Shown here: positions 1 to 37,707 of the stretch, piece by piece
Position numbering within the stretch: position 1 is the stretch's first letter
Layout of the letters: each line of letters starts with the position of its first letter
Translations under genes and position numbers: made by a program
IMG/VR virus record: IMGVR_UViG_3300045988_121638
Coordinates: 1 to 37,707 of that record
DNA length: 37,707 nucleotides
Direction: 5' to 3' (one strand)
DNA from: a virus
Notes under the pieces: model-generated
Databases searched by the model: none
What the model saw: only the letters and a program-made list of their open reading frames with translations
Told to the model about the DNA's origin: nothing

Positions 1-162
1 ACGCTGCACTATAGTCGCCTGTGGCTGACGCTGCACTATAGTCGCCTGTGGCTGATGCTGCACCTTGGTAGCCTGTGGCTGATGCTGCACCTCGGTAGCC
101 TGTAGCTGACGCTGCACCATAGTTGCTTGTGGCTGACGCTGCACCTTGGTCACCTGTGGCTG
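1..162. repeat. 27-bp coding tandem repeat, 6 units (one end of an array that continues at 37421..37707)
   Basis: Units acgctgcac-(tatagtcgc/cttggtagc/ctcggtagc/catagttgc)-ctgtggctg start at 1, 28, 55, 82, 109 and 136. On the coding (minus) strand each unit encodes a nonapeptide of the form S-A-T-G-x-x-x-A-A (e.g. SATGDYSAA). Confidence 0.95.
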
Positions 163-889
163 TCTTACCCTCCTTCCACTTGCATTTTTCAAACGTAAAC
201 TTAACGGCTGCGTCTACAAGACTCTTAATACTTAGTTCAGCTCCTATGTGGATTTTTGAGCAAGCAATTTTCGTATCATCCGTATCTACGTCCATATCGC
301 CAGTCCCCTCAACCTCGTGAAACTTATTCATGCCAACTAAGGCAGGTGAATAGTAACCGAACACGTCCAATGGATGGAGGCAGAAGTGAAATCCGTTACC
401 GCAAGCCATTATATCGCCTGTTTCTTCATAGTCCTTACCTTCTTCGTATTGGAACCCCCTACATGTCAAATCGGGGTTAAAACCTTTGTACCCTTTGATT
501 TTGACAAATTCCTTTGGTAAGGTAACGTTATCCGGCAGGTTTGCTCTAAGTACCATGTACGCCATGTAGCTGGCGTCAAATCCGGCTATCCCGGTGCCAA
601 TGGCAGTTAGGAGGAATTCCTTTTCCGGATGCTCGTTAGCGTAATTCCCGAAGTTTTCTAAAAATACCAGCAGTTCTTCTTCAGTTACTTTCTGCATATC
701 CTTGTCCAGCGTAGGGATAGCATAGGACTGACCTTGTATCCCTTTTGCTTTCCCCATAATTGCGCCAAATTTCTCAACTGCCAATCTAGCTGCACCTCCG
801 GCGTGATTGCCGTTCATATTGCTTCCAAAAACGAATATTTGATTCTCTTTCAGTTCCTGAATATTCTCAGGTGTTAATTCTCTTTTCAT
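1..889 (-). CDS. N-terminal part (296 codons + 1 nt) of a junction-spanning phage protein: A1S_2505-like N-domain + DUF7666-like domain + start of a nonapeptide-repeat region. It continues in frame at 37690 downward if the molecule is circular
   Basis: ATG at 889-887, in an ATGA overlap with the stop of ORF 886..1101. Translation MKRELTPENIQELKENQIFVFGSNMNGNHAGGAARLAVEKFG..GQSYAIPT, then KGYKGFNPDLTCRGFQYEEGKDYEETGDIMACGNGFHFCLHPLDVFGYY, then ATGDQGAAS/ATSNYGAAS/ATGYRGAAS repeats. It is absent from the ORF track because there is no stop before the window edge. Confidence 0.7.
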   Translation of the reverse strand, partial: MKRELTPENIQELKENQIFVFGSNMNGNHAGGAARLAVEKFGAIMGKAKGIQGQSYAIPTLDKDMQKVTEEELLVFLENFGNYANEHPEKEFLLTAIGTGIAGFDASYMAYMVLRANLPDNVTLPKEFVKIKGYKGFNPDLTCRGFQYEEGKDYEETGDIMACGNGFHFCLHPLDVFGYYSPALVGMNKFHEVEGTGDMDVDTDDTKIACSKIHIGAELSIKSLVDAAVKFTFEKCKWKEGKTATGDQGAASATSNYGAASATGYRGAASATGYQGAASATGDYSAASATGDYSAA

Positions 890-1101
890 GATTCCTGTTT
901 GTTTCTGAGTTTGATTAATCCTTTTTTCTCACATTTTACCAAGAGAGGCATATCATCATCACTAATCCTGCATCTTGTCTCCCGATTAACCGACATGTAA
1001 CACGGAAGATTAAACCTGTCAACTATCGCCTTAATCGCTTCCCTGTTCCTGGTCTGCCAATAGATCGTCACTGCTGATGACCTGTTACCTGTACGCTCCA
1101 T
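886..1101 (-). CDS. hypothetical small protein (71 aa)
   Basis: ATG-started ORF whose stop overlaps the downstream start (ATGA at 886-889). It overlaps the 3' end of the upstream gene by 34 nt. No motif recognised. Confidence 0.45.
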   Translation of the reverse strand: MERTGNRSSAVTIYWQTRNREAIKAIVDRFNLPCYMSVNRETRCRISDDDMPLLVKCEKKGLIKLRNKQES

Positions 1102-1352
1102 GCTCTTACGTCATTATACCATTTACCCTGGTGTTCTCTTGCTACAACGTTAAACTTCACCGTCACATCATCACCAATCGACAAGGGGGTGCTAATCGGT
1201 CCATCAGAGCTGAATATTGAGAACTTCATATTCTTCCCGTATTGGAACATCTCTGTGACGATATACTCATGGCATTCCCAATCCTTACCATCCTTCACAC
1301 CTGTTCTCTTCCCCAGGTCTGCCGTAATTCTTCCTTTTATTTCGCAATTCAT
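1068..1352 (-). CDS. DUF3127-like small OB-fold protein
   Basis: 94 aa. The pattern G.KDGKDWECHEYIVTE..QYGKNMKFSIF......L.IGDDVTVKFNVVAREHQGKWYNDVRAW matches my memory of the Bacteroidota DUF3127 family. ATG start. Confidence 0.65.
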   Translation of the reverse strand: MNCEIKGRITADLGKRTGVKDGKDWECHEYIVTEMFQYGKNMKFSIFSSDGPISTPLSIGDDVTVKFNVVAREHQGKWYNDVRAWSVQVTGHQQ

Positions 1353-1460
1353 TTTTTTATCCTCCTTATTTTTTACTGCCTTCTTAAGTCGTTCCGACTA
1401 CCCTTCGGGCAGTATAGGACAAGTTGCCGTAAATTGTTAAATTTATATCTTTTTATTCGT

Positions 1461-1540
1461 AATCAATTGATTTTCAATATTTTATATCCGCACCTTATGG
1501 TGCTTTTTGTAAATCATATAAAATATTGATTATCAATTAG
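1461..1540. promoter_or_regulatory. nested inverted repeats next to the Rep gene (candidate origin or control region)
   Basis: Perfect 12-bp palindrome AATCAATTGATT (1461..1472). 14-bp perfect inverted repeat TCAATATTTTATAT (1474..1487) / ATATAAAATATTGA (1516..1529) enclosing a GC hairpin GCACC-ttat-GGTGC (1490..1503) plus T5. TTGAT-T-ATCAA at 1526..1536. Confidence 0.35.
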
Positions 1541-2482
1541 TTATCTTCTTTTCTTAATTGGTGCAATCGACCCTGATTGGAATCCCGCAAGCAATTTTTC
1601 CTTGAATTCTGCTTCAAGCGGACCTATCTCTTCGATATACTTATCCTTTTCGTTGTGCCAATTGTTGGCAAATACACGGATGGTTTCCCATTGCTTCTTC
1701 GTCAACTTTCCTGCCTGGAACAACGCCTTATATCTCTCCTTATATCGAGTGACGCCAATCCTTTGGATTTCCCTGGCTTTATCCAATTGGGACAGCCTTA
1801 CACCTTTTGCCGGCTGCAATTCCCTGACGAACTGCATCTCCGACCAATCCTTGTAAAATATCCGCCCGATTTTGTTCAGGGATGCATTATCAAGGAGTTC
1901 CGCCAACGGTATTGACTGGTGCTTATACACGGTCTCGATACGTAAGATATTGGCACCCACATTCCGTCCCTTTTCCCCGGCTTCAAAACTCTTGTCGTAG
2001 ATCTTGAGCACCTTACGGTAATATTTGCTCTTCTCCGTAGTTTTTTGCCGGAATTCCGGGTAATTGGCATCGTTCCACAACACCCGACCGGCGGCTTCCT
2101 CCACCTGTCTGATGTATACATCTGCCGGCATGGACATCTTCATCGTCACCCCTATCTCATAGTATGTCACTATTACATTCTCTATCTTCGCGCATAACCT
2201 TAAGAGCAGCTCATTGATCGTCCGTCCGGCATGGCTGAAGGTCATCGGACGGCTGTTGTCCAGCTTGCCCGATTTCCCCCTGCTGTATAACTTGTGGATA
2301 GAGCACTTACACTTTAATGTATCGCCTCGAATCTCGATGAAACAACCATCGAAATTCGCATAAGCCGTAGACTTGTAATAGATCTCATCGCCTTCGGTAC
2401 ACTGTTCCAGGTAGTTTTTAAGGACAATGGTATCTATATCGGCTGTGTCTATCTTTGCCTTGAAAATCATTTTGTCAAACAT
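1541..2482 (-). CDS. replication initiation protein (Rep_trans / replication initiation factor-like)
   Basis: 313 aa. The segment YYRKVLKIYDKSFEAGEKGRNVGANILRIETVYK resembles the conserved YDK...E....RxE core of rolling-circle-type Rep_trans initiators. It is adjacent to the AT-rich palindromic region. Confidence 0.55.
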   Translation of the reverse strand: MFDKMIFKAKIDTADIDTIVLKNYLEQCTEGDEIYYKSTAYANFDGCFIEIRGDTLKCKCSIHKLYSRGKSGKLDNSRPMTFSHAGRTINELLLRLCAKIENVIVTYYEIGVTMKMSMPADVYIRQVEEAAGRVLWNDANYPEFRQKTTEKSKYYRKVLKIYDKSFEAGEKGRNVGANILRIETVYKHQSIPLAELLDNASLNKIGRIFYKDWSEMQFVRELQPAKGVRLSQLDKAREIQRIGVTRYKERYKALFQAGKLTKKQWETIRVFANNWHNEKDKYIEEIGPLEAEFKEKLLAGFQSGSIAPIKKRR

Positions 2483-2901
2483 GCTAAGCTCAAGTTTCTT
2501 TCTTTCAATATTGTCCTAATCCTTGACCGATAATCGGCAATCAATATCCGATATTCAGCTTCGGAATACTTCATATAATCATTCTTCATCGATTCCAGCA
2601 ACAATACCTTCTGTTCGCCATACTTCTGAATCAGCCCTCTTCGGTATCCCTGTATATTACCCTCGTCAAACCGGTTACAGCTTCTGCATTGAGCGTTGCA
2701 ATTCATTTCATTATACCTTGTACTCATGTGCTGACGATTGATGTAATGACCACAGTCAGCTTGACTTATCGGCTTAATCAACCCGCATGAGATGCAACGG
2801 AATACGGTTGTCCCCGGTATCATATCGCGAAGCCTGATATATCGGGAAAATTCGGTGTCTGCGGTCCTCTTGAGAGATGCATTATTTGTTTTTTTGAGCA
2901 C
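2467..2901 (-). CDS. ninG: NinG/Rap-family recombination endonuclease
   Basis: 144 aa. ADTEFSRYIRLRD...FRCISCG...DCGHYINRQHMSTRYNEMNCNAQCRSCNRFDEGNIQGY matches the lambda NinG pattern (FS.YIR.RD, CxxC, GH, QCxxCN). GTG start at 2901. Confidence 0.8.
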   Translation of the reverse strand: MLKKTNNASLKRTADTEFSRYIRLRDMIPGTTVFRCISCGLIKPISQADCGHYINRQHMSTRYNEMNCNAQCRSCNRFDEGNIQGYRRGLIQKYGEQKVLLLESMKNDYMKYSEAEYRILIADYRSRIRTILKERNLSLACLTK

Positions 2902-3238
2902 TTCTAAATCTATGTTTGATTATTTTTACAAATTGAGAGAGATTACGGAATCTGATTGCGTGGCTATACCACTCTTCACTACTTGCCTTATAAGGATACT
3001 TTTCAGCTTCCGGCACCCATTCCTTGTCCGCCAGCAGCGCAATGACAGCCAGGTATTCCTTACCGGCATTCCAAAATATTGCAAGGTCTCCGATTTCAGG
3101 AGGGGACTCGGTTTCCCCGGTCAAATCCAATACAAACTCCTTGTTATTGCCTTCAAACAATATGACTATCTTGTTATTCTCCTGCTCTACGGATACTCGT
3201 GCGCATCCGGTAGGAATGGGTATTTCTCTTAATTTCAT
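2882..3238 (-). CDS. hypothetical protein
   Basis: The track ORF 2882..3271 begins with TTG. The first ATG (MKLREIPIPTG...) is at 3238. No motif recognised. Confidence 0.5.
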   Translation of the reverse strand: MKLREIPIPTGCARVSVEQENNKIVILFEGNNKEFVLDLTGETESPPEIGDLAIFWNAGKEYLAVIALLADKEWVPEAEKYPYKASSEEWYSHAIRFRNLSQFVKIIKHRFRSAQKNK

Positions 3239-3325
3239 AATTATTTGCTTTAATGGTTCCCGGATAGGCAATCAAGCCACACCGGGATAAAATGAGTAAC
3301 CTATATGGCATTCAGTTTGAATGCG

Positions 3326-3462
3326 TGGGCGGTACGAGACTTGAACTCGCGGCCTATAGCTTTGCCGAAGAAAAAAAACTTAACTACCAATACCATGAAA
3401 AGAGATTAAAAACACACAACTCTTCGATAACTGCCATCGCTCTACCCCTGAGCTAACCGCCC
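3326..3462 (-). tRNA. tRNA-like gene with canonical acceptor, D and T arms but a 72-nt insert in place of the anticodon loop; anticodon not assignable
   Basis: Minus-strand RNA: GGGCGGT TA GCTC AGGGGTA GAGC G ATGGC [72 nt] GCTAT AGGCC GCGAG TTCAAGT CTCGT ACCGCCC A. U8, A14, G18G19, G53:C61 and the TTCAAGT T-loop are present. No CCA is encoded. Confidence 0.6.
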
Positions 3463-3511
3463 TTGTGCCGCTTCGCCCTCACAGGTTAGACGGCTAAACC
3501 TAAACTAAAAC

Positions 3512-3955
3512 TTATCGTAATTCATCCTTGGATGTACCATCGGAATGGATAATTATATCTTTGAACCGAGTAACCTCTATCTTCAGTATCTTCCAATCGC
3601 CTATAGTTCCTTTCATCCGCTCTGTGATGAGCTCTTTAGCCTGAGACACGTTATCGGCAGACACAATGTGGTTATATCTGCGAATCTTCACCTTACCTTT
3701 CGGAGTGACATCCGATATGCCGATAACGACCTTCCACCACTGTTCCTTGTCAAAACCGGATACTTCTTCAATGACTTCCCGTTTCAAGGTCATAACCTTA
3801 GCTTCTCCATACAGTGGGAAGCAATGCTTAACCAATACATTCTCGGCTTCCGTGAAGCCCATGGCGTCAACCAGGTAAGTATCACTTACCTTTTTCCTCT
3901 TACCATTAGGCAAAGTTGAAGTACCTCTTACCACGCCTGTAAACCATTCTTCCAT
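3512..3955 (-). CDS. DUF4494-like protein
   Basis: 147 aa. MEEWFTGVVRG....GKRKKVSDTYLVDAMGFTEAENVLV resembles the N-terminal signature (WF....Y.K....GK.KKV.E.YLVDA.SFTEAE) I associate with Bacteroidota DUF4494. Confidence 0.6.
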   Translation of the reverse strand: MEEWFTGVVRGTSTLPNGKRKKVSDTYLVDAMGFTEAENVLVKHCFPLYGEAKVMTLKREVIEEVSGFDKEQWWKVVIGISDVTPKGKVKIRRYNHIVSADNVSQAKELITERMKGTIGDWKILKIEVTRFKDIIIHSDGTSKDELR

Positions 3956-3966
3956 AATATTACTGT

Positions 3967-4191
3967 TTAATATTCAAAACTATTCCCTATGCTATCCCAA
4001 TGGGCACGGTTCCTGATGTACTCATCCACCAATTGACCATCAGAGGGATTGCCTAACTCTTTCTTCAATGCCTGATATACATCGTCAGGCATGTTGTAGA
4101 TAACCTGTTCGTCATGGTCACACTTGCCGGCAACACCCAGCAGAATCACGGCTGCTATTATCCACAGTATCTGTTTTGTTATCTTGTTCAT
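3967..4191 (-). CDS. small membrane-anchored protein
   Basis: 74 aa with an N-terminal hydrophobic helix ILWIIAAVILLGVAG. ATGA overlap with the upstream gene. Confidence 0.5.
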   Translation of the reverse strand: MNKITKQILWIIAAVILLGVAGKCDHDEQVIYNMPDDVYQALKKELGNPSDGQLVDEYIRNRAHWDSIGNSFEY

Positions 4192-4421
4192 AATCGTAAT
4201 CTATCAGCATTACCTCTAGCTTTCATTACTTTTCTCCTCAGCAAGTCCAACTTCCTTGCGTAGTCAATACGAGCGCAATTCAATTTGGCTACCTTCTTAT
4301 CAAAGTCCCCAATATCATTTAACAACTCTGTTTCCAATGACAACTCTGCTTCCAAAGAAAAAACCAACTCGCGGGCTTTCTCCACTTCCGCTCTGGCTAA
4401 CGCCAACTTTCCTACTGCCAT
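4188..4421 (-). CDS. small coiled-coil protein
   Basis: 77 aa, charged and heptad-like (LALARAEVEKARELVFSLEAELSLETELL). Tightly packed in the operon. Confidence 0.5.
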   Translation of the reverse strand: MAVGKLALARAEVEKARELVFSLEAELSLETELLNDIGDFDKKVAKLNCARIDYARKLDLLRRKVMKARGNADRLRL

Positions 4422-4427
4422 ACCTCA

Positions 4428-4726
4428 TTAAGATTTATTAGAAAATAATTTTAACGCCATCTCCACATCTACTACAATCGTTCTGCCTGATTGGGAAACA
4501 GCTCTCTTTATTGGCCCGTTTTTAACTTTCGGGCGGTGGAATCTGACACATGGAATAACTCCTTAATTCCTTTCAAACCATATACTAATCGTTTCTCTGA
4601 TTTAGATTGCGTGGGAACCACAGGTGTAATCTTTGGAACCAGGCTTTCAAAGAGTTCTTTCAGCTCCCCTACGGTTAAATCTATCAACCTGGTATCATCG
4701 CTTATCCGTCTTTCAATTGGTATCAT
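4428..4726 (-). pseudogene. DUF3853-like helix-turn-helix (excisionase-like) gene with a frame break
   Basis: Track ORF 4508..4726 ends ...LVYGLKGIKELFHVSDSTARKLKTGQ*. The -1 frame continues PIKRAVSQSGRTIVVDVEMALKLFSNKS* to a stop at 4428..4430. That matches the family C-terminus (G.I..A.SQ.GR.I.VD...AL.L) and restores normal spacing to the next gene. The break is at GGGCC, 4511..4518. Confidence 0.55.
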
Positions 4727-5127
4727 AATTTGCCCTCCTTGACCCAGTTATAGATAGAATCCACATGATAGATAAAGTCTGAATCGGCAACACCAGCTGA
4801 TAACATCTTAACGATCTCCTTCCTCAACTCAATATCATTACTACTTCTTTGAGAATTTTCTTCTGATGCAATTTTTGCGTCTTTCAGTTCGCTTACACAA
4901 ATCTCTTTGAAACTTGCGCTATAAAAACTATCTATCATAAATCGCACAAGGCCTATCTCGCTACTCTCAAAAATATCCACAAATTCATGAGGGATTCTAT
5001 CAGATATTATGGCATTAAGCCCATTATCCAATTTTACCGCATACGTTCCATCAGGACGCTGTTTCAATGTCAATACATATCTCTTTTCCATTTTCTTAAA
5101 AAGAAAAGCCCTCGCTGTTCTCAGCAT
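4723..5127 (-). CDS. hypothetical protein, first gene of the leftward early operon
   Basis: The track ORF 4723..5154 starts with TTG. ATG candidates are at 5127 and 5091 (MEKRYVLTLKQ...). No motif recognised. Confidence 0.5.
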   Translation of the reverse strand: MLRTARAFLFKKMEKRYVLTLKQRPDGTYAVKLDNGLNAIISDRIPHEFVDIFESSEIGLVRFMIDSFYSASFKEICVSELKDAKIASEENSQRSSNDIELRKEIVKMLSAGVADSDFIYHVDSIYNWVKEGKL

Positions 5128-5154
5128 AATTGGTGTTTGGCTGATACTTAGCAA

Positions 5155-5440
5155 GAGCTTTATTTATGTCCTAAATTACGGTAAACACCACTAAACCGTA
5201 TCGTCTATTTTTTAATCTGATTTTTAGGATATTAAAATGGAAGTCACTATATTTGCCGTTGGAACAATTTTGGTGCGAACAAAATCACGGTTTATACCGT
5301 GACAGCCATTTTTATACCCTTTTGCAACCGATTGTTGATTGGTTACGGATGCAAAGTTAAATGAATATGTATACATAACAAACGTTTTTGAATAAAAGTT
5401 TCGTTGTATTTGTTTATTTAGATTAATTTTAAATAGCATT
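5155..5440. promoter_or_regulatory. divergent intergenic control region between the leftward early operon and the rightward cI-like gene
   Basis: 286 bp with no credible ORF between divergent genes. One plus-strand match to the Bacteroides -7 promoter consensus TAnnTTTG (TATATTTG, 5248..5255). No operators identified. Confidence 0.3.
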
Positions 5441-5839
5441 ATGGAAGAAGAATTAAGGTCTCGATTTAAAGAGGTATTGAATTTTTATAATTCTAATATC
5501 AACCAATTGGCTAACGGAGAAAGCTCTACACAAGTCCGATTGTCTCGTCAAATTAATAAGGGTGCATCTATTACTTATGATACAATAGCCATCCTTCTTG
5601 AAGCCTTCCCGAAAGTGTCTGCCGAATGGTTACTACGAGGTAAAGGAGAGATGATTGTAGCCTCATCGCAAGAGTCGACTGAAAAAGTTAATACTGAAGG
5701 TCTCTTTGGCGATGTATTGTTAGAATTTATTAAGGTTGTAAATAAAAGACTGAGCAGCATAGACAATAATACGGCCCCAGCTGTAGACAAGTTACAAGGC
5801 CTTACAGAGATTCTTTCCGAGTTAAGAAAAACTGCTTAA
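5441..5839 (+). CDS. CI-like HTH repressor
   Basis: 132 aa, one of only two plus-strand coding segments. The N-terminal HTH ends in the motif LLEAFPKVSAEWLLRGKGEM, typical of phage CI-repressor-type HTH domains in Bacteroidota. Divergent from the early operon. Confidence 0.55.
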   Translation: MEEELRSRFKEVLNFYNSNINQLANGESSTQVRLSRQINKGASITYDTIAILLEAFPKVSAEWLLRGKGEMIVASSQESTEKVNTEGLFGDVLLEFIKVVNKRLSSIDNNTAPAVDKLQGLTEILSELRKTA

Positions 5840-5896
5840 TTTATGGAATAATTAAACAATGCATATGTATTATACGTTTATTATGATACTTAAATA

Positions 5897-6826
5897 CTAA
5901 TATCTAAATAATGAACGTATCAATAGACGACTTAAAAAAACTAATGGCTCGTCTGTCTTAATCGTTGTGGTGGTAATATACCCGTCGAAAACGTCAGCTT
6001 TCTTAAGGTTCTTCACATCGGAATATCGCAGGGAGGTGAAGCACTGGAAACAGAATACGTCTTTCGCGATTTCAAGATGAGGCTCATTCGGGAATGATGA
6101 GTTATACACTCTTATTAATTCGTCCCATTCGAGGTATATCACCTTTGATGGAATCGTTTTCAGTTTTTCCTTAAACGTCATAAATGCAAGTTCTTTATTG
6201 ATTCCCTTGTCCGCTGCCCATCTGAGAAACCATTTGGTCAGATTGATATACTTCTTCGCGGTACGGTTCTTCATTCCGACTTCATCATCTATCTCTACGT
6301 TCATCAAGTAGTCAACGAGCTGGGATAATCCTTCGTGTGTGAGGTCTGCAAAGGTAAGATTGGGGGCAAACTTCTTTAAATGGTTCATTGTGGTTTTGTG
6401 CCTCTTATATGTATTCTCGGACCAGCTGTTTTCTTTACCCTGTTCCGTAATGAATTGCATATAGTAATCGAAGATGGTTTTTTCTTCTTTTTCTACGATT
6501 CTCCCATTCCTTCTATTGACTTCATTCCGAAATTCATCTGTGGAGGGTATATGCTCGGTTTGTTCGAAAAAGAAGAAGGCGTCATTAATCAGCTCTTCGA
6601 ATCGGTTTATCTCGGCATTAATGGTCGATGCCGGTACCTTTTTCTTACCATGGGTAGTGTTTACCTTGCATCGCTGGGCTTCTGCTACCCATTTGTTGTT
6701 GTCTACTCGATAGCCAATATTGAAGGCTACTGTGTTGCCGTTCCACTTAATCCTATATCGGAGTTTGGAATCGGGCTTGCCTTTCTCCTTGTCCAAGAGA
6801 AAGGTAGTTGTTCGTTTGATGTTCAT
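5897..6826 (-). pseudogene. int: N-terminal ~295 aa of a Bacteroides-type tyrosine integrase, truncated by inversion
   Basis: MNIKRTTTFLLDKEKGKPDSKLRYRIKWNG... (arm-binding N-domain), a SAM-like core-binding domain and the first catalytic Arg in CFTSLRYSD. Similarity stops after ...TIKTDEPL at 5942, followed by 14 unrelated codons and a stop. Confidence 0.8.
5942..5949. repeat. left copy of the 8-bp inverted repeat at the inversion breakpoint (TAATGGCT)
   Basis: Reverse complement of 7887..7894. It sits beside a local 6-bp inverted repeat AGACGA (5925..5930) / TCGTCT (5949..5954). Confidence 0.6.
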
Positions 6827-6834
6827 TGGGTAAA

Positions 6835-7749
6835 TTATTTAATGTTTGCTAGTGAGAAGAAAAACACTTCTGACTTTTGGTTTTCTGATGATATTGTTAT
6901 TGAATAAAATGTATCCTTTGATGAATTATTATGAGGCAAACATTTGATGGAGAATGTTTTTTTATGATTAAATTCATATAAAGAATAGTCTATATGTGTT
7001 TTAAGAAGAGAGGATAGGTAAAATTCGTATAATAAATGTCCATTCTTGTATATCCTAAAGCATTTATCTGAAATATCTACATAATTATTTTTATTAGATA
7101 GTATAGATGTGAAAGAAGTAAGTAATTTAGTCCCATCATATAAACCATATCCAAGTAAATAGAACTGTCCAAAAGGGAGCGAAATATTATTTAGATTTAC
7201 TGGTCTGTTGATCAAACTAGAATAAGATTGTGATTCTTTAATTTTTGCTTGATTCATTGTTGATATACTTCCGTCCATATATTGAATTTTTATAGAGGTA
7301 GGAATAAATTCTTCTATAGTAGAGTCATACCATACATTACTAAAGGTTTCGTTTCTATATTGCATAAATTTAATAGGGCCAGTAACCTTACAAATCGTAT
7401 TAGAATGTTTCCTAATATGGCAAAAACACTTATCTCCAACAGCATTGATAGGATAGCCATTTATATAAATATATTTGATGTCTTTATTTACAATATTCAT
7501 TCCTGAAAACGATAAATCAACCCCTCCACAGGAATCAATGGATTTTATATTTATTGCATTGACAATAAGAGGAATTTTGTTTTTTATTTTATTGATGATA
7601 GATGTATGCGATAAAGCATCCAATGTTGAGAGATAATCCTTTTTAAGAAAAGAACTATCTCTACTAATGTAGGGCTTAATGCTATCATTTTGCGAATAAG
7701 AAGTCGTAGAAATTAATAATAGTAATAATGCAATTAAAACATTTTTCAT
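6835..7749 (-). CDS. exported protein of unknown function (AT-rich cargo gene)
   Basis: 304 aa with an N-terminal signal peptide MKNVLIALLLLLISTTSYSQ (no lipobox Cys). Asn/Ile/Lys/Ser-rich. The DNA is visibly more AT-rich than the flanking phage genes. Confidence 0.65.
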   Translation of the reverse strand: MKNVLIALLLLLISTTSYSQNDSIKPYISRDSSFLKKDYLSTLDALSHTSIINKIKNKIPLIVNAINIKSIDSCGGVDLSFSGMNIVNKDIKYIYINGYPINAVGDKCFCHIRKHSNTICKVTGPIKFMQYRNETFSNVWYDSTIEEFIPTSIKIQYMDGSISTMNQAKIKESQSYSSLINRPVNLNNISLPFGQFYLLGYGLYDGTKLLTSFTSILSNKNNYVDISDKCFRIYKNGHLLYEFYLSSLLKTHIDYSLYEFNHKKTFSIKCLPHNNSSKDTFYSITISSENQKSEVFFFSLANIK

Positions 7750-7882
7750 GATTGATGATCTTGATAATTTTTTTTTAAATTGAAATATTTCTTAGAAGTC
7801 TTGCGACCATTACATATAATAAGAGTGAGATGTGTATATTTTTTCTTAATGTGTTCATCTTGGCTGTATGATTCTTCTTTAA

Positions 7883-8272
7883 GCTCAGCCATTAAAGATA
7901 GAGCTTAATAAGTACTCTAAAACCATATTGGACAAATACAAGGACATAAAGGGTATCTATGCGCTTCCTGTCCCTGTCAACCAACGGATGAACAAGTATA
8001 TAAAAGAAGTATGTGCAGTCTGCGAAGTCAATGAACCGGTGTGCATAACCTATTACAAGGGTTCGGAAAGAATAGATGAGATACATCCCAAACACGAATT
8101 AATCGGCACACATTGCGGAAGGAAAACCTTTATATGCAACGCGCTCATGCTAGGCATCGCGCCTAATATTGTGATGAAATGGACAGGCCACAGAGATTAC
8201 AAGTCCATGAAACCCTATATTGACATAGCAGACAAAGTAAAACAGGAAGCTATGACTCTCTTTAATCGTTAG
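7883..8272 (+). pseudogene. int: C-terminal ~125 aa of the same tyrosine integrase, on the opposite strand
   Basis: The frame is open from 7883. ...PLKIELNKYSKTILDKYKDIKGIYALPVPVNQRMNKYIKE...IGTHCGRKTF...MKWTGHRDYKSMKPYI carries the HxxR and H...Y catalytic residues. The track ORF 7928..8272 starts at an internal TTG. Confidence 0.8.
7887..7894. repeat. right copy of the 8-bp inverted repeat at the inversion breakpoint (AGCCATTA)
   Basis: Reverse complement of 5942..5949. It lies directly after the left arm of a local 8-bp inverted repeat TTAAGCTC (7879..7886) / GAGCTTAA (7901..7908). Confidence 0.6.
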
Positions 8273-8282
8273 TCCCTATTTT

Positions 8283-8314
8283 AGTCCCCGATTTCATCAA
8301 ACCGGGGACTTTTA
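8283..8314 (+). terminator. intrinsic terminator after the integrase 3' end
   Basis: AGTCCCCG (8283..8290) - 12-nt loop - CGGGGACT (8303..8310), followed by TTTT. It sits between convergent genes. Confidence 0.6.
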
Positions 8315-8319
8315 CCAAT

Positions 8320-8529
8320 CTATTTATCCTCTATAAAATCAACCCTGCAACCCAGCGCATGCCCAATCTTTGCAAGGATATCTATACCTGTACTATACCT
8401 GCCAAGCTCTATACGTGCTATGTGACCCGGATCAATGCCGGCTAACTCAGCCAACTTCACTTGGGACAATCCTCTTTGCTTTCTAAGTTCGGCAATACGC
8501 TTGCCGATACGTCCTCTCTCATCCATCAT
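8320..8529 (-). CDS. XRE-family HTH transcriptional regulator
   Basis: 69 aa. IGKRIAELRKQRGLSQVKLAELAGIDPGHIARIELGR is a textbook Cro/C1-type HTH. Confidence 0.8.
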   Translation of the reverse strand: MMDERGRIGKRIAELRKQRGLSQVKLAELAGIDPGHIARIELGRYSTGIDILAKIGHALGCRVDFIEDK

Positions 8530-8732
8530 CTTACAACTGCATCTTCAATTATTGCACTGTATGGCCTTCCCATCTGGTCCTTAACGTTAGAACGCTCCAA
8601 GTCGATGGTCAACCCTTCAAGATTAATACCCGCTTCTTCTGCCAGCTCTCTTACATGATCTTCGTCACGCGCAATTGCGTGATAAAGTACAGTTTCATAA
8701 TGATTCTCTTCGTAGATATTGTATGAGTTCAT
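8526..8732 (-). CDS. hypothetical small acidic protein, translationally coupled to the XRE gene
   Basis: 68 aa. Its stop overlaps the XRE start (ATGA at 8526..8529). Confidence 0.5.
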   Translation of the reverse strand: MNSYNIYEENHYETVLYHAIARDEDHVRELAEEAGINLEGLTIDLERSNVKDQMGRPYSAIIEDAVVR

Positions 8733-8788
8733 AATCTTATATTTTATAAAATTGAAAATTGCTTGTTTATTAATTCAAATAATAAAAC

Positions 8789-9028
8789 TTATTTTTCCCA
8801 AATTGGTTTGTGAAAGCTAAACTTATCGTTATCTCTATTGTAATGGACATAGCCGCTCTTTATCACATTAGAATCTTTCTCTATGAAATATAGTGAATCG
8901 CCGTAAGAATCATTTTTTTGAGCCATTTCTTTAGCTTCTTCTACTGCTACTTTACGAGCTTCTTTTATAGTGTTTGCTAAAATTTTTTTATTATCGCTTA
9001 ACCCTTCTATATATACTGTATACTTCAT
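8789..9028 (-). CDS. hypothetical small protein (AT-rich)
   Basis: 79 aa ATG-started ORF, Lys/Glu-rich, in an AT-rich stretch. No motif recognised. Confidence 0.45.
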   Translation of the reverse strand: MKYTVYIEGLSDNKKILANTIKEARKVAVEEAKEMAQKNDSYGDSLYFIEKDSNVIKSGYVHYNRDNDKFSFHKPIWEK

Positions 9029-9075
9029 ATTCCGTACCCGTCATGCCGATAGCGCAGCATTTAATATATAACCAA

Positions 9076-9354
9076 TTAAAACATTTTACCTTTTAAAATA
9101 TCACTGATATATAGCACGAAGTTCTTATCACTTAAAGTATCATCAGCGAAGAAGTTGAATAGGAGACCATTTCCAAGAGCTTGTATCTTCCCAAAGGCCG
9201 CTACCATCAAATTAGACACTTGTTCTTGGTTTGCTTGTGGGGCCTCTTTAATCAATCTATCCATTCTCGCTCTTACATCGAGAAGCATAATGTCATGTGC
9301 GTTTTTACGGCCTTCTGCTGTTTTGTTTAATTCTTTATATGTATTAGGTGTCAT
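9076..9354 (-). CDS. hypothetical small protein
   Basis: 92 aa ATG-started ORF. No motif recognised. Confidence 0.45.
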   Translation of the reverse strand: MTPNTYKELNKTAEGRKNAHDIMLLDVRARMDRLIKEAPQANQEQVSNLMVAAFGKIQALGNGLLFNFFADDTLSDKNFVLYISDILKGKMF

Positions 9355-9422
9355 AATCTTAATGCCGCTTATCCGTTGCCGCCGGTTCTATTGTTATTTT
9401 GATGCTGCAAAGATAAGCGTTT

Positions 9423-9456
9423 ATTTTCTTACTGCAAAATATTACAGTAAGAAAAT
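9423..9456. promoter_or_regulatory. perfect 12-bp inverted repeat (candidate operator or RNA hairpin)
   Basis: ATTTTCTTACTG (9423..9434) - 10 nt - CAGTAAGAAAAT (9445..9456), in the 142-bp gap between ORFs 9076..9354 and 9497..9979. No U-tract on either strand. Confidence 0.4.
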
Positions 9457-9496
9457 TCATAATGACTGCGTTTTTTAACATTTAGAATGCCTACAC

Positions 9497-9979
9497 CTAC
9501 TTCCTGGCGTCATACATTGCAGCCATATACACCCATATCTTGCCTTGTGGGGCGTCCTCGTCGGCAAAGTAAAACCTATGGGCACCCTTGAGGATCTGAG
9601 CATCATCACAGACCATACACATATCGGCATAAAATGAGTTAAACGCGACATACTTATCCCACTTGGTTGTACCCGAAGGAAAAGACATTCCCCTTGCAGC
9701 TTCCTCTATCTGATCGGCAGTCCAATGGGCACCGGTTCTTTTCTCACCGGACGGTCCTGTATAACGTATACCCTCTACATCCATTTCGGCAAAATTCCTG
9801 TCGTAGTGGTTGCCGTACAGTATGGAGTGCTGCTTGCGCATAAACCGCCAGTATTCGTCCGGATGCTCATCCCTGAGGATACACAGCATATCACTCAATG
9901 TGTCCACGCTCTGCCACATTGCCTTGTCGGAGGCTACACCGTTAGCCTTGGCATCCCTAATCATATCCTTATATTCCAT
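9497..9979 (-). CDS. hypothetical protein (160 aa from the first ATG)
   Basis: The track ORF begins with TTG at 10048. The first ATG (MEYKDMIRDAKANG...) is at 9979. Trp/Tyr-rich globular sequence, no family recognised. Confidence 0.55.
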   Translation of the reverse strand: MEYKDMIRDAKANGVASDKAMWQSVDTLSDMLCILRDEHPDEYWRFMRKQHSILYGNHYDRNFAEMDVEGIRYTGPSGEKRTGAHWTADQIEEAARGMSFPSGTTKWDKYVAFNSFYADMCMVCDDAQILKGAHRFYFADEDAPQGKIWVYMAAMYDARK

Positions 9980-10107
9980 GTCGTTAATATTATATATTAT
10001 CAATCTGTTTTGTTTTCTCGGAGCACTTGTGACAATTTGATATACCAAAAGACTTCTTTTTGCCTATCAAATTGTCACAGCAAACGTTTGTTTTTACTTT
10101 CAATATG

Positions 10108-10554
10108 TCATTCCATCATCAGTTTCTTAAGCTCTATCAGGTCGGCATCTGTTATCCTGATAGCCCCTGTATTGCCAAACAGGATATTCGACACCGGATT
10201 ATCGGGAAGAGCAATGCGGATATTCCCCTTACCTATAGTTCCACGGATAAAACCTTTCCCGAACGGCATCTCATCCATCTCGCGAAACATTACTATGAGG
10301 TCATTAAACAGCATATCCGCATCAATGTTGCCATTTTCATCGCACAAAAACAAAGAGGCATTGTCAATCATTGTATTCAGGTTGTCTCTTTCTTTGGCGA
10401 TATAGTTTTTTGCACCCCTTTTCAGGTACACCGAAGCGACCTTCAGCTTCGGGTTAGCCTCAACCAGCGTGTCAATCCTATCATCAATCCACAGCAATAG
10501 CGAATCAGCCATCTTGTCCTTAATCTCTGTTATACTTTTCTTTGCTTCCATCAT
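10108..10554 (-). CDS. hypothetical protein
   Basis: 148 aa. Start/stop overlap with the upstream gene (10551..10554). Confidence 0.55.
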   Translation of the reverse strand: MMEAKKSITEIKDKMADSLLLWIDDRIDTLVEANPKLKVASVYLKRGAKNYIAKERDNLNTMIDNASLFLCDENGNIDADMLFNDLIVMFREMDEMPFGKGFIRGTIGKGNIRIALPDNPVSNILFGNTGAIRITDADLIELKKLMME

Positions 10555-11036
10555 TTTTTTGATTTAGATTGAGGTTTTCCATTCTTCCAGTCGATGAACT
10601 CCTGCCATGTCATATCACTATGTTCCGTCACGTACTCCCTGAACAGAGCATCACGCCTGGCGGTCTCTTCCTTGGCTGTTTTCGATGCCCGCCTTACAAA
10701 TGATAACTGCTGCTCCAATATGGCCTTACCTTCGGCAGACGCTTCTATCCTGCCCTTGACCAGCAGAAGCAGTTCGGCATTAACCATCTCCTGTATAGCC
10801 ATGCTGTTATCGTAATATTCCTTGTTGTTGCTCAGGATGCCGCGCTCCTGATCATTGAGAGATGATACAATACGGTCTATCTCATCCCAAACAGGAGTTG
10901 CGGTATGCTGTACGGGCTGCGTCTTGGGAAACTGCTGCAAAGCCTGTAACTTCTGCTGGTACGTCTCATTTTCCTGCGCCAACTGTTCCAGGTTACGCCC
11001 GGATGTAAGTAGAGGGTCATTTTCAAACATATTCAT
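10551..11036 (-). CDS. hypothetical coiled-coil protein
   Basis: 161 aa, Gln/Glu-rich N-terminal helix (LEQLAQENETYQQKLQALQQ). Confidence 0.55.
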   Translation of the reverse strand: MNMFENDPLLTSGRNLEQLAQENETYQQKLQALQQFPKTQPVQHTATPVWDEIDRIVSSLNDQERGILSNNKEYYDNSMAIQEMVNAELLLLVKGRIEASAEGKAILEQQLSFVRRASKTAKEETARRDALFREYVTEHSDMTWQEFIDWKNGKPQSKSKK

Positions 11037-11054
11037 TATTTTTTGTCAGTGGTT

Positions 11055-11093
11055 AATAAAGAAAGTGGTATGCCCCCGAAGGGACTTACCACT
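11055..11093 (-). terminator. intrinsic terminator after the 257-aa gene
   Basis: Minus-strand RNA AGUGGUA-A-GUCCC-UUCG-GGGGC-A-UACCACU followed by UUCUUUAUU. A 12-bp interrupted stem with a UUCG tetraloop, 15 nt after the stop at 11109. Confidence 0.6.
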
Positions 11094-11108
11094 AACGTTT
11101 CTTACGCC

Positions 11109-11882
11109 TTACGCGCTTGGCGCGGTTGACTGCGGGCGGCAGTTGCATCCGTAAGGGTTCGCCCCTTCCAGCACGCTGACTGTCGGGGTTGAAGGCAAAC
11201 CCACCACACCATAGATTGCACGGCATGTCTTGCGGTCCGTATAGCACATGCTTTCCTTCAGGACGCTATCCATGCCCATCTGAATGATCTTGTTCTGGTA
11301 CAGGTTGGCAACTTCCATTCCGTATACCTTCTTGTCCAGCTCACAGAACTTGGCGGAGTAACGCTCATTAAGTGTGTCGTAAAGGTCACGCTGTCCCTTG
11401 TACAGTCCGAATGCGGCTGTGTTCAGCTTGTCATTCATGTTGTCGTACAGATCACGGGAAACCTTGTAATTTCCGAAGTCACCGTCTACCTGTGACTTGT
11501 AGAGCTGCCATTTCTCGTTAATGTCTATCTCGCGATGTGCGTACATCTGTTCCTGAGTGTTGACTTTAAGTCCCCAAATGGTATTGGTCAAACTCAAAGC
11601 TTCCTCACATCCCTTCTCCCACGCCTGAAATGCCGTAGGAGCCACACCCGAACGTCCGGCAATGGCATCGCTGACCGTATTGATGTTTACGTTTTCCGGC
11701 ATACCGCCACCGCCTCCAAAAATGCGGCCTCCGCGACCCCATAATGCGGCTGCACCCAGAGCCGTACCGATAATACCGGTAGTCAATGCTGCGTTACCCA
11801 CGCCCTTAGAAGCATATTCCTTACGATCTTCGCCATGGACATACTCCTTTTCTTTGATTACTTGTTTTAGTTCTGCTTCCAT
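11109..11882 (-). CDS. membrane-associated protein of unknown function
   Basis: 257 aa. Hydrophobic Gly/Ala-rich segment GNAALTTGIIGTALGAAALWGRGGRIFGGGGG, an internal duplicated RDLYD motif, and a Cys-containing C-terminus. Confidence 0.6.
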   Translation of the reverse strand: MEAELKQVIKEKEYVHGEDRKEYASKGVGNAALTTGIIGTALGAAALWGRGGRIFGGGGGMPENVNINTVSDAIAGRSGVAPTAFQAWEKGCEEALSLTNTIWGLKVNTQEQMYAHREIDINEKWQLYKSQVDGDFGNYKVSRDLYDNMNDKLNTAAFGLYKGQRDLYDTLNERYSAKFCELDKKVYGMEVANLYQNKIIQMGMDSVLKESMCYTDRKTCRAIYGVVGLPSTPTVSVLEGANPYGCNCRPQSTAPSA

Positions 11883-11941
11883 AATAACTTGTATTTTGTA
11901 TTGCAGCCCTTCGTTGGGCTACATGCAAAGAAAGCCATAAT

Positions 11942-12238
11942 TCAGCGGCAAATGAAATACTTGCTTGCAATATACTTGCTGATTACTTGCCAATTGCTTG
12001 CCACAATCCACTTGCTTAATTTTGCCCTGTTGGAGCGGATATAAGATACACCCTGCCTGGTCCTGTGTATGACCCTGCCAATTTCCTCATCGGTCATCAT
12101 CTTGGATAACGCCATTACAAGGAGGTATCAGGCATCGGCACACTCTTCGCGGTTGCTATGCAATATGTCAGCCTCATCAATACCTGTAACATCACATACC
12201 GTAATTATGACATCCTGATATAATTCCTCTATTCTCAT
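11942..12238 (-). pseudogene. small DnaA-domain-IV-like HTH gene interrupted by an in-frame TGA
   Basis: ATG at 12238: MRIEELYQDVIITVCDVTGIDEADILHSNREECADA-TGA(12128..12130)-YLLVMALSKMMTDEEIGRVIHRTRQGVSYIRSNRAKL... to a stop at 11942..11944. The TGA falls where related HTH proteins have Arg (..A-R-Y/Q-L/I..), and CGA to TGA is a single change. Confidence 0.45.
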
Positions 12239-12258
12239 CGATACTTTTTTTAAAGATT

Positions 12259-12310
12259 GGAAAACAAAACACCCAAAACCTTGTTTACAACTAAAGGAAG
12301 CCGTAAACAA
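12259..12310 (-). terminator. intrinsic terminator downstream of the antirepressor gene
   Basis: Minus-strand RNA UUGUUUAC - 14 nt - GUAAACAA followed by GGUUUUGGGUGUUUUGUUUU. It lies inside the N-terminal extension of track ORF 12128..12310, which supports the 12238 start. Confidence 0.5.
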
Positions 12311-12461
12311 TGCCTTGGGTGTTCATCTCCTGTCGACTGTCAATCATTAAGGAGGACGGCTTTCTTTTTATTCTAAGCCGTAAAAGAACTGCTCTTGTTA
12401 TTTACTACGCTTCTACTCGTAGTATGCGAGAATAATTCCCGATTTGATGTCTTATTTCATC

Positions 12462-13161
12462 TCACCCTCCCTTCTGATAAAGATTAATAATTCCGTCACG
12501 ACCAATACCGGTTATCTTCCTATGATAAATTATACGTCCGCTGTCCAGCTCTTCCTGCTTGATTTCAAACCACGCCAAATTCGCATAACCGGCACAAGGC
12601 ACCCATGTTCCGTTTACCTTATACTGTACTTTCTCGCTCTCAAGCCATCTGTTCAACTCAGCAGCCGAACGCATACCTATTTCTTTTGCAACTTCCGTAG
12701 CCGTATAGGTTTTGTTCGTATGGGTCAGGATGGCTATATGCTGCTCTGCATCCCTTCTCTTGGATTGCTCATTCTTAAGTTGCGTCGCCAAACGTATAAT
12801 GGTATCCGGATTGCTCAATACCTCTTCTATCTTGTCGGGTGTAAGATAACCGCCATGTTTGCGGATAGAAGGCAGAACTTCGCCACATACCCAATCCTGG
12901 AAAGGTTCGGCTTGTGGCTTATCTGAGCGCATAATCGTTTTATAGAGGTTCTTTTCGCTTATATATAAGCTGCTGTACACCCCCATTTGTAGGGGTGTCA
13001 ATCAAACTTATACCCTTTGCATCTAACCTCTGTTTGGTCATACCTGTATGTAAATCAAGTATCCTACAAATATCCGCAAGGCAGAATAACGGTTCTTCAC
13101 CGGTCCCGGCTACTCTCACTTCGCCAAAAACCTCATTCTTAAAAATCTGAATATCGTCCAT
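12462..13161 (-). pseudogene. Bro-N / KilAC (ANT) antirepressor gene with a frame break in a (TA)4 run
   Basis: Frame A (12940..13161): MDDIQIFKNEVFGEVRV..EPLFCLADICRILD...TPTNGGVQQLIY then a stop. Frame B (12462..13001) continues ISEKNLYKTIMRSDKPQAEPFQDWVCGEVLPSIRKHGGY plus a KilAC-type C-terminus. Together they form one canonical Bro-N+ANT protein. The switch is at TATATATA, 12960..12967. Confidence 0.75.
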
Positions 13162-13171
13162 ATTATACGTT

Positions 13172-13621
13172 TTACCAAATTCTATAACTTAATCCAACCA
13201 CGACAGCCGGTGATAGCCCATCCTTGCCAAATCCATAGCCGGCAGTGATTGACATACCCCATCTACGAGGTTTCATTTTCATCACATGATGGATATCATT
13301 AGTAACCGTGACAGTCTTAGGATATACCTTCAAACTGTCCAAGTTCGGGTTATAGCCACTGACATAAGCCGTATAGTTACTGTCCCGGTATATCTTCTGC
13401 TCGACAGGGAGCACCGTATCACCTACATGGATAGTATCGCCCGTGTGCCAGCAAATCAAAGGAGTGGGCAGGTAGTAGGGAACCGTATCCCTTCTTATTA
13501 CAAGGCTTGAACTGAATACCGTATCCGTTCTTGCCTCTATAACTGCTTCGGGGGATGGCTTTGCAAACCATCCTAAACCGAAAGCGAGTACAATCAGTAA
13601 TATGTAAGGAAGCCATTTCAT
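13172..13621 (-). CDS. membrane-anchored lysis-cassette protein (spanin-like by position)
   Basis: The first ATG at 13621 gives MKWLPYILLIVLAFGLGWF (signal anchor). The track start at 13654 is TTG. It lies immediately downstream of the lysin gene. Confidence 0.5.
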   Translation of the reverse strand: MKWLPYILLIVLAFGLGWFAKPSPEAVIEARTDTVFSSSLVIRRDTVPYYLPTPLICWHTGDTIHVGDTVLPVEQKIYRDSNYTAYVSGYNPNLDSLKVYPKTVTVTNDIHHVMKMKPRRWGMSITAGYGFGKDGLSPAVVVGLSYRIW

Positions 13622-13660
13622 TTCAACTTGTTTTTTAGCCTGCAACCCTGCCAAGCTGCT

Positions 13661-14068
13661 CTATACAATTTCAATTGTAATGCTTTCTCCCCCTCTCTGC
13701 GCATCCTCTATCAGCACATTGAGCTTATCGGATGTATATCGGGATTCGGTCAATCGCCCGACTTCCGTATTCCTTCCGACAAGTATGCAGCCGGCAGAGT
13801 CATCGGCAGTATTCCCCGGATGTATCAAGATGCCTTCAAAGGCAGGGACGTTAAGCAATCGTGGCAGGTTTCTGCCAAACTTGGGAGACCAATTATATAC
13901 CACCTTATACTCTCCGTAAGGGATGGCGGTTTTGCCATATACCTTCTTTTCATTGCTCAAATCACGGACGGTGTCTTCCAATGTGTTACAGAAAAACTTT
14001 CCGTCTACGAACAGCCTGCCCACCGTATAAGCGGGTTTCTTCCATAATCTTTCTACTCTTAATTTCAT
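13661..14068 (-). CDS. DUF5675-like protein, putative endolysin
   Basis: 135 aa. ...YTVGRLFVDGKFFCNTLEDTVRD....K.YGKTAIPYGEYKV....SPKFGRNLPRLLNVPAFEGILIHPGNTADDSAGCILVG matches my memory of DUF5675. It sits between the holin and a membrane protein. Confidence 0.55.
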   Translation of the reverse strand: MKLRVERLWKKPAYTVGRLFVDGKFFCNTLEDTVRDLSNEKKVYGKTAIPYGEYKVVYNWSPKFGRNLPRLLNVPAFEGILIHPGNTADDSAGCILVGRNTEVGRLTESRYTSDKLNVLIEDAQRGGESITIEIV

Positions 14069-14156
14069 ATTATATATTTTTTATATTTAATAATTTATGT
14101 ATGTTTGCGACAGTATTTAATTATACTGCTTTTCATAAAAGGTATGACGATAACTA

Positions 14157-14183
14157 TGCCGGTATAGCGATACCGGCTTTTTT
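14157..14183 (+). terminator. terminator-like hairpin with a U-tract only in the plus-strand sense
   Basis: GCCGGTAT-agcg-ATACCGGC followed by TTTTTTT on the plus strand. It abuts the stop of the minus-strand holin gene. Confidence 0.4.
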
Positions 14184-14629
14184 TATTCCTTCTTTTCCTC
14201 CTTCTTTGATTCAAACAATATCCGTGCAGCCAATTTTGCGATTTCTTCCTTGTTTTCAATTATCACACTCATTGTTTTCTCTGCTTTCCTCAATTCCGCC
14301 TTTTCCCATGATTTTTCCCTTACCGATATAAATTCGCAAAAGATGCAGTAGCCGGTCCAAATCATTGAGAATGCAGGAAATGGGATGACAACACAGCATA
14401 GCAGGTCTATGAAGCATAATTGGATAAATGGGGTAAAGTATTTTTTTGCCTTAACTGCCGTTTTTTTATAACCTGTCGACCTTCTCGCTTCACCTCTCTG
14501 ACGGGCTTTCATAGCTCCCGTCACAAGGTCAACGAACATAGCGCCAATAGTAGCGGTGACACATAAGGCAATCAACACGATGTGTATCATCATGTGCTGC
14601 TGGATAAAATTGTAAATAGCATCTTTCAT
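14183..14629 (-). CDS. holin (phage_holin_4-like)
   Basis: 148 aa. TM segments (MIHIVLIALCVTATIGAMFVDLVTG; FIQLCFIDLLCCVVIPFPAFSMIWTGYCIF), the motif DLVTGAMKA....GEARRSTGYKKT, and a charged C-tail. Confidence 0.7.
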   Translation of the reverse strand: MKDAIYNFIQQHMMIHIVLIALCVTATIGAMFVDLVTGAMKARQRGEARRSTGYKKTAVKAKKYFTPFIQLCFIDLLCCVVIPFPAFSMIWTGYCIFCEFISVREKSWEKAELRKAEKTMSVIIENKEEIAKLAARILFESKKEEKKE

Positions 14630-14711
14630 TTTGTCTGTTTTTAAGATTAATACTATATTTGCATGTGTTTTTCATAACCCAACAGACCTGGCGAGGTTTG
14701 CATAAGTTTTT

Positions 14712-14746
14712 TCCCTGCATACCTTCGCAGGCAGCAGGGAGTTTTT
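14712..14746 (+). terminator. terminator-like hairpin between the tail-fibre and holin genes, U-tract in the plus sense
   Basis: TCCCTGC (14712..14718) - 15 nt - GCAGGGA (14734..14740), then G TTTTT. A T6 run precedes it. Confidence 0.3.
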
Positions 14747-14750
14747 ATGT

Positions 14751-16736
14751 TTACAAATTTTCAAGTAATTTAGTGATACTTTCGGTTAATCTTAAAGTAG
14801 ATCTCCCACTTTTATCAGTATGTGGATGAACACCGTCTGGACAATAATACTGAAACAAAGATATGTTGTTTTTATTATTTTTTTTTCCTGTATAATTGAT
14901 AACTGTATAGCCAGTGCCATATTTAGAGTTATAATCAGATATATAGTTACTGGTATTAGGTATAAATTCGAGAGTAAATCCATTAAAGTCACACATATTA
15001 AGATAAGGAAAATTAAAATGCTTTGCTATTTTCTCTAATAAAGAACATATTAAATAGCCTTTTTTCCCTCGTATGTCATTTGGGAATTCTGGACTTCCTG
15101 TTTTATTTTCTAAATACGAACATATTATGATTTTTATATTTGGATTAACTCTATAAATTTGATTTATTAAAAAACAAAAAGCCCCAATAAATGTGCTTCT
15201 GTCGTATTCTTCAGGCTCTTTATCGATAGACAAATCTAAAGAGTCGAAACTATTTACTAATTCACCTGATATGGCACCCCTATCATTGTATCCATGGTCA
15301 AATACTACAATATCACAACTGGCAATATTTCCATTTATATAGGGTAATAACAATTTATCATATCCCCAATTCATCATTTTACTATATCTATCTTGAGTTA
15401 TTGTACCATCCGTTCCATCTCCTATGTGCAACTGGTATCTTTTTATTTTTTCTTCTGTACTTTCAGATAAGTCTTTTCCGTCCCTATCATTTCCTAGTAC
15501 ACCTGAGTTTAGGATAATACCGGAAGAACCTAATGCTTTATTATAGCATACATTCCGTAATTTGTTACAAGCATTTTGCGGATAAGGGCAACCTTCAGGA
15601 ATAGAAGTTCCAAGCCATAGTACTTCTTTTTTGGTTATAACAGGAATATCATCTTTAAACGCTATATCTTTGTCGATATATTCTAATTTTGTTAATTGAC
15701 TATCAGTACGTGGATTTGCTTCAGATATTGCTATATAAGAAGTATTTTCAGGAGTTTTTACTTCAAAATTATTAAGAAAATTGGTAGCACATTCTTTATC
15801 TGTTATTCCACTTATTACGTTTTTTTGATTATTAAGAAATGTAATAGAATACCAAAAAGAAGCTGTCCCATTAGCTAACCCTGTATTTGTATTAATTAAA
15901 AAGCTTGTATTAGGCTCTGCTGGATAAATACTATGATATCTAAGTGGTGACGTAACAATAACCCCACTTGTATCATATATACCATGCAATGATTTTTCAT
16001 GTACGGAAACGGGAATGTATTTTTTATCTTTTATTTTATTATCAATGGTATCAATTTTATTATCAATGGTACCAATTTTATTATCAATGGTACCAATTTT
16101 ATTATCAATGGTACCAATTTTATTATCAATGGTACCAATTTTATTATCAATGGTACCAATTTTATTATCAATGGTACCAATTTTATTATCAATGTTATCA
16201 ATTTTGAGAACTAACGGTTGTACTAATTCTACAATATCAGTTTTAGTTATTTTAAATAAACCACCTCCTTTATTAAACTCATTATTTCTTATAGAATATT
16301 TGATAATACAATCGATGTTGATTTTTAGTATTTTTCCATATCCATTATAAGCATCACCACCCTTCTGCAAATAAACTACACTGTCATTTACATAAATTGC
16401 AAAAACTCCATACACATTAGCTAATTTATCCTTTATATTTATATATATTGCATCACCTTTTTTTACTTTAGTAGAGCAAATTTTTATATCTCTAAATTCC
16501 GTGATTTGTCCTGTATCCGATAATATAGAATTTTCCTTAATATTATCCGACAATAAAATCATATCATTTTTTATAAAAGCTTCAGTACTTTCTCCTTGTA
16601 ATGAACTTATTTCACTATTTAACTTGATAAGTTCAAATGAAAGACTCTTACGACTAGTTGGATGTACCACTGCATCAGTGGTTGTAGCAGGATAAATTGT
16701 CTGCCCGCCTTTGGTCAGTTTATGAATTTTAGCCAT
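14751..16736 (-). CDS. tail fibre / receptor-binding protein with a heptad-repeat stalk and a C-terminal SGNH(GDSL)-type esterase-like domain
   Basis: 661 aa. The stalk has repeated IGTIDNK heptads. C-terminal blocks VLWLGTSIPEG (I), ALGSSG (II), FDHGYNDR (III, GxND) and CPDGVHPH (V, DxxH). It is the last gene of the tail module. The DNA is visibly AT-rich. Confidence 0.7.
   Translation of the reverse strand: MAKIHKLTKGGQTIYPATTTDAVVHPTSRKSLSFELIKLNSEISSLQGESTEAFIKNDMILLSDNIKENSILSDTGQITEFRDIKICSTKVKKGDAIYINIKDKLANVYGVFAIYVNDSVVYLQKGGDAYNGYGKILKINIDCIIKYSIRNNEFNKGGGLFKITKTDIVELVQPLVLKIDNIDNKIGTIDNKIGTIDNKIGTIDNKIGTIDNKIGTIDNKIGTIDNKIDTIDNKIKDKKYIPVSVHEKSLHGIYDTSGVIVTSPLRYHSIYPAEPNTSFLINTNTGLANGTASFWYSITFLNNQKNVISGITDKECATNFLNNFEVKTPENTSYIAISEANPRTDSQLTKLEYIDKDIAFKDDIPVITKKEVLWLGTSIPEGCPYPQNACNKLRNVCYNKALGSSGIILNSGVLGNDRDGKDLSESTEEKIKRYQLHIGDGTDGTITQDRYSKMMNWGYDKLLLPYINGNIASCDIVVFDHGYNDRGAISGELVNSFDSLDLSIDKEPEEYDRSTFIGAFCFLINQIYRVNPNIKIIICSYLENKTGSPEFPNDIRGKKGYLICSLLEKIAKHFNFPYLNMCDFNGFTLEFIPNTSNYISDYNSKYGTGYTVINYTGKKNNKNNISLFQYYCPDGVHPHTDKSGRSTLRLTESITKLLENL
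16033..16200. repeat. 21-bp coding tandem repeat, 8 units (6 identical)
   Basis: attttattatcaatggtacca repeated. Units start at 16033, 16054 ... 16180. The first and last units are variants. The array encodes (N/G/D)-x-IDNKI heptads of the fibre stalk. Confidence 0.95.
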
Positions 16737-16782
16737 ATAATTCTTATTTTAATTCGTAAATTTATTCTTTATCGGTTTCCGA

Positions 16783-17298
16783 TTAAAGGAAACCACTCAA
16801 TACATCTTCGTATTCCTTGTCGGAAATTGGAGAGGAAGAAAGCATCTCATTCTGCACATCCTTTACCACAGAGTCCTTTAATTTAGTACGCTGCTCCTCT
16901 GTCATGGATTCCCATGTCATTGGGTCTCCCTTATCGCCCTTCTGATAGTTAGGATAAACGTCAATTGTACCTGTACTGTCGTCAGACTTGCCATTGACAA
17001 GAACGATGCCTGTAAACTCCATGGATACAAGGTTACAGATACCATCAGCAAAATCAGCATCAGTAAGGTAATACTCGCGTCTGACCGTCAGGTTGCCCGG
17101 ACGCATGCCATGATTATCAAAAATAACCAGCAGGCTGCCATCATCCAGCCTGCGACAGTTCTTGTAGTCGTGTCTGTCGAAAGAGGCTACAACGGGTTCC
17201 GACAATACTGTCTGATAAGTAAACCGGAAAGGAGTTTTCAGGTCTCCATTCAGATTTTTCTCTATGATTTTAAAATCGGACTGATAATTGATTCTCAT
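16783..17298 (-). CDS. tail-fibre-associated protein, unknown function
   Basis: 171 aa, located between two fibre genes. No family recognised. Confidence 0.5.
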   Translation of the reverse strand: MRINYQSDFKIIEKNLNGDLKTPFRFTYQTVLSEPVVASFDRHDYKNCRRLDDGSLLVIFDNHGMRPGNLTVRREYYLTDADFADGICNLVSMEFTGIVLVNGKSDDSTGTIDVYPNYQKGDKGDPMTWESMTEEQRTKLKDSVVKDVQNEMLSSSPISDKEYEDVLSGFL

Positions 17299-17300
17299 AA

Positions 17301-17639
17301 CTATAATATTAATGTCACATCGTCAATTTCCTCGGCTGTTAAGTATTCCGACAGGTCTATACTTCCACCTCCTCCTGTCGTACCTGTGGCATTCCATGTG
17401 CCTTTGGTTTTGCATTGATAGATTGGTCCCGGTATGGTATTACCTACTACAGCCCAATCACCTACAACCGGGGATGGTATAGCAGCCTTCAACGCCTCGA
17501 TAGTAGGATATAGCCCCTTGCTGCGGGTGCTGCTTAATTTTATTTTTTCGACTTCAGTGGAAGTCTTGCTAAAATTACTGTTGATTCGGCCGGCAGCTTC
17601 AGACCAGGTACCTGTTTTAATGACTGTATTGAGTTCCAT
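17301..17639 (-). CDS. small tail-fibre-like protein
   Basis: 112 aa. TGTWSEAAGRINSNF...KGLYPTIEALKAAIPSPVVGDWAVVGNTIPGPIYQC resembles N-terminal regions of Bacteroidales phage fibre proteins. It abuts the baseplate gene. Confidence 0.45.
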   Translation of the reverse strand: MELNTVIKTGTWSEAAGRINSNFSKTSTEVEKIKLSSTRSKGLYPTIEALKAAIPSPVVGDWAVVGNTIPGPIYQCKTKGTWNATGTTGGGGSIDLSEYLTAEEIDDVTLIL

Positions 17640-17640
17640 A

Positions 17641-19980
17641 TTATTTCTTCACCTTTAAAATCCCATTAGTTATAATACCTTCCACCGTCTCATAATCCAC
17701 ATAGACCTGTCCGGTACCGACATCATCCTTACCTGGCCAATGACTGCAACTTATATCCGCCACATACTTAGACACGCTTACCCCATTATATACCGATTTC
17801 ATCCCGACCATTAATGTTTCACCTTTAGATCCGTAAAACGAGACGTTGTTGGGATTTAACAGGATATCCGTTTTTTCAACATGATTCTGTATTCTGATAC
17901 GCTCCGGATATACAGTCGTTTCGAGTGCCAGTTGATCATTGACGTACTTCCGCAAGATGAGATCGCCATATTCCCATTCGTCCGATGATTTGTCAAACCT
18001 TAAGATCAAGGTGGCGCGTCCTTCTGCCGTGTACATTTCCAGCGTATTCTTTTCCGGGTCAATGACAATTCGCTTCCCATCTACAGAGGTCTCAACCCTT
18101 CCACGGAAAAATCCTCCCATTGCTTCAATGATGCCGCGAAACTTCCCGCCTAATGCATAGATATATCCTTTTAAAAACGTATCACCGCCATGAGTGGCAA
18201 CGAAATTCGCCATGTTCGCCCACTCCGCATCAGTAGGCTGGTAATTGGGGTCATCACGAAACCTCATTACGGTCAATATAGCCTGTTGAAGCGTGCCACC
18301 TGCCCAAAACGCCACATCATCATCATCATTGTATATGCCGCTCATTCCGGCAGTAACCTTCTGCATCTTGCCATCCTTGTAATTACCCAATTGGATCATG
18401 TTGGCTAAAATCAGACCACCAAGGATATCCACAGATCCATCTTTAATCGCGTCGGCAATATAATTAATCGCCTGAAAACCTGCCATGGACTTATCATTAT
18501 CCAGGATGGATGGCTTCCAATCGGTCGCGATAGTTCCTCTTTCTAGCTGAAGTTCACAAACGGTTGCGGTACCACTGAGCATGAAAATACCTGCACCGTT
18601 AAAGTTGAATTTAAATGTGAACCTCTGATAACCGGACGTAAGAGGCTGAGTTGTGCTGAAATCGCCACACGAAACAGCCACTGATGTACCTTTTGCTTTA
18701 AATGATATAACATAACTTTCTCCTTTAATTAAGGCCACCGATTGTGACAGACTGCCGATTGCGGCGGAATACCCGGAACCGGCATCATTATCGGCGGATA
18801 CGGTAGCTACACCTGTCCAATACTTTAATTGCTTGCTATACAATTCCTTGTTAGGCGTAAGCTCATCGGAAGAAAACAGTTGCTCGCTCTCATAGTCACC
18901 GGTGAATCCGCTATTCCGTAACAGGTTTACCGACCCTAGATGCACGGCATTATATATCTCATCGGGAAGGTCGGTCAGATTGGCGGAACCGGTGGAGCCC
19001 GGTTGTAAATTCATGCGCCCGGTTAAGAGGTTATCTCCAGGCTTAATCCTTGTATACTCTTCCGGCAAGACAAAACTGTTAATGCCTACATATTGCTTGA
19101 TATACGGTGAGCCTTCACCGGCACCTGCCAATATCTGCGCGTTCTGCCTGTTCGGATCATCCGTACCTTGGTAACCTAACTGCACAATATCATCACCGAC
19201 CAAAGGAGCATCACTTTCAGCGGCACATATATCCTTAGACAAGTCGATATAATCCGTACCTACAGCAACCACCAATCGCCATAAGAAGTGATTACCAAGC
19301 GTCCCGTCCGATTGTTTTTGAAGGTTAAACGTCTCAACCAAAGCCTGGTCCTTTACCTTAAACTGATTGTATATGATCCTTCCTTCCGCATCCTTAGTCC
19401 GCATGTAGCATCGCCAGTAATCTCCCAGATCTTCCACTTTGATACAGGACATTCCGGCAGCGGTCTCCATCAGTTTACCACCGATATGGGTGGTTTCCTG
19501 CACTTCTATTTCTTCAGCTGTCAGCTTCCTGCGGAAATGGGCATAATCAAGCTCCAAATGCCATGCACCCTGCTCATCCTGCCATAACCCCGCTCCTGTA
19601 GATCCTTGCTGAAAATTTCCTCCGTACCACCCCTTTAAAAAAGTTATGAACTCACCGGCAGTGTCGGGCTTGTCCTTCCTGATGAAATGATCAAGTATAA
19701 ACAGTCCTGTAAGGATGTCATCGTCTGTAATATCCTCATCTTCCGCCTCTGTTCCCAGGATACGTTTTAAATCATGCCCGTTAATCTTAATTCCCTTGAG
19801 GAAATTAATCACCCCCTTCGCTTCATCATCTGATACGGAAGACAGAAACCAATCGGACAATTCTTCTATATCACTGCTACCTCCGCCTGAAGTAACCGTA
19901 ACCGTCCTTGACGCGCACTTTCCGTCACGTTCTCTCGGAACGATTCTGTTTGTTATTCTTATTTCTGACTTAATTCCCAT
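17641..19980 (-). CDS. large tail tip / baseplate protein (Tal-like by position)
   Basis: 779 aa, second ORF after the tape measure gene, overlapping its neighbour by 11 nt. Confidence 0.55.
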   Translation of the reverse strand: MGIKSEIRITNRIVPRERDGKCASRTVTVTSGGGSSDIEELSDWFLSSVSDDEAKGVINFLKGIKINGHDLKRILGTEAEDEDITDDDILTGLFILDHFIRKDKPDTAGEFITFLKGWYGGNFQQGSTGAGLWQDEQGAWHLELDYAHFRRKLTAEEIEVQETTHIGGKLMETAAGMSCIKVEDLGDYWRCYMRTKDAEGRIIYNQFKVKDQALVETFNLQKQSDGTLGNHFLWRLVVAVGTDYIDLSKDICAAESDAPLVGDDIVQLGYQGTDDPNRQNAQILAGAGEGSPYIKQYVGINSFVLPEEYTRIKPGDNLLTGRMNLQPGSTGSANLTDLPDEIYNAVHLGSVNLLRNSGFTGDYESEQLFSSDELTPNKELYSKQLKYWTGVATVSADNDAGSGYSAAIGSLSQSVALIKGESYVISFKAKGTSVAVSCGDFSTTQPLTSGYQRFTFKFNFNGAGIFMLSGTATVCELQLERGTIATDWKPSILDNDKSMAGFQAINYIADAIKDGSVDILGGLILANMIQLGNYKDGKMQKVTAGMSGIYNDDDDVAFWAGGTLQQAILTVMRFRDDPNYQPTDAEWANMANFVATHGGDTFLKGYIYALGGKFRGIIEAMGGFFRGRVETSVDGKRIVIDPEKNTLEMYTAEGRATLILRFDKSSDEWEYGDLILRKYVNDQLALETTVYPERIRIQNHVEKTDILLNPNNVSFYGSKGETLMVGMKSVYNGVSVSKYVADISCSHWPGKDDVGTGQVYVDYETVEGIITNGILKVKK

Positions 19981-21979
19981 TTTCTACCATCGCTAATTGA
20001 ATATTATTCCGCTCATAGTCCCATACACCGCTTAGCAGCATGAATTTCTTATTAACCGCTGATTTGTCATACAACCGGGTAAACGGATGGATAGAACCAT
20101 CGTTTTTTATCACCTGCGTTAACTTGATTTGGGTTGCCTTATAACGGTTAATCACCCGTCTGATAAAGGCTTCTTCCGGTCTGACAAGTTTATCCTCGAT
20201 GGCGGAATACAGGTTATCCGTCAAGAAGTCATTTCCCAACAGTGCCTTGCTATAGGAAACCCCGTCCGCATTATAAGAGCTTATGCCGAACTCAACTTCG
20301 TCAAGTTCGGACATGAACTTATCATTGACCACATTCTCATACAAGCGGTCACCGTCTTCGCCTTCATCAATGATCCCGTCTCTCTTCTTATAGCCAAATC
20401 GGAAGTCCTTTAAAATGGCACCGTATGTGACAAAACCGACCTCCTGAGCGACCCTCTGCCTGCGACAGTACATCGTGAATTCCAATTCTCCGATAATCGG
20501 TACGTCCGATGGAAGAGTGATGATGTGTCCGGACAGTCCGCTATATGGCATATCGGGCGTTTTCGTGCTCTTCACATTCGCCCAGTTCTTAATATTGTCT
20601 GTCTCGAAAACGATTTCAAACCGGACGAATGAGGATTGCCATCCACTGCCGTTCCAATACTTATCCCCGATCTTAAGGGAGCATGCGTAAGGAATATTGG
20701 CAGAGATATTCATATCACCGTCATAGATATAGTTCATGCGGCTGTCGGAGGGGAAGCGCATGCTTCCCGATATACCGATGGCACCGTCCTTCCAGACCGC
20801 ATTAGGACCCCTCATCGTAAAGGCAGGCAGGGTTTCCTTCTGGTATTCGTCAAAAACCATCACACCATCTACCGTAGCAGACCGCATCTGAATGCTGTCA
20901 GCCCAATTATAATCCCCCGGCGGGTCTCCGCCACCGGTGAACAACGCTTCCTTCATCAGGACAGCCCCGAATATGTTATCGTTAATATTAGTACTCAGTA
21001 TGGTTTCGTGGCGGTTCTGATCGTAGTAATACATTTTCCATTCCTTCGGTTTCAGAAACCTCTTGATGTCATACTTATCCTTATCGCTGTAACTCGAGCC
21101 GCCCGCCCATTCCAGGTTGTCGTAATCCTCATTAACCACCAAGTCTTCAAACACATTGTTGACAGCTTTGACCGTAACCTTGTTATAGCCCGGCAAAACG
21201 TCAATGGTGTTGTCGCTGCCGGCGAAGCCGATATCCTGCAATGTGGCATCATTCACCGAGACCATTGTATAAGATGTCAATGCCTCATTATACTTGCGAT
21301 ACTGACCGGTATAGTCCGCATCGATGATATACAGGCTGCCTTCGTAATCATACAGCGTCCATGAAAAGAACTGCATGAGGTAGGTCAATACTTCATCCAG
21401 CATCAATTCGTCTGAGGTGAAGTTCTCTTCCGCGAATCTGAGTTTATCCAATACGTTCTCGCCCGAAGAGTAAGCAGCGGAGGAAGACGCATACACATAA
21501 GGGATATATACGGACTCATAGCCACCATGGGCGGAAGATATAAGGTATCTTAGCAACTCCATTGCGGTGATGAACCCCGATTCTGTCTGCTGCTCATACT
21601 TAATGTTTTCAAGTGTGGCTATGGCACTAACGCAGTCAACGCTTATGTTGTCAATGGTTGGCAGATAGGGTTGTGTAAACTGTTCCGGAGTGATATATCC
21701 TGTCCATGTCAACACGCCATTCTTATATAACTTTACCGGAGCATACTGACTATTAACGCTAAACAGATCCAGTAACAAATTCTTGTCAAGAATATTAATA
21801 GTAGCGGTTGACGTGCGGACAGGTTGGTAAATAAAACCTTCATCATCCCCCGTCACGACAAAAGCAGATGGCGCACCACGCAACTCTGATACAGTGCCGG
21901 AATATCCATCTATATATATTCTTACCTCATAAGAATTGTTGCGATAATCTTTAAAATGTATTGTGTATCTCTGTCCCAT
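19970..21979 (-). CDS. distal tail protein-like component (by position)
   Basis: 669 aa, starting 2 nt after the end of the tape measure gene. Confidence 0.5.
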   Translation of the reverse strand: MGQRYTIHFKDYRNNSYEVRIYIDGYSGTVSELRGAPSAFVVTGDDEGFIYQPVRTSTATINILDKNLLLDLFSVNSQYAPVKLYKNGVLTWTGYITPEQFTQPYLPTIDNISVDCVSAIATLENIKYEQQTESGFITAMELLRYLISSAHGGYESVYIPYVYASSSAAYSSGENVLDKLRFAEENFTSDELMLDEVLTYLMQFFSWTLYDYEGSLYIIDADYTGQYRKYNEALTSYTMVSVNDATLQDIGFAGSDNTIDVLPGYNKVTVKAVNNVFEDLVVNEDYDNLEWAGGSSYSDKDKYDIKRFLKPKEWKMYYYDQNRHETILSTNINDNIFGAVLMKEALFTGGGDPPGDYNWADSIQMRSATVDGVMVFDEYQKETLPAFTMRGPNAVWKDGAIGISGSMRFPSDSRMNYIYDGDMNISANIPYACSLKIGDKYWNGSGWQSSFVRFEIVFETDNIKNWANVKSTKTPDMPYSGLSGHIITLPSDVPIIGELEFTMYCRRQRVAQEVGFVTYGAILKDFRFGYKKRDGIIDEGEDGDRLYENVVNDKFMSELDEVEFGISSYNADGVSYSKALLGNDFLTDNLYSAIEDKLVRPEEAFIRRVINRYKATQIKLTQVIKNDGSIHPFTRLYDKSAVNKKFMLLSGVWDYERNNIQLAMVENGN

Positions 21980-21980
21980 A

Positions 21981-24167
21981 TTACCATCTTATGTTTTCTG
22001 ATTTCATGTAATTCCGAATAGCTATATACATAGCCTTCCCTCGCACCTTGATCTCTCCATCTACCTTTACATTTTCACCCAAATTACCGCTGTTAATCAT
22101 TTGGAACAATCTCCCTTGCTGAGATTGATTCAGTATCATCTCTCCACTGTTAACACGCGCAATCATCTTGTCTCCAAAGAAAGAGGAGCCTCCAATAATG
22201 CCACCATCCGCGAATTTGGGAAGCGAACTAAAAATCCCGGCAATTGTACTAACTACCGTAGCTATTGCTGCCAAATTAGCCGGAAAAGGTAATGCAGCTG
22301 CATTTGCCACACCGTTGGCCACAGCCAACGAATTCAAAGAAATAATCATCTGCGCTATAGATGAAAAGGTTTCGGTAATAAAACCAACTGTCTGATTGCC
22401 TGATGCCTGAGCTATAGAGTTAACACCTTCCATCGCATATCCTATTCCCTGGATGGTTTTAGTATATTCTTCCGCTTTTTTTATCTGAGCGTCCTTTAAA
22501 GGGTCCTGTATTTCGTCTACAATATCTATCTTGTCCAAATCAACCTCGATGGGTACGATTTTTATCTTCTCTCCTGATTCTATCTTCTTCCGTAAGGCAT
22601 TGTGCAAGCCTTTGGCCTCTTCATTCGCCCAGTTCTCCGCGTTGAATGAAGCCAATTGTAACTCAGTCGGTTTTTCCTTTTGCTTCGCACCTGTAGCCGT
22701 TTCTTTATTTAGCGACTTCTGAACATTGTTAACCCCTTCTAATTTCTGTCTCTCTTTTTCAATATAATCCAAAATTTCATCGCGTATCTGCTTTTCATTC
22801 CTAGCTAACATATATACCTCTTTTGACTGCTCGTATGCCTGTTTATCCCGACTATCCCCCGTCTCATCATACATCGACATAGCTTCTTCATAGGCTTGTT
22901 TTTTTTCTTCTAACGATTCTGCCCTCTTATACAGATTCTTAACCAAACTTTCTTCCCAATCCAACGCATCCTTTCTACTCATTCCCCCTTTCTCCAATTC
23001 GTTTATATCATCAATCGCATTTTGCACTTTTTCAATTCTAAATGCTTTTTGCCCACTCTTATAGCTTTCCTCATCCAATGCTTGCAACGAGGAAAACGCA
23101 GCTCGCGCACCTTCTACTATTTTTGTCAGATAATCTACCACTGTTTTCAAGGTACCTGAAGAATCATTCATCGTTAGGATAAAGCCTTCCCATGTTGACT
23201 GCAATGCTGCAACAGATCCCGCTAGATTGTCATTATTTATCCTTTGTTGCTCTAGCGCAGTATTGGTATCTGTTATCCCACTTGCCAGCTCAATGAACTT
23301 ATCTTTTTCCGAGACCAAAGCCAATGCTGCGGTTACACTCTCCTTACCAAACATCTTCGTCAATTCAGTAGCATCCAACTGTTTAGCAGAAAGATTGTCC
23401 AAAGCATTAGATAACCCGACTACCGAAGGCCGTAAGTTCATCTCTGTACTACTTTCCAATGTCAGGAATATATTCCTTAAATTAGTCCCCGCACTTCCTG
23501 CATCTGTTATTTTGGGAGCAATCGCTTCGATTGCTGCTACCAGCTCGTTGAATTGTATTCCCACGGAAGATGCGGCACCTCCTGCATTTTCTATTGCTCT
23601 GTTTAAGTAAGGTATATCAGCGGAGCCCTGTTGCGAAGCAGCAGCCAATATATTGATATATTCAGAGGCCTGGCTAGAAGACGCCCCCATCTGATTTAAT
23701 GCTCCCGTTAACGCCTTGGCAGCATCAGGCACGTCTATCTCAGCAGCCTCAGCCAGCACAATAGCACTTTCTGTTACAGAAGATAATGCTTCCTTATTCT
23801 TCAGCAGTTCCGGCATCTGAGAGCCTATCAATTTAAACGCGTCCACTACTTGAGACGCTGTTTGTGTAGTCGAACTGCCCAACCGAATAGCCTCATCTTT
23901 AAAAAACGTAAGTTCTTGTGCTGTTACTCCTGTTAATGAGCGCAATGATGATAACGATTTTTCAAACTCCATTGACGCCTTGACAGCATCCCCAATTGCA
24001 ACCGATATCCCGGCAAAAGCAGCAAATCCACTCAATGCGGACCCTATCTTCCCAGCCATAGCAGTTATACCTTTTTCAAAGGTCCCTATCTCTCCTTTTG
24101 CTTTTTTTATATTCTTGTCAAAATCGGAGATATTTAGTAACAACCTTACAATCGCATCACTTGCCAT
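21981..24167 (-). CDS. tail tape measure protein
   Basis: 728 aa, Ala/Ser/Gly-rich helical protein. N-terminal core ...LRSLTGVTAQELTFFKDEAIRLGSSTTQTASQVVDAFKLIGSQ is typical of TP901-type tape measure proteins. Hydrophobic glycine-zipper segment near the C-terminus. It follows the chaperone pair. Confidence 0.85.
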   Translation of the reverse strand: MASDAIVRLLLNISDFDKNIKKAKGEIGTFEKGITAMAGKIGSALSGFAAFAGISVAIGDAVKASMEFEKSLSSLRSLTGVTAQELTFFKDEAIRLGSSTTQTASQVVDAFKLIGSQMPELLKNKEALSSVTESAIVLAEAAEIDVPDAAKALTGALNQMGASSSQASEYINILAAASQQGSADIPYLNRAIENAGGAASSVGIQFNELVAAIEAIAPKITDAGSAGTNLRNIFLTLESSTEMNLRPSVVGLSNALDNLSAKQLDATELTKMFGKESVTAALALVSEKDKFIELASGITDTNTALEQQRINNDNLAGSVAALQSTWEGFILTMNDSSGTLKTVVDYLTKIVEGARAAFSSLQALDEESYKSGQKAFRIEKVQNAIDDINELEKGGMSRKDALDWEESLVKNLYKRAESLEEKKQAYEEAMSMYDETGDSRDKQAYEQSKEVYMLARNEKQIRDEILDYIEKERQKLEGVNNVQKSLNKETATGAKQKEKPTELQLASFNAENWANEEAKGLHNALRKKIESGEKIKIVPIEVDLDKIDIVDEIQDPLKDAQIKKAEEYTKTIQGIGYAMEGVNSIAQASGNQTVGFITETFSSIAQMIISLNSLAVANGVANAAALPFPANLAAIATVVSTIAGIFSSLPKFADGGIIGGSSFFGDKMIARVNSGEMILNQSQQGRLFQMINSGNLGENVKVDGEIKVRGKAMYIAIRNYMKSENIRW

Positions 24168-24494
24168 ATTCCATAGTTTTTGCTCTTTCCCTTAATTCAT
24201 TCAATTCACTCTCATTAATTTCTTCCGGCTCTTCTTCTATATCCCATGGGAATGGAAGAAGAGTTTTAGGTGTAAGGTGATCTCTCGAGTTCACCTGCAC
24301 AACAGCGTACATCAACATTCTCGTTCGCTCCCACGCTTCTTGCTCCCTCCGAAACATACCTCTTATGAATACCGCGCACTCATTCAAGGTCATATTGTCA
24401 AAAAAGTATTCAGGGGATACCCCACCTCTTCCGACTACTTCTTCATAAAGCCTTATAATACTTACCCCTGTTTCTTCCTCTTTACTTTTTTTTT
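24157..24494 (-). CDS. -1 frameshift extension of the tail assembly chaperone (GT-like product, fused to 24495..24782)
   Basis: The -1 frame is open from the A-run (..KKSKEEETGVSIIRLYEEVVGRGGVSPEYFFDNMTLNECAVF...) through track ORF 24157..24393 to a stop overlapping the tape measure start. Confidence 0.65.
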
Positions 24495-24782
24495 ATCCGG
24501 CTTATATTCAGCCATCCTTCTCACGCGCTCGTTTTCTTCTTCTAATACAGAAACGAACTCTTGAAAAATGGAAGGATCGCTATCACATGCATCAATTATA
24601 TCTTCAAAATTTAAAGAAAAACCCTTATTATTAGCGATTAGCATTGTAAAGAGTAGAATATAGCTGTTTATAGCTTTATCACCAGAATACGGCTCTCCCT
24701 TCAGCTCTTCGTAGATGAATAAAGCGCGTAGAGTATATCTTAAGTTATACTCTACACCTTTGATAGTCACTGTTCTCATCAT
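24462..24782 (-). CDS. tail assembly chaperone (G-like)
   Basis: 106 aa between the major tail protein and tape measure genes. It ends just after an A9 slippery run. Confidence 0.7.
   Translation of the reverse strand: MMRTVTIKGVEYNLRYTLRALFIYEELKGEPYSGDKAINSYILLFTMLIANNKGFSLNFEDIIDACDSDPSIFQEFVSVLEEENERVRRMAEYKPDKKKVKRKKQG
24486..24494 (-). promoter_or_regulatory. slippery sequence for the programmed -1 ribosomal frameshift (GAT AAA AAA AAA GTA)
   Basis: T9 on the plus strand (A9 in the mRNA) in the zero-frame phase A-AAA-AAA, 24 nt before the chaperone stop. The position and both open frames match the conserved G/GT arrangement of long-tailed phages. Confidence 0.65.
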
Positions 24783-25315
24783 TCAACTTCCTTTTCGTTA
24801 ACCTTTTCCTGCACTGATGAAGCCACGGGCGATTTTAAAGCATAACCTCCTGCTCCGGTTTTCTTATTAAGTTTTCCTTGTCCTCTAAGACTAACCGTCA
24901 TGGAAGAATTACTTCCCTTGGCATCCGTACGTTCCAACGTAGTAATCAATGCCTTGCCCGAATAGTATATTTGGCCCTGCTTGGTGGCAGGAGAACTCCA
25001 TCCTTGTTCCGGGATCCCATCATTGCTCAGATTGGCGGGGATACCCAATACAACATCCACAGGTTCACCGGCAATAAACTTATCATACATCGTATCAAAA
25101 CTCTCTACTTCGGGATCTGCACTAACCAATGCTTCTGTCGATGCCTCCCATGACATCTTTGTAACCACACTCTCATCCCACATACCATCATCCTTGCTAG
25201 CCGCATCGGACGTTTCAGCTGATAAGGTTAGTTTATGGTTGGTGCTCAACGCTGTAGCCTTACCACCCATGAAAATCATAAAGTCCTTACCATTCAATAC
25301 TTTTGCTTTTCCCAT
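24779..25315 (-). CDS. major tail protein (TP901-1/phi13-like)
   Basis: 178 aa. MGKAKVLNGKDFMIFMGGKATALSTNHKLTLSAETSDAASKD...W.. is the typical N-terminus. Located upstream of the chaperones. Confidence 0.7.
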   Translation of the reverse strand: MGKAKVLNGKDFMIFMGGKATALSTNHKLTLSAETSDAASKDDGMWDESVVTKMSWEASTEALVSADPEVESFDTMYDKFIAGEPVDVVLGIPANLSNDGIPEQGWSSPATKQGQIYYSGKALITTLERTDAKGSNSSMTVSLRGQGKLNKKTGAGGYALKSPVASSVQEKVNEKEVE

Positions 25316-25333
25316 ATTACTATCAATTTATCG

Positions 25334-25729
25334 TTAAAAATCAATCGTTTTAAAATTCAAAGTCAGTCTTACCACGTATGCCGGTAAGTCTGCATCATAG
25401 TTTTTACTCCATGATTCCAAATTACACTCTGTCACTTCGAAGTCATCGTACCTTGCTAACTTGCCTTCCAGTACATAACGTGTCTTATTTGCCACAGTAA
25501 CCGCCTCATTGTAGTTTTTCGCTACTATGGCAATATTGCAGCTCGCATTGTCTTCACATGTACCATCTTTCGTTGTCTCCGGTCCTGAACCGTAGTCCTC
25601 AAACATGATAAACGGATAATTGGAGCCTTCCGGGATAACTATCGGGTAGATCCGATCACCTACACTTTTTACAATTTCCGGATCTGCACTTAACTGTTTA
25701 ACTATATGTTTACTTATCAATATGCTCAT
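25334..25729 (-). CDS. tail terminator / tail completion protein (DUF3168-like)
   Basis: 131 aa. Called from position directly upstream of the major tail protein and from the motif DRIYPIVIPEGSNYPFIMF. Confidence 0.45.
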   Translation of the reverse strand: MSILISKHIVKQLSADPEIVKSVGDRIYPIVIPEGSNYPFIMFEDYGSGPETTKDGTCEDNASCNIAIVAKNYNEAVTVANKTRYVLEGKLARYDDFEVTECNLESWSKNYDADLPAYVVRLTLNFKTIDF

Positions 25730-26349
25730 TTTCCTTCGCTTACTTCTGTTATTAATCGCACCACCCTGTCGGAAATCCTTTCAGACGCACGCCTCATCGA
25801 TTCTTCAGCCACGCCAAAAAAGTTCCTAGCCGCTATCGCTCCCCTATAGGCAGTACGATTGTTTTTGCTCCTGGACTTTTTAAAGGCATGTCTGCCTTCT
25901 GTTCCATCGTTTATAAATCTCAGGATAAAAGCCCTGTCACGCCCACGATAAGAATTTATCCGGGCAGTATCCTTGCTGACCGACCGATTTCTCTTAATGC
26001 CTGACCTGCCACCTCGTGGCGGATTGTATTCCTTAACCGACTTCGCACTTCCCTTGCGGTTAAACAGGCTGACATTAGCACCTGTGGCGTTTTTATAAAC
26101 CATAGTTTTTACGCCTATCTTGGCGTTTCTTGGATCGGACTTCATGGCTCCTTTCGCTGCGGCAATCACATCCTTTCGGGCCGGGGCAATTTCCTGCCTT
26201 ATAATCTTACGGACATCCTTCTTTTTCACTACATTATCAAAAAGCATACGGTCAAGCATCCTCATTACCTCATCCCCATCAAATTGTAAGGCAACACCGG
26301 ATTTTCTTGCACCATTTGCATTGTATAAGAGTCGTTTATTTAAACCCAT
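25726..26349 (-). CDS. head-tail joining protein (HK97 gp10-like by position)
   Basis: The first ATG is at 26349 (the track start at 26355 is TTG). Basic protein between the capsid and tail-completion genes. Confidence 0.4.
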   Translation of the reverse strand: MGLNKRLLYNANGARKSGVALQFDGDEVMRMLDRMLFDNVVKKKDVRKIIRQEIAPARKDVIAAAKGAMKSDPRNAKIGVKTMVYKNATGANVSLFNRKGSAKSVKEYNPPRGGRSGIKRNRSVSKDTARINSYRGRDRAFILRFINDGTEGRHAFKKSRSKNNRTAYRGAIAARNFFGVAEESMRRASERISDRVVRLITEVSEGK

Positions 26350-26358
26350 AACCAAAGA

Positions 26359-26388
26359 TTAATACCGGCTTGGATAAGCCGGTATTAA
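26359..26388 (-). terminator. 13-bp perfect hairpin just after the major capsid gene (attenuator or RNA-stability element)
   Basis: TTAATACCGGCTT-ggat-AAGCCGGTATTAA, 7 nt after the capsid stop. The U-tract is weak (AAUCUUUGGUU). Confidence 0.45.
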
Positions 26389-26394
26389 TTATTA

Positions 26395-27579
26395 CTAAGC
26401 CCCGGTAGTCTTATACAATGCGAATGCCTCCTTACGCAGAGTAGTAATACTCCAATCAGAGTTTAAGGTGAAAACGACTACATCCTTCTTGGCTTGAGTA
26501 TACGGATCAATAATCAATCTTACTTCTCCGTGTTGATTTGTCGGCAAGTAGCCAAAACATCCGGCCGCAACATACTCTACGGTTGCCTTCTCCTTACTAG
26601 AACCATAATTGATATATTCGGTACAGAATATCGGATATCCGCCAATTGCACCATTTTCAACAACCATTCTGCCACTTCCTGCGTCAATTGGAGTTGCTTC
26701 CAATGCAGCTTTCATTGCTTCGCTCATGACAAAACAAAAACCTACCATTTCCACACCTGTTGCTGCTACAGCTCCCTTCATCGCGATTAACTCCTTGTAA
26801 GTCGGCACAGCACCGGCGAACGCACCTGTAGCCTTCGCACCTGCAAAGGGACCGTGAAGATCGCTTGTAAAATCCTGATGGGAGAAAATTACACGATTCA
26901 ACACCCTCTGCAATCCGGCCCGCAATTGTCCCTGGATCAATGACACTAAATCGGTGTAACTATCAGTGATAGCCTGGTTAGATACCGATATTGACATTCC
27001 TAATCTGACACGCTTGGCTGCAATCTTACTCAAATCAATAGTTTGGTCGGTCAGTTCTAATGTTTCCCCTTGGATCTCAGCCTCAACCGATCCCATTACA
27101 GGCCATTGGATATTCCCGCTTACTCCTGTCTGCACCGGAATACCCACTTTGTCAAAAATAAGCCCCATCTCCAAGGGAGGAAGGATATCCTTAATGGTTA
27201 ATGGAATCATGCCACCGGTTTCAATAGAAGCTGTATTCAACCCTGCAAATTCACGCTCTAAAACGAAATCACCGGGTTTCCCTGCGCTCTTCACCGCTTG
27301 AAGGCACTCTCTAAGCAGTTGGTTCTTGCTTTTTTCTTCTCTTTTTTCCGACTTCTGCATGTTTGTCAGATCGAAATTCATCTGAATTTCGCGAGAATGT
27401 TTGTTAAAATCATTCTTCAGAGATTGATACTCAATGTTTTCATCGGGTGACAAGTCACGTTTTTCAGCCTTAGCCTTATCGATCAACTCATTCATGCGGA
27501 TATTGACGGCCTCTCTCTTCTCCAATAGAGAATTTCTTTCCGCCAAAAGTTCCTGTACTGTTTTCTTTCCTGATTTCAT
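26395..27579 (-). CDS. major capsid protein, HK97 family
   Basis: 394 aa. N-terminal coiled-coil delta-like region (LLAERNSLLEKREAVNIRMNELIDKAKAEKRDLSPDE), then a Gly/Ala-rich HK97-type core. It follows the prohead protease. Confidence 0.85.
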   Translation of the reverse strand: MKSGKKTVQELLAERNSLLEKREAVNIRMNELIDKAKAEKRDLSPDENIEYQSLKNDFNKHSREIQMNFDLTNMQKSEKREEKSKNQLLRECLQAVKSAGKPGDFVLEREFAGLNTASIETGGMIPLTIKDILPPLEMGLIFDKVGIPVQTGVSGNIQWPVMGSVEAEIQGETLELTDQTIDLSKIAAKRVRLGMSISVSNQAITDSYTDLVSLIQGQLRAGLQRVLNRVIFSHQDFTSDLHGPFAGAKATGAFAGAVPTYKELIAMKGAVAATGVEMVGFCFVMSEAMKAALEATPIDAGSGRMVVENGAIGGYPIFCTEYINYGSSKEKATVEYVAAGCFGYLPTNQHGEVRLIIDPYTQAKKDVVVFTLNSDWSITTLRKEAFALYKTTGA

Positions 27580-27581
27580 AA

Positions 27582-28253
27582 TTATAAAATATTACATGTG
27601 TTTAAAATAACTTCTCTCTTTATCCGGTCTATTTCCTCAACCTTCCTGCCAATAGTGGATACAGACGTTCTTTCCCTTAACTTTATCCCGGTTGATTCTA
27701 TCTCACGAGCGGTCACACTGGTTTGCGTATATGCCGGATCACTTGCTATAGTCATTTCAAAAACCGCTTGGATGCGGTTAACATGACGCAATAAGATACC
27801 ATCCTTATCCTTGGTGTACCTCACAGAGCTTGATTCATCCGACCAGTATGTAAATGAGGAGCCGGCAAGATCGCCACGCTTTACCAACTCCAATGCCGTA
27901 TTACCATCCGGGGTATCAGGAGCTGCAAATTCATACTTTACACCTGTCTCATCAACGCTTAATTTCAAAGAGCCTTCACCCATGTTCGATCGAGCCAACA
28001 GCCTCTCCCGATTGTGCCATAAGGTCATCTTGATATCCATACCCTTTAGATCCTCCTCCGTAATAGCACCGGGTTCTATAATTTCCCTATAATCCTCCCA
28101 GTAATCCACCAATAACCGACTCTCTACCCCAAAAACTATCGCATACCCTTCTATTATCCTTTCATTAGGAGCCTCATCGGAGGCTTCTCTAATATGAGGT
28201 TGGAATCTGCCTCCAACCATGCATCTTATTTCCCTTTTTTGCTTGTTTTCCAT
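27582..28253 (-). CDS. prohead protease, HK97 family (S78)
   Basis: 223 aa. IEGYAIVFG......DYREIIEPGAI...DIKMTLWHNRERLLA....GSLKLSVDETGVKYEF..PDTPDGNTALELVKRGDLAGSSF fits the family pattern. Confidence 0.8.
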   Translation of the reverse strand: MENKQKREIRCMVGGRFQPHIREASDEAPNERIIEGYAIVFGVESRLLVDYWEDYREIIEPGAITEEDLKGMDIKMTLWHNRERLLARSNMGEGSLKLSVDETGVKYEFAAPDTPDGNTALELVKRGDLAGSSFTYWSDESSSVRYTKDKDGILLRHVNRIQAVFEMTIASDPAYTQTSVTAREIESTGIKLRERTSVSTIGRKVEEIDRIKREVILNTCNIL

Positions 28254-28288
28254 CTTAATGCCTTTTTTAAATCATCCTATTAGTTCCT

Positions 28289-28318
28289 CTATAGGAGACC
28301 GCCCTATAGGAGACCGCC
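28289..28318. repeat. 15-bp perfect tandem direct repeat (2 copies) in the adaptor-protease intergenic gap
   Basis: CTATAGGAGACCGCC twice. The second copy creates the palindrome CCTATAGG. Confidence 0.9.
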
Positions 28319-28368
28319 ACATCAGCCCTTTTATAACACTTTTGATACCCTGTTTCAGGTTACTCGAT

Positions 28369-28695
28369 TTACTCATTTTCGTCCAAAACCGAAGCAACAA
28401 TAGTAATACTGCCATCTCTCCTGGAGCGATTAAGGCTATCTATTGCATAAGTCTTATCATCCCACCTTAAACGGCATCTATCATGGATTATACTATTATT
28501 CCTCATAGTTACGGATACAGTTCGCGAAAGCCATGATTCTCCCATAGTTAATACATTCGCGCCCCTTTGAAAATGGACAGCAGCCCAAACGGTAGCCTTC
28601 TTCGTAAATTCAACCACCTGTTCTCCCATATCGCCTCTTGCAACGATAGGCACCATTATATCTACTCTTTCCGTCAAACTTCCTGCGGTCAACAT
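28369..28695 (-). CDS. head-tail adaptor / head closure protein (SPP1 gp16-like)
   Basis: 108 aa. LTERVDI........GEQV..F...ATVWAAV......N.......W....V.VTMR........CRL.WDDKTYAI fits the adaptor family pattern. Confidence 0.65.
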   Translation of the reverse strand: MLTAGSLTERVDIMVPIVARGDMGEQVVEFTKKATVWAAVHFQRGANVLTMGESWLSRTVSVTMRNNSIIHDRCRLRWDDKTYAIDSLNRSRRDGSITIVASVLDENE

Positions 28696-28698
28696 ATT

Positions 28699-29025
28699 CT
28701 ATTCTCTATCTGAAAGTTTTACAAATGGCTTTACCAACACCGACACGGAAAAAGGAACAGGGTTTTGAGATACAGCTGCAACAGGTTCTCTATTCCGGTG
28801 AAAATGTGCCGCCAACATCAATATCGCTAATTTTAATCTGACGGGAAAACCACACCCCTCCCATGCCGAAAGCTCTTCATAAGATCTTCGCGTCATGTCA
28901 ATGACAACATCTTCCGCTGCAATACCATATGTTGTAATGATAGCATCCTCACCCTCGAAATCCTCATGCATCTGCAATTTGAGTTCTTCCAATGTCACTA
29001 CTCTTAACTCATCATTCATCATCAT
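28699..29025 (-). CDS. gp6-like head-tail connector protein
   Basis: 108 aa. LEELKLQMHEDFEGEDAIITTYGIAAEDVVIDMTRR is typical of the DNA-packaging/connector (gp6-like) family. Confidence 0.6.
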   Translation of the reverse strand: MMMNDELRVVTLEELKLQMHEDFEGEDAIITTYGIAAEDVVIDMTRRSYEELSAWEGCGFPVRLKLAILMLAAHFHRNREPVAAVSQNPVPFSVSVLVKPFVKLSDRE

Positions 29026-30292
29026 CTTCTTCCTCCTTTTTTTTCACATCGCTCGTCTGTATCGTATTACTACCCTCCTTGCTTAACTTAGCACTGCCTA
29101 AAACAGCAAGATTTGTGCTTAAATAAACTTCGTCACCCTTCTTTACAGGCTCCTTGTCATTCTCTCTTCTTATATCATTAACAGTTGCTTGGCCCGTCCC
29201 CAATCGTGACAGGTTAGCCTTGCCTCTGCTGTCAACATCCAAGGCATAGAGGCTGGAAAGGTTAAACGAAAATTTATAATCCATATATGTATTTACACTC
29301 AGCATTTTAGCCGTAAATTCTCTCTCTATTTCTGTGATTATGGGCTGCAATGCCTCTGTATAAAAACCCACATTCGACATTTCAACGCTCTTGTAGTTGG
29401 CGTTAGTATCATCCATCAGTTTGCTTGGAGGCACATTAAAGGCTCTTGCGATATCACGGAGATTCAGCTTTACCATTTCCAAAAATTGCATATCGGAAGA
29501 TGACATACTGATTGGAGTCAGGGTACCATCACCCCTTACAACCAAGATGTCTTCACCCTTGTTGATGTCCTCCTGTAGATCCTGTCCTTGTTTGTCAAGC
29601 TCTTTATCCTGATATTCACCGAATCCCTTCACGCTGGTATTGTTTTGCAGGATTGCCTTTAGCCGGCCTCCTGTGGCAAACCTCTTCAGGGTTTCATTAT
29701 TGGCAGTTGTGGCTATACTTAATGTATCCTTGATATAGGATACCGTAGACCTACCCATATAACCTCCATCCATGCACATGTTCTTAAAGTGGAGGATTTC
29801 CGATGCCGGGAATGTCCCGCTTATACCGTTAACCAAGTCACTTACCGTGTAGGTATTGGAGTAGACATCATACACAACAGAGCCGGGGGAACATAAAAAA
29901 AGAGACTCCACCTCTCCGGTAACAGCCCTCTTAGGGTATATATACGCATTACCCTTAAGCAGCATCATTGCAACGAGATATTTCATCATTGTAAATGAAT
30001 TCATTCTGTCGTTCGGGCGAACACTCAATAGATAATTTACCCTTGCACCATACCCATTGTCGTAAATTTTAAAATAATTTTTAGCCCTATCACGCCTCTT
30101 ATATTGCAGCGTAAGGGTAGCTACGGCACCGGATATAAGATTCACAGCCCTATATACGGCTGCAATACGCATTGCCGATTCATCTGTGTTGGCATAAATT
30201 ATATTACTCTTAAAATTGCCGGTCGATACCGTAGTATTCTTCCCGGATGCCGTTTTTGCTTCTCGTCTGAAAAATCTGAAAAAGTTATCCAT
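29012..30292 (-). CDS. portal protein, HK97 family
   Basis: 426 aa, directly after the large terminase gene. Acidic C-terminal tail (KKKEEEDDDE). Confidence 0.8.
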   Translation of the reverse strand: MDNFFRFFRREAKTASGKNTTVSTGNFKSNIIYANTDESAMRIAAVYRAVNLISGAVATLTLQYKRRDRAKNYFKIYDNGYGARVNYLLSVRPNDRMNSFTMMKYLVAMMLLKGNAYIYPKRAVTGEVESLFLCSPGSVVYDVYSNTYTVSDLVNGISGTFPASEILHFKNMCMDGGYMGRSTVSYIKDTLSIATTANNETLKRFATGGRLKAILQNNTSVKGFGEYQDKELDKQGQDLQEDINKGEDILVVRGDGTLTPISMSSSDMQFLEMVKLNLRDIARAFNVPPSKLMDDTNANYKSVEMSNVGFYTEALQPIITEIEREFTAKMLSVNTYMDYKFSFNLSSLYALDVDSRGKANLSRLGTGQATVNDIRRENDKEPVKKGDEVYLSTNLAVLGSAKLSKEGSNTIQTSDVKKKEEEDDDE

Positions 30293-30363
30293 CGGTTTAT
30301 CGAGCCTCTTTTAATGTTATGACCACGGCTCATATACCCACGAATTAGCTGTAATAGGTTACT

Positions 30364-32208
30364 CTATTGCTCATAGTTATTAAAGAGCCAAAATGTCATT
30401 AAAGTAGCAATAGCCCCATCAATCTTCAAATTTTCCTTTCTTTTCAGAGGTTTTTTATTGCCCATCCTGTCTTCATCGAGATAGCAATTTCCAAAACAGT
30501 AGGATAATATAGGATTATTCGCCAAAGCGACCTTTGGCGGATTGGATTTTGCCGCCATCTCAAACGTTTCTACGGGCGAGGTAAATGCCCCATACGTCTG
30601 AGGGACTGCACGCAAAATCCTACTCGGGTCTGTACCGGTAGACGATATCGCAGCCGATAATGCATTCACTACCTCCTGGCTCTTGTATGCGTCATATCCT
30701 ATCTGGCAGATACATAGCGACCTGTTACGCTTTAACACATCTTCCACTATCATGGAATCGCTTATAACAGCTCCCGGGCAAATCTTCAGATAGCCGGCAT
30801 CCCTCCAATATTTGTACAACTCTTTGTTCGGATGGGTTTCCAAGGTTTCTTCCGGAATATAGCAATCAAGCCACACGAAGAATTTACGCAATTTCCTGCT
30901 ATATATATTATAAGCGACAACGGAGAAGTCATCACTTACAGAAAGGTCCATAGCGACCATAGTTTCCGGACGGCCATCTATTGAGTCAAGATCCAAATTA
31001 ACGGAAAGGGAACGTGCTAAATTTTGGGAAATCCAAGTTTTTATGCCTCCTGACACGAATATATTTAAAAGCTTCGTCTTAAACTCTATCATCGCCTCTG
31101 CATCACGTTGGGCCTTAGCCCATCTTTGGGTATAGTAACTTTCCTGGACTGTAATACCGATATGAGGATTGCACTTCTTCCACACAGCGGGGCACCCCAT
31201 ACTTTCTTCATCCATCTCCCACGCATCGGGCTGGAAGATGCTGGCAAATTGAGAATCGTCATTATACTCACCCAGTAATACCTTCTTCGCATTCTCCAGC
31301 TCCAATGCAAATGGACCATCCTCCACGCGGCTTGCGGTTGTAATTATGATCGTCAGAGGTTCACGTCTTGCACCCATAGATGATGTAAGGACCTGTAGCA
31401 ATTCTGCACCATCCGAATGATCCTTCACATACTTCGCCTGAGCATATTCATCGAATATTACCAATGAGGCATTCAATCCGTCCTTGGTATCACCACCACC
31501 CGTCAAGCACTCTACAAACGATTCTCTTTCAAATTTATTCGGTTTCCAATTCAAAGTCTCCCGTGTCGCTTTAAAGTATTTCTTTTTCGGGTCCAACTGC
31601 CTGATTATCTTCGATATTTCCCCGAAGCAGATCTTCGCCTGCTTATAAGAGTTTGCAGCGGTATAAGCCTGCGCATTCACATCGCCAAACAACATCTCAT
31701 TAACAGCCAATGATGCCGTGCTTGTAGTTTTCGAGAACTTTCTTGGTACAAAAAGTATCGCTTCGCGAACCAACCGCCGCAGTTCGTATTTTCTCTGGTC
31801 AAGCACGCGCTGATATTTACCTTCCAAATCATCCGGCTTCCCTGTTGCATCCCCCACATCTTCCCAATGGTAAAATCCTAATATCGAAGCAAATTGAAAG
31901 TACTGTATCGGAGTCAACTTATAACATCTTCGCCCATCCATCCCGGAGAATTTCAGCGACTCATACAATTTCACGAACCGCTTGACTTTAGAAGGACGGA
32001 AAACGTAATTATCCATCAACCGAAAGAACTTTAACAAGGCTAATATCTCATATAAATTATGATTTTCAGGGGAATTACACACTTGGGAAACATAAGTATG
32101 CAACCTCAGATCTATAGAATCAAGTTGATAACTCTCAATGTCTATACTGAGCAGCTTATCAACGAACCCTTGTTTAAAATCCTTCGCAGTTACGTTCTCA
32201 TTCATCAT
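30364..32208 (-). CDS. terL: terminase large subunit (Terminase_1 type)
   Basis: 614 aa. Walker A-like VPRKFSKTT, Walker B LVIFDEYA, and a C-terminal nuclease region. Confidence 0.85.
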   Translation of the reverse strand: MMNENVTAKDFKQGFVDKLLSIDIESYQLDSIDLRLHTYVSQVCNSPENHNLYEILALLKFFRLMDNYVFRPSKVKRFVKLYESLKFSGMDGRRCYKLTPIQYFQFASILGFYHWEDVGDATGKPDDLEGKYQRVLDQRKYELRRLVREAILFVPRKFSKTTSTASLAVNEMLFGDVNAQAYTAANSYKQAKICFGEISKIIRQLDPKKKYFKATRETLNWKPNKFERESFVECLTGGGDTKDGLNASLVIFDEYAQAKYVKDHSDGAELLQVLTSSMGARREPLTIIITTASRVEDGPFALELENAKKVLLGEYNDDSQFASIFQPDAWEMDEESMGCPAVWKKCNPHIGITVQESYYTQRWAKAQRDAEAMIEFKTKLLNIFVSGGIKTWISQNLARSLSVNLDLDSIDGRPETMVAMDLSVSDDFSVVAYNIYSRKLRKFFVWLDCYIPEETLETHPNKELYKYWRDAGYLKICPGAVISDSMIVEDVLKRNRSLCICQIGYDAYKSQEVVNALSAAISSTGTDPSRILRAVPQTYGAFTSPVETFEMAAKSNPPKVALANNPILSYCFGNCYLDEDRMGNKKPLKRKENLKIDGAIATLMTFWLFNNYEQ

Positions 32209-32594
32209 TAATCATCTTCCTTATTAAGATGCTCCATTAGTCTTGACAACGGATCATCTTCCTTTATCTTGCCGGCTTCACCGCCCGGTTGAATCTCTTG
32301 ATTCATCATCAACGATCTTAGATCTTTCCTAACCCTATCGGCATATCTCGCCATCAAAATGAACACCGGGTTTTCCTTCACCCGGTCACAATTTTCCCTA
32401 CTTTTTTCAATAACAGTTAAAGTAGTTTCTTCCTTAAGAGCCTCATCGCGAATCCTACGAAAAACCAAAAGATCAGAAGCAAGTAGTTCTATCTGATAGC
32501 TCATTTCTTTTGAGTATTTATCCCGCTCCTGGAGAATGCCCCTTATATACCTTTTTAAACTATCGATTTCGTTATTCGCTTTTTTTTTAGCCAT
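32208..32594 (-). CDS. terS: terminase small subunit (P27-like)
   Basis: 128 aa. One-nt overlap with terL. Called from its position between HNH and terL, and from size and charge pattern. Confidence 0.6.
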   Translation of the reverse strand: MAKKKANNEIDSLKRYIRGILQERDKYSKEMSYQIELLASDLLVFRRIRDEALKEETTLTVIEKSRENCDRVKENPVFILMARYADRVRKDLRSLMMNQEIQPGGEAGKIKEDDPLSRLMEHLNKEDD

Positions 32595-32759
32595 ATAGTT
32601 AAATATTTTAAGACTACCTACTTTTGCTGATTCCGACCCGTATTTTGCAATCCCTATTTTACCCCCACAGAAAAAACGCAGAATCCTAAAAATCTCTCTG
32701 GGTAGGAGTAGAGGATTTGAGAAAAGTAGGGGCTTTAAAAAAAACTCCCCCCCCCTCGG

Positions 32760-33095
32760 TCATTCAAAATATTTTTTTGCAAATCGTTCTGCGTCCTTCC
32801 TTGAGCGTTCTTTAATATATTCTTTCGAATGCGAATGCATCATGGCATGAATGTTTGTATGACACTCATGACACAGCGATTTCAAATTATTATAATCAAA
32901 CATCAATCGTCTCATGTCCTCCACATTGCTTCCGCTCTCGACAGGGACAACATGATGAACCTCAGACACAGGAGTTATAATCCCCTTTGAAAAGCACTCT
33001 TCGCAAAATGGGCTATTCCCAATCTTCTTCTTCCTCAAGATGAGCCAATCTCTTGACTGGATCATCTTATTATAATTATAATCCTTGCTCATCAT
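32760..33095 (-). CDS. HNH endonuclease
   Basis: CEEC....EVHHVVPVE......N.L.SLCHECH (HNH with two CxxC pairs). The first ATG is at 33095 (the track start at 33101 is GTG). Confidence 0.85.
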   Translation of the reverse strand: MMSKDYNYNKMIQSRDWLILRKKKIGNSPFCEECFSKGIITPVSEVHHVVPVESGSNVEDMRRLMFDYNNLKSLCHECHTNIHAMMHSHSKEYIKERSRKDAERFAKKYFE

Positions 33096-33721
33096 CAACA
33101 CTTTTGCTTCTTGTTTTTTTTAGGGACCACACCATATTCAATCCTTGGCGATATGTGATTCAGCTCATTGCTAATCTCACTTTGTATTTTGTCTTCACCC
33201 GTTATCCCGCATTGCTCTATCAAGTCTGATATGATATCCTCATATCTACACTCTCCTATAGTACGGCCAATACCGTCTAATCGGGATGCTATAGAGGGGA
33301 AAAGGAGTCTTACCACTGTTTCCAATGATGCACTATTCCTTGAGTTGGTATGTATATCATCCCCGTTTATCTTAATATTCCTTGCCACATATCCTCTTTT
33401 ACCGATTTCGCTAAATATATATATCGAGCCTACCATCCTTAATGACTTCCTGCCTCTTGGCTTCGTTGATATAACTCTGTTCTTTTTGTTTTCGAAATCT
33501 TCAAATACTTTTGACAATTCGTTCACGTATGATATATCTATATCTTCCGACACACCGTAATCAGGATTGACGTATGACAAAAACGCAGTGAGTAGATATT
33601 GCATCACCTCATATCTACTTTTAAACTTATACTTTTTGACAATATCATCCAAACATGCAGCCGCTTCAGGAGACACCTTAGATTGGATACTTATATGTTT
33701 TAATTTCGATTTATCTTTCAT
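33095..33721 (-). CDS. hypothetical protein
   Basis: 208 aa from the ATG at 33721 (the track start at 33727 is TTG). No family recognised. Confidence 0.55.
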   Translation of the reverse strand: MKDKSKLKHISIQSKVSPEAAACLDDIVKKYKFKSRYEVMQYLLTAFLSYVNPDYGVSEDIDISYVNELSKVFEDFENKKNRVISTKPRGRKSLRMVGSIYIFSEIGKRGYVARNIKINGDDIHTNSRNSASLETVVRLLFPSIASRLDGIGRTIGECRYEDIISDLIEQCGITGEDKIQSEISNELNHISPRIEYGVVPKKNKKQKC

Positions 33722-33741
33722 AATCAATTTCCTTTATATTT

Positions 33742-33927
33742 TTATTCATTAATTACAACACTCCTGATATCTCTTTTGCCAAAGTATTTATAAGTCAACG
33801 TTCCTCCATAAAACTTTATGGTGTCTCCCTTAACAGTAATCATCATTCCGCCTTTTAACCTATGTTCTATATCACCTTCACAAGACAACATCATGATTGT
33901 CATAAGTATAATTAATATAAACCTCAT
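33742..33927 (-). CDS. small secreted or membrane protein
   Basis: 61 aa. The N-terminal MRFILIILMTIMMLSC resembles a lipoprotein signal (LSC lipobox-like). Confidence 0.45.
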   Translation of the reverse strand: MRFILIILMTIMMLSCEGDIEHRLKGGMMITVKGDTIKFYGGTLTYKYFGKRDIRSVVINE

Positions 33928-33930
33928 TAT

Positions 33931-34308
33931 TTAATCTCCTTTCTCCTTAATCCGTTCCAGTACATCCCTGTTGGCTTCGAGTATCTCATCAAAAGAAGGG
34001 ATAGGCATCCAAGAATCATCTTCATTAACTATCATATCGGTTCTTTCATCATCGCTTACCCTCCACCAATTTGATTGCATAGAATAATACATTTTACCTA
34101 TATAAAATTCGCGTTCATGGCATATAATAACTTCAATATTATGTTTTGGCAGTCGTTCCTTAACGCTTATCCAAGGCGATTGCTTCAACTGCCATTCTGC
34201 ACCGGATTTGAAAATATCTACTACTCTTGGTCTGAATATATCTTTTGCCAAATGAATTTTGTGTCTTTCGTAATATTCTTCTGCTGCTTCTTCTAACTTC
34301 TGTTTCAT
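33931..34308 (-). CDS. DUF551-like protein
   Basis: 125 aa. WISVKERLPKHNIEVII.......IG.........W........WMPIP is the DUF551 signature. Confidence 0.6.
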   Translation of the reverse strand: MKQKLEEAAEEYYERHKIHLAKDIFRPRVVDIFKSGAEWQLKQSPWISVKERLPKHNIEVIICHEREFYIGKMYYSMQSNWWRVSDDERTDMIVNEDDSWMPIPSFDEILEANRDVLERIKEKGD

Positions 34309-34326
34309 ATCTATCTTGGTTATACG

Positions 34327-34821
34327 TTAAACCTCTATCTCAAACTGCTCACTTTTTGCCGATGGCATACAATCAAGAAGAGAAGAACCTACTGAGACAT
34401 AATAGATACCATCTTTTTCAAGCGGGAGCCAATGGAAGTAGCGTCCTGTTTCTTCATGCATTACCGGAATCCCAAATTTACTAAGCGGGCTACCATCTAT
34501 ACCTCGAAACTTTCTACGCCATCTATCAATAAATTCACGACCTTCTTTCTTTCGTTTATTGATTTTCCAACACGGATGCTTCTTATTATCATTATTCGGA
34601 ATCAGTTTCTCAGGAACAAACTCCTTATCATCAAATCCAATAAGAGTATAAAGCCACTCAGCGGTTATTCCAAATACCCATCCATATCCGAGGGTATCCG
34701 GTCTTGAACCACAATATTCTTGAATCATATCTTTAGCTTCGTTTTGTTCACACATAAGCTGTTCATTCATTTGTTTCAGTAGCTTCTCAAGCTCTGAACC
34801 TTGTTTTGCTATTATCTTCAT
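34327..34821 (-). CDS. hypothetical protein
   Basis: 164 aa ATG-started ORF in the operon. No family recognised. Confidence 0.55.
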   Translation of the reverse strand: MKIIAKQGSELEKLLKQMNEQLMCEQNEAKDMIQEYCGSRPDTLGYGWVFGITAEWLYTLIGFDDKEFVPEKLIPNNDNKKHPCWKINKRKKEGREFIDRWRRKFRGIDGSPLSKFGIPVMHEETGRYFHWLPLEKDGIYYVSVGSSLLDCMPSAKSEQFEIEV

Positions 34822-34843
34822 TTCTAATCAGTTTTGAGTCTAA

Positions 34844-35635
34844 TTAAACTACATCGTTAATACCAATTTCTCCTTTCAAAACTCGCTCTACCTGTCGATC
34901 AAGTATCTCTTGAAACTCTATCTGGCAAATAAGAGAGCAATCCGGCATAATTTCTTCCACTGGATCACCTCGCCACGTTGGTAATTCATCAAGGAAGATG
35001 CGCCCGTCTTTATCTTTCAAGCAAGTAGCTCCAACATCACGCTCAATCTGCGCCATTTGAGCAAATACTTCCGGGAAGTCCTTCCGTATCTTGTTCCAGT
35101 ATCCCATTCCCCCTTTCACGCAACCGATGCAGTTGTTGTTATTGTAGCCCATCTTGTACATGGCCGGAATTTCAATACCAGCTTTCCATAGCATACCCAT
35201 TGCATCCTTTTTTGTTATCTGTCGCTCGATAAGTGGGAACAACGGCTTTGTATCAGGATATTGCTGTTTAAAGCGGATGGCTCGATTGATTTCTTTCGGG
35301 TCAAAGTCGAATCCCCAAACTTGACCGTCCCAAGAACCAAGTTCCTTTTCCAACTTGTAACGGACTTTCTTTTTCAGCTCAAGAGTACAAGCAGCACCAT
35401 GCGCACCATTGATAAAACCTTTCCGTAGGACATCAGCAACACATGTGTATTTGTCGCTTCGGATAGTGTGGATTGGCTGACCGTACCAATCTTCGCAATC
35501 CGCAAGGAATCGGGTGTTATCAGGATGCCCTGAACCTGTTTCGATATAGTAAATCTGCACATCATCATACAGACTTAGTGCTATCTTACAAGCTACTGCG
35601 GATGTTACACCGCAAGAAAAACATGCTATTATCAT
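34844..35635 (-). CDS. PAPS-reductase-like (PP-loop ATP pyrophosphatase superfamily) protein
   Basis: 263 aa. The N-terminal IIACFSCGVTSAV is a degenerate SGGxDS PP-loop. The length and Cys-containing centre (CIGCVKGG) match the phage-borne PAPS reductase family. Confidence 0.6.
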   Translation of the reverse strand: MIIACFSCGVTSAVACKIALSLYDDVQIYYIETGSGHPDNTRFLADCEDWYGQPIHTIRSDKYTCVADVLRKGFINGAHGAACTLELKKKVRYKLEKELGSWDGQVWGFDFDPKEINRAIRFKQQYPDTKPLFPLIERQITKKDAMGMLWKAGIEIPAMYKMGYNNNNCIGCVKGGMGYWNKIRKDFPEVFAQMAQIERDVGATCLKDKDGRIFLDELPTWRGDPVEEIMPDCSLICQIEFQEILDRQVERVLKGEIGINDVV

Positions 35636-35662
35636 TTTACTCCTTCTTATATGTTTTGAGGG

Positions 35663-36583
35663 TTATTTAATTTTTAAAAAGTTGCTCATTCGCTCAATGC
35701 ATCTTTGTTTCTGATTGAGATTGGGATGCACATATAAATTGAGTGTGGTAGCGATATTCGAATGTCCAAGAATTACACTCACTGTCTTATAATCGCATTG
35801 ACTTTCAATGCATCTGGTAGCAAATGTATGCCGGAGTCCATGAAACACAATGTGCGGAATATTCAGACGCTTCAAGAGCCGGGCAAAGAAATCACGGTAA
35901 GAACGGGGATCTTCCGGACGTTCTGATGTTCCTACTACAAATCGGGACGGAGATATTTTCTTTACTTCCTTCAAGGCAAAGAGAAGCTGTCTTGAGATAG
36001 GTATCTCCCGGTATGAATTTCGTGTTTTGGGAGAAGTGAAAGTCCTTTCCGTAGTTCTTGATTCGCAGTTGTATATCCTTCCTGCTGTATAACTAATGGT
36101 GATTACCTTCTGTCTGAAATCCACATCTTCCCATCGCAGGGCACACACCTCTCCAATCCTCATGCCGGTACACAGAGACAGCAGAATGCCTATATTCTTA
36201 GGAGTTGGGGATTCGGTGAGATGGCTCATCAGTATCTGTTGATGGTTTAAGGACAAAGTAGGCAAACGGTGAGATTCGGTATCTGTAGGATAGTTTATCT
36301 CCCACTCCTCATAAGGGAATAACTTATGTTTCCCACCATACTTGACTATAGATTTCAGCACCGCCACAATATCCCTTACGGTTTTTTTAGCAAGACCAGA
36401 GGAAAGCTTGTCGAGAACAAATTTCTGAACGTCGCTTTCCGATATAGCTGTCGCCGTCCCAAAATATGGGAGTAAATGGGTTTGAAGGGTAAGCATATAC
36501 GCACACATCGTGGCATGCTTTATAATAGGTTGCTTCGCAGCACTCCAAATCCTGGCGACTTCTTGAAATGTTTTAGTATTCAT
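35663..36583 (-). CDS. tyrosine recombinase (XerC/D-like site-specific integrase), intact
   Basis: 306 aa. The full catalytic set is visible: GMRIGEVCALRWEDV (R), HGLRHTFAT (HxxR), LGHSNIATTLNLYVH (H...Y). Confidence 0.85.
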   Translation of the reverse strand: MNTKTFQEVARIWSAAKQPIIKHATMCAYMLTLQTHLLPYFGTATAISESDVQKFVLDKLSSGLAKKTVRDIVAVLKSIVKYGGKHKLFPYEEWEINYPTDTESHRLPTLSLNHQQILMSHLTESPTPKNIGILLSLCTGMRIGEVCALRWEDVDFRQKVITISYTAGRIYNCESRTTERTFTSPKTRNSYREIPISRQLLFALKEVKKISPSRFVVGTSERPEDPRSYRDFFARLLKRLNIPHIVFHGLRHTFATRCIESQCDYKTVSVILGHSNIATTLNLYVHPNLNQKQRCIERMSNFLKIK

Positions 36584-36595
36584 TTCTGTTCTGAT

Positions 36596-36940
36596 TTACA
36601 TTAATTCAATTATAACCTTTTTAAAATTAACATATAAAGGTATTGCTGACATACCCCCATTGCAATCCAACTGCCTTAAAGAGGGAACAACCTCTCCGTC
36701 ATCATCAATCTCATAATCTGCAATATAGGCTAGCTTCTTCACTTCGGGGACCAATATCCTTTCATTGCTCAAAAGAGAAAACCTTTCATGAGCCGGGACC
36801 GTTATACAAACCTTGCTTCCAATAGGGAACCCTTGGTTGGATTCAATGTATTCCTTTTCCAGCTGTTCCTTTTTGCCGTTCAATTCTTTTAGCATTAAAT
36901 CAATGGCATCTCTTTTGCTCAGAAATTCTTCCTTATTCAT
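36596..36940 (-). CDS. hypothetical protein
   Basis: 114 aa ATG-started ORF. No family recognised. Confidence 0.5.
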   Translation of the reverse strand: MNKEEFLSKRDAIDLMLKELNGKKEQLEKEYIESNQGFPIGSKVCITVPAHERFSLLSNERILVPEVKKLAYIADYEIDDDGEVVPSLRQLDCNGGMSAIPLYVNFKKVIIELM

Positions 36941-36949
36941 GTTTTTGTT

Positions 36950-37165
36950 TTACTCTAATTGTTTATCGAAAATCTTAATACATTCAAATAAATAGTGCGC
37001 AATTATAGGTTGTACTGCATTGCCTATACACTCCGTTCTGTCCACCCTATCGGGAAGTTCATTAGACTTTCCAGCAAATCGGGGTGAGGGTATTGACTGT
37101 CTTGTTCTCCATCCCGGATATACTCGTGTATATTGCCCCGATAGGTAGGGCTTCCGAAATATCAT
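36950..37165 (-). CDS. 71-aa ORF resembling only the C-terminal end (motif X) of a C5 cytosine DNA methyltransferase
   Basis: ...ELPDRVDRTECIGNAVQPIIAHYLFECI contains the (F)PD......IGNAV.P pattern of motif X. No motifs I-VIII lie upstream, because the preceding gene stops at 37209. Confidence 0.35.
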   Translation of the reverse strand: MIFRKPYLSGQYTRVYPGWRTRQSIPSPRFAGKSNELPDRVDRTECIGNAVQPIIAHYLFECIKIFDKQLE

Positions 37166-37208
37166 CTTTTAGTTCCTTTCTTTCTCAGTTTTGAATTAAT
37201 TACTTCCA

Positions 37209-37707
37209 CTAAGCCTCCTTAAGCTGTCCATTGACTAGCATATACCATGTGTCAGCCTTAACCTTTTTCCCGTCAACTTCAAATGCCTTAACCTCTTTAA
37301 TCGGGTAGGTATCACCGTTCCATTCTCCACGCTCTGCGAGGACTATCCAGCAACCTATAGCTCCCTTAGCCTTACACCCGTATCCGGCAGCAAGAGCAAT
37401 GCTATCCTTGCCGGTAGCTGACGCTGCACCTCGGTAGCCTGTGGCTGATGCTGCACCTTGGTAGCCTGTGGCTGACGCTGCACCTCGGTAGCCTGTGGCT
37501 GACGCTGCACCTCGGTAGCCTGTAGCTGACGCTGCACCATAGTTGCTTGTGGCTGACGCTGCACCATAGTTGCTTGTGGCTGACGCTGCACTATAGTCGC
37601 CTGTGGCTGACGCTGCACCTCGGTAGCCTGTGGCTGACGCTGCACTATAGTCGCCTGTGGCTGACGCTGCACTATAGTCGCCTGTGGCTGACGCTGCACT
37701 ATAGTCG
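37209..37707 (-). CDS. C-terminal part of the junction-spanning DUF7666 repeat protein (see 1..889)
   Basis: Stop TAG at 37209..37211. The frame is set by ...GAASATGYRGAASATGKDSIALAAGYGCKAKGAIGCWIVLAERGEWNGDTYPIKEVKAFEVDGKKVKADTWYMLVNGQLKEA*. It joins nt 1 in frame if 37691..37707 (or 37664..37707) is treated as assembly overlap. Confidence 0.7.
   Translation of the reverse strand, partial: DYSAASATGDYSAASATGDYSAASATGYRGAASATGDYSAASATSNYGAASATSNYGAASATGYRGAASATGYRGAASATGYQGAASATGYRGAASATGKDSIALAAGYGCKAKGAIGCWIVLAERGEWNGDTYPIKEVKAFEVDGKKVKADTWYMLVNGQLKEA
37421..37707. repeat. 27-bp coding tandem repeat, 10 units + 17 nt (other end of the array at 1..162)
   Basis: Units start at 37421 and every 27 nt to 37664. 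The last 44 nt are identical to 1..44. Confidence 0.95.

What the first reader, a model, noticed from the sequence alone, without database searches (positions are those of the whole stretch)
3326..3462. Canonical tRNA scaffold whose anticodon loop is replaced by a 72-nt AT-rich insert
Minus-strand RNA 3462->3326: GGGCGGT-TA-GCTC-AGGGGTA-GAGC-G-ATGGC-[72 nt]-GCTAT-AGGCC-GCGAG-TTCAAGT-CTCGT-ACCGCCC-A. The 7-bp acceptor stem, U8, A14, G18G19, D stem, 5-nt variable region, G53:C61 and a canonical T-loop are all present. However, the 5-bp anticodon stem (one G-U pair) encloses 72 nt instead of 7. Inside it, AGTTAT and GCAAA form an internal loop closed by a 7-bp helix CGAAGAG/TTCTTCG (3420..3426 with 3366..3372), and the remainder is U-rich. 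The extra ~65 nt is much shorter than the group I introns known in bacterial tRNA anticodon loops, and I see no bulge-helix-bulge motif, so neither familiar tRNA-intron class fits. Every 7-nt loop made by simply joining the flanks has G rather than the near-universal U at position 33, so no anticodon can be assigned. Options are a small unclassified intervening sequence, a tRNA-like RNA with an extended arm used for something other than decoding, or a tRNA gene killed by a small insertion. The last option would fit the other damaged genes here.
Basis: partly seen in the sequence, partly recalled or inferred. Interest (0 to 1): 0.7.

Follow-up and report, generated by a model that had tools for sequence, protein, structure and literature searches.

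The report
Conserved tRNA-shaped phage RNA, extended arm
A family of human-gut phages carries a well-conserved RNA gene that looks exactly like a tRNA except that its anticodon loop is replaced by a 57-88-base structured extension, so it is a working RNA of an undescribed kind and not a broken tRNA gene.

Summary
Rfam's tRNA model matches window 3462..3326 (minus strand) end to end at 45.9 bits, with 72 nt where the 7-nt anticodon loop should be.

It is not a lesion. About 60 metagenomic phage or prophage contigs carry the same interrupted tRNA, in five sequence types (A, B, C, E, F) whose neighbouring protein is only 46-65% identical. Across 26 distinct copies, 98.7% of cloverleaf and extra-helix positions stay paired (37-44% in shifted controls). 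13 of 26 pairs show compensatory double changes, including 3 of 5 pairs in the helix inside the insert.

The RNA travels as a cassette: leader, GNRA-capped hairpin ending 4 nt before the 5' end, the tRNA-like RNA, then a hairpin starting 1 nt after the discriminator. A sixth lineage (D) keeps only a reduced tRNA-like element at the same site.

Best reading (0.45): a non-decoding, tRNA-derived RNA cut out by RNase P and RNase Z. Main rival (0.3): a tRNA with a new intron type. A relaxed bulge-helix-bulge can be drawn, and splicing would give anticodon UUA. However, position 33 is G in 25 of 26 copies, and TAA is this phage's commonest stop codon. The pseudogene reading is rejected.

The parts
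3326..3462 (-). Whole tRNA-shaped RNA (137 nt): cloverleaf with an extended anticodon arm. A73 discriminator, no encoded CCA.
   Evidence: Rfam tRNA 45.9 bits over model positions 1-71. Family covariance model R1 scores 152.4 bits. Coordinates checked.
3433..3462 (-). 5' half: acceptor 5' strand GGGCGGT, U8 A9, D arm GCTC-AGGGGTA-GAGC, G26, anticodon-stem 5' strand ATGGC.
   Evidence: Acceptor, D and anticodon stems covary across types.
3427..3432 (-). 5' internal loop AGUUAU, equivalent to tRNA positions 32-37. A32, U34 and U35 are invariant in all five types. Position 33 is G, or U in type F.
3422..3426 (-). 5' strand (CGAAG) of the extra helix inside the insert.
   Evidence: Pairs with 3366..3370. 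3 of 5 pairs show changes on both sides across 26 sequences, with 96% of cells paired.
3371..3421 (-). Distal U/G-rich loop (51 nt). It holds the semi-conserved core UUCAUGGU (CATGGT at 3397..3392) and a T8 run (3378..3371) that varies from T6 to T9 among near-identical phages.
   Evidence: No stable fold of its own. No antisense target in the window.
3366..3370 (-). 3' strand (CTTCG) of the extra helix.
   Evidence: In type E this strand varies (GGCCG, GAUCG, GACCG) against CGGUC and always pairs.
3361..3365 (-). 3' internal loop GCAAA. The C can pair with G33 (G-C in 25 sequences, U-A in type F). The last A corresponds to tRNA position 38.
3326..3360 (-). 3' half: anticodon-stem 3' strand GCTAT, variable loop AGGCC, T arm GCGAG-TTCAAGT-CTCGT, acceptor 3' strand ACCGCCC, discriminator A.
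   Evidence: T and acceptor stems covary.
3467..3494 (-). Upstream two-tier hairpin GCCG..CCU-GUGA-GGG..CGGC with a GNRA tetraloop. It ends 4 nt before the tRNA-like 5' end.
   Evidence: Present at the same distance in types A, B, C, E and F, with outer-stem variants GCCG/CGGC, GCCGG/CCGGC and GUCGG/CCGGC.
3495..3511 (-). Conserved leader GTTTTAGTTTAGGTTTA directly after the TAA stop of the DUF4494 gene. It resembles a Bacteroides -7 promoter box (TAnnTTTG).
   Evidence: Conserved across types even where the upstream gene differs. The motif is perfect (TAGGTTTG) only in type C. The promoter role is inferred, not tested.
3308..3324 (-). Downstream hairpin GCATTCA-AAC-TGAATGC, starting 1 nt after the discriminator.
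   Evidence: Covaries between types (GCAUUC/GAAUGC in A and B; AACUUC/GAAGUU followed by a U-run in E). An analogous hairpin follows the type D element.

Best explanation
This is a functional, tRNA-derived RNA gene carried as a small mobile cassette by a family of temperate tailed phages or prophages from the human gut. The host is probably Bacteroidota.

The 72 nt are not damage. They are a selected extension of the anticodon arm: anticodon stem, an internal loop (AGUUAU opposite GCAAA), a covarying helix of 4-5 bp, and a U-rich distal loop.

Proposed mechanism (inferred, not shown): the RNA is transcribed with the early or middle genes, or from its own promoter-like leader. It folds into a normal tRNA L-shape, since all tertiary-contact nucleotides are canonical. 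Host RNase P cuts its 5' end and RNase Z cuts after A73. That leaves the upstream RNA ending in a GNRA-capped hairpin and the downstream mRNA starting with a hairpin, both of which would stabilise the ends. The released 120-155-nt tRNA-shaped RNA has no usable anticodon loop, so it does not decode. It acts as a processing 'punctuation' module and as a stable RNA whose extended arm presumably binds a still unknown partner.

Shown here: the conservation, the structure, the cassette organisation and the absence of a canonical anticodon loop. Inferred: the processing enzymes, the stability effects and the non-decoding role.
For: (1) Full tRNA model match with a 72-nt insertion.
(2) Five sequence types in about 60 contigs. 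On 26 distinct sequences, 98.7% of cells are paired against 37-44% in slid controls. 13 of 26 pairs change on both sides, and no shuffle out of 500 reaches the observed covariation score (12-sequence version).
(3) G-U pairs occur in the stems on this strand only, so selection acts on the RNA of the minus strand.
(4) Exons are 72-88% identical between types, against 63-71% for most pairs of the adjacent gene's DNA; the insert is 54-72%.
(5) The flanking hairpins sit at fixed distances from both tRNA-like ends in all types and covary.
(6) The cassette also occurs behind unrelated genes (L102; type F in L098), so it is a self-contained module.
(7) Lineage D keeps only a reduced tRNA-like element at the syntenic site (acceptor and T arm, no long arm, followed by a hairpin). 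Its acceptor stem covaries (U.G to U-A). What persists at the site is therefore the RNase P/Z-type handle, not an anticodon.
(8) 25 of 26 copies have G at position 33, and the would-be anticodon differs between types (UUA or UUG).
(9) TAA ends 33 of 58 ORFs in the window, so the phage is not adapted to an ochre-reading tRNA.
(10) The window encodes no RNA ligase, splicing endonuclease or reverse transcriptase.
(11) The distal loop keeps a sequence core (UUCAUGRU), which would be unexpected for a discarded intron.
Against: There is no expression or processing data, so RNase P/Z cleavage and stability effects are inferred from geometry and from general knowledge of those enzymes.

A pure processing signal does not explain why the extension and its invariant A32, U34, U35 and A38 are kept. 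No binding partner or antisense target was found. DUF4494 is a frequent but not obligatory neighbour, and its predicted fold gave no informative match.

The invariant loop bases look like the 5' part of an anticodon loop. In four of five types a relaxed bulge-helix-bulge puts the canonical 37/38 splice sites in 3-nt bulges, which is what an intron would look like. Type F has U33 and would give a nearly canonical loop AUUUAUA.

There are only about five independent lineages, so covariation counts rest on few events. The type D fold is no more stable than shuffled sequence (z = -0.62).
Confidence: 0.45

Rival explanations
1. It is a genuine tRNA gene with a new, small, protein-spliced intron at the canonical 37/38 position. 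The precursor forms a relaxed bulge-helix-bulge: anticodon stem; A32 opposite a 3-nt 3' bulge A-A-A; a 3-bp helix of 33:C, U34.G and U35.G; a 3-nt 5' bulge; then a helix of at least 4 bp. An unknown host or phage endonuclease cuts in both bulges and a ligase such as host RtcB joins the halves. The product has loop A-N-U-U-A-N-A and anticodon UUA, an ochre-reading tRNA (UUG, Gln, in type C).
For: The insert sits exactly in the anticodon loop and the scaffold is fully canonical. A32, U34, U35 and A38 are invariant across five types, and 36 is A in four of them. The alternative register is 97% paired, with one compensatory change (G33:C in 25 sequences, U33:A in type F). It places both canonical splice sites in opposed 3-nt bulges in types A, B, E and F. 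Type F would give AUUUAUA, with U33. There is a precedent: unexplained 79-114-nt AU-rich introns in tRNAs of Prevotella Lak megaphages with no Rfam match. Bacteroidota phages often carry suppressor tRNAs even without recoding.
Against: G33 in 25 of 26 copies would disrupt the U-turn, since U33 is near-universal in elongator tRNAs (established knowledge). The central helix is 3 bp, not 4, has two G.U pairs, competes with a C-G pair of the inner helix, and fails in type C. No bacterial tRNA-splicing endonuclease is known, and none is encoded in the window, nor is a ligase. TAA is the phage's commonest stop (33 of 58), and ochre reassignment is not reported in phages. The anticodon would differ between orthologues (UUA or UUG). 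Lineage D has lost the arm altogether. Lak introns differ: they have canonical C32-U33 loops and an internal T-arm-like minihelix. The isotype cannot be assigned.
Confidence: 0.3
2. It is a tRNA-shaped decoy. The processed RNA mimics a U34-U35 tRNA (the Lys/Gln/Glu group). It soaks up or inhibits a host tRNA-targeting defence nuclease or a tRNA-modifying enzyme, and cannot itself enter translation.
For: It has a canonical L-shape scaffold plus invariant U34 and U35 in a loop held at the normal distance from the elbow. It lies in the early region of a temperate phage, where anti-defence genes often sit. tRNA-cleaving defences, and phage tRNAs that evade them, are established (background and listings; own knowledge: PrrC, RloC, PARIS, Retron-PtuAB).
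Against: This is pure inference. No nuclease or partner has been identified, there is no link to any defence gene in the loci examined, and the isotype is undetermined. Type D lacks the mimic arm.
Confidence: 0.1
3. It is a dead tRNA gene, inactivated by a small insertion and decaying neutrally.
For: There is no usable anticodon loop. Default ARAGORN rejects it. The distal loop carries a length-variable homopolymer.
Against: The interruption is retained in five sequence types with compensatory changes in every helix, including the one inside the insert. The exons are more conserved than the neighbouring coding DNA. No uninterrupted allele exists in any collection searched.
Confidence: 0.03
4. 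The conserved feature is a DNA-level site, such as an attachment site, an origin or a protein-binding array, that happens to look like a tRNA.
For: Phage attachment sites often overlap tRNA genes (established knowledge). Integrase genes are present in the window. The cassette moves between genomic contexts.
Against: Stems are kept through G-U intermediates that pair only in RNA of the minus strand. The element lies inside the early gene array, 2.4 kb and 32 kb from the integrase genes. Both halves of the tRNA are present, not just a 3' portion as in attP.
Confidence: 0.03

Closest known systems
'Enigmatic' tRNA introns of Lak megaphages of Prevotella (Devoto et al. 2019, PMC6784885, Supplementary Table 6)
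   Same: Phage of a Bacteroidota host. AU-rich insertion of tens of nucleotides at or next to position 37 of an otherwise good tRNA. No Rfam class. Sequence highly conserved between samples. Mechanism unknown.
   Different: Lak introns are 79-114 nt and interrupt canonical loops (C32-U33 and a real anticodon: GTA, GAA, TGT). They contain their own T-arm-like GGTTCGAATCC minihelix. Here the loop is A32-G33, no anticodon can be assigned, the two ends of the insert pair with each other, there is no internal T arm, and the host is a 38-kb temperate siphovirus with no other tRNA.
Archaeal and eukaryal pre-tRNAs with bulge-helix-bulge introns at 37/38
   Same: The insert occupies the canonical site. 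A helix follows the loop immediately. In 4 of 5 types a 3' bulge, a short helix and a 5' bulge can be drawn with the splice positions in the bulges.
   Different: The central helix is 3 bp with an extra unpaired A32 instead of 4 bp. It is built largely from G.U pairs and is not conserved in type C. No strict BHB was found. No EndA-type endonuclease is known in bacteria, and none was detected in the window.
tRNA-like processing handles (tRNA punctuation of polycistronic RNAs; mascRNA from MALAT1; gammaherpesvirus 68 TMER tRNA-like/miRNA genes)
   Same: A tRNA-shaped module inside a longer transcript that RNase P and RNase Z could cut out. It has no decoding role, and the flanking RNAs gain defined ends. 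This is my proposed way of working, drawn from general knowledge.
   Different: Those examples are eukaryotic, organellar or from animal viruses. None has a conserved 57-88-nt extension of the anticodon arm or this flanking hairpin pair. Processing here is untested.
Bacterial tRNA genes with group I introns (tRNA-Leu UAA, tRNA-fMet, tRNA-Ile in Azoarcus, etc.)
   Same: An interruption of the anticodon loop of a bacterial-type tRNA gene.
   Different: Group I introns are at least about 200 nt with a P1-P9 catalytic core. The insert here is 57-88 nt, has no Rfam group I match even at E up to 10, and its interior is unstructured.
tmRNA tRNA-like domain, and the bacterial Y-RNA YrlA
   Same: tRNA mimicry in which the anticodon arm is replaced by another RNA element.
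   Different: tmRNA needs G3:U70, lacks a D stem and carries a tag reading frame and pseudoknots. Here 3:70 is G-C or A-U, the D arm is canonical and no conserved reading frame exists. YrlA has the opposite topology, with a closed acceptor end and 5'/3' ends in the Ro-binding stem (own knowledge).

Membership tests
Canonical tRNA (Rfam RF00005) | Cloverleaf with 7-bp acceptor, D arm, 5-bp anticodon stem, T arm and the conserved tertiary nucleotides (U8, A14, G18G19, G53:C61, T-loop) | tested here: met
   45.9 bits over model positions 1-71. Type B scores 50.1 bits. All stems covary.
Canonical tRNA (Rfam RF00005) | 7-nt anticodon loop with U33 and an assignable anticodon | tested here: not met
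   72 nt replace the loop. Default ARAGORN finds no tRNA. Every joined 7-mer has G33 in this copy. Only type F has U33.
tRNA with archaeal/eukaryal-type (BHB) intron | Two 3-nt bulges on opposite strands separated by a 4-bp helix and flanked by helices, containing the splice sites | tested here: not met
   The explicit scan finds no BHB at a common position in the four types. Only a relaxed version with a 3-bp central helix fits A, B, E and F, and it fails in C.
tRNA with archaeal/eukaryal-type (BHB) intron | A splicing endonuclease (EndA/Sen family) and an RNA ligase available in the cell | not testable with these tools
   None found among the window's ORFs. The host genome is unidentified: GTDB scans gave no hit.
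tRNA with group I intron | Intron of at least about 200 nt with the conserved group I catalytic core | tested here: not met
   The insert is 57-88 nt. There is no Intron_gpI match at gathering score or at E up to 10. The insert is no more stable than shuffles.
Lak-megaphage-type tRNA intron | Insertion next to position 37 of a tRNA with a canonical C32-U33-anticodon loop, containing an internal T-arm-like minihelix | tested here: not met
   Comparison with Supplementary Table 6 of PMC6784885. Here the loop is A32-G33-U-U-A and there is no GGTTCGAATCC-like hairpin in the insert.
tmRNA | G3:U70 alanine identity, a tag-peptide reading frame and pseudoknots | tested here: not met
   3:70 is G-C or A-U. 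ARAGORN finds no tmRNA. Rfam gives only a 13.7-bit T-arm fragment in type C. The loop AUG frame is broken by the T6-T9 polymorphism and is absent in type F.
tRNA-like processing module (RNase P / RNase Z substrate) | Acceptor and T-arm coaxial helix with an intact elbow, discriminator base, no requirement for an anticodon arm | tested here: met
   The structural features are present and conserved. The reduced type D retains exactly these parts.
tRNA-like processing module (RNase P / RNase Z substrate) | Actual cleavage at the 5' end and after the discriminator in vivo or in vitro | not testable with these tools
   No transcript data are available. This needs RACE, northern blots or enzyme assays.
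tRNA pseudogene | Neutral decay: no selection on pairing, loss in relatives, uninterrupted functional alleles elsewhere | tested here: not met
   98.7% of cells paired and 13 of 26 pairs with compensatory changes. No uninterrupted allele in any collection.

The most novel reading that the evidence does not exclude
These are real tRNA genes with a previously unknown class of small, enzyme-spliced intron in a bacterial system. A relaxed bulge-helix-bulge would be recognised by an unidentified Bacteroidota or phage endonuclease and the halves sealed by a host ligase, yielding a UAA-reading (anticodon UUA) tRNA. That would mean archaeal/eukaryal-style tRNA splicing operates in bacteria, and that temperate gut phages deploy an ochre suppressor.
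Probability: 0.2. Interest if true: 0.92.

Novelty: new variant of a known kind. Interest (0 to 1): 0.68.

Why it matters
Apart from group I introns, bacterial and phage tRNA genes are taken to be uninterrupted. The only reported exceptions, in Lak megaphages, remain unexplained.

Here the same theme appears in small temperate phages that are common in human gut metagenomes (about 60 contigs, some inside bacterial contigs of 96-329 kb). Enough sequence diversity exists to show that the interrupted form itself is under selection.

Either outcome is informative. If the RNA is not spliced, it defines a new family of tRNA-derived, non-decoding phage RNAs, together with a portable processing cassette. 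If it is spliced, bacteria or their phages have a protein-based tRNA splicing pathway that has been missed.

Because lysogens should exist in culturable gut Bacteroidota, the question can be tested directly with a northern blot or junction-spanning RNA-seq reads. The family model also shows that standard tRNA finders silently skip such genes.

Tried and rejected
(1) **Uninterrupted allele.** I ran exact and gapped pattern scans of IMG/VR, the metagenome collection and GTDB genomes with the 5' half, the 3' half and the stems. Only interrupted copies or unrelated normal tRNAs came back.

(2) **Cultured relatives.** There is no BLAST match of the region, or of the 12.5-kb structural module, in 50,697 phage records.

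(3) **Mobile insert found elsewhere.** The insert borders occur only inside this tRNA scaffold.

(4) **Antisense regulation of the downstream gene's start.** Weak complementarity exists in types A, B and C. In type E the insert is constant while the downstream gene varies, so I dropped this. There is no 15-of-18 complementary site anywhere in the window. A full RNAduplex scan timed out.

(5) **Small ORF starting at the loop AUG.** The frame is not conserved, because of the T6-T9 polymorphism, a different frame in type B, and no AUG in type F.

(6) **Ochre-suppressor adaptation.** TAA is the commonest stop codon.

(7) **Isotype assignment.** BLAST of intron-less constructs against phage and E. 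coli tRNAs gave a mix of Val, Trp, Met, Gly, Ile and Lys at 74-79% identity.

(8) **Functional link to DUF4494.** There are no sequence relatives in the PDB. The AlphaFold model is good (pLDDT 84.8), but the best Foldseek matches have TM of 0.37 or less. The cassette also follows an unrelated gene.

(9) **Other checks.** There is no intrinsic terminator and no sigma-70 promoter signal on the element's strand, though that tool does not model Bacteroidota promoters. No other Rfam family matches the intergenic region.

(10) **Host identification.** Both GTDB scans returned nothing.
Full report
**1. The observation**

On the minus strand, window 3462..3326 reads as a complete tRNA cloverleaf whose anticodon stem (ATGGC/GCTAT, one G-U pair) encloses 72 nt instead of 7. 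Rfam's tRNA model aligns all 71 positions at 45.9 bits (gathering score 29; E = 8e-07 for the whole window) and reports the 72 nt as a single insertion in place of the anticodon loop. It is the only Rfam match in the window. A sensitive scan of 3150..3560 adds nothing credible: no group I intron, no ribozyme, no tmRNA.

ARAGORN in default mode finds no tRNA anywhere in the window. In intron mode it forces tRNA-Cys(GCA) with a 65-nt intron at the non-canonical 31/32 position and G at position 33, which I do not accept. The insert is 31% G+C and 49% T. On its own it folds no better than shuffled sequence.

**2. Context**

The window is a tailed phage or prophage with nearly all genes on the minus strand:
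- small and large terminase, portal, protease, major head protein, tail and tape-measure proteins, and a lysis region;
- the anti-repressor Ant, NinG, an HNH endonuclease and a PAPS-reductase-like protein;
- tyrosine recombinases.

It encodes no RNA ligase, splicing endonuclease or reverse transcriptase, and no other tRNA. Several Pfam families present (DUF4494, Phage_int_SAM_5, and DUF3853 and DUF3127 in relatives) are, to my knowledge, typical of Bacteroidota. The related contigs come from human gut metagenomes. The host assignment is thus an inference. Scans of GTDB representative genomes found nothing, and no cultured phage is similar.

The element lies between the DUF4494 gene (3955..3512) and a 118-aa ORF (3238..2882), which is followed by NinG.

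**3. It is a conserved family, not a lesion**

Exact and gapped pattern scans, and look-ups through the neighbouring protein, recovered the same interrupted gene in about 60 contigs. Some of these contigs are 96-329 kb, which indicates integrated prophages.

The copies fall into five sequence types:

| Type | Found in | Insert | Adjacent DUF4494 identity |
|---|---|---|---|
| A | this window and its close relatives | 70-73 nt (72 nt here) | 88-100% |
| B | L028 and others | 74 nt | 65% |
| C | L046-48, L084 | 88 nt | 53% |
| E | L061-L097, L102 | 69-74 nt | about 49% |
| F | L098, L099 | 57 nt | different locus |

Type F was found only with the covariance model built here.

No uninterrupted allele was found anywhere. 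Between types, the exons are 72-88% identical, most pairs of the adjacent coding DNA 63-71%, and the insert 54-72%.

**4. Structure and covariation**

On 12 sequences of four types, the cloverleaf plus a 5-bp helix inside the insert gives:
- 98.1% paired cells, against 38-45% when partners are slid by 1-3 columns;
- 11 of 26 pairs with changes on both sides;
- no shuffle out of 500 reaching the observed covariation score.

On 26 distinct sequences of all five types, aligned to the model, the figures are 98.7% paired, 37-44% in the controls, and 13 of 26 pairs. This alignment is fitted to the structure, which inflates the paired percentage somewhat. The MAFFT-based count is free of that bias.

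Every helix contributes pairs with changes on both sides: acceptor 4, D 1, anticodon stem 3, inner helix 3, T stem 2. Examples:
- anticodon stem: ATGGC/GCTAT, GTAGC/GCTAC, GTGAC/GTCAC;
- acceptor stem: GGGCGGT/ACCGCCC, GGAAGCT/AGCTTCC, GGGGGCT/AGCTCCC, GGGTAAT/ATTGCCC;
- inner helix: CGAAG/CUUCG; CGGUC with GGCCG, GAUCG or GACCG; GGUA/UGCC.

G-U pairs on this strand show that selection acts on the minus-strand RNA. All nucleotides used for tRNA tertiary contacts are canonical (U8, A14, G15:C48, G18G19, G26:A44, T-loop, G53:C61). A73 is invariant and CCA is not encoded. The pseudogene reading is therefore rejected.

**5. Anatomy of the extension**

All five types share the following elements, in order:
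- the anticodon stem;
- a 5' loop A-N-U-U-R-N (AGUUAU, AGUUAA, AGUUGA, AUUUAU);
- a helix of 3-5 covarying base pairs;
- a 35-70-nt U/G-rich loop with a semi-conserved core UUC(C)AUGRU (UUCUAUAA in type F);
- the return strand of the helix;
- a 3' loop N-C/A-A-W-A.

In tRNA numbering, A32, U34, U35 and A38 are invariant. Position 33 is G in 25 sequences and U in type F.

A strict bulge-helix-bulge scan finds nothing shared between types. An alternative register can, however, be drawn: 33 pairs with the base four positions before the stem return (G-C in 25 sequences, U-A in F, which is one compensatory event), U34 with G, and U35 with G. This register is 97% paired.

In types A, B, E and F it gives, in order: the anticodon stem; A32 opposite a 3-nt 3' bulge; a 3-bp helix; a 3-nt 5' bulge; and a helix of at least 4 bp. 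Both canonical 37/38 splice positions then sit in the bulges. This resembles the archaeal motif but departs from it: 3 bp instead of 4, an extra unpaired base, mostly wobble pairs, competition with a C-G pair of the inner helix, and failure in type C. I rate it as suggestive only.

**6. The cassette**

In every type, a two-tier hairpin ends 4 nt before the tRNA-like 5' end. Its outer stem is GCCG(G)/(C)CGGC and its inner stem is capped by the GNRA tetraloop GUGA. A 6-7-bp hairpin begins 1 nt after the discriminator and covaries (GCAUUC/GAAUGC versus AACUUC/GAAGUU, the latter followed by a U-run).

Upstream of the first hairpin lies a conserved leader, (TAGGTTTTAG)TTTAGGTTT(T)AG, that resembles the Bacteroides -7 promoter box. 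The match is perfect only in type C, and the promoter role is inferred.

This core of leader, hairpin, tRNA-like RNA and hairpin also occurs in two other settings:
- behind an unrelated 290-aa gene and without the further downstream motifs (L102);
- at a second locus in L098/L099 (type F).

It is therefore a portable module.

In lineage D (L031, L098, L100, L101), the syntenic site holds a reduced tRNA-like element followed by a hairpin. It has a 7-bp acceptor-like stem (U.G or U-A at 1:72), a 3-bp D-like hairpin, a short arm and a canonical T arm CGGG-UUCGAAU-CCCG. Rfam and ARAGORN do not detect it, and its fold energy is not exceptional.

**7. Weighing the explanations**

*Against decoding:*
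- G33 in 25 of 26 copies;
- a would-be anticodon that differs between orthologues (UUA in A, B, E and F; UUG in C);
- TAA as the commonest stop codon of this phage (33 of 58 ORFs);
- no known bacterial tRNA-splicing endonuclease, and none in the phage;
- a conserved core in the distal loop;
- loss of the arm in lineage D;
- no assignable isotype.

*For an intron:*
- the exact location of the insert;
- the invariant loop bases, which read like positions 32-38;
- the relaxed bulge-helix-bulge;
- the U33 variant in type F;
- the Lak-megaphage precedent.

The Lak introns themselves are different. They interrupt canonical C32-U33 loops and carry an internal T-arm-like minihelix.

I therefore favour, at 0.45, a non-decoding tRNA-derived RNA that RNase P and RNase Z excise from the early transcript. 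The flanking hairpins would protect the newly made ends, and the released RNA's extended arm would bind an unknown partner. The intron reading gets 0.3, a decoy function 0.1, and the pseudogene and DNA-site readings 0.03 each. The processing steps are inferred from the known substrate requirements of RNase P and RNase Z (acceptor/T-arm helix and elbow), not demonstrated.

**8. Comparison with known systems, and novelty**

The RNA passes the structural tests for a tRNA scaffold and for an RNase P/Z handle. It fails the tests for the following:
- a decoding tRNA (no 7-nt loop with U33);
- group I intron tRNAs (size; no catalytic core);
- strict BHB introns;
- Lak-type introns;
- tmRNA (no G3:U70, no tag frame);
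- YrlA (opposite topology).

I found no description of such a family in Rfam or in the literature searched. I class it as a new variant of a known kind: tRNA-like or interrupted-tRNA RNAs of phages.

**9. Limits**

- There are only about five independent lineages, so each covariation signal rests on few events.
- No expression data were available.
- The host is unidentified.
- The antisense search covered only this window.
- Promoter and terminator statements for Bacteroidota are by eye, because the scanning tool models sigma-70 promoters.

Noticed in passing
window 3256..3287 (minus strand): A hairpin TCCCGG-TGT-GGC-TTGATT-GCC-TAT-CCGGGA(AC) lies about 18 nt before the ATG (3238) of the 118-aa ORF. 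It is nearly invariant across types A-E, although the flanking proteins are only about 50% identical and the downstream gene varies. Its inner stem shows a compensatory change in L031 (GGC/GCC to GCU/GGC). It is absent in L102. It could be a regulator-binding or antitermination-type RNA site.
   Followed up: partly
L046:1355-1400, L031:4615-4655, L062 (between the tRNA-like RNA and the TCCCGG hairpin); absent from the window: Types C, D and E carry an extra two-hairpin module (e.g. GCCGCUAUUAAAGGGUAGCGUGAGGUGCGAGUCCUC). Hairpin 1 covaries (GCAC/GUGC, GCUG/CAGC, GUAC/GUAC, CGCUG/CGGCG). Its loop AAAGGA could alternatively pair with the CCUC strand of hairpin 2. It has no Rfam match and may be an undescribed cis-regulatory RNA.
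   Followed up: partly
L031:4513-4590, L098:3545-3625, L100, L101: A reduced tRNA-like element (type D) occupies the syntenic position after DUF4494. It has an acceptor-like stem, a short D-like hairpin, a short arm with a 9-nt loop and a canonical T arm, followed by a hairpin. tRNA finders and Rfam do not detect it.
   Followed up: partly
window about 5000..8000: An AT-rich island (G+C 0.29-0.39, against about 0.43 elsewhere) holds two adjacent tyrosine-recombinase-like ORFs (5897..6826 and 6835..7749) inside the phage early region. It is probably a nested mobile element. A third integrase lies at 35663..36583.
   Followed up: no
window 3371..3378 (minus strand T8): A homopolymer T run inside the insert varies from T6 to T9 among otherwise nearly identical phages from different samples. 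This is either slippage-prone DNA or assembly noise. It rules out a conserved reading frame through the insert.
   Followed up: yes
L061, L066, L068, L069 (downstream of the cassette): In some type E phages, a Dam-like DNA methyltransferase gene (N-terminus MNYGMPYMGSKSKIAEW...) is inserted between the cassette and the usual 118-aa/NinG genes. The recombination boundary falls right after the TCCCGG hairpin.
   Followed up: no
window 3512..3955 (DUF4494 protein): The AlphaFold2 model is confident (pLDDT 84.8) and shows two similar beta-beta-alpha-beta units. The best PDB matches are eukaryotic ribosomal protein eL20 and a protein of unknown function (2qsd), at TM of 0.37 or less. Function remains unknown.
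   Followed up: partly

Follow-up and report, generated by a model that had tools for sequence, protein, structure and literature searches.

Introduction

Deletion mutants of the Streptococcus thermophilus phage Sfi21 are reportedly non-integrating derivatives of a temperate phage. Invertible segments of phage genomes include the G segment of Mu and the C segment of P1, which are flipped by the serine invertases Gin and Cin. These enzymes act on conserved sites of ~26 bp together with an enhancer, switch tail-fibre genes, and leave both orientations to be found. The Mu invertible segment is cited in PMC12823448, and prophage decay and 'grounding' have been reviewed (PMC6379469). In Bacteroides, an intragenic inverton has been listed for the integrase gene BT0375 of B. 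thetaiotaomicron (Chanin et al., PMC10028968). Inversions that arise by template or strand switching at short inverted repeats are also known (PMC8604942; PMC4417113; PMC10766183).

The DNA analysed here, IMG/VR record IMGVR_UViG_3300045988_121638 (37,707 nucleotides; its full length is referred to as the window), comprises the whole circular genome of a siphovirus-like phage. Genes for terminase, portal, major head, and tape-measure proteins are present in the window, and the contig is circularly permuted relative to contig L002. A megablast search of the phage GenBank collection with positions 4500-9500 returned a 48-bp match only and no close isolate. The representative genomes of GTDB contained no exact match to the left flank of the rearrangement and no integrase (Int) relative above 39% identity. 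The host probably belongs to the Bacteroidales, as judged from the names of homologues with 58-59% identity and from host flanks. The original prediction for this genome, made from the sequence alone, stated that its integrase gene (int) is divided into two oppositely oriented halves by an inversion. A reversible switch, a one-off inversion, and an assembly choice were offered as readings.

Split integrase gene and inverted segment

The positions of the two int halves agree with the original prediction (Table 1). The minus-strand ORF comprises 309 aa, namely Int residues 1-295, ending ...TIKTDEPL, and a tail of 14 unrelated residues. It holds the arm-binding domain, the SAM-like core-binding domain, and the first catalytic Arg (SLRYSD). 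The rest of Int is encoded in a plus-strand frame, which is open from 7883, reads AQPLKIELNKYSK..., and stops at 8272. This part carries the HCGR (HxxR) and GHRDY...KPYI motifs but no ATG, and gene callers start it at TTG 7928, which gives a product of 114 aa. The domain order of a one-polypeptide integrase (arm-binding, SAM-like core-binding, catalytic) is split over two strands in the window. As claimed earlier, the full catalytic set (Arg, HxxR, His/Trp, Tyr) is missing from each half. Catalytic residues were assigned by motif and Pfam alignment span and not by structure; a search of solved structures gave weak SAM-like domain matches only and was of no aid in placing them. Judged from these motifs, neither fragment should be able to recombine DNA.

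Table 1. Coordinates of features around the inverted segment and of the second recombinase gene in the window.
Feature	Coordinates	Strand	Remarks
132-aa cI-like ORF	5441..5839	+	Intact; lineage-specific S113P
Int N-terminal fragment ORF	5897..6826	-	Pfam PF13102 (E=1.5e-13) and PF17293; residues 1-295 identical to P0121
Orphaned first codons of the 59-aa ORF	5911..5941	+	Outside the inverted segment; read from sequence
Inverted segment	5942..7894		1,953 bp with the two 8-bp repeats counted in; matched by L016-L025 in reverse orientation (7894..5942) at 99.9-100% identity
Left 8-bp inverted repeat, TAATGGCT	5942..5949	+	Codons 11-13 of the ancestral 59-aa ORF; holds the ATG of the 48-aa ORF
304-aa cargo gene	6835..7749	-	Signal-peptide-like N-terminus; unmatched in Pfam and PHROG; inverted with the segment
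48-aa ORF	7746..7892	-	Ancestral 59-aa ORF minus its first 11 codons, lost to the inversion
Int C-terminal fragment	7883..8272	+	Residues 294-420; P0122; 100% identical to relatives over 7887..8289
Right 8-bp inverted repeat, AGCCATTA	7887..7894	+	Codes for Pro294 and Leu295 in full and for part of Glu293 of Int
Single remaining 19-bp repeat, AGTCCCTATTTTAGTCCCC	8271..8289	+	Scar of the 182-bp deletion; attP core lost
69-aa HTH (Cro/CI-type) gene	8320..8529	-	Pfam HTH_3, E=3.7e-14
Second tyrosine recombinase, 306 aa	35663..36583	-	Intact; Pfam PF00589, E=3.3e-29; PHROG integrase, E=2.5e-58

Flipping 5942..7894 in silico yields a single 420-aa ORF, which bears out the expectation of one uninterrupted gene. 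Homologues of 420 aa with 99%, 85%, 79%, and 58% identity align to the flipped protein along its entire length, and exactly this protein (P0121) is present on 23 contigs read from public assemblies. The comparison with integrase profiles, which had been proposed as a check, returned the domains Arm-DNA-bind_5 and Phage_int_SAM_5 (PF17293, PF13102). The match to Phage_integrase (PF00589) spans residues 254-408 and thus crosses the junction, but it is weak (16.8 bits, below the 27.1-bit cut-off). Homologues with 85% identity to the flipped Int do match PF00589.

Another proposed check, a comparison with the closest relatives, defined both ends of the inversion to the base. Ten contigs (L016-L025) follow the flipped window colinearly, with 99.9-100% identity (blastn). 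Their alignments to the real window break at 5942-5949 and 7887-7894 with an overlap of 8 bp at both breaks; the inversion, therefore, neither lost nor gained a base. The two overlaps are exact reverse complements, the same inverted repeat that had been reported earlier, and identity ends on both sides of the 8 bp. The corresponding normal junctions read ACTAATGGCTGAGCTTAAAG and GACGAGCCATTAAAGATAG. A search of the whole window for longer inverted repeats revealed many chance imperfect pairs, none of which is located at the breakpoints. The 8-mer is not over-represented (three copies in the window vs 1.7 expected) and carries weight only through its presence at both breakpoints.

Short palindromes beside each junction, also part of the original prediction, are indeed present in the sequence. 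The one with 6-nt arms is matched or beaten at 10% of random positions and the one with 8-nt arms, in which the right junction sits, at 0.8%. Both arms of each palindrome already exist in uninverted relatives and were, therefore, not created by the inversion.

Ancestral prophage and loss of the attachment site

In relatives with the intact 420-aa gene, the gene order is 132(+), 59(+), 304(+), 420(+), tRNA-Arg attR, followed by host asnA, UDG, and LptD. The restored int is co-directional with the cI-like and cargo genes, as had been foreseen, since all of these are plus-strand genes in relatives. The integrase gene is located at one prophage end, ~50 nt from attR in tRNA-Arg(CCG), and attL lies at the other end; the ~50-nt layout was seen for identical and 85%-identical Int genes. 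Comparison of integrated and free forms identified the att core as the 3' end of tRNA-Arg, GTACACCCGATGAGAA. In attP this core is flanked by repeated AGTCCC(C/T) motifs. Contigs L016 and L017 represent integrated forms with host flanks and L049 the free form with an intact attP; close relatives are still integrating prophages at the tRNA-Arg site. The family, accordingly, has int adjacent to attP and a matching attB, while in the window the core is deleted.

The canonical free phage (L049) possesses two copies of a 19-bp direct repeat, 182 bp apart, which flank GTACACCCGATGAGAA and are probable candidates for arm-type Int sites. Only one copy remains in the window, no core-like sequence was found there at up to three mismatches, and homology to all relatives ends at 8289. 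The 182-bp deletion is present in every contig that spans both the flipped right junction and the att region. This second lesion had escaped the first reading of the sequence.

The inversion also involved the genes preceding int. The 304-aa cargo gene, which is AT-rich (25-29% GC), is located directly upstream of int on the same strand in relatives. The canonical 59-aa ORF is present in L016-L024; its orphaned codons in the window include a poly-A tract at 5934-5940. One source names a member of the 132-aa cI-like cluster 'C2 repressor'. The 69-aa HTH gene is the first phage gene beside attL in integrated relatives. The 306-aa recombinase is conserved in uninverted relatives (positions 873-1793 in L016). 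It lies ~7 kb from the inverted segment around the circle, and nothing links it to the inversion. A scan for sigma-70 promoters was uninformative for Bacteroidales.

Orientation across lineages

All contigs found in the flipped state match the window at 99.9-100% identity. Flipped junctions are invariably accompanied by the bases 5777C/7644T/7769T and the attP deletion, wherever a contig covers these positions. Normal junctions are always combined with the alternative bases and, in contigs that extend far enough, with an intact core. Orientation, lineage SNPs, and attP status are thus in complete linkage, with no mixed types among ~30 contigs from assemblies. All 16 other contigs with the same repeats are in normal orientation. 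The six contigs with the left flank that came from scans of IMG/VR and metagenomes all have the normal orientation. No flipped or attP-deleted junction was found in the IMG/VR scans.

A 2x2 test with exact proteins gave the same picture. The combination 59-aa/Y was present on 212 contigs and 48-aa/N on six, and neither cross type was found among ~15 billion proteins. The common lineage yielded no flipped form, and the marker lineage no unflipped one. Two groups of candidates for flipped states elsewhere were rejected. The 114-aa Int C-fragments on a 123-kb host contig proved to be deletions, foreign insertions, or a scaffold gap in normal orientation. Other variants of the 48-aa ORF (P0172) have canonical left junctions, and some result from changes in poly-A length. 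Independent damage to int was seen in other family members, which fits the expectation of ordinary decay.

The derivative was recovered as a free circular contig in three samples, apparently of one cohort. The source samples are apparently those of PRJEB8094 (SAMEA3182058, SAMEA3182082, and SAMEA3182106, which may represent one participant at days 0, 7, and 90), together with the runs underlying ERZ27297008, ERZ27296987, and ERZ1504163. A single person or cohort may be the source of every flipped contig, so that the orientation is to be called fixed for that lineage only.

Origin of the inversion

In our view, the inversion is best explained as one conservative event at a microhomology of 8 bp, in a lineage that has lost the capacity to integrate; we give this a probability of about 85%. 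The ancestor is a common temperate prophage of gut Bacteroidales that integrates at the 3' end of tRNA-Arg(CCG) beside asnA. Its normal lysogeny end consists of the cI-like gene, the 59-aa ORF, the 304-aa cargo gene, the 420-aa Int, and attP ~50 nt past the int stop. Two lesions separate the window from this state: a conservative 1,953-bp inversion between copies of TAATGGCT, codons 11-13 of the 59-aa ORF against Int codons 293-295, and a 182-bp deletion between the two 19-bp direct repeats that removed the whole attP core. The predicted products after inversion are an N-terminal fragment with the first catalytic Arg only and a promoterless C-terminal fragment with HxxR and the Tyr region. With no attP core, even an intact Int could presumably not integrate the phage, and the outcome would be a non-integrating, 'locked-out' derivative. 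Such a derivative agrees with what is found: int is split, attP is deleted, virion genes are kept, and the genome occurs as a free circle. As its cI-like gene is intact, the phage does not qualify as a classical virulent mutant, which is counted against our reading.

The comparisons above directly demonstrate the rearrangement with its ends, the ancestral state, the loss of attP, and the linkage of these to one lineage. The flip most likely took an illegitimate route at the 8-bp repeat, either by strand switching linked to replication or by recombination over short homology. We infer, rather than observe, the order of inversion and deletion and the current lifestyle of the phage (lytic or episomal). 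One of the earlier readings, a one-off inversion through a secondary att-like core or template switching that locked the phage out, survives in part. Its one-off and lock-out elements accord with the linkage and with the deletion of the attP core. The secondary att-like core has to be given up, since GTACACCCGATGAGAA is unlike AGCCATTA. The 8-mer had been tried as such a core and was ruled out once the real core was defined.

An unlikely alternative, although the strongest of those considered, is a one-off 'suicide' reaction in which a tyrosine recombinase, either the phage's own Int or the 306-aa enzyme, inverted the segment at chance pseudo-sites. The overlap region of tyrosine recombinases is of a size that 8 bp fits, and the perfect identity over this very length is counted against our reading. 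Also, the event was perfectly conservative, one site is inside int near attP, and the junctions lie within short dyad symmetries; the rarity of the right-junction palindrome is likewise counted against our reading. Moreover, site-specific deletions in the lysogeny module of S. thermophilus phage Sfi21 are said to have been described by Bruttin and Brussow in 1996. Against these points, the att core and its flanks resemble neither the 8-mer nor its flanks, and the 6-nt palindrome is unremarkable. The dyad arms are unequally spaced from the core (11 and 0 nt on the left; 0 and 6 nt on the right), a misfit with two half-sites around a 6-8-bp overlap. Finally, the event did not recur among hundreds of contigs with the same sites.

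Very improbable, in our estimate, is the reversible inverton of the original prediction, in which a site-specific recombinase, e.g. the 306-aa one, flips 5942..7894 and thereby toggles int and re-orients the cargo operon. It would account for a flip that is lossless and in frame, as a reversible element would also show, and for int halves that are undecayed (0 differences from L025 over 1,515 nt). Both of these observations are counted against a one-off event. The genome has a second intact tyrosine recombinase, a fairly rare palindrome contains the right junction, and Bacteroides has intragenic invertons, one of them in an integrase gene (PMC10028968). However, the assemblies do not contain both orientations in one lineage or population. 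Orientation is fully linked to the three SNPs and attP status, cross types are absent from the 2x2 test, and the 16 contigs with both repeat copies are in normal orientation, among them L016 and L048, the only two that extend to the second-recombinase region, which both carry. The repeat has 8 bp, occurs at chance frequency, and shows no similarity beyond its ends, whereas that of the thiC inverton has 11 nt (PMC10028968). Other family members lack the cargo ORF in which the left copy is situated, none of the contigs terminates at a junction, and with attP deleted nothing would be gained by turning int back on.

Orientation was read from assemblies, and a minor fraction of the other orientation may exist in the source samples, a possibility also counted against a one-off event. 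Since consensus assemblies would miss a minor orientation, we leave a slim chance to a low-frequency, recombinase-driven switch in the phage's own integrase, with the window lineage caught or locked off. In a weaker variant of this reading, the 295-residue arm-/core-binding fragment would be kept as a DNA-binding antagonist of related resident prophages.

It is hardly credible that the assembly is in error, or took a chance route through a mixed population, and that the real molecules are all in normal orientation: metagenome assemblies and not reads were examined and the repeat is shorter than any assembler k-mer, but a de Bruijn graph at k=31 or more is not misled by 8 bp, a balanced flip needs two exact chimeric joins each time, and both junctions recur unchanged in several samples, in contigs whose names are MEGAHIT-style, scaffold-style, or NCBI-deposited. 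With the junctions spanned by contigs of at least three naming styles (L002-L006, L026, L043, and L045) and no contig ending at one, the assembly-choice reading of the original prediction does not hold. The source was apparently bulk DNA (HiSeq PE101) and not amplified viromes, if the label RAYM16 corresponds to PMC4817689, as we infer.

Comparison with known systems

The restored Int resembles lambda-type tRNA-targeting integrases in its arm-binding, SAM-like, and catalytic regions and in its position beside an attP that copies the 3' end of tRNA-Arg. Unlike in functional systems of this type, the gene is split and the core deleted in the window, and the system is non-functional. Lifestyle predictions that score 'integrase present' would call this phage temperate, which calls for caution.

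As in Mu G/Gin and P1 C/Cin, the segment is carried by a phage, falls within the 2-4 kb class, and has inverted repeats at its ends. In contrast to these systems, serine invertase, ~26-bp sites, enhancer, tail-fibre switching, and the presence of both orientations are all absent here.

The Bacteroides intragenic invertons (PMC10028968) are similar in that one end of the flip is inside a coding sequence, the genome is Bacteroidales-associated, and an integrase is affected. The earlier remark that a split phage integrase was without known precedent has to be tempered in view of BT0375, which is already listed there. These invertons are reversible, show both orientations per population, have longer repeats (11 nt in thiC), and many are wholly intragenic. 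Here, by contrast, the other end is in an ORF 1.95 kb away, the repeat has 8 bp, and there is one orientation per lineage.

Inversions by template switching resemble our case in being rare one-off events in which bases are neither lost nor gained and both junctions have a short perfect inverted microhomology. In the majority of documented cases, a spacer of tens of bases is inverted or the products are duplicated. Compared to these, a clean 1.95-kb balanced flip at 8 bp represents the long and short extremes, respectively, and template switching is a candidate mechanism here. The locus thus adds a data point on short-repeat inversions in phage genomes.

The closest likeness is to non-integrating derivatives of temperate phages: structural genes are intact, int is inactivated, attP is lost, and relatives are functional tRNA-site prophages. 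The window cleanly documents how a temperate gut phage lost integration in nature, a known kind of event with no new mechanism. Public data contain the derivative as well as its ancestor, the latter in integrated and in free form, and each lesion has been located to the exact base. The flipped form may also mark its lineage, so that a non-integrating variant can be followed within one cohort. The int lesion differs from those of other such derivatives in being a balanced inversion and not a deletion, frameshift, or insertion, and the cI-like gene is intact. Unlike laboratory-selected derivatives, this phage came to light in gut metagenomes, as a circular genome in free form.

Split integrase gene and its intact relatives

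The Bacteroidales-type tyrosine integrase gene (int) is present as two fragments in opposite orientation. The 8-bp repeats at the two break points are exact reverse complements of each other, with identity stopping at 8 bp on both sides. As originally predicted, inverting 5942..7894 in silico restored a single 420-aa ORF; it displays Arm-DNA-bind_5 and Phage_int_SAM_5, and a weak Phage_integrase match (residues 254-408) spans the junction. The 8-mer occurs at chance frequency (three copies against 1.7 expected), so its weight comes from its presence at both break points, not from abundance.

Features of the window and of related contigs with damaged int genes
Sequence	Feature	Position	Strand	Description
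Window	Int N-terminal fragment ORF	5897..6826	-	309 aa: 295 Int residues ending ...TIKTDEPL, plus 14 unrelated residues
Window	Int C-terminal fragment	open from 7883, stop at 8272	+	continues ...PLKIELNKYSK...
Window	left 8-bp repeat	5942-5949		TAATGGCT
Window	right 8-bp repeat	7887-7894		AGCCATTA
Window	304-aa cargo gene	6835-7749	-	25-29% GC (about 40% in neighbours); signal-peptide-like start
Window	306-aa recombinase	35663..36583	-	second, intact tyrosine recombinase
Window	poly-A tract (A7)	5934-5940		inside 59-aa ORF, directly left of 8-bp repeat
Window	19-bp repeat, single copy	8271-8289		AGTCCCTATTTTAGTCCCC
Window	hairpin	8290-8317		AGTCCCCGATTTCATCAAACCGGGGACT; overlaps surviving 19-bp arm-type repeat; stem is one AGTCCCC motif
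Window	27-bp tandem array	1-162 and 37410-37705		~17 copies in all
Window	21-bp tandem array	16033-16205		8.2 copies, 98% matches; within 661-aa ORF 14751..16736(-)
L007 (protein P0033)	int fusion	6062-7585		RNase_T exonuclease domain in place of arm-binding domain
L036	int with deletion	5964-6785		internal
L040, L041, L044	int replacement			N-terminal part replaced
L037	foreign element end	1-172		'...CTGAGCC', inserted next to attR
L038/L042	foreign element end	1-60		'...CTGAGCC', inserted next to attR, at another position than in L037

A protein search revealed many homologues of 420 aa that align over the full length (100%) of the restored ORF, with identities of 99, 85, 79, and 58%. The exact restored integrase (P0121) was found in the protein collection and read on 23 contigs. 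Their gene order, namely a cI-like gene (132 aa), a 59-aa ORF, the 304-aa gene, and int (420 aa), all on the plus strand, is the one predicted for the re-inverted segment. To the right of int follow a tRNA-Arg(CCG) gene and the host genes asnA, UDG, and LptD; contigs with these host genes are integrated prophages with int at the right end. By blastn, ten P0121 contigs were colinear with the re-inverted window at 99.9-100% identity. Alignments of the same ten to the real window break at both 8-bp repeats with an 8-bp overlap. The inversion is therefore real and conservative, comprising 1,953 bp with no base lost or gained. The 85% homologue (P0005; contigs L012 and L013) is labelled 'Telomere resolvase' by NCBI; its position at the tRNA-Arg attR, at an integrated prophage end, rules this out and identifies an ordinary integrase.

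Consequences for genes of the inverted region

Of the catalytic residues, the N-terminal fragment retains the first Arg (SLRYSD), along with both the arm-binding and the core-binding domain. HCGR and GHRDY...KPYI are left on the C-terminal fragment, which is devoid of an ATG and of upstream gene context. The inversion also removed the first 11 codons of the 59-aa ORF; the truncated ORF and the 304-aa gene now point towards the cI-like gene, severed from their former upstream region. The 304-aa protein had no Pfam or PHROG match; members of its cluster bear the JGI name 'Zn-binding protein involved in type VI secretion'. Its gene is broken into 183 + 89 aa in contig L067 and 126 + 89 aa in L069. 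The poly-A tract has one A more in L067 and L070 (A8) and one fewer in L071 (A6), and the small ORF ahead of the cargo gene is frameshifted there; either slipped-strand variation or errors from low coverage could account for these differences.

Outside this region, the genome resembles that of a complete siphovirus-like phage, with genes for terminase, portal, major head, and tape-measure proteins. The ends of the circular contig fall within the 27-bp tandem array; contig L002 crosses the join. A broken, overlapping alignment in L002 suggests a differing copy number of the 21-bp array.

Loss of the attachment site

The similarity of all relatives to the window ends at 8289, 17 nt past the int stop codon. 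The attachment core of the family was defined by comparing integrated forms (L012, L016), free forms (L013, L049), and the other prophage end (L027-L029, L031). This core, GTACACCCGATGAGAA, is the 3' end of tRNA-Arg(CCG) and lies about 50 nt downstream of int. In the free canonical (uninverted) phage L049, it is flanked by two perfect 19-bp direct repeats, 182 bp apart, each with two AGTCCC(C/T) motifs that look like arm-type sites.

The window holds one copy of this repeat, and no core-like sequence occurs anywhere in it at up to three mismatches. These two observations indicate that 182 bp were cleanly deleted between the direct repeats, and the attP core with them. The same scar is present in L002, L006/L026, L030, L034, L043, and L045. 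Integration at the normal site would thus be impossible even with intact Int. The arrangement of hairpin and surviving repeat is shared by canonical relatives, where it lies in the P' arm.

Origin of the inversion

Neither the att core nor its flanks resemble the 8-mer or the sequence around it, so that the proposed secondary att-like core is not indicated. Both predicted junction palindromes are present. Palindromes at least as good as the 6-nt one occur at 10% of random positions, against 0.8% for the 8-nt one. The arms are unequally spaced from the core, and uninverted relatives already have all of them; the palindromes were not created by the event and are not a regular recombinase site. 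Since 8 bp fits the overlap region of tyrosine recombinases, a live minority option is that a recombinase acted on chance pseudo-sites. The favoured route would be illegitimate, replication-linked strand switching or short-homology recombination at the 8-bp inverted microhomology, a general mechanism described previously (PMC8604942, PMC4417113, PMC10766183).

Evidence for a single historical event

All fetched contigs were tabulated for both junction types, three lineage SNPs, and attP status. Flipped junctions (the window, L002-L006, L026, L043, and L045) were found only with 5777C/7644T/7769T and, where the contig reaches, the attP deletion. Normal junctions (16 contigs: L016-L025 and L046-L051) were found only with 5777T/7644C/7769A and, where the contig reaches, an intact core. 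The three substitutions private to the flipped lineage each change an amino acid (S113P in the cI-like protein, E36K in the 304-aa protein, and Y to N in the small ORF), and every canonical relative, more distant ones included, has the other base.

The left break point cuts the small ORF, and an exact-protein test set the length of this ORF against its marker residue. The 59-aa form (normal) with Y occurred in 212 contigs and the 48-aa form (flipped) with N in 6; both cross types were absent. Other 48-aa variants were ruled out as flipped, their left junctions being canonical; some are explained by adjacent poly-A length changes. Six further contigs with the left flank were all in normal orientation (6/6), and both the flipped junction and the scar of the attP deletion were absent from IMG/VR.

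A reversible switch, as one reading of the original prediction had it, would flip the segment back and forth. Judged from assembled contigs, it is not supported: orientation is linked to the SNPs and attP status with zero mixed types, and canonical relatives hold both 8-bp copies, none flipped, including two (L016, L048) long enough to hold the 306-aa recombinase region as well. An assembly artefact is rejected, since contigs with MEGAHIT-style, scaffold-style, and NCBI-deposited names, drawn from several samples, share the junctions. None of the contigs ends at a junction, so nothing hints at branching in the assembly graph. Scaffolds labelled RAYM16-1 (BioSamples SAMEA3182058, SAMEA3182082, and SAMEA3182106) are probably from the cefprozil cohort of PMC4817689 (24 participants, three time points, bulk DNA, HiSeq, Ray Meta assembly at k=31); their accession numbers are 24 apart, which may reflect one participant sampled on days 0, 7, and 90.

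The SNP and attP linkage, the protein test, and the unflipped relatives point to one historical event. This agrees with the proposed one-off inversion locking the phage out of integration and excision, now extended by the attP deletion.

Comparison with other lysogeny lesions

Loss of int or attP is well known in temperate phage derivatives; a balanced inversion is a less common lesion of a broken lysogeny module. The present case joins this kind and is unusually well documented. Related phages and prophages carry int genes damaged repeatedly, and independently, by other routes. These include domain fusion, internal deletion, N-terminal replacement, and insertion of the ends of a foreign element. 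Prophage decay has been reviewed (PMC6379469). Intragenic invertons are known in Bacteroides, one of them in the integrase gene BT0375 (PMC10028968); these are reversible, with longer repeats than those described here.
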